In this document: in pieces, positions 1 to 12,076 of the stretch
Position numbering within the stretch: the first letter of the stretch is position 1
Layout of the letters: each line of letters begins with the position of its first letter
DNA from: an uncultured Clostridia bacterium
GTDB lineage: Bacteria; Bacillota; Clostridia; Christensenellales; Aristaeellaceae
Length of the DNA stretch: 12,076 bases
Assembly (NCBI GenBank): GCA_937907055.1
Contig: CALCTW010000131.1
Location: 1-12,076, forward strand
Direction of reading: 5' to 3'
Notes under the pieces: generated by a model
What the model saw: the letters and a program-made list of their open reading frames with translations, nothing else
What the model was told of the DNA's origin: nothing
Database searches by the model: none
Made by a program: the position numbers and the translations under genes

Positions 1-227
1 GGCCATTTGTTGTCTGGGCAATCGTTGCTGTCGTTTGGGGAACAATCATAAGCAGGTATTATTTCAGAAATGTAAAATACATCTGCCCGGAATGCCATGA
101 GGTATTCAAGCCAAACATGAAAGAAGCATTTTGGGCAAATCATACTCCCAGCACCCGCAAGCTGACCTGCACCAAGTGTGGTCACAAAGGCTTCTGTGTG
201 GAGATTTGGGGAGGTGACGAAAAATGA
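1..227 (+). CDS. Small membrane protein with C-terminal four-Cys zinc-ribbon; 3' fragment, 5' end lies outside the window
   Basis: Frame 3 (codons phased from nt 3) is open from the window edge to TGA 225-227. It is absent from the ORF track because it has no start in the window. Translation: PFVVWAIVAVVWGTIISRYYFRNVKYICPECHEVFKPNMKEAFWANHTPSTRKLTCTKCGHKGFCVEIWGGDEK. This is a hydrophobic helix followed by a CPEC...CTKC pair about 24 residues apart. The stop overlaps the next start (ATGA, 224-227). Confidence 0.6.
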   Translation, partial: PFVVWAIVAVVWGTIISRYYFRNVKYICPECHEVFKPNMKEAFWANHTPSTRKLTCTKCGHKGFCVEIWGGDEK

Positions 228-1063
228 CGGAGTTTGAGAACATTGTCATTGGCAAAAGCGCCATTCCGTCGCTGGCCATCACAGTCATTCTGATGATTGC
301 GATTCCCGTCATCTTCTTTATCTGCTGGCGAAAAAAGCAGAAACAGCAAACAAAAATCGGCTATCTCATTGCCGGTGCTGTCGGGTTTATCGTATCTGCC
401 CGTGTGCTGGAGCTTGGGGTTCACCTGGTTTGTATTGTTGCTGATAATCCTGTTTCCCGATTCATCAACGGAAACACCGTCGCTTTTGTCCTTTATGGAA
501 TCATCATGGCTGGCGTTTTTGAGGAGTGTGGACGGTACATCGTTTTGAAGTACATCATGAAAAAGAACCGTACCCCTGAAAATGCAATTATGTACGGAAT
601 CGGTCACGGAGGAATCGAGATATTGGCAGTGCTCCTGCCTTCAATGATCCTGTATCTCGTCATCGCGGTGCTTTTCTCTGCAGGAAATATCGAAAATGCG
701 CTCAGCACGTTGAATATCGCGGAGGATACTGCTGCCGCTGCGCTTCCGTCTGTTGAGGCCGCTGCCGCATTTGATTACGCAATGATGGCTATGAATGTAC
801 TTGAACGACTGTTTGCGATGCTTTTACATATCGGACTAACGGTTGTCGTATATTACGGTGTATGTAATGCAAATAAGGCTTGTCTGCCGATAGCAATTCT
901 CCTGCATATGCTGACGGATACCTTCCCGGGATTGTACCAGAGAACCATAGTGCCACTGTGGTCGGTTGAGGTTTGGACTGCTCTGTGGACTGCTATAATC
1001 GTCTTCATTGCCGTGAAGCTTTACAAAAAAATGAAAGTGTCGTCTTCTGCCGAGAGCGTTTAG
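224..1063 (+). CDS. yhfC: YhfC-family (DUF2324, CPBP-like) intramembrane metalloprotease
   Basis: 279-aa polytopic membrane protein. Motifs FEECGRY (EExxR), GIGHGGIE, ERLFAMLLH and LLHMLTD (HxxxD) fit the YhfC/CPBP glutamic-type intramembrane protease pattern as I remember it. The start is coupled to the upstream ORF through an ATGA overlap. Confidence 0.85.
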   Translation: MTEFENIVIGKSAIPSLAITVILMIAIPVIFFICWRKKQKQQTKIGYLIAGAVGFIVSARVLELGVHLVCIVADNPVSRFINGNTVAFVLYGIIMAGVFEECGRYIVLKYIMKKNRTPENAIMYGIGHGGIEILAVLLPSMILYLVIAVLFSAGNIENALSTLNIAEDTAAAALPSVEAAAAFDYAMMAMNVLERLFAMLLHIGLTVVVYYGVCNANKACLPIAILLHMLTDTFPGLYQRTIVPLWSVEVWTALWTAIIVFIAVKLYKKMKVSSSAESV

Positions 1064-1347
1064 TGAGTTAAATTTCAGTTTGCTGATTTACGCTTACTCA
1101 GCGATATCCCCCATAAGCGCTTGGGATCTATCGGACCGGCATCCGTCAATACATGGTTTCATCGTTTGACAGGTGTTCATTGGTCAGCCTCCTTCATCAC
1201 AGACCGGCTTGGATCGGTTCCGATCTTTGTATGCGTTGTCTTTGGAATTCGCCCCAAATGAACACGGGTGTTGCTGAAGATAAGGTTGATGAAAAGCGGT
1301 GGTCAGAGCCAAAGGCGGTTTGAGCCGGGATCGCGGCGCCGCGCCGC

Positions 1348-1397
1348 AAATGATCCGGATCCGGCTTCCTTCGGGAAACGGGTTCGGATCATTTTTT
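1348..1397 (+). terminator. Rho-independent terminator (long imperfect hairpin, UUCG loop, T6)
   Basis: AAATGATCCG (1348-1357) pairs with CGGATCATTT (1385-1394). The inner arms CCGGCTTCC / GGAAACGGG (7 of 9 pairs) close on a TTCG loop. A T-run follows at 1392-1397. The reverse strand has only three Ts after the stem, so the element is + oriented. Confidence 0.7.
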
Positions 1398-1458
1398 GCT
1401 TTGGGGGATGAGGGAGCCGGGAACAATGTAAACAATGAAGGCCGGGCGGGGCGCGGGG

Positions 1459-1486
1459 TTGTATTTTGAACCTGATATGATAGAAT
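1459..1486 (+). promoter_or_regulatory. Sigma-A-type promoter for the GNAT / thioredoxin-lipoprotein operon
   Basis: TTGTAT (1459-1464), a 16-nt spacer, then TAGAAT (1481-1486) preceded by TGa (extended -10). It lies about 40 nt upstream of the GAGGAGGAG RBS of the 1527 start. Confidence 0.5.
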
Positions 1487-1526
1487 AAAGGCCAAAGGGA
1501 TCCGAGACAGAGGAGGAGACAGGCCG

Positions 1527-2045
1527 ATGGTGATCCGGACAGAAAGATTGACCATCAGAAAGATCATGGCGGAGGATTGGGAAAGTATCCGGGATATATG
1601 GGTGGATTTTAACGCCGCGCCGCTTTCCGGGTACGATATGCCGCACAGTACAGATGACGCGGATGTAAAAAGCAGGATCGCGAGATGGGCCGCGGCTAAC
1701 AGCGGCACGGAGCATATGTTTTTCGCCGTCTGTATGGAAGAAAAGCTGATCGGGTACATCGCTTTTAACCAAAGAGAAGACGGATACGAGATCGGGTATT
1801 GCTTCCACTCCGCGTACCATCATATGGGCTGCGCGAAGGAAAGCCATCAGGCGTTATTCAGGTATCTTGAGACGATGGGGATCAAGCGCTTCATCGTGCG
1901 GACGGCCCTGCAAAACACGCCTTCTGTGGCCCTGCTGAAGTCGCTTGGCTTTGAACAGATCGGAACAGAGAAAGTATCGTTCTATCAGGACGCGGAGGGA
2001 AATGACATCGTATTTGACGGCGGGATCTTCGCGCTGAAGCGATAA
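1527..2045 (+). CDS. GNAT-family N-acetyltransferase (RimJ/RimL-like, Acetyltransf_3 type)
   Basis: 172 aa. The N-terminus MVIRTERLTIRKIMAEDWESI is typical of RimJ/RimL-like GNATs. The rest has a GNAT-like fold pattern (IGYIAF...EIGYCFHSAYHHMGCAKE...). RBS GAGGAGGAG sits about 8 nt upstream of the ATG. No terminator precedes the next gene. Confidence 0.85.
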   Translation: MVIRTERLTIRKIMAEDWESIRDIWVDFNAAPLSGYDMPHSTDDADVKSRIARWAAANSGTEHMFFAVCMEEKLIGYIAFNQREDGYEIGYCFHSAYHHMGCAKESHQALFRYLETMGIKRFIVRTALQNTPSVALLKSLGFEQIGTEKVSFYQDAEGNDIVFDGGIFALKR

Positions 2046-2099
2046 GAACGGATACGGGCGCGGGAAGTGAGACCAATACAGTGATGGGAGGCTGAAGGG

Positions 2100-3239
2100 A
2101 TGAAAAAAGGGATCGCGCTGCTGACGGCGGCGATGCTGCTGATGGGACTTTTGACCGGCTGCGCTTTCGCGGCGGGTAGCGGGCTGTACAGGATCGGGGA
2201 TAAAATAGAAGATTTTTCGGTGGAGCTGTGCGACGGAAGCACCTTCACGCTGAGCGAGGCCTGCGCGGAGCGTGATCTGGTGATGATCAATATCTGGGCT
2301 TCCTGGTGCGGCCCCTGCCGGAATGAATTCCCCTTTATGGAGAAGGCGTATGAACAGTATCGGGACAGGGTGGCGCTGGTGTGCCTCTCGATCGATCCCG
2401 GTGATACCAACACGGCGATCGCGGCGTTTATGGAGCGTCAGGGGCTGACCGCCCTTCCGATGGGCTATGACGCCGCGGGGGTGGGAAACCGGCTGGTAAA
2501 GCAGGGCTATCCCACCACGGTGCTGGTGGACAAGGACGGGACTTATGTGTATTACGAATGCGGCAGCCTGCCTTCCGTGGCAGCGTTCACGGAGATGTTT
2601 GACAGATTCCTGAACGGCGGCGCAGCGGCCTGCGCGCTGGACCTGAGCCCGGCGCTGAACGACAGACAATTGACCCTGACCCTGATCCCGGAGAGCGACG
2701 CGGCGGTGATCGACTGCAGCGATGTATTCAGTGCCGAAGATCTGCATTTTGAACACAAGTATGATCATCCGGATTACTGGAGCGTGATGCAATCCGATAT
2801 CCTGATCATGAATTATTCGGGCGCGGATCCTTATCCGGTGATGCGGACGATGCTGTATTATAACGGCACGGTGCCTGCCGGCGTGAACGCGGTCAGCTTT
2901 ATATTGGGCGGCAGGACGTTCAGACTGACGGGACTTGAGCTTCATAAACAGATGGGCATGGATCGGGACCGCGCGTATGAAGCCATGCTGATCCTCTACG
3001 GACCCGACACGATGGCATTCGCGGATGCCGTGATCGCGTACGCGGAGGAAGCGGCGACGAACGGAGAACAGAACACGCTGCAGGCGACGATGGTGCTGCA
3101 CGGAACAGAGGATCTGACGGTGACGCTGAATGCCGAACCGCTGCTGGACCTGTATCACGTGGCGGCCGGCTTCAAGGCGATCGGCGGCCCCGATTACGCG
3201 GGGTATGTGGGGGCAGGAACACCTGCCGCGGAACAGTAA
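2100..3239 (+). CDS. Lipoprotein: N-terminal TlpA/ResA-like thioredoxin (thiol-disulfide oxidoreductase) fused to an unnamed C-terminal FEHKY...LHGTEDL domain (paralog 1)
   Basis: Signal peptide with canonical lipobox LLTGC (Cys21). Thioredoxin active site WASWCGPC (WCGPC encoded at nt 2304-2318), plus the YPTTVLVDKDG pattern typical of the TlpA/AhpC-TSA fold. Residues from about 175 to 379 are homologous to the next two paralogs. RBS GGGAGG lies 8 nt upstream. Confidence 0.85.
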   Translation: MKKGIALLTAAMLLMGLLTGCAFAAGSGLYRIGDKIEDFSVELCDGSTFTLSEACAERDLVMINIWASWCGPCRNEFPFMEKAYEQYRDRVALVCLSIDPGDTNTAIAAFMERQGLTALPMGYDAAGVGNRLVKQGYPTTVLVDKDGTYVYYECGSLPSVAAFTEMFDRFLNGGAAACALDLSPALNDRQLTLTLIPESDAAVIDCSDVFSAEDLHFEHKYDHPDYWSVMQSDILIMNYSGADPYPVMRTMLYYNGTVPAGVNAVSFILGGRTFRLTGLELHKQMGMDRDRAYEAMLILYGPDTMAFADAVIAYAEEAATNGEQNTLQATMVLHGTEDLTVTLNAEPLLDLYHVAAGFKAIGGPDYAGYVGAGTPAAEQ

Positions 3240-3260
3240 AGACCCGGGAGGAAAACAGAT

Positions 3261-3932
3261 TTGAAAAAGACGATTGGCGTGATGCTCGCGGCGGCGCTGC
3301 TTTTTGCTGCCTGTACGGCGCTGGCCGGTACGCTGGACCTGACACCGGTGAAGGAAAGCGAATCCCTTGTGATGCAGGTGGATGAAAAACAGAATATCGC
3401 CCTCATCACCTGCGATAAGGCGCTGAGCGTGGCTGACCGGCATTTTGAACACAAGTATGAGCATCCGAAACGGTGGAGTTTTATCGCTTCGGATATCATC
3501 ATCGGGGATTATTACGGCGCGGAGCCTTATCCTGTGATGCAGACCTGGATCTACTATGAGGGGACCCGGGCGATCAACGCGTACGCCGCGACCTTCCGGA
3601 TCAACGGGAAGGAATATACGGTGACCGGGATCGGAAATGAGGCGCGGCGAACCGGCCAGGAAGGCGATGTGAGCGAGGCGCTGGGCATCATCTACGGACC
3701 GGAAACGCAGGAGCTGATGGTGGCGCTGCATGATTATGAGGGAGAACTGCTCTCCGCCGGAAACTACAGCGGCGGAGTGACCGTGGTGCTGCACGGGACG
3801 GAGGACCTGGAGATCCGGATGAACGCGAAGGCGCTGATGGATTTTTACATCATCGGCAATGTGTTTTCGGAGATCAACGGGTTTGATTATTTCGGCCTGA
3901 CCGGCGGCGGGACCCCGGTGACGGCGCGGTGA
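3261..3932 (+). CDS. Secreted or lipoprotein of unknown function, FEHKYEHP...LHGTEDLE domain (paralog 2)
   Basis: TTG start 9 nt after GGGAGG (3246-3251). Signal peptide MKKTIGVMLAAALLFAACTALAG, with either a weak lipobox (FAAC) or a type I cleavage site (ALA-G). Blocks HFEHKYEHP (3441-3467) and LHGTEDLEI (3789-...) are shared with paralogs 1 and 3. Confidence 0.8.
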   Translation: MKKTIGVMLAAALLFAACTALAGTLDLTPVKESESLVMQVDEKQNIALITCDKALSVADRHFEHKYEHPKRWSFIASDIIIGDYYGAEPYPVMQTWIYYEGTRAINAYAATFRINGKEYTVTGIGNEARRTGQEGDVSEALGIIYGPETQELMVALHDYEGELLSAGNYSGGVTVVLHGTEDLEIRMNAKALMDFYIIGNVFSEINGFDYFGLTGGGTPVTAR

Positions 3933-3962
3933 AGGAAAATAATCAAAATATGGAAAAAATAG

Positions 3963-3991
3963 TTGACAAAGGCAAATAATGTATATATAAT
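3963..3991 (+). promoter_or_regulatory. Perfect consensus sigma-A promoter (TTGACA-17-TATAAT)
   Basis: TTGACA at 3963-3968, an exact 17-nt spacer, then TATAAT at 3986-3991, all within an AT-rich intergenic segment. It would give a 5' UTR of roughly 118 nt for the 4116 gene. Confidence 0.7.
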
Positions 3992-4115
3992 ATAGGCAAT
4001 CACTAATACTCTTAAGATAAAGAAAGTCGATACCTTGTAAAGGTGGAACTATGCATGTGGCACCGTTGAGCAACGATGCCAGACAATAATCGATGATAAA
4101 GAAAGGAATAGAAAA

Positions 4116-4724
4116 ATGAAAAAACATTTATCACGATCTTTTGCTCTACTCTTTTGTTTTGTCCTTGCGCTGAATATTTATTCACCGGCATTGGCGGAGA
4201 TCCCGGACGCTACTTTCCGGGAAATGATCCGGTATTGGATGGGAATCGAGATCCCGGAGGAGATTCCCTGTGTTGAAACACATATCATGGATGAGAATTT
4301 TGTGAGAACAGGTGAGATCAAATATTATTACGAACTGCCGGATGAAAAAACCGGAGAAAGTCATTTTCTTATGATCGTGCCCCGTGATAGTTATCTCTCT
4401 TTTTCTCATCCGGTGCCGGCAGATGAAGAAACGAGCCCGATTGTTGATGAAGAAACAGGCAGAGCACTGGTTTTGCAGATTTGTGAGCGTTATCATCTCT
4501 TTGGAAATGACGGGTCGCTCTCCTATGAGGAATTGCTGGAACAGCGAAATGCTGTGATGTATCCATATCCCATCATCGAACCGACGAAACGCCTTTGGCG
4601 ATGCGTCATGGATGCAGATGCAGAGGGATACGGCAGTGCAGATTTGATGTTCGATATTCAGGATATGAAAGTTGTATATGTGTTTCTTCGATATGAAAAG
4701 TTTGAAATCATATTGGAAAATTGA
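4116..4724 (+). CDS. Secreted hypothetical protein (Sec signal peptide), lower-GC cassette gene
   Basis: 202 aa. MKKHLSRSFALLFCFVLALNIYSPALA-E is a type I signal peptide. RBS AAAGGA lies about 9 nt upstream. I recognise no family. Codon usage and GC content are visibly different from the flanking genes. Confidence 0.7.
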   Translation: MKKHLSRSFALLFCFVLALNIYSPALAEIPDATFREMIRYWMGIEIPEEIPCVETHIMDENFVRTGEIKYYYELPDEKTGESHFLMIVPRDSYLSFSHPVPADEETSPIVDEETGRALVLQICERYHLFGNDGSLSYEELLEQRNAVMYPYPIIEPTKRLWRCVMDADAEGYGSADLMFDIQDMKVVYVFLRYEKFEIILEN

Positions 4725-4740
4725 TTGACCCAAAATGCGA

Positions 4741-4776
4741 AAGCGGAGAACGGCATGGCCGTGACTCCGCTTTTTC
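4741..4776 (+). terminator. Rho-independent terminator of the low-GC cassette
   Basis: GCGGAG (4743-4748) pairs with CTCCGC (4765-4770). An inner CGGC/GCCG stem closes on an ATG loop. TTTTT follows at 4771-4775. Confidence 0.8.
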
Positions 4777-4845
4777 GTTGCGGGGATTACTTGTAAAACC
4801 TGATCGAAAAGCCCGTGCCGCCTGAAGGGACAAGGCGCGCAAGGC

Positions 4846-4874
4846 TTGACAAAGAAAGGGAATCGCGGTATATT
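4846..4874 (+). promoter_or_regulatory. Sigma-A promoter for paralog 3
   Basis: TTGACA (4846-4851), a 17-nt spacer, then TATATT (4869-4874), about 30 nt upstream of the ATG at 4904. Confidence 0.65.
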
Positions 4875-4903
4875 CTATGCATCAAAAAGACGGAGGGTTT
4901 CAG

Positions 4904-5584
4904 ATGAAAAAGTTTTTTGCTTTGATGATGGCATTGGTGCTGATGCTGAGCATCTGCCCGGCATTCGCGGCGGGACTGGATATGTCCTATGTGGATAAGC
5001 ATGCGGATGTGTATTCTGTGTATATTCCGGAGGATGAACCGACCAAGGCGTTTATCGATACGTCCAACGGCTTTGGTGTGGATGAGCTGGCCTTTGAGCA
5101 TAAGTATGAGCATCCCAATCGCTACAGCTACATTTCCACCGATATCATCGTGTTTGATTACGGTACCGATGACGCGGAAGCTTATCTGCGCACCTGGATC
5201 TGCTATGAGGGCACTGAGCCGATCTACGCTACCTCCTGCACCTTTGTGGTGGACGGCGTGAAGTATACGCTGAGCGATCTTTCCGATCCCGATGATATGG
5301 GCGTGGATGACGGCGGCGTGTATCAGGATATGTGCATCCTGTATGACACGAAGAACATGGATGTGCTCTCCGCGCTGTACAGCTTTGTGCAGACCCGGAT
5401 CGAACAGGAAGACTATGACAGCATCGAGATCCCTGTGATCCTGCATGGTACGGAGGATCTGGAGATCGTGATGGGCGGCATGTCCCTGCTGGACCTGTGC
5501 TATATGCTGGATGCCTTTGATTTCATGGGCGCGCTGGCGATGATGGCGCCGCTGAGCAATGCCTCGCCGCTGACCATCGAATGA
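4904..5584 (+). CDS. Secreted or lipoprotein of unknown function, FEHKYEHP...LHGTEDLE domain (paralog 3)
   Basis: I prefer the start at 4904 (MKKFFALMMALVLMLSICPAFAAG), which is 6 nt after GGAGGG. The ORF-track start at 4877 falls on the predicted transcription start region and has no RBS. Blocks AFEHKYEHP (5090-5116) and LHGTEDLEI (5441-...) are shared with paralogs 1 and 2. Confidence 0.8.
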   Translation: MKKFFALMMALVLMLSICPAFAAGLDMSYVDKHADVYSVYIPEDEPTKAFIDTSNGFGVDELAFEHKYEHPNRYSYISTDIIVFDYGTDDAEAYLRTWICYEGTEPIYATSCTFVVDGVKYTLSDLSDPDDMGVDDGGVYQDMCILYDTKNMDVLSALYSFVQTRIEQEDYDSIEIPVILHGTEDLEIVMGGMSLLDLCYMLDAFDFMGALAMMAPLSNASPLTIE

Positions 5585-5604
5585 ATAGAATGAGATGAAT
5601 AATG

Positions 5605-5633
5605 CCCTTCCGTCTTGCGGCGGGAGGGTTTTT
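5605..5633 (+). terminator. Rho-independent terminator
   Basis: CCCTTCCGTC (5605-5614) pairs with GGCGGGAGGG (5619-5628), including two G-U pairs, around a TTGC loop. TTTTT follows at 5629-5633. Confidence 0.75.
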
Positions 5634-5656
5634 CATGATAGGACGCAAGGACGCGC

Positions 5657-5797
5657 CGGCAGAAGTAAAAACTGCCGCGTGGTGATGCGATATGGATGAA
5701 GACTATATCGGCGGAAGTAAAAAAGAAACTGCCGCGTGAAAACAAGATATTGAGTGAGCCAACTCTGGCGGATGTAAAAAAAGCGGATGTGAAAAAG
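5657..5797 (+). repeat. Four copies of GCRGAWGTRAAAAA in the M42 leader: two inside hairpins plus one exact tandem 15-mer pair
   Basis: Copy cores lie at 5659-5671, 5711-5724, 5768-5782 and 5783-5797. The first two sit in CGGCAG/CTGCCG-type hairpins (5657-5677 and 5709-5734), and both are followed by the shared string ACTGCCGCGTG. The last two are adjacent 15-mers, GCGGATGTAAAAAAA and GCGGATGTGAAAAAG (13/15 identical). Confidence 0.7.
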
Positions 5798-5809
5798 AGG
5801 AGGATGGAG

Positions 5810-6892
5810 ATGCATACACAGGAAGAACGGCTGCAAATGGTGCAGGAACTGAGCGATGCCTTTGGCCCTTCGGGATTTGAAGACGATGTGCTGCTGGTGG
5901 CGCGGAAGTGGGCCGAGGGGATCGGAAGGATCGAAGAGGATTCGATGCGCAATCTGTATATCCACCGTAAGGAGAATACCGGGAATAAGCCCGTGCTGAT
6001 GCTGGACGCGCACAGCGATGAAGTGGGCTTTATGGTGCATTCGATCCATAATAACGGCACACTGCGCTTTGTGACGCTGGGCGGCTGGAACCGGATGGCG
6101 CTGGCGAGCGCCGATGTGCTGGTGCGTAACGCGAAGGGCGAATACCTGCCCGGCATCATCGCGGCCAAGCCCGTGCACTTCCAGACCGCGGCGGAAAAGA
6201 ACGGCGGTGTGCCGGAGATCTCTTCCTTTGTGATCGATATCGGCGCGACCTCGAAGGAGGAGGCCGTGAATGATTTTCATATCCGTATTGGCGAGCCGGT
6301 GGTGCCGGCGACCCGTTTCCGTGCGGATGAAAAGCGCGGGCTGCTGTTCGGCAAGGGCTTTGACTGCCGTATCGGCGTGGCGGCGCTGCTGGAAACGCTG
6401 GACCGTCTGCAGGGCGTGGAGCTGCCCTGCGATGTGATCGGCGTGCTGTCCTCGCAGGAGGAAGTGGGCGAGCGAGGCTGCAAGGTATCGGTGAAGCACG
6501 CGAAGCCGGATATCGCTTACGTGTTCGAGGGCTGTCCCGCGGATGATACCTTTACCGAGCCCTACGCCATCCAGACCGCGCTGCGCAAGGGCCCCATGCT
6601 GCGCTTTATGGATGTGTCGGTCATCATCAACCCGCGCTATCAGCGCTTTGTGCTGGATCTGGCGGAGCAAAAGGGCATTCCGGCGCAGGCCAGCGTGCGC
6701 GAGGGCGGCGGCAATGACGCGGCGATCATCCAGAGCGCGCTGGAGGGCACGCCTGCCGTGGTGGCCGGGGTGCCGGTGCGCTATATCCACTCCATGAACT
6801 GCATTACCACACTGGAGGACCTGGAATACAGCGTGCGGCTGGCGGTGGAGACCGCGAAGGCGCTCACGCCGGATGTGATCGGGCGCTTCTGA
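5810..6892 (+). CDS. M42-family metallo-aminopeptidase (glutamyl aminopeptidase / FrvX / YsdC-like)
   Basis: Motifs LDAHSDEVGFMVHSI, GGWN, QEEVGERG and the C-terminal pattern match the M42 peptidase family. I prefer the start at ATG 5810, 6 nt after AGGAGG (5799-5803); ATG 5804 is also possible. The ORF-track start at 5696 adds a lysine-rich extension with no good RBS. Confidence 0.85.
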   Translation: MHTQEERLQMVQELSDAFGPSGFEDDVLLVARKWAEGIGRIEEDSMRNLYIHRKENTGNKPVLMLDAHSDEVGFMVHSIHNNGTLRFVTLGGWNRMALASADVLVRNAKGEYLPGIIAAKPVHFQTAAEKNGGVPEISSFVIDIGATSKEEAVNDFHIRIGEPVVPATRFRADEKRGLLFGKGFDCRIGVAALLETLDRLQGVELPCDVIGVLSSQEEVGERGCKVSVKHAKPDIAYVFEGCPADDTFTEPYAIQTALRKGPMLRFMDVSVIINPRYQRFVLDLAEQKGIPAQASVREGGGNDAAIIQSALEGTPAVVAGVPVRYIHSMNCITTLEDLEYSVRLAVETAKALTPDVIGRF

Positions 6893-6953
6893 AACGCGGA
6901 GCATAAATGAATACAGGCCGCCGGACGCGTATCCGGCAAGGGCGGCAGAAGAC

Positions 6954-6982
6954 AGCACAGCCGAAAACGGCTGTGCTTTTTG
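6954..6982 (+). terminator. Rho-independent terminator
   Basis: AGCACAGCCG (6954-6963), an AAAA loop, CGGCTGTGCT (6968-6977), then TTTTT (6978-6982). A second GC-rich hairpin (GCCGCC...GGCGGC, about 6918-6946) lies just upstream. Confidence 0.85.
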
Positions 6983-7188
6983 CGTTAAAAACACACGAAG
7001 GGACGGCGACGGAGGGGAGAATTAATAAACGAAAATGAAAAGAGATTAAATGATGGTTGTACGAAAGAGAAGGGTTACTGAGATTATATTCCGCGGGGAA
7101 ATGGTCTATCATAAGCACTGTCAGGAGGAACAAGGAACCGACTGACAGAGAAAAAAAGAGAACGCCCAAAGGGCAGGAGGAAATGAAA

Positions 7189-7428
7189 ATGAAGACTCAG
7201 ATGAACGAAATGGAACTGAACATGGTGAACGGCGGTATCGAGATGGAAGATGTGATGGACCTTGCGAACCAGGTGGCCGTGGTGGTAGACAAAGCGATCA
7301 AGGGTGTGAACAGCGCGATGCTGCCGGATCACGTGATGATCAACGCGTGCGCCGCCGGTGAGGAAGCCCCCGGAACATTCCTGCCGGGTCTGGTGATCGA
7401 TGGCGGAAGGATGCGCGCCGGCCGCTGA
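7189..7428 (+). CDS. 79-aa peptide precursor with an N-terminal double-glycine (GG) leader; predicted 63-aa acidic core
   Basis: ATG 7189 lies 8 nt after GGAGG (7176-7180). The leader is MKTQMNEMELNMVNGG, with predicted cleavage after nt 7236. It has Val at -4, Leu at -7, Glu at -8 and Met at -12, matching the class II bacteriocin/peptide-pheromone GG-leader consensus. The longer ORF-track start at 7057 has no RBS. Confidence 0.6.
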   Translation: MKTQMNEMELNMVNGGIEMEDVMDLANQVAVVVDKAIKGVNSAMLPDHVMINACAAGEEAPGTFLPGLVIDGGRMRAGR

Positions 7429-7657
7429 GCAAAACGGGAAAGACTGAACAAAACGACAGACCGCGCGGAGATGAGCGCGGAAGATACAAAGCATAACGAA
7501 AGAAAAAAAGACGTGTGCCGGGAACGGCAGAAAGGAAAATGTGGAGAAGATCTTTGAGTACGCGGGACGCTGAGACCGGGAAAGCGTGAAGATGAAAAAA
7601 ACGAGATGAGAAAAAATAAGAAGATCAGATCAGGCGCGGAATGGACGCGCGAAAATG

Positions 7658-7693
7658 AAAAGAGGCATCGCTGAAAAGCGGTGCCTCTTTTTG
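7658..7693. terminator. Bidirectional rho-independent terminator shared by the convergent genes
   Basis: GAGGCATCGC (7662-7671) pairs with GCGGTGCCTC (7678-7687), including one G-U pair, around a TGAAAA loop. It is flanked by an A-run (7658-7661) and a T-run (7688-7692), so either strand reads as a stem followed by Us. Confidence 0.75.
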
Positions 7694-7740
7694 ATGGGAA
7701 CGGACACGCCGGGAAAAGACCTGAGGCGCGCCGGGGAAGA

Positions 7741-8967
7741 TCAGTTGTCCTTGCGCTTGCGCAGGAGGTATTCGTCCAGATCGTTCTTGACCTTGTCCGG
7801 CATGGCGCGGCCGACCGGGAAGACCTTCGCGGAGGCCAGACAGGCGGTGAAGGCGGCGGCAAAATCGATATCACGGGCAAGCTGATCCGCCGAGAGGACA
7901 GCGATGGTGTCGTAGCGGTTGTGGATGGTGGACTGGCTGGGCGGCGTGACACGGGCAAAGGAGAGCGCGGGAACACCGGCATCAGCGAAGGGGGTGGAAT
8001 CGGAGGAATAGACGCCGGTGCGCACCTTGATGCCGAAGCCCTCGAGCGCGGCGAAGTATTCGATGAAGTGATTGAGGCGTTCTTCGGCGGAAACACAGGC
8101 GATGAAGCGGCCCATGATGGTGCCGACCATATCGAAGTTGATATTGAGCATGAAACGGGAAAGCTCCGCCTCATGATCGCGCACATAGGCCTTGGAGCCG
8201 AGCAGGCCGCGCTCCTCACTGCCGCAGAAGACGAAGCGCAGACCGTAGGTGAGCTTCCTGTCCTTCAGGGCTTCCATGATGCCGAGGAGGGCGACACAGC
8301 CGGTCATGTTATCATAGCTGCCGACGGAGAGCGGAACGGTATCATAGTGCGCGGTAAGGACGATGTATTCATCCTTCTCGCCGGGGATCTCGGCCACGAC
8401 ATTGTGGGATTCGCCGTCCCATTCTTCATTGGCAATCTCGATGCGGACAGTCTTGGGCGCCATGGCGACCAGTTTGGCCGCGGTGCGGGCATGAACATTG
8501 ACGCCCGGCAGCTTTTTGCCGCAGGAGACCACGGGACGAAGCTCCTTGATGTCGATATCATTATCGGGGAGGAAGACGGAGCCGTTGTAGGTGATGAAGC
8601 CAACCGCGCCCTTTTCGTAAAGATCCTGGAAGAGGAAGTGGGTCATGCCGGTATCGACCATGACGATCTTGCCCTTGACATCCGCCATGGAGACGGGATC
8701 GGTGGAGGGGAGATAATAGAACGGGGCTTCGACCGCGGCATCCCCGCAGAGGGCATAGCCGGTGCAGACGACCTCCTCACCGTCAGCGGTGCAGGAAACT
8801 TTGGTGACGCGGCCCATGGTGACGGGGAAGGCTTCCAGATGAGCGGACACGCCCATTTCGGCGCAGCGATCCAGCAGATAGTTGGCGGCGCGCAGTTCTT
8901 CTTCGGTGCCGGAGGTGTGGACATAGGCGGTGTCATTCAGGACACGCATGATCTGTTCTTTTTTCAT
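7741..8967 (-). CDS. M28-family metallo-aminopeptidase with an inserted PA (protease-associated) domain
   Basis: 408 aa. Motifs LTAHYDTV, DNMTGCVALL, CGSEERGLLGS, NFDM and HNRYD fit the M28 zinc ligands and catalytic residues. The segment KGKIVMVD...GAVGFI is PA-domain-like. There is no signal peptide. RBS AAAGGA lies upstream of the ATG at 8967. Confidence 0.85.
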   Translation of the reverse strand: MKKEQIMRVLNDTAYVHTSGTEEELRAANYLLDRCAEMGVSAHLEAFPVTMGRVTKVSCTADGEEVVCTGYALCGDAAVEAPFYYLPSTDPVSMADVKGKIVMVDTGMTHFLFQDLYEKGAVGFITYNGSVFLPDNDIDIKELRPVVSCGKKLPGVNVHARTAAKLVAMAPKTVRIEIANEEWDGESHNVVAEIPGEKDEYIVLTAHYDTVPLSVGSYDNMTGCVALLGIMEALKDRKLTYGLRFVFCGSEERGLLGSKAYVRDHEAELSRFMLNINFDMVGTIMGRFIACVSAEERLNHFIEYFAALEGFGIKVRTGVYSSDSTPFADAGVPALSFARVTPPSQSTIHNRYDTIAVLSADQLARDIDFAAAFTACLASAKVFPVGRAMPDKVKNDLDEYLLRKRKDN

Positions 8968-9000
8968 GGATAAAAGATCCTTTCAATAAATGCTGAGGAT

Positions 9001-9029
9001 ATTATAGTACGAAACTTCCGTAAAAACAA
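9001..9029 (-). promoter_or_regulatory. Sigma-A promoter for the M28 gene (minus strand)
   Basis: Read on the minus strand: TTGTTT (complement of 9024-9029), a 17-nt spacer, then TATAAT (complement of 9001-9006). Confidence 0.6.
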
Positions 9030-9190
9030 CCCGTGCGGACACGGACGCGGCCGGATCAGGGCACTTTCCGGCCAAGATCCCGCCGCCCGGCGCGGACGGA
9101 GGAGAAAAACGACGGAGAACGGAGGAACGGGGCAGGAAACACGCGGCGAAAACGGTATAAAGAGGCAAAATGTTACGAAATGATTAAATC

Positions 9191-9279
9191 AGGTCACTTG
9201 AGGTTCTATAAAGGTTCGAAAAGGTTATAAAGAGGATCGAAAAGGTTCGTTCAGGTTCGTAAATATCCATTGCAGGTCA
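9191..9279 (+). repeat. Eight helically phased AGGTYM hexamers (consensus AAAGGTTCG) upstream of and overlapping the ridA promoter
   Basis: Hexamer starts: AGGTCA 9191, AGGTTC 9201, AGGTTC 9212, AGGTTA 9222, AGGATC 9233, AGGTTC 9243, AGGTTC 9253, AGGTCA 9274. Spacings are 10, 11, 10, 11, 10, 10 and 21 nt, about 10.4 nt per step, with one position skipped. A-tracts between the hexamers are phased the same way. Confidence 0.75.
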
Positions 9280-9298
9280 CATGCAAATGTGTTATGGT
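9270..9298 (+). promoter_or_regulatory. Putative sigma-A promoter for ridA (extended -10)
   Basis: TTGCAG (9270-9275), a 17-nt spacer, then TGt-TATGGT (TATGGT at 9293-9298). An imperfect inverted repeat, CATTGCA...TGCAAATG, spans the spacer. Confidence 0.45.
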
Positions 9299-9326
9299 GT
9301 ACGCGTAAAGAAACACAGGGAGGACA

Positions 9327-9704
9327 ATGACGATGAACAAGATCATGACAGACAAAGCACCCGCGGCGATCGGCCCCTACAGCCAGGGATATGAGGCAGG
9401 CGGCCTGGTGATCACGAGCGGACAGATCCCCGTGGATCCCGCGACCGGAATGATGCCGGAGGGCATTGAGGCCCAGGCGGAACAGAGCTGCAAGAATGTG
9501 CAGGCGATCCTGGCGGCTGCCGGACTGACCATGGACAGCGTGATCAAGACGACCTGCTTCCTGGCGGATATCAGCGATTTTGCCGCGTTCAACGCGGTGT
9601 ACGCGAAGTATTTCACTTCCTGCCCCGCGCGCAGCTGCGTGGCGGTGAAGGATATCCCCAAGGGCGCGAAGTGCGAGATCGAAGCCATCGCGGTGAAGGG
9701 ATAA
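9327..9704 (+). CDS. ridA: RidA-family (YjgF/YER057c/UK114) reactive enamine/imine deaminase
   Basis: TDKAPAAIGPYSQG...GQIP...IKTTCFL.D...F..N.VY..YF....PARS.V.V..LP.GA..EIE is the classic RidA signature. An alternative start at ATG 9333 has better spacing (9 nt) from GGGAGG (9318-9323). Confidence 0.9.
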   Translation: MTMNKIMTDKAPAAIGPYSQGYEAGGLVITSGQIPVDPATGMMPEGIEAQAEQSCKNVQAILAAAGLTMDSVIKTTCFLADISDFAAFNAVYAKYFTSCPARSCVAVKDIPKGAKCEIEAIAVKG

Positions 9705-9767
9705 AATTTTTCAGAGAGACAGCGCGCCGCGCTGCTGAAAAGACACGGGGCGGCGCGGAAAACAAAG

Positions 9768-9800
9768 AAAAGGAAGCAGGGAAAGCCGGCTTCCTTTTTT
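9768..9800 (+). terminator. Rho-independent terminator after ridA
   Basis: GGAAGC (9772-9777) pairs with GCTTCC (9789-9794), with an extra GG/CC pair around a GAAAG loop. An A-run lies upstream and TTTTTT follows at 9795-9800. Confidence 0.7.
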
Positions 9801-11097
9801 GATGCGGGAAAGGGATGAGAAGAGCGGAGAGATGAGCGAAGCAAAGGGGAAGAAGCGCGGCGCGGCAGGGTATGCCGAGCAGGCCGGGCTGAAGACGGGC
9901 GAGCTGCTGCAGCTGGCAAAGGCGCTGGGCTATACAAGGCTGACCGCGGTGCATGAAAAATGGATGCTGCAGATGGTGTACGGGCAGCGGGACATGACGC
10001 TGCAGGCGCACCGCGGCAGCTATAAGACGACATGCCTCTGCGTGGCGCTGGCGGTGATGATGACGGAGATGGGCGGAAAGAACATTCTGTTCATGCGGAA
10101 GACGGACGGCGATGTGGCCGAGGTGCTGCGGCAGGTGAGCGGGATATTGAAGCATGAGGCCATGCGGGCGTGGTGTGAAAGGCGGACAGGGAAGGAACTG
10201 AAGGTGATCCGCGCGACGACCTGTGAGATCTCGACCGGGATGTATACGGCCCCGCGCGGCGCGCCGCAGCTGCTGGGCATGGGAACGGGCGGCAGCCTGA
10301 CCGGCAAGCACGCGGATGTGATCGTGACGGATGACATCGTGAACCTGAAGGACCGCCTGAGCCGGGCGGAAAGAGAGCATACGAAAAGCATATACCGCGA
10401 GCTGCAGAATATCCGCAACCGGGGCGGAAGGATTATCAATACGGGAACACCGTGGCACCGGGACGACTGCTTTTCGCTGATGCCGAAGGCGCTGAAGTAT
10501 GACTACAGGAAAACGAAGCTGATCAGCCGGCGAGAGGCGGCGGAGCTGCGCAGGGCGATGACACCGGGGCTGTTTGCCGCGAACTATGAGCTGCGACATA
10601 TCGCGGAGGAGAACGCGCTGTTCGGGGAGATGCCGGCGATGTTTGACGATGAGGAGCTGCTGCGGGACGGCATCGCGCATATCGACGCGGCCTACGGCGG
10701 CGGAGACTGCACCGCGCTGACCTGCATGAGCCGGATCGGGGATGAGATCTATGTGTACGGACGGCTGTGGCATTGTCATGTGGACGCGGCGCTGAACGCG
10801 ATATTGAATGAATGCGACCGGATGCTGTGCCAGCCGGTGTGGTGCGAAACAAACGCGGATAAGGGTTTCCTGGCGCGGGAGATTCGGGAAAAGGGATACG
10901 CGGCGCGGATGTATCATGAGAGTCAGAACAAGTATTACAAGATATCCACCTTCCTGCGGAAGTGGTGGGGGAATATAAGATTCTATGAGGAGACGGACGC
11001 GGAGTATCTGGAGCAGATCGCGGAGTATTCGGAGGAGGCGGAAGCGGATGACGCGCCGGACAGCTGCGCGACGGCGCTGCGCATCCTGACAAGGTGA
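9799..11097 (+). CDS. terL: Phage terminase large subunit (TerL)-like protein: ATPase plus RNase H-like nuclease domains; start codon uncertain
   Basis: Walker A-like HRGSYKTT (10012-10032). Walker B DVIVTDD (10315-10335). Coupling motif TGTPWHRDD (10441-10467). Nuclease acidic residues in HIDAAYGGGD (from 10681), CETNADKG (Glu at 10846) and ADDAPDSCATAL (11047-11061). Candidate starts are TTG 9799, ATG 9802 and ATG 9832; none has a well-spaced SD. Confidence 0.8.
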   Translation: MMRERDEKSGEMSEAKGKKRGAAGYAEQAGLKTGELLQLAKALGYTRLTAVHEKWMLQMVYGQRDMTLQAHRGSYKTTCLCVALAVMMTEMGGKNILFMRKTDGDVAEVLRQVSGILKHEAMRAWCERRTGKELKVIRATTCEISTGMYTAPRGAPQLLGMGTGGSLTGKHADVIVTDDIVNLKDRLSRAEREHTKSIYRELQNIRNRGGRIINTGTPWHRDDCFSLMPKALKYDYRKTKLISRREAAELRRAMTPGLFAANYELRHIAEENALFGEMPAMFDDEELLRDGIAHIDAAYGGGDCTALTCMSRIGDEIYVYGRLWHCHVDAALNAILNECDRMLCQPVWCETNADKGFLAREIREKGYAARMYHESQNKYYKISTFLRKWWGNIRFYEETDAEYLEQIAEYSEEAEADDAPDSCATALRILTR

Positions 11098-11176
11098 GGG
11101 GAGCGGCAAAAGGGTGTTTTGAAAGTGTTTTTTCAGAGGCGGAAGAGGCGTTGGGATAGAAAAGGCGGGCGGAATA

Positions 11177-11185
11177 TGCTAAAAT
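11177..11185 (+). promoter_or_regulatory. Possible extended -10 element (TGcTAAAAT) for the HD gene
   Basis: TGCTAAAAT lies about 48 nt upstream of ATG 11233. There is no convincing -35 at 17 nt. Confidence 0.3.
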
Positions 11186-11232
11186 ATGCCGTGGATGAAC
11201 CGAAACACAGAAAATAAGCGAGGAAAAAAGAT

Positions 11233-11799
11233 ATGGAGTGCATTGCACGGGAAAAAGCCTGGGAACTGCTGAAAAAATACAATCAGGATCCTTTTCATCT
11301 GCGTCACGCGCTGACGGTGGAGGCCGTGATGGGCTGGTACGCCGAAGCGCTGGGCTATGAAGCGGATAAGGACTTCTGGAGCACGGTGGGCCTGCTGCAT
11401 GATGTGGATTTTGAAAACTGGCCGGAGCAGCACTGCGTGAAGGCACCGGAGCTGCTGCAGGAGATCGGCGCATCGGATGAGCTGATCCATGCGGTCTGCT
11501 CCCACGGATACGGCCTCTGCTGCGATGTTGAGCCGGTGCATCCGATGGAAAAGATCCTTTTCACGGTGGATGAGCTGACAGGCCTGATTGGCGCCGCGGC
11601 GCTGATGCGCCCGTCAAAGAGCACGAAGGATATGGAAGTTTCCAGCCTGAAAAAGAAGTTTAAAGACAAAAAGTTTGCGGCAGGCTGTTCAAGAGAAGTA
11701 ATTGAGAGAGGCGCAAACCAGCTCGGTTGGGAATTGGACAAGCTTCTTACAATGACATTGTCAGCAATGCAGGCTGTCGAAGACGAGATTCAAGTATAA
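11233..11799 (+). CDS. HD-domain metal-dependent phosphohydrolase (COG2316-like small HD protein)
   Basis: 188 aa. The pattern H(LRH)ALTVEAVM ... GLLHDVDF ... HAVCSHGYG is the H...HD...H pattern of small Firmicute HD-superfamily hydrolases. RBS GAGGAAAAAAGAT lies before the ATG. Confidence 0.85.
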   Translation: MECIAREKAWELLKKYNQDPFHLRHALTVEAVMGWYAEALGYEADKDFWSTVGLLHDVDFENWPEQHCVKAPELLQEIGASDELIHAVCSHGYGLCCDVEPVHPMEKILFTVDELTGLIGAAALMRPSKSTKDMEVSSLKKKFKDKKFAAGCSREVIERGANQLGWELDKLLTMTLSAMQAVEDEIQV

Positions 11800-11803
11800 G
11801 CTC

Positions 11804-12076
11804 GTGAAAGAATCTTATTACAACATTTTCAATCGGTGCTTTCCTGATATGAAGCTATCCTATAAACGCTTCGTTGATTTGCTGCACACCGATAAATGCG
11901 TCTATTTTGAAAGCTTTGATTGTGAAGAACTTTCTGCTTTTGCTATTGTCGAAGACTTTGCTATCCGCCTGATATGCGTTACTCCCTCAAAACAAGGGCA
12001 GGGTATAGGTACAAAGCTTGTATCTGATGTTGAAGAATATGCCAGAAATAAAGGCTATGACAAGCTATTAACTGGT
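11804..12076 (+). CDS. GNAT-family N-acetyltransferase, 5' fragment (runs off the window)
   Basis: Frame 2 is open from 11756 to the window end. It is absent from the ORF track because it has no stop. Translation: VKESYYNIFNRCFPDMKLSYKRFVDLLHTDKCVYFESFDCEELSAFAIVEDFAIRLICVTPSKQGQGIGTKLVSDVEEYARNKGYDKLLTG. It contains the acetyl-CoA motif A (QGQGIG). The start is either GTG 11804 or ATG 11849; neither has a clear RBS. Confidence 0.65.
   Translation, partial: MKESYYNIFNRCFPDMKLSYKRFVDLLHTDKCVYFESFDCEELSAFAIVEDFAIRLICVTPSKQGQGIGTKLVSDVEEYARNKGYDKLLTG

Follow-up and report, generated by a model that had tools for sequence, protein, structure and literature searches.

A probable species-restricted gene for a double-glycine leader peptide with an acidic core, behind a repeated upstream module, in an uncultured Clostridia bacterium

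Double-glycine (GG) leader peptides are a delivery route of bacteriocins and signals in many Gram-positive bacteria. To our knowledge, almost no characterised examples come from uncultured rumen or gut Oscillospiraceae-like Clostridia, the label carried by the nearest relatives of the organism described here. The published consensus of GG leaders is L(-12)xxxE(-8)L(-7)xxxxG(-2)G(-1) (PMC6959990), and the region that is recognised spans 13 residues and includes V-4, L-7, and L-12 (PMC6363468). Among the described systems, LahT/LahA of Lachnospiraceae bacterium C6A11 (PDB 6MPZ; Bobeica et al. 2019, PMC6363468) couples one exporter to many precursors with similar GG leaders and very different cores, the leaders being long (Nif11 type) and the cores being lanthipeptides whose genes share a cluster with that of the exporter. 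LahT150 accepts cores of great diversity, and the last 13 residues of the leader are sufficient for it to cleave (PMC6363468). The PCAT1 exporter of Clostridium thermocellum carries CtA, a precursor with a 24-residue leader and a 66-residue cargo, whose gene lies in the operon of the exporter (Kieuvongngam et al. 2020, PMC6959990). In Streptococcus pneumoniae, several GG peptides share one exporter, both in the ComAB/BlpAB pool and for the rtg peptides and RtgAB, and which exporter is used depends on the signal sequence alone (Wang et al. 2020, PMC7018657).

The open reading frame considered here (7189-7428, plus strand, stop codon TGA) lies in the window, the stretch of 12,076 nucleotides that was analysed, which is the entire 12-kb contig C131 of an assembly that is 89% complete. 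Its 79-residue translation is identical to that quoted in the initial annotation, which was made from the sequence alone and proposed an orphan GG-leader peptide with an atypical acidic core. The well-spaced GGAGG described there is part of an AGGAGG that lies 8 nt from ATG 7189, an optimal spacing, and a further ATG upstream, at 7183, leaves a gap of only 2 nt to the same element. Codon usage of the ORF is on par with that of long genes of the same genome, with a score of 0.695 bits per codon compared to 0.54 +/- 0.18 for true-gene windows and at most 0.34 in the other five frames, and the GC content by codon position (0.65/0.35/0.77) is close to that of genes (0.62/0.40/0.72). One other strain was found, with 98.3% identity over 1.9 kb; the two differences inside the ORF are both at synonymous third positions, and all four indels fall outside the two coding sequences. 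Based on codon usage, the spacing of AGGAGG, the flanking terminators, and the synonymous-only strain differences, the ORF is, very probably, a genuine small gene in this uncultured rumen/gut Clostridia bacterium. By our own estimate, the chance that both differences would be synonymous under neutrality is ~0.06, which is weak evidence of selection. Features of the locus and of the related genes elsewhere in the genome are collected in Table 1.

Table 1. Features of the peptide locus and of related genes on other contigs; positions are those of the window unless a contig is named.
Feature	Position	Strand	Basis or description
M42 peptidase	5696-6892	+	Pfam 9e-73
M42-gene terminator	6954..6977	+	10 pairs, 7 of them G-C, then T-run
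Upstream box TAAACGAAAATGAAA, first conserved block of the module	7026..7040	+	columns invariant in alignment A1
-10-like hexamer TATCAT	7107..7112	+	conserved columns in A1
Invariant 12-mer ACTGTCAGGAGG (7117-7128) opening the 5' hairpin	7117..7148	+	identical in 13/13 aligned copies
Short hairpin GCCC-AAA-GGGC, directly 5' of the ribosome-binding site	7164..7174	+	RNAfold, all copies
Shine-Dalgarno AGGAGG, 8 nt 5' of ATG 7189	7175-7180	+	from sequence
Double-glycine leader MKTQMNEMELNMVNGG, 16 codons; predicted cleavage after Gly16	7189..7236	+	consensus fit, shared leaders
Core, 63 residues, and stop TGA	7237..7428	+	acidic, one Cys
Strong hairpin and T-run terminator	7662..7692	+	inner part 7669-7683 by terminator scan
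M28 peptidase	7741-8967	-	Pfam 4e-34
C39-peptidase ABC exporter	C29:1-1698	-	PF03412, TIGR03796, LahT similarity
Other GG peptides (ten)	C3 (two), C34, C52 (three), C57, C67, C83, C29		

Pfam searches agree with the earlier identification of the two neighbouring genes as M42 and M28 aminopeptidases, and no exporter, immunity gene, or regulator is present across the whole contig. The terminator that follows the M42 gene makes the peptide gene a transcription unit of its own. A second terminator, with a 10-bp stem (GAGGCAUCGC/GCGGUGCCUC, by inspection), lies 234 nt past the stop codon and probably ends both the peptide transcript and, from the opposite strand, the transcript of the convergent M28 gene. 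Between the stop codon at 7428 and this terminator, the plus strand holds no ORF of at least 40 aa, and the shorter frames that were inspected there are without a good Shine-Dalgarno (SD) sequence; an Rfam search over 6800-7800 gave nothing credible, its weak matches falling on the terminator. A functional link between the peptide and the aminopeptidases was considered and dropped, because the M28 orthologues of 23 relatives (two same-genus genomes and 21 other metagenome-assembled genomes) have different neighbours, with no M42 gene, GG ORF, or upstream module alongside. The aminopeptidase neighbours are thus incidental.

The leader ends in G15-G16 and carries M(-12), E(-8), L(-7), and V(-4), so that every position on which the initial annotation had based its match to the GG-leader consensus is present. 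It fits the published consensus (PMC6959990) save at -12, where Met replaces the canonical Leu, and Met is also found at -12 in 7 of the 10 other GG leaders of the genome. Its 16 residues fall in the range of ~15-30 residues, ending in Gly-Gly (or GA/GS), by which GG leaders were recognised, with hydrophobic residues at -4, -7, and -12 and an acidic residue at -8, and compare to 17-18 residues in 8 of the 10 other GG peptides. The last 13 residues have seven identities with the leader of the GG peptide whose gene adjoins that of the exporter on contig C29. Furthermore, the leader shares N(-3), V(-4), L(-7), E(-8), N(-11), and M(-12) with the leaders of a family of Trp-rich GG peptides in the same genome. 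Because a tight HMM of seven near-identical Trp-family leaders did not recover this leader among its top 40 matches, similarity rather than family membership is claimed, and the peptide is at best a distant paralogue. A match to TIGR03949 is limited to the leader part (residues 4-17 to model positions 3-16, at 13.3 bits against a curated cut-off of 21.5), and the clear GG peptides of the genome also score below the cut-off, four at 10.4-13.2 bits and the exporter-adjacent peptide at 17.0 bits. No match of the peptide to TIGR01847 (bacteriocin_sig) is listed, models this short having little power.

One question regarding any GG motif is how often it would arise by chance. The genome has 46,317 ORFs that start with ATG and reach 35 aa or more, and four of them, this ORF included, combine the strict leader motif with a strong SD. 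All four are GG-peptide candidates, and a mirrored control motif with a strong SD has no match in the same scan. Dropping the SD requirement gives nine ORFs with the mirrored motif and five forward matches that resemble non-peptides, showing that the strict motif does also arise by chance. It could therefore be argued that the product is a real but small cytoplasmic protein with a coincidental GG motif that is never cleaved, and an acidic, partly helical product, like many small cytoplasmic proteins, as well as an unlinked exporter would suit this explanation. It does not account for the four motif matches against none when a strong SD is present, for a motif at exactly the right N-terminal distance for a 16-residue leader, for the residues held in common with the Trp-family leaders and the exporter-adjacent peptide, or for the exported appearance of all other genes headed by the upstream module described below. 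The coincidental motif that had been left as an option is, given the codon usage and the outcome of the SD-coupled scan, now unlikely, and we consider a cytoplasmic protein to be distinctly improbable.

Processing of a GG leader would depend on a C39-peptidase exporter, and the absence of a PCAT-type exporter from the genome had been named as an observation that would tell against the peptide. The genome has a single C39 match, on C29 (PF03412 at 117 bits), in a gene unlinked to the peptide gene, which removes that objection and bears out the earlier suggestion of a transporter encoded elsewhere. The exporter scores 609 bits against TIGR03796 over 548 of 710 model positions, and its gene ends at the contig edge, after the start of the ATPase domain. 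Its peptidase domain matches that of LahT (PDB 6MPZ) at 197 bits, with identical ECGAASLAM Cys and NHFVVL His motifs, so that a C39 exporter with intact catalytic residues is encoded in the same genome; judged by its sequence, it is of the NHLP/LahT-like type. A second exporter could exist, because the assembly is incomplete. The genome-wide check for paralogous GG-leader peptides proposed at the outset yielded about ten further peptides, with V(-4) in 9 of the 10 leaders (that on C57 has I(-4)) and E(-8)L(-7) in 8 of 10 (one of the three on C52, C52a, and the one on C29 have D at -8). The description of the peptide as an orphan is thus accurate locally and does not extend to the genome, which has both the exporter and about ten similar leaders.

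The NHLP type of the exporter raises the matter of leader length, as the usual substrates of such exporters have leaders of 60-80 residues (PMC6363468), and a second GG is found at residues 72-73 of the peptide. Residues 1-73 could accordingly be read as a Nif11/NHLP-like leader ending in VIDGG, with the hexapeptide RMRAGR as product. The second GG is preceded by I(-4) but also by G(-7), P(-8), and G(-12), neither the Nif11 nor the NHLP leader model (TIGR03798, TIGR03793) was matched at E values up to 10, and a core of six residues with no Cys, Ser, or Thr would leave nothing for the usual modifications of such systems to act on. The first GG, in contrast, fits the consensus, and the other peptides of the genome use short leaders. 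The initial annotation had also judged the long leader to be the less likely reading, and the peptide, which lacks the hallmarks of Nif11/NHLP long-leader precursors, gives it a negligible probability.

Consistent with the earlier count, the 63-residue core contains 9 D/E, 5 K/R, and a single Cys, with a calculated pI of 4.56, a net charge of about -4, and a mass of about 6.6 kDa (~6,566 Da). That the core is acidic therefore stands; that it is atypical does not hold within this genome, as 3 of the 6 other GG-peptide cores that were computed are also acidic (pI 4.5-5.0). A single-sequence AlphaFold model predicts an amphipathic helix at the N-terminus and, after it, a disordered tail with RMRAGR at its end, at a poor pLDDT of 59 that made the model unsuitable for a fold search. 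No Gly-rich or hydrophobic membrane segment is found in the core, compared to the C57 and C92 peptides of the same genome, which have one.

No relative of the core was found by any search. A word-indexed search of 5.8 billion proteins returned only the peptide itself (2 members), and a full phmmer search of 1.84 billion representatives returned the peptide and one spurious protein of 4,211 aa. A six-frame search of 60 relatives gave a best E value of 0.03, with all matches within large unrelated ORFs. Scans of genome contigs, metagenome contigs, plasmids, and phages recovered no relative of the peptide, no paralogue of the core is present in its own genome, and Pfam and NCBIfam gave no match in the core and no bacteriocin family model.

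The composition of the core bears directly on what the peptide might do. An ordinary unmodified class II-like bacteriocin that kills related bacteria would be exported in the same way, with the immunity gene and exporter encoded elsewhere, and would differ from the reading preferred here in its role alone. Such a role is compatible with a GG leader and a peptidase-containing exporter in one genome, with leader-only matches to class IIb bacteriocin models, and with the amphipathic character of the helix at precursor residues 19-41 (hydrophobic moment about 0.5); by our own reasoning, an ORFan core would also suit a fast-evolving antagonistic peptide. Class II bacteriocins are small, cationic and/or hydrophobic mature peptides with an adjacent cognate immunity gene, but this core is anionic and matches no bacteriocin family model, and neither a small hydrophobic immunity-like ORF 3' of the gene nor any convincing ORF in the 234 nt before the terminator is present. 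We thus regard a bacteriocin of this kind as unlikely. A classical cationic, pore-forming class II bacteriocin is not favoured, because the core is anionic and without a Gly-rich hydrophobic segment; the favoured role is that of a secreted signal or narrow-range antagonist whose targets would be surfaces or other cells.

The ~165 nt 5' of the gene are one copy of a species-restricted promoter/5'-UTR module that precedes about 15 genes, and the recognition of this repeated module is new in this analysis. It consists, in order, of the TAAACGAAAACGAAA box, a -10 box, ACTGTCAGGAGG at the opening of the 5' hairpin, a purine-rich spacer, and the pre-SD hairpin, and the spacing from SD to start is similar among copies (7-9 nt, alignment A1). 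The regular expression TAAACnAAAAnGnAA has 15 matches in the genome, compared to about 0.3 expected by our own estimate, each located by script 137-171 nt 5' of an SD-preceded ATG, and 14 of these 15 ATGs coincide, to within a few codons, with the start of a gene whose product looks exported. At the position of the -10-like hexamer most copies have TATAAT, and a weak -35-like TTATAT is seen by inspection 17 nt 5' of TATCAT; a consensus promoter scan made no call at TATCAT, which is from its sequence a likely promoter element, with a putative transcription start. The 5' hairpin is predicted in every copy by per-sequence folds and here pairs CUGUCAG (7118-7124) with CUGACAG (7142-7148); the 12-mer that opens it contains an SD-like GGAGG. 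In the pre-SD hairpin, the stem sequence varies among copies and pairing is kept (GCCC/GGGC, CGCCG/CGGCG, CACC/GGUG, GCGC/GCGC). Per-sequence folds were used instead of RNAalifold, which found no pairs on a MAFFT alignment of the 5'-UTRs in which the 3' arms were misaligned. The module appears confined to this species, since a 5'-UTR sequence model has 14 matches here, compared to none across 40 relatives, and the 13-mer CACTGTCAGGAGG occurs 12 times here and 0-1 times in each of 60 relatives. In a scan of metagenome contigs, all 23 matches of an 18-mer were without the rest of the module and were set aside as chance, and the idea that the hairpin after the -10 box is the mobile repeat at the lexA promoter of this genome was rejected, as the lexA repeat units differ in sequence.

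By inspection, every other product encoded behind the module has either a signal peptide of the Sec type or a leader that resembles the GG type: six secreted double-SH3 proteins, three Asn/Ala-rich proteins of ~350 residues, several ORFan proteins, and peptides of 47-49 residues. The genes for the Trp-rich GG peptides have looser versions of the module in front of them, and the gene described here has the full, tight version. A repeated module that heads unrelated coding sequences could simply have been duplicated into a spacer, leaving downstream of it a frame that is untranslated, or a very young ORF without function. An ORF without a homologue anywhere searched and an M42-peptide-M28 arrangement unique to this species would be in keeping with such an event. 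Against it, the codon score exceeds both the mean of true genes and the values of the other five frames, the strains differ within the ORF at synonymous sites only and have their indels in the spacers, and random sequence is not expected to provide a full GG leader after a start codon. The absence of a gene is accordingly very improbable. It is tentatively suggested, with the balance of probability somewhat against it, that the peptide belongs to a 'secretome regulon' restricted to this species, in which about 15 genes for exported products share the ~165-nt module. If so, one undescribed regulator or RNA-level mechanism would co-control Sec cargo and peptidase-exporter cargo, and the anionic peptide would be a non-bacteriocin cargo, for instance a signal or a cell-surface partner of the SH3 proteins.

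Taken together, a gene restricted to this species, encoding a 79-residue precursor of the double-glycine leader type that is exported by the following route, is the reading we consider reasonably probable; the role outside the cell is a separate matter. The gene would be transcribed as its own unit from the module that it has in common with about 14 other genes for exported proteins. As a short helix, the leader would seat V(-4), L(-7), and M(-12) in the hydrophobic groove that the C39 domain provides in the C29 exporter, which would then cut after Gly16 and pump out the unmodified, 63-residue acidic peptide. We infer the use of this exporter, the cleavage site, export, and an extracellular role from the features described above.

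The arrangement has a number of consequences. One LahT-like exporter apparently serves about eleven dispersed precursors with unrelated cores, and an anionic, 63-residue ORFan would probably be missed by standard bacteriocin miners, which use core HMMs and neighbouring genes. The precursor, together with the C39 domain, offers a concrete and inexpensive way to probe which substrates LahT-type proteases accept. Furthermore, the conserved promoter/5'-UTR cassette could help to explain how the secretome of such bacteria is switched, and could find use as an expression module when genetic tools are built for them.

Compared to described systems, the exporter's peptidase domain is closely related to that of LahT, and the two systems are alike in coupling one exporter to many precursors and in having Val at -4 and Leu at -7. 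Unlike LahA, the peptide has a 16-residue leader, a one-Cys core without sign of modification, and a gene that is not in the exporter's cluster. PCAT1 and CtA are likewise from Clostridia, and CtA resembles the peptide in its leader consensus, in a cargo of very similar size (66 residues, compared to 63 here), and in a cargo that is unstructured in transit. In contrast to the gene described here, that for CtA is in the exporter's operon; the cores have no detectable sequence similarity, CtA was absent from every search, and the peptidase domains of PCAT1 and the C29 exporter are no more than distant relatives (65 bits). With the class IIb precursors of the lactobin A/cerein 7B family (TIGR03949), the leader part aligns and the core not at all, those bacteriocins being cationic or hydrophobic and Gly-rich. 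The shared pools of S. pneumoniae provide a parallel for several co-regulated GG peptides that use one exporter, but belong to another phylum-level lineage with other regulators (Rgg/SHP, ComDE, BlpRH), whereas the shared control element here is the undescribed upstream module, which also heads genes for Sec-exported proteins. Within the genome itself, the leader of the Trp-rich family (MNKQMMNMEELEQVNGG, 17 residues) is identical at 8 of 16 positions, ungapped from the GG, and the cores of that family, which start with NIFTDAWDWLC and are often acidic, are unrelated to the one described here.

The ORF that the initial annotation had proposed as a double-glycine (GG) leader peptide gene, with 16 leader and 63 core residues, has the translation reported there, and the claimed ribosome-binding site is present. 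An alternative ATG at 7183 lies just 2 nt from the AGGAGG, making 7189 the likely start. Since the ORF ends in TGA and the preceding in-frame stop (7051) is TGA too, a reading of TAG as sense would leave it unchanged. Scored with a codon table trained on 787 long ORFs of the source genome, the ORF gives 0.695 bits per codon in frame, against 0.54 +/- 0.18 for 79-codon windows of true genes and -1.23 +/- 0.42 for off-frame windows; the remaining five frames of the stretch give at most 0.34, and GC by codon position (0.65/0.35/0.77) matches that of genes (0.62/0.40/0.72). Antisense to it runs a long frame (7084-7494) that is rich in His and Arg, a typical trait of frames mirroring real genes, and its codon usage score is below that of the peptide ORF. 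Outside this assembly the exact protein is recorded just once, in a Logan contig of 1.9 kb with 98.3% identity to the window, and of the 33 differences between them two fall inside the ORF (7299 and 7302), both synonymous and in third positions. None of the four indels is in either coding sequence, three being in the spacers on either side of the ORF and one just past the M28 gene, in which 18 codons change synonymously and 4 non-synonymously between the same two strains. These differences are consistent, if weakly, with purifying selection on the peptide ORF. The stretch from stop codon to terminator, 7429-7661, is unusually long (234 nt) and purine-rich, with neither a convincing ORF nor a paralogue in the rest of the genome; two of the four inter-strain indels are located in it.

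Features of the peptide ORF, its upstream module and its flanking genes
Feature	Coordinates	Strand	Remarks
M42 peptidase gene	5696-6892		upstream of peptide ORF
Terminator	6954-6977		M42 gene's own
Module copy	7026-7188		the ~165 nt ending at the start codon
Module part 1, box TAAACGAAAACGAAA	7026-7040		
Upstream in-frame stop	7051		TGA
Module part 2, variable bases			about 65
Module part 3, -10-like TATAAT	7107-7112		here TATCAT
Module part 4, invariant ACTGTCAGGAGG	7117-7128		opens hairpin 7118-7148, includes SD-like GGAGG
Module part 5, purine-rich spacer			
Module part 6, short hairpin	7164-7174		stem sequence differs among copies, pairing preserved
Module part 7, AGGAGG, then ATG	7175-7180		8 nt 5' of ATG 7189
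Peptide ORF	7189-7428	+	79 residues, stop TGA
Strong hairpin and T-run	7662-7692		between peptide ORF and M28 gene; partly by inspection
M28 peptidase gene	7741-8967	-	convergent with peptide ORF

Read back from the GG, the leader is M(-12) N E M E(-8) L(-7) N M V(-4) N G G. From structural studies of PCAT1, a Clostridium thermocellum exporter, and LahT, the peptidase of a Lachnospiraceae exporter, come the consensus L(-12)xxxE(-8)L(-7)xxxxGG and the placement of V/M(-4), L(-7) and L(-12) in a hydrophobic groove, with only the final 13 residues of the leader taking part in recognition (PMC6959990; PMC6363468). Among the 46,317 ATG-started ORFs of at least 35 aa in the source genome, a strict leader motif matched 15, 10 of them evident GG peptides, and a mirrored control motif matched 9; motif and strong SD together left 4 ORFs, including the peptide ORF, versus 0 for the control. 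The NCBIfam model TIGR03949 aligns with the leader part only, at 13.3 bits and under its cut-off; four other GG peptides of the genome score 10.4-13.2 bits, and the one beside the exporter described below 17.0. The observation of a GG-leader peptide gene is borne out as a whole.

A C39 exporter somewhere in the genome, on which the initial annotation had made its reading depend, is present: the assembly (2.55 Mb in 140 contigs, estimated 89% complete, the window being one entire contig of 12,076 bp) has one C39 peptidase domain, on contig C29 (1-1698, minus strand), in a reading frame that stays open over 566 residues until the contig ends. The protein matches TIGR03796, the peptidase/permease/ATPase subunit of the NHLP type, at 609 bits across 548 of the 710 positions. 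Its neighbours are a short HlyD-like protein (164 residues), further ABC genes, a GG peptide (MAERQALNLDELEMVAGG..., at 7420) and a radical-SAM gene (7720-8445), and C29:1-8445 resembles a RiPP cluster. One ABC gene there is split by an in-frame TAG (3500-3502) into two halves of the same frame, and the frame of the GG peptide also contains a TAG, giving 46 aa if it is a stop and 79 aa with readthrough; both cases are in line with TAG being a sense codon in this organism. Paralogous GG-leader peptides, likewise raised initially, number about ten more (two on C3, three on C52, others on C34, C57, C67 and C83). With these and the exporter elsewhere in the genome, the term orphan holds only relative to the neighbouring genes, which include no partner.

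Most of the further GG peptides combine the leader MNKQMMNMEELEQVNGG with a Trp-rich core start, NIFTDAWDWLC. Anchored on the GG, the peptide ORF leader agrees with this Trp family at 8 of 16 positions (G, G, N-3, V-4, L-7, E-8, N-11 and M-12), and 7 of its last 13 residues, including M(-5)V(-4), are identical in the peptide beside the exporter. It was absent from the top 40 matches of a tight HMM of Trp-family leaders, and is therefore called similar to that family, not a member. A C67 paralogue (11310-11474, minus strand) has TAG where its paralogues keep the Trp codon TGG (DAWD-TAG-LC versus DAWDWLC), and is either a nonsense mutant or a site where TAG is not Glu. In a sister species of the genus, one locus (L020, on G002:C337) encodes GG-leader peptides with quite different cargo, one having by eye a LysM-like domain immediately after the GG (MNPVELSETELEKVSGGYSEDDFYYYHKVKRGDTLGKIA...) and another a Trp-rich start and a Gly-rich hydrophobic tail. 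By its sequence features and the presence of an exporter the peptide ORF belongs to the GG-leader class, with cleavage and export predicted.

The core is acidic with a single Cys, as first described (pI 4.56, charge about -4, mass ~6.57 kDa), and acidic cores were also found in three of six other GG peptides computed. The alternative of a long leader and short core, disfavoured from the outset, would place cleavage at a second GG (VIDGG), which is off consensus (G at -7, P at -8); neither Nif11 nor NHLP leader models match the precursor, and this reading was rejected. The core lacks a Cys/Ser/Thr set suggestive of a modified peptide, and also the Gly-rich hydrophobic segment present in the C57 and C92 peptides. 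A poor single-sequence AlphaFold model (pLDDT 59) predicts a moderately amphipathic helix (moment ~0.5) at precursor residues 19-41 and disorder elsewhere. Relatives of the core are undetectable in 5.8 billion clustered proteins, 1.84 billion representatives (full HMMER read), 60 related genomes (three of them congeneric), genome-contig and metagenome-contig scans, plasmids and phages, and no paralogue is detectable in its own genome.

Upstream of the start codon lies a repeated element, the module, with further copies, 67-88% identical, on C99 (two), C41, C26, C15, C94, C92, C84, C19 (two), C134 and C124, and an additional one on C57. A regular expression for its box matches 15 times in the genome, versus ~0.3 expected by our estimate; the first SD-preceded ATG follows 137-171 nt downstream, and 14 of these 15 ATGs lie no more than a few codons from where the gene of an exported-looking protein begins. 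The Trp-family genes have a looser version (box, -10, GGAGG-containing hairpin, and hairpin before the RBS). With a sequence model of the 5'-UTR, 14 copies are recovered from the source genome and 0 from 40 relatives, three of which are congeneric, and the 13-mer CACTGTCAGGAGG occurs 12 times there and 0-1 times in each of 60 relatives. Overall, no module was found outside the source genome among the 41-61 genomes searched, nor any Rfam match, and a metagenome scan with a module 18-mer gave chance matches only. A mobile repeat at the genome's lexA promoter was considered as its identity and rejected, the sequences being different.

The module heads 14-15 genes in all, each with an exported-looking product. 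With signal peptides judged by eye, those other than the peptide ORF encode six paralogous secreted proteins of ~180 residues (Pfam shows two SH3_3 domains in the two that were scanned), three signal-peptide proteins rich in Asn and Ala (340-358 residues), two further signal-peptide proteins (156 and 325 residues) with no function assigned, a peptide of 109 residues whose leader is GG-like and whose tail is Gly-rich and hydrophobic, and peptides of 47-49 residues. Two of the last are related, at C57:11144 (plus strand) and on C52 (minus strand, ~146 nt past the box at 4686); these, MKTAMTKLTGTFTRMKKAIGRAFDAYDKALLELRGTPAFINCMQPMR and MKTMMTKLAVSVNRMRMAIGHMFDAYEQALNELIGTPAYPQLFETCEMM, each have a Cys-containing C-terminal tail and may be signalling-peptide precursors. 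The module supports the view that the peptide ORF is expressed and belongs with exported products; it may serve as a promoter bound by a regulator, as a leader that stabilises the mRNA, or in both ways. This species-restricted element is a more original by-product than the peptide itself.

Orthologues of the M28 gene derive from MAGs of uncultured Oscillospiraceae, Ruminococcaceae and Clostridia of the rumen and gut. Those compared, which are 49-63% identical and belong to two genomes of the same genus and to 21 further species, have different downstream neighbours, and no M42 gene, GG-type ORF or upstream module lies within ~2.5 kb of them. Judged by gene order, the M42 and M28 neighbours are incidental to the peptide gene. 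Elsewhere in the window, a membrane-protein gene (224-1066) is the only one ending in TAG, directly followed by TGA (GTT TAG TGA), such that TAG as sense would lengthen its product by one residue. Three tandem paralogues (2100-3239, 3261-3932 and 4877-5584), with lipoprotein-like or signal-peptide N-termini, have in common a ~200-residue domain lacking a Pfam match (motifs FEHKYEHP and VLHGTEDLE), and the first has an additional AhpC/TSA-redoxin (thioredoxin-like) domain. For a solitary 432-residue gene (9799-11097) between RidA and HD-domain genes, the sole match is a weak one (E 0.005) to PF22530, an RNase-H-like domain of phage terminases, and the window has no other phage genes.

On balance, the ORF probably encodes a genuine GG-leader precursor, predicted to be cut and exported in trans by a LahT-like exporter to yield an unmodified anionic 63-residue peptide. 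In charge, hydrophobicity and the lack of an adjacent immunity gene, it falls outside the classical class II bacteriocins. Against LahT (PDB 6MPZ), the peptidase domain of the C29 exporter scores 197 bits, and its motifs for the catalytic Cys and His are unaltered.

Follow-up and report, generated by a model that had tools for sequence, protein, structure and literature searches.

The large terminase (TerL) gene carried by the window, that is, the whole stretch of 12,076 nucleotides analyzed here, probably forms part of a vertically inherited, fragmented gene transfer agent (GTA)-like system without a recognizable small terminase (TerS), of the two-locus, podovirus-type kind described as FpGTA. 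Judging from gene content, conservation, and selection, the probability of this reading is put at roughly 55%. The companions of terL are phage genes for a head, a short tail, and lysis; the set is chromosomally fixed, kept under selection, and scattered over at least two loci in the species. Particle production is the candidate function of this GTA-like system. Among the three origins proposed in the sequence-only reading, a dispersed GTA- or satellite-like system was favored, and a domesticated ATPase-nuclease acting alone may apply to a sister lineage with a lone TerL. The third, the last surviving gene of a decayed prophage, was contradicted, since the locus of terL also contains an intact head module, with a tail-tip/lysin block elsewhere; each of the four species of the genus carries these genes, and purifying selection acts on all of them.

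The window is an entire ~12-kb contig (C131) of metagenome-assembled genome (MAG) G000, which comprises 140 contigs and is 89% complete, a value that bears on any missing tail, TerS, or helper-prophage gene. Within the species, 10 other assemblies carrying the ridA-terL locus were compared, and the portal side of the locus was visible on two same-species contigs only (L009 and L010), which were long enough. Within the genus, the genomes of four species of uncultured gut or rumen Clostridia (G000, G001, G002, and G003) were compared.

The open reading frame (ORF) at positions 9799 to 11097 (+ strand) encodes 432 amino acids (aa) when read from TTG 9799; a start at ATG 9802 (431 aa, as in other assemblies) or ATG 9832 (421 aa) is more likely. 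The TerL profile phrog_38 matched residues 47 to 431 (E = 2.7e-60), and three further TerL PHROGs also matched the 432-aa ORF. The only Pfam match was a weak, subthreshold one to a T7-terminase RNaseH-like family, and a search of PDB sequences returned chance-level matches only, none of them informative. Together, the phrog_38 and Pfam matches upheld the initial identification of the ORF as TerL, and every motif that had been listed for it was present. In an alignment of 12 family members, TerLs of complete phages included, the invariant ATPase residues were H71-R72-x-S74-Y75-K76-T78, T177-D178-D179, and the coupling motif G216-T-P-W-H220, and the invariant nuclease residues were D296/D303, E350/N352/D354, and D417-D418-x-P-D-S422. 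The catalytic set (K76, D178-D179, G216-H220, D296/D303, E350/D354, and D417-D418/D421) was complete in these 12 members, and by its sequence the ORF is a genuine, intact large terminase. Two features that had been taken for motif deviations, RGSYKTT and TDD, were invariant in 12/12 aligned members, complete-phage TerLs among them, and are thus typical of the family. Likewise, a stretch that had appeared helix-turn-helix-like (residues ~31 to 56) is the conserved N terminus of the family (G44, L48, H52, and W55), and only the first ~25 residues formed an extension without a counterpart in the alignment. As first observed, the GC content and codon style of terL resembled those of its neighbors (GC of 0.61 and GC3 of 0.81 versus GC3 of 0.76 to 0.82 in the neighbors); GC content did not tell resident and phage copies apart.

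In related phages and cassettes, TerS and portal genes both adjoin TerL, and a small TerS-like gene overlaps the TerL start where RidA stands here. This usual context, with TerS just 5' and the portal just 3', was not found at the window locus. On the 5' side of terL were RidA (endoribonuclease L-PSP; 9327 to 9704, + strand; PF01042, E = 1.3e-39) and a terminator-like hairpin, no TerS-like ORF was found 5' of terL, and the portal followed only after at least 3 kb of cargo. This departure is one of gene context and leaves the place of the protein in the TerL family untouched. To the left, the phage-derived DNA stops at RidA, which stands at the place of TerS in related elements; the host flank includes an M28 peptidase gene (7741 to 8967, − strand; PF04389, E = 4.2e-34; dN/dS, 0.11). 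The spacer between ridA and terL (9723 to 9800, + strand) contains two stable hairpins, with a fold of −46.4 kcal/mol (z = −4.4) that was equaled by 0 of 200 shuffles in RNA folding. The second hairpin (about 9766 to 9800), a GC stem between an A run and a U6 run, is like an intrinsic terminator and ends 1 base 5' of ATG 9802; it was not listed by a simple terminator scan, probably owing to the loop-size limit of that scan.

The cargo stretch between terL and the portal varies by strain. It opens with the HD-domain protein HD1 (11233 to 11799, + strand; PF01966, E = 4.7e-4), so that both flanks named for terL at the outset, ridA and an HD protein, were confirmed by profile matches. The GNAT acetyltransferase gene (11804 to 12076, + strand; PF00583, E = 5.4e-8), cut by the contig end, was found only in the strain of the window and was missing at that position in 10 other assemblies. 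By blastn against L009 and L011, the block common to other strains ran from 7750 to 11636, where the match of the window to those strains stopped; after terL, the other strains carry a gene for a 199-aa hybrid HD protein and then genes for PDF (peptide deformylase), RibD_C, and MBL. Profile searches detected no TerS, portal, capsid, or integrase gene in the window, in line with the sequence-only reading. ORFs at 3261 to 5584 were considered as tail genes and rejected, being paralogous genes for signal-peptide proteins without phage matches.

The initial description of terL as an orphan did not hold once longer contigs were compared. Portal, scaffold, and capsid genes lie ~3 kb 3' of terL on L009 and L010, and in MAG G000 itself the portal module opens a separate contig (C2); terL looked isolated among housekeeping genes because contig C131 ends at 12,078. 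On the longer same-species contigs, a TerL differing from that of the window at 2 residues heads the locus (locus A). The order ridA-terL-HD-PDF-RibD_C-MBL was kept in 10/10 other assemblies of the species, with no empty site seen. After MBL (L009 and L010) came genes for an SPP1-type portal (phrog_64, 2e-31), a 469-aa protein (p469), a scaffold protein, a P22-type major head protein (MCP; phrog_283, 3e-78; P22_CoatProtein, 7e-39), and proteins of 140 aa (p140) and 79 aa (p79). A full prophage continuing beyond the contig had been raised as a possibility, but on a 52.8-kb same-species contig the head module was bordered left and right by host genes, and no continuous series of lysogeny, replication, packaging, head, tail, and lysis modules, as in an intact prophage, was found. 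Among the unlinked parts sought in the genome, the portal and capsid were thus recovered and TerS was not.

Locus B, on contig C132 of MAG G000, encodes a Dit-like baseplate protein, a Tal-like protein, and an NlpC/P60 peptidoglycan hydrolase. The C terminus of the Dit-like protein matched phrog_33 (3e-9) as well as annotated phage tail proteins, the Tal-like protein matched phrog_1067/7142, and the lysin contained NlpC/P60 and PG_binding domains. The block consisting of MBL (− strand), Dit, Tal, and lysin genes was syntenic in G000, G002, and G003; in G001, the Dit-Tal-lysin block directly followed the head genes. The Dit-like and Tal-like genes of G000 contain one in-frame TAG each, and their reading frames are complete only on the premise that TAG codes for an amino acid.

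All head genes of the species were intact, with the base composition of the host, and purifying selection constrains them no less than neighboring host genes. In pairwise comparison of G000 with strain L009, dN/dS was 0.029 for TerL, 0.038 for the portal, 0.07 for p469, 0.13 for the scaffold, 0.019 for MCP, and 0.11 for p140, versus 0.016 to 0.11 in the host flanks, and dS was similar in the two groups (0.04 to 0.17). The purifying selection that had been proposed as a check was therefore found for terL and, at flank-like values of 0.02 to 0.13, for the head genes, as expected of the structural genes of a GTA. Across 9/9 assemblies terL was intact, in 7 haplotypes, and its polymorphism comprised 50 bases in synonymous-only codons versus 11 in 7 amino-acid-changing codons.

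TerL, portal, MCP, and full-length Dit-like genes were found in 4/4 species of the genus, with a different linkage in each; other genera matched only the C-terminal Dit domain. Across the genus, identities were 64 to 68% for the portal and 60 to 66% for MCP, and host orthologues were equally diverged (Sua5, 67 to 71%; M28, 50 to 63%). In a tree with 52 family members, one branch (UFBoot, 98; SH-aLRT, 90) set apart the genus TerLs together with two syntenic lone TerLs. Where the DNA 5' of a TerL of this clade was read, no TerS was found; the nearest family members that fall outside the clade do have TerS. The pattern is that expected of a vertically inherited GTA: presence in 4/4 genomes, a clade with support of 98/90, host-like divergence, and a locus fixed in 10/10 assemblies. 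Synteny of ridA-terL-HD, which had been suggested as a test, extended to 10/10 same-species assemblies and not to the other species; gene order around the loci was not conserved in the genus, and neither an empty site nor a conserved order was found in sister species by way of M28, LrgB, RidA, and MatE. Distance quartets of TerL, portal, MCP, and host Sua5 agreed with one another but clashed with the outgroup-rooted maximum-likelihood (ML) tree of TerL, and because of this disagreement they were not used as evidence of codivergence. Given this method-dependent topology within the genus, a genus-specific phage lineage that left repeated remnants retains a small residual probability.

At a second kind of site, Sua5-MatE-TerL, a lone TerL was kept in three lineages, intact and with all catalytic residues; between two sister species its dN/dS was 0.145 (dS, 0.33), versus 0.05 to 0.16 in the flanks. 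One genome with this lone TerL, G001, has a capsid gene that a frameshift in a C5 run breaks in two. The frameshift may be an assembly error in a MAG homopolymer; if it is real, TerL remains under selection in G001 while the capsid is nonfunctional. In G002, no capsid gene adjoined the portal. MAGs of related bacteria contain many compact, related cassettes (about 9 kb) that run from TerL to lysin. Beside one such cassette, a candidate integrase (a 367-aa 5' gene) was rejected as a GSP26/PNPOx-like host protein.

Several further components were looked for. In MAG G000, tape-measure, Prophage_tail, and Mu_F families had no match, tblastn retrieved no tail homologues, and tblastn with nine TerS-like proteins of related elements retrieved no TerS; because the MAG is 89% complete, missing tail, TerS, and helper genes cannot be called absent. 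No integrase and no lysogeny, replication, or regulatory module was seen in or beside the loci read, and no holin was identified there.

If the genes act as their homologies suggest, the scaffold and capsid proteins would assemble a small procapsid upon the portal. TerL would then dock on the portal, its ATPase pumping DNA in and its RNaseH-like nuclease cutting it. With no TerS there would be no site specificity, and the particles would take up host DNA essentially at random. The head would be closed by the 140- and 79-aa proteins, Dit and Tal would form a short, podovirus-like tail tip, and the NlpC/P60 enzyme might serve in cell-wall penetration or release. The hairpin and U tract at the start of terL suggest that expression would normally be off, with read-through or antitermination needed.

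Other explanations fit parts of these data. TerL might have been domesticated for a capsid-independent job, as an ATPase-nuclease working alone with the head genes incidental; for instance, it might act against infecting phages of its own family, by disturbing their packaging or cutting their DNA. We regard this as unlikely, although a lone TerL stands among unrelated host genes in three lineages, intact and constrained (dN/dS, 0.145), the capsid gene is frameshifted in a lone-TerL genome (G001), TerL is the one component unlinked or split from the rest in every species examined, and the strain-variable cargo beside it includes SIR2 and HD genes. PADLOC defense models matched neither TerL nor its neighbors (TerL, HD, MBL, p469, p140, p79, and the lone TerL returned no model, and a match of RidA was limited to the RidA-like domain of PD-T4-2_B), and an assembly error could account for the G001 frameshift, which falls within a homopolymer of a MAG. 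Portal, capsid, scaffold, and Dit-like genes are moreover kept in 4/4 species and in the window species are as constrained as TerL; a TerL-only function is therefore insufficient. Less likely again is a capsid-forming satellite (cf-PICI-like) or another helper-dependent element, which would make its own heads and take tails and induction signals from a helper. Such an element would account for head and packaging genes without a long tail, for variable cargo inside the element, and for the many ~9-kb TerL-to-lysin cassettes in MAGs of related bacteria. It would not account for loci in which, as far as they were read, no integrase, replication, or regulatory module was seen, for occupation of the same site in 10/10 assemblies with no empty site seen, for synonymous divergence equal to that of flanking host genes, or for the presence of its own Dit, Tal, and lysin genes. 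The distribution of the genes over several loci, arranged differently in each species, also argues against a transferable island, which could not tolerate such scatter.

An ordinary decaying prophage remnant without present function, its intact frames and low dN/dS a legacy of recent phage ancestry, is disfavored and the least probable of these alternatives. It draws on the failure to find TerS, lysogeny, replication, and long-tail genes, on the foreign genes between terL and the portal, on defects in relatives (the G001 capsid frameshift and the G002 portal without an adjoining capsid), and on the in-frame TAGs in Dit and Tal. The purifying selection, however, was read from changes that postdate the strain split, with host-like dS, and it also acts on the lone TerL between two sister species (dS, 0.33). 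The set persists throughout a genus in which identity between housekeeping proteins is as low as 50 to 71%, and terminase and portal genes are usually the first to be lost from remnants (PMC7744054).

The reading as a fragmented GTA-like system can be carried further. Possibly, though doubtfully, a GTA was scattered genus-wide and lost its small terminase, TerL was kept even where unlinked from every other particle gene, with either TerS-free packaging or a second, capsid-independent role for TerL, and the TAGs, at conserved positions, are translated by an apparently altered code of the host. If this were true, the in-frame TAGs would mark the particle genes as fully host genes. GTA-like packaging has been newly reported as common in gut Clostridia, with genes known only for Faecalibacterium, and the window locus points to specific candidate genes in a further lineage, one that is uncultured. 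Its state is unusual in that the same particle genes are selected yet broken up differently in each species, with no recognizable small terminase. This provides a natural test of which parts of the packaging machine are indispensable and of how TerL works, or what other role it has, without TerS. For annotation, the case is a warning that "orphan" phage genes at the ends of MAG contigs need checking against longer assemblies.

The concept of domesticated defective prophages is reportedly due to Bobay, Touchon and Rocha (2014). Such prophages, like the window system, retain structural genes of prophage origin in the host chromosome by purifying selection. PBSX of Bacillus subtilis is a GTA-like example (PMC12946183), but PBSX and the enterobacterial domesticated prophages are contiguous prophage-like regions, unlike the scattered genes seen here. 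Terminase and portal genes are preferentially lost from decaying prophages (PMC7744054), whereas the window system keeps them as its core. The cf-PICIs likewise have their own TerL, portal, capsid, and connector proteins and no tail; they are mobile islands with an integrase, regulators, replication genes, TerS, and the tails of helpers (10.1101/2025.02.11.637232). None of those modules was seen at the loci read here; the locus is fixed in the species, its gene set is scattered, and that set includes Dit, Tal, and lysin genes.

Like the window system, the alphaproteobacterial RcGTA and CcGTA consist of head, tail, and packaging genes that were domesticated, are inherited vertically, and are maintained by purifying selection, with extra chromosomal loci, and their nonspecific packaging and host-controlled expression may also have counterparts here (PMC5026251). 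The Caulobacter GTA is controlled by antitermination (PMC11150451), a comparison invited by the terminator-like hairpin before terL. These GTAs belong to another phylum and are siphovirus-like, with a tape measure, a tail tube, and the TerS-like g1; their main cluster is contiguous, whereas the window system is scattered, and their capsid is of the HK97 type with a protease, versus a P22-type coat with scaffold in the window species. Both RcGTA and FpGTA have a TerS-like gene; none was found here, which tells against the GTA-like reading because packaging initiation would need another explanation.

FpGTA of Faecalibacterium prausnitzii has been shown to make DNA-filled particles, and GTA-like packaging was also seen in Christensenellaceae MAGs, for which genes were not named (Nat Commun 2026; PMC12946183). 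In a pattern scan of genome contigs, the portal was found in "Faecalibacterium sp." MAGs and CAG:74 only and in no cultured Faecalibacterium, a result compatible both with and without distant homology to FpGTA proteins. FpGTA I is one uninterrupted 10.5-kb operon that opens with a TerS-like gene; in the window system, by comparison, TerS was not found, terL is parted from the portal by at least 3 kb of cargo, a lone terL lies elsewhere in a sister species, linkage differs from species to species, and no holin was identified. Set beside the published description of FpGTA, the window system, as known from its genes, nevertheless appears most like it among known systems. In both, the host is a gut Clostridia bacterium and the system is conserved across the genus; both appear podovirus-like, with no long tail and no lysogeny or replication genes seen (in the window system, at the loci read); and in both, TerL, portal, scaffold, and MCP genes, with genes for hypothetical proteins, make up one locus, and baseplate, tail-tip, and lysin genes make up a separate second locus.

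The 432-codon ORF at 9799-11097 (forward strand), which was open throughout, was real as described and was confirmed as a terminase gene: a homology search placed residues 47 to 431 in phrog_38, a PHROG large-terminase family (E = 2.7e-60). Pfam returned a sub-threshold T7-terminase RNaseH-like match and nothing else, a PDB sequence search gave nothing useful, and no PADLOC model matched the large terminase (TerL). In an alignment of the window TerL with 11 relatives, four of them within complete phage genomes, H-R-G-S-Y-K-T-T and T-D-D were invariant in all 12 sequences; the Walker A and B "deviations" of the sequence-only reading are, on this alignment, family traits. Also invariant were G-T-P-W-H, D296/D303, E350/N352/D354, and D-D-x-P-D-S. 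The suspected N-terminal helix-turn-helix was not borne out, as residues about 31 to 56 formed the conserved N terminus of the family in the same 12 sequences. Residues 1 to ~25 were the sole part not common to the family, and 3 of 7 intraspecies amino acid polymorphisms fell within them. RNA folding predicted two strong hairpins in the ridA-terL spacer (z = -4.4), the second being terminator-like, with a U6 tract that stops one base 5' of the ATG at 9802.

The contig (12,078 b, all covered by the window) belongs to a metagenome-assembled genome (MAG) of 2.55 Mb in 140 contigs that is 89% complete. Gene-by-gene profile identification of window ORFs assigned YhfC (224-1063, ending in TAG with TGA directly after, 1061-1066), GNAT (1527-2045), an AhpC/thioredoxin-like lipoprotein (2100-3239), three signal-peptide proteins, two of them paralogous (3261-5584), an M42 peptidase (5696-6892), a small ORF (7057-7428), an M28 peptidase (7741-8967, reverse strand), RidA (9327-9704), TerL, an HD protein (11233-11799), and a truncated GNAT (11804 to the contig end). 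Long antisense ORFs were rejected as genes, being by-products of high GC, and the claim that the window holds no phage gene other than terL is therefore correct. The claimed similarity in base composition also stood (GC3 of 0.81 for terL versus 0.76 to 0.82 for its neighbors). Three paralogous secreted or lipoprotein-like proteins (C-terminal half of 2100-3239, 3261-3932, and 4877-5584) shared a domain (FEHKYEHP...YPVM...VLHGTEDLE) that had no Pfam or PHROG match; one paralog is fused to an AhpC/thioredoxin domain, and their number and size vary between strains. RidA aligned with PADLOC model PD-T4-2_B (E = 1.2e-32) in that model's C-terminal, RidA-like domain; no partner gene was seen, and the match probably reflects just a shared domain.

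TerL had been called an orphan, but longer contigs from other samples carried, upstream of portal and capsid genes, a TerL that differed from the window TerL at 2 residues, and the label is an artifact of the contig end. The order there was RidA, TerL, HD (199 aa), peptide deformylase (PDF; 137 aa), RibD_C, metallo-beta-lactamase (MBL), SPP1-type portal, a 469-aa protein (p469), a scaffold-like protein, a P22-type major capsid protein (MCP; phrog_283, E = 3e-78), and 140-aa (p140) and 79-aa proteins, followed on the opposite strand by LrgB, LrgA, and MatE. Within the MAG, a search for unlinked head genes located the portal-to-79-aa block at the start of contig C2 and PDF-RibD_C-MBL on contig C93. 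RidA was followed by a 431-aa TerL in 10 of 10 other assemblies recovered. In two other species of the genus (G001 and G002), terL had different neighbors.

Past 11636, the window departed from all other strains. The MAG carried extra cargo (the end of HD1, GNAT, SIR2, and HD2) where the others (10/10 assemblies) had a single hybrid HD gene, and its two HD paralogs, separated by GNAT and SIR2, shared 78% identity across about 170 b (window 11637-12076; C93:3699-4948). The terL-portal gap is a strain-variable cargo site, and SIR2 and HD hint at defense genes. The PDF (C93:3275-3688, equivalent to 5581-5994 of L009, a longer contig from another strain; minus strand) matched phage family phrog_2890 (E = 1.7e-33) and may be a phage-type auxiliary gene rather than the housekeeping def of the host. 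In three genomes, BspA-type LRR surface-protein genes (69-b repeats) neighbored either TerL or the head module (C93:1-1500, L017:11093-11917, and L050:3024-4508); genes of this type are abundant here, and their proximity may be due to chance.

Between the MAG and strain L009, synonymous divergence was similar across all genes compared, and dN/dS for terL was 0.029 (20 synonymous and 2 nonsynonymous changes), indicating purifying selection. Values were 0.038 for portal, 0.07 for p469, 0.13 for scaffold, 0.019 for capsid, and 0.11 for p140, with 0.11 (M28) and 0.016 (LrgB) in the host flanks. Nine assemblies contained seven terL haplotypes, none disrupted, with 50 polymorphic bases in synonymous-only codons versus 11 in amino acid-changing codons.

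Homologs of portal (64 to 68% identity) and capsid (60 to 66%) were present in all three other genomes of the genus, on contigs separate from that of TerL in G001 and G003. In the comparison with host orthologs of the genus (Sua5, 67 to 71%; M28, 50 to 63%), divergence was about equal, with identities of 65 to 69% for portal, 60 to 64% for MCP, and 48 to 61% for TerL. In G002, the order was LRR, TerL, a 557-aa protein, portal, two small genes, a p469-like gene, and host genes, with capsid on a separate contig. In G003 (C92, locus L070), a 2.5-kb direct repeat (8120-10619 and 14469-16968; copies 99.88% identical, period 6,349 b) placed copies of capsid and p140 on both sides of portal; either tandem duplication or an artifact of assembly could account for it. 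In G001, TerL stood alone, flanked by MatE and a GH120 gene. Sua5-MatE-TerL recurred in a sister species (TerL 91% identical, 10.6 kb collinear with G001) and in a third lineage with a 61% identical TerL; between G001 and the sister species, dN/dS of the lone TerL was 0.145 at a dS of 0.33 (flanks, 0.05 to 0.16). In a maximum likelihood phylogeny, the four genus TerLs and two syntenic lone TerLs split from 52 other members (UFBoot 98, SH-aLRT 90, 96% of bootstrap trees).

Head genes in G001 led directly into genes for a 629-aa protein, whose C terminus is a distal-tail (Dit) domain (phrog_33, E = 3e-9, plus matches to annotated phage tail proteins), and a Tal-like 269-aa protein. Contig C132 of the MAG encoded Dit-like and Tal-like homologs, then an NlpC/P60 and peptidoglycan-binding hydrolase, and the block MBL (minus strand), Dit, Tal, lysin was syntenic in the MAG, G002, and G003. 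The full-length Dit-like protein was limited to the four genus genomes; other genera matched the C-terminal domain alone. In-frame TAGs with homology continuing past them occurred in the Dit-like gene (codon 525) and the Tal-like gene (position 9053 of locus L073) of this region (C132:36856-39997; L073:6857-9997). The portal of G005, from another genus of the family, had one at L018:5836-5838, exactly at a Glu of the portal consensus. Such TAGs in phage-derived genes, together with the TAG-TGA end of yhfC, fit a sense reading of TAG, possibly as Glu, in this lineage. Searches of the 89%-complete MAG found no match to tape-measure, Prophage_tail, or Mu_F families, no homolog of the small terminase (TerS) or tail proteins of related phages, and no second TerL or portal. 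Nor was a TerS seen upstream of any genus TerL for which that DNA was examined.

The family to which this TerL belongs is very large (at least 7,955 significant of 8,000 candidates scored). Four members examined lay in ordinary large phages; in all four, the start of terL was overlapped by a small TerS-like gene, and portal came directly 3'. Homologs occurred in 8 of 61 genomes searched of the host's family, including all four genus species; outside the genus, G005 and G008 had TerS, TerL, and portal. The ~9-kb G005 cassette ran from TerS, TerL, and portal to capsid, a Prophage_tail protein, and lysin, with host genes on both sides. A portal-profile scan of species-representative genomes recovered 72 related loci in Christensenellales and Clostridia MAGs, with TerL adjoining portal in most; many contigs ended 1.3 to 2.2 kb 5' of TerL. 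Three cassettes examined closely had TerS?-TerL-portal-scaffold-capsid-p140-...-NlpC/P60 lysin in about 8.5 to 9 kb, flanked by host genes (examples from loci L094-L165 are L136:6392-14835, L128:1279-10890, and L018:3227-12329). A suspected integrase beside one was rejected as a GSP26/PNPOx-like host protein. These cassettes are candidates for the GTA-like packagers of Christensenellaceae (PMC12946183).

We consider it probable (about 0.75) that these genes are a conserved, selected, domesticated set. A decayed prophage remnant, one option originally offered, is disfavored by selection on the particle genes and their genus-wide retention; surveys find that decaying prophages preferentially lose terminase and portal genes (PMC7744054), and that both are kept in this genus speaks against passive decay. 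The best-supported reading is the third option originally offered, a dispersed GTA-like system. A helper-dependent satellite is disfavored by the fixed locus position, the dispersal of the genes, and the absence of an integrase from the loci that were read. A capsid-independent role of TerL is supported by the lone TerL under selection in the G001 lineage and the frameshifted capsid gene of G001. That the genes make DNA-carrying particles is put at slightly below even odds.

Under the GTA-like reading, a phage-derived particle system would have entered, or already sat in, the genus ancestor, and selection would have kept it while its genes were broken up. Its ancestral form was probably compact, a TerS-TerL-portal-scaffold-capsid-adaptor-Dit-Tal-lysin cassette of the sort that related bacteria still carry. 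TerL would package DNA nonspecifically, headful-type, on a small portal-bearing procapsid, with Dit/Tal forming a short tail tip and NlpC/P60 serving as wall hydrolase. The closest described system is the gene transfer agent of Faecalibacterium (FpGTA), in which locus I (TerS-like, TerL, portal, scaffold, and capsid) lies 125 kb from locus II (baseplate, fiber, and lysis genes), and whose podovirus-like 40-nm particles carry about 8.5 to 9 kb of random host DNA (PMC12946183). GTA-like packaging was also seen in Christensenellaceae MAGs, with genes not identified (PMC12946183), and our set supplies candidate genes for such packaging in an uncultured gut lineage. FpGTA locus I has a TerS-like gene; none was found in the MAG or next to the genus TerLs with examined upstream DNA. 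The set is a variant of the recently recognized GTA-like systems, new in being fragmented and in having no recognizable TerS.
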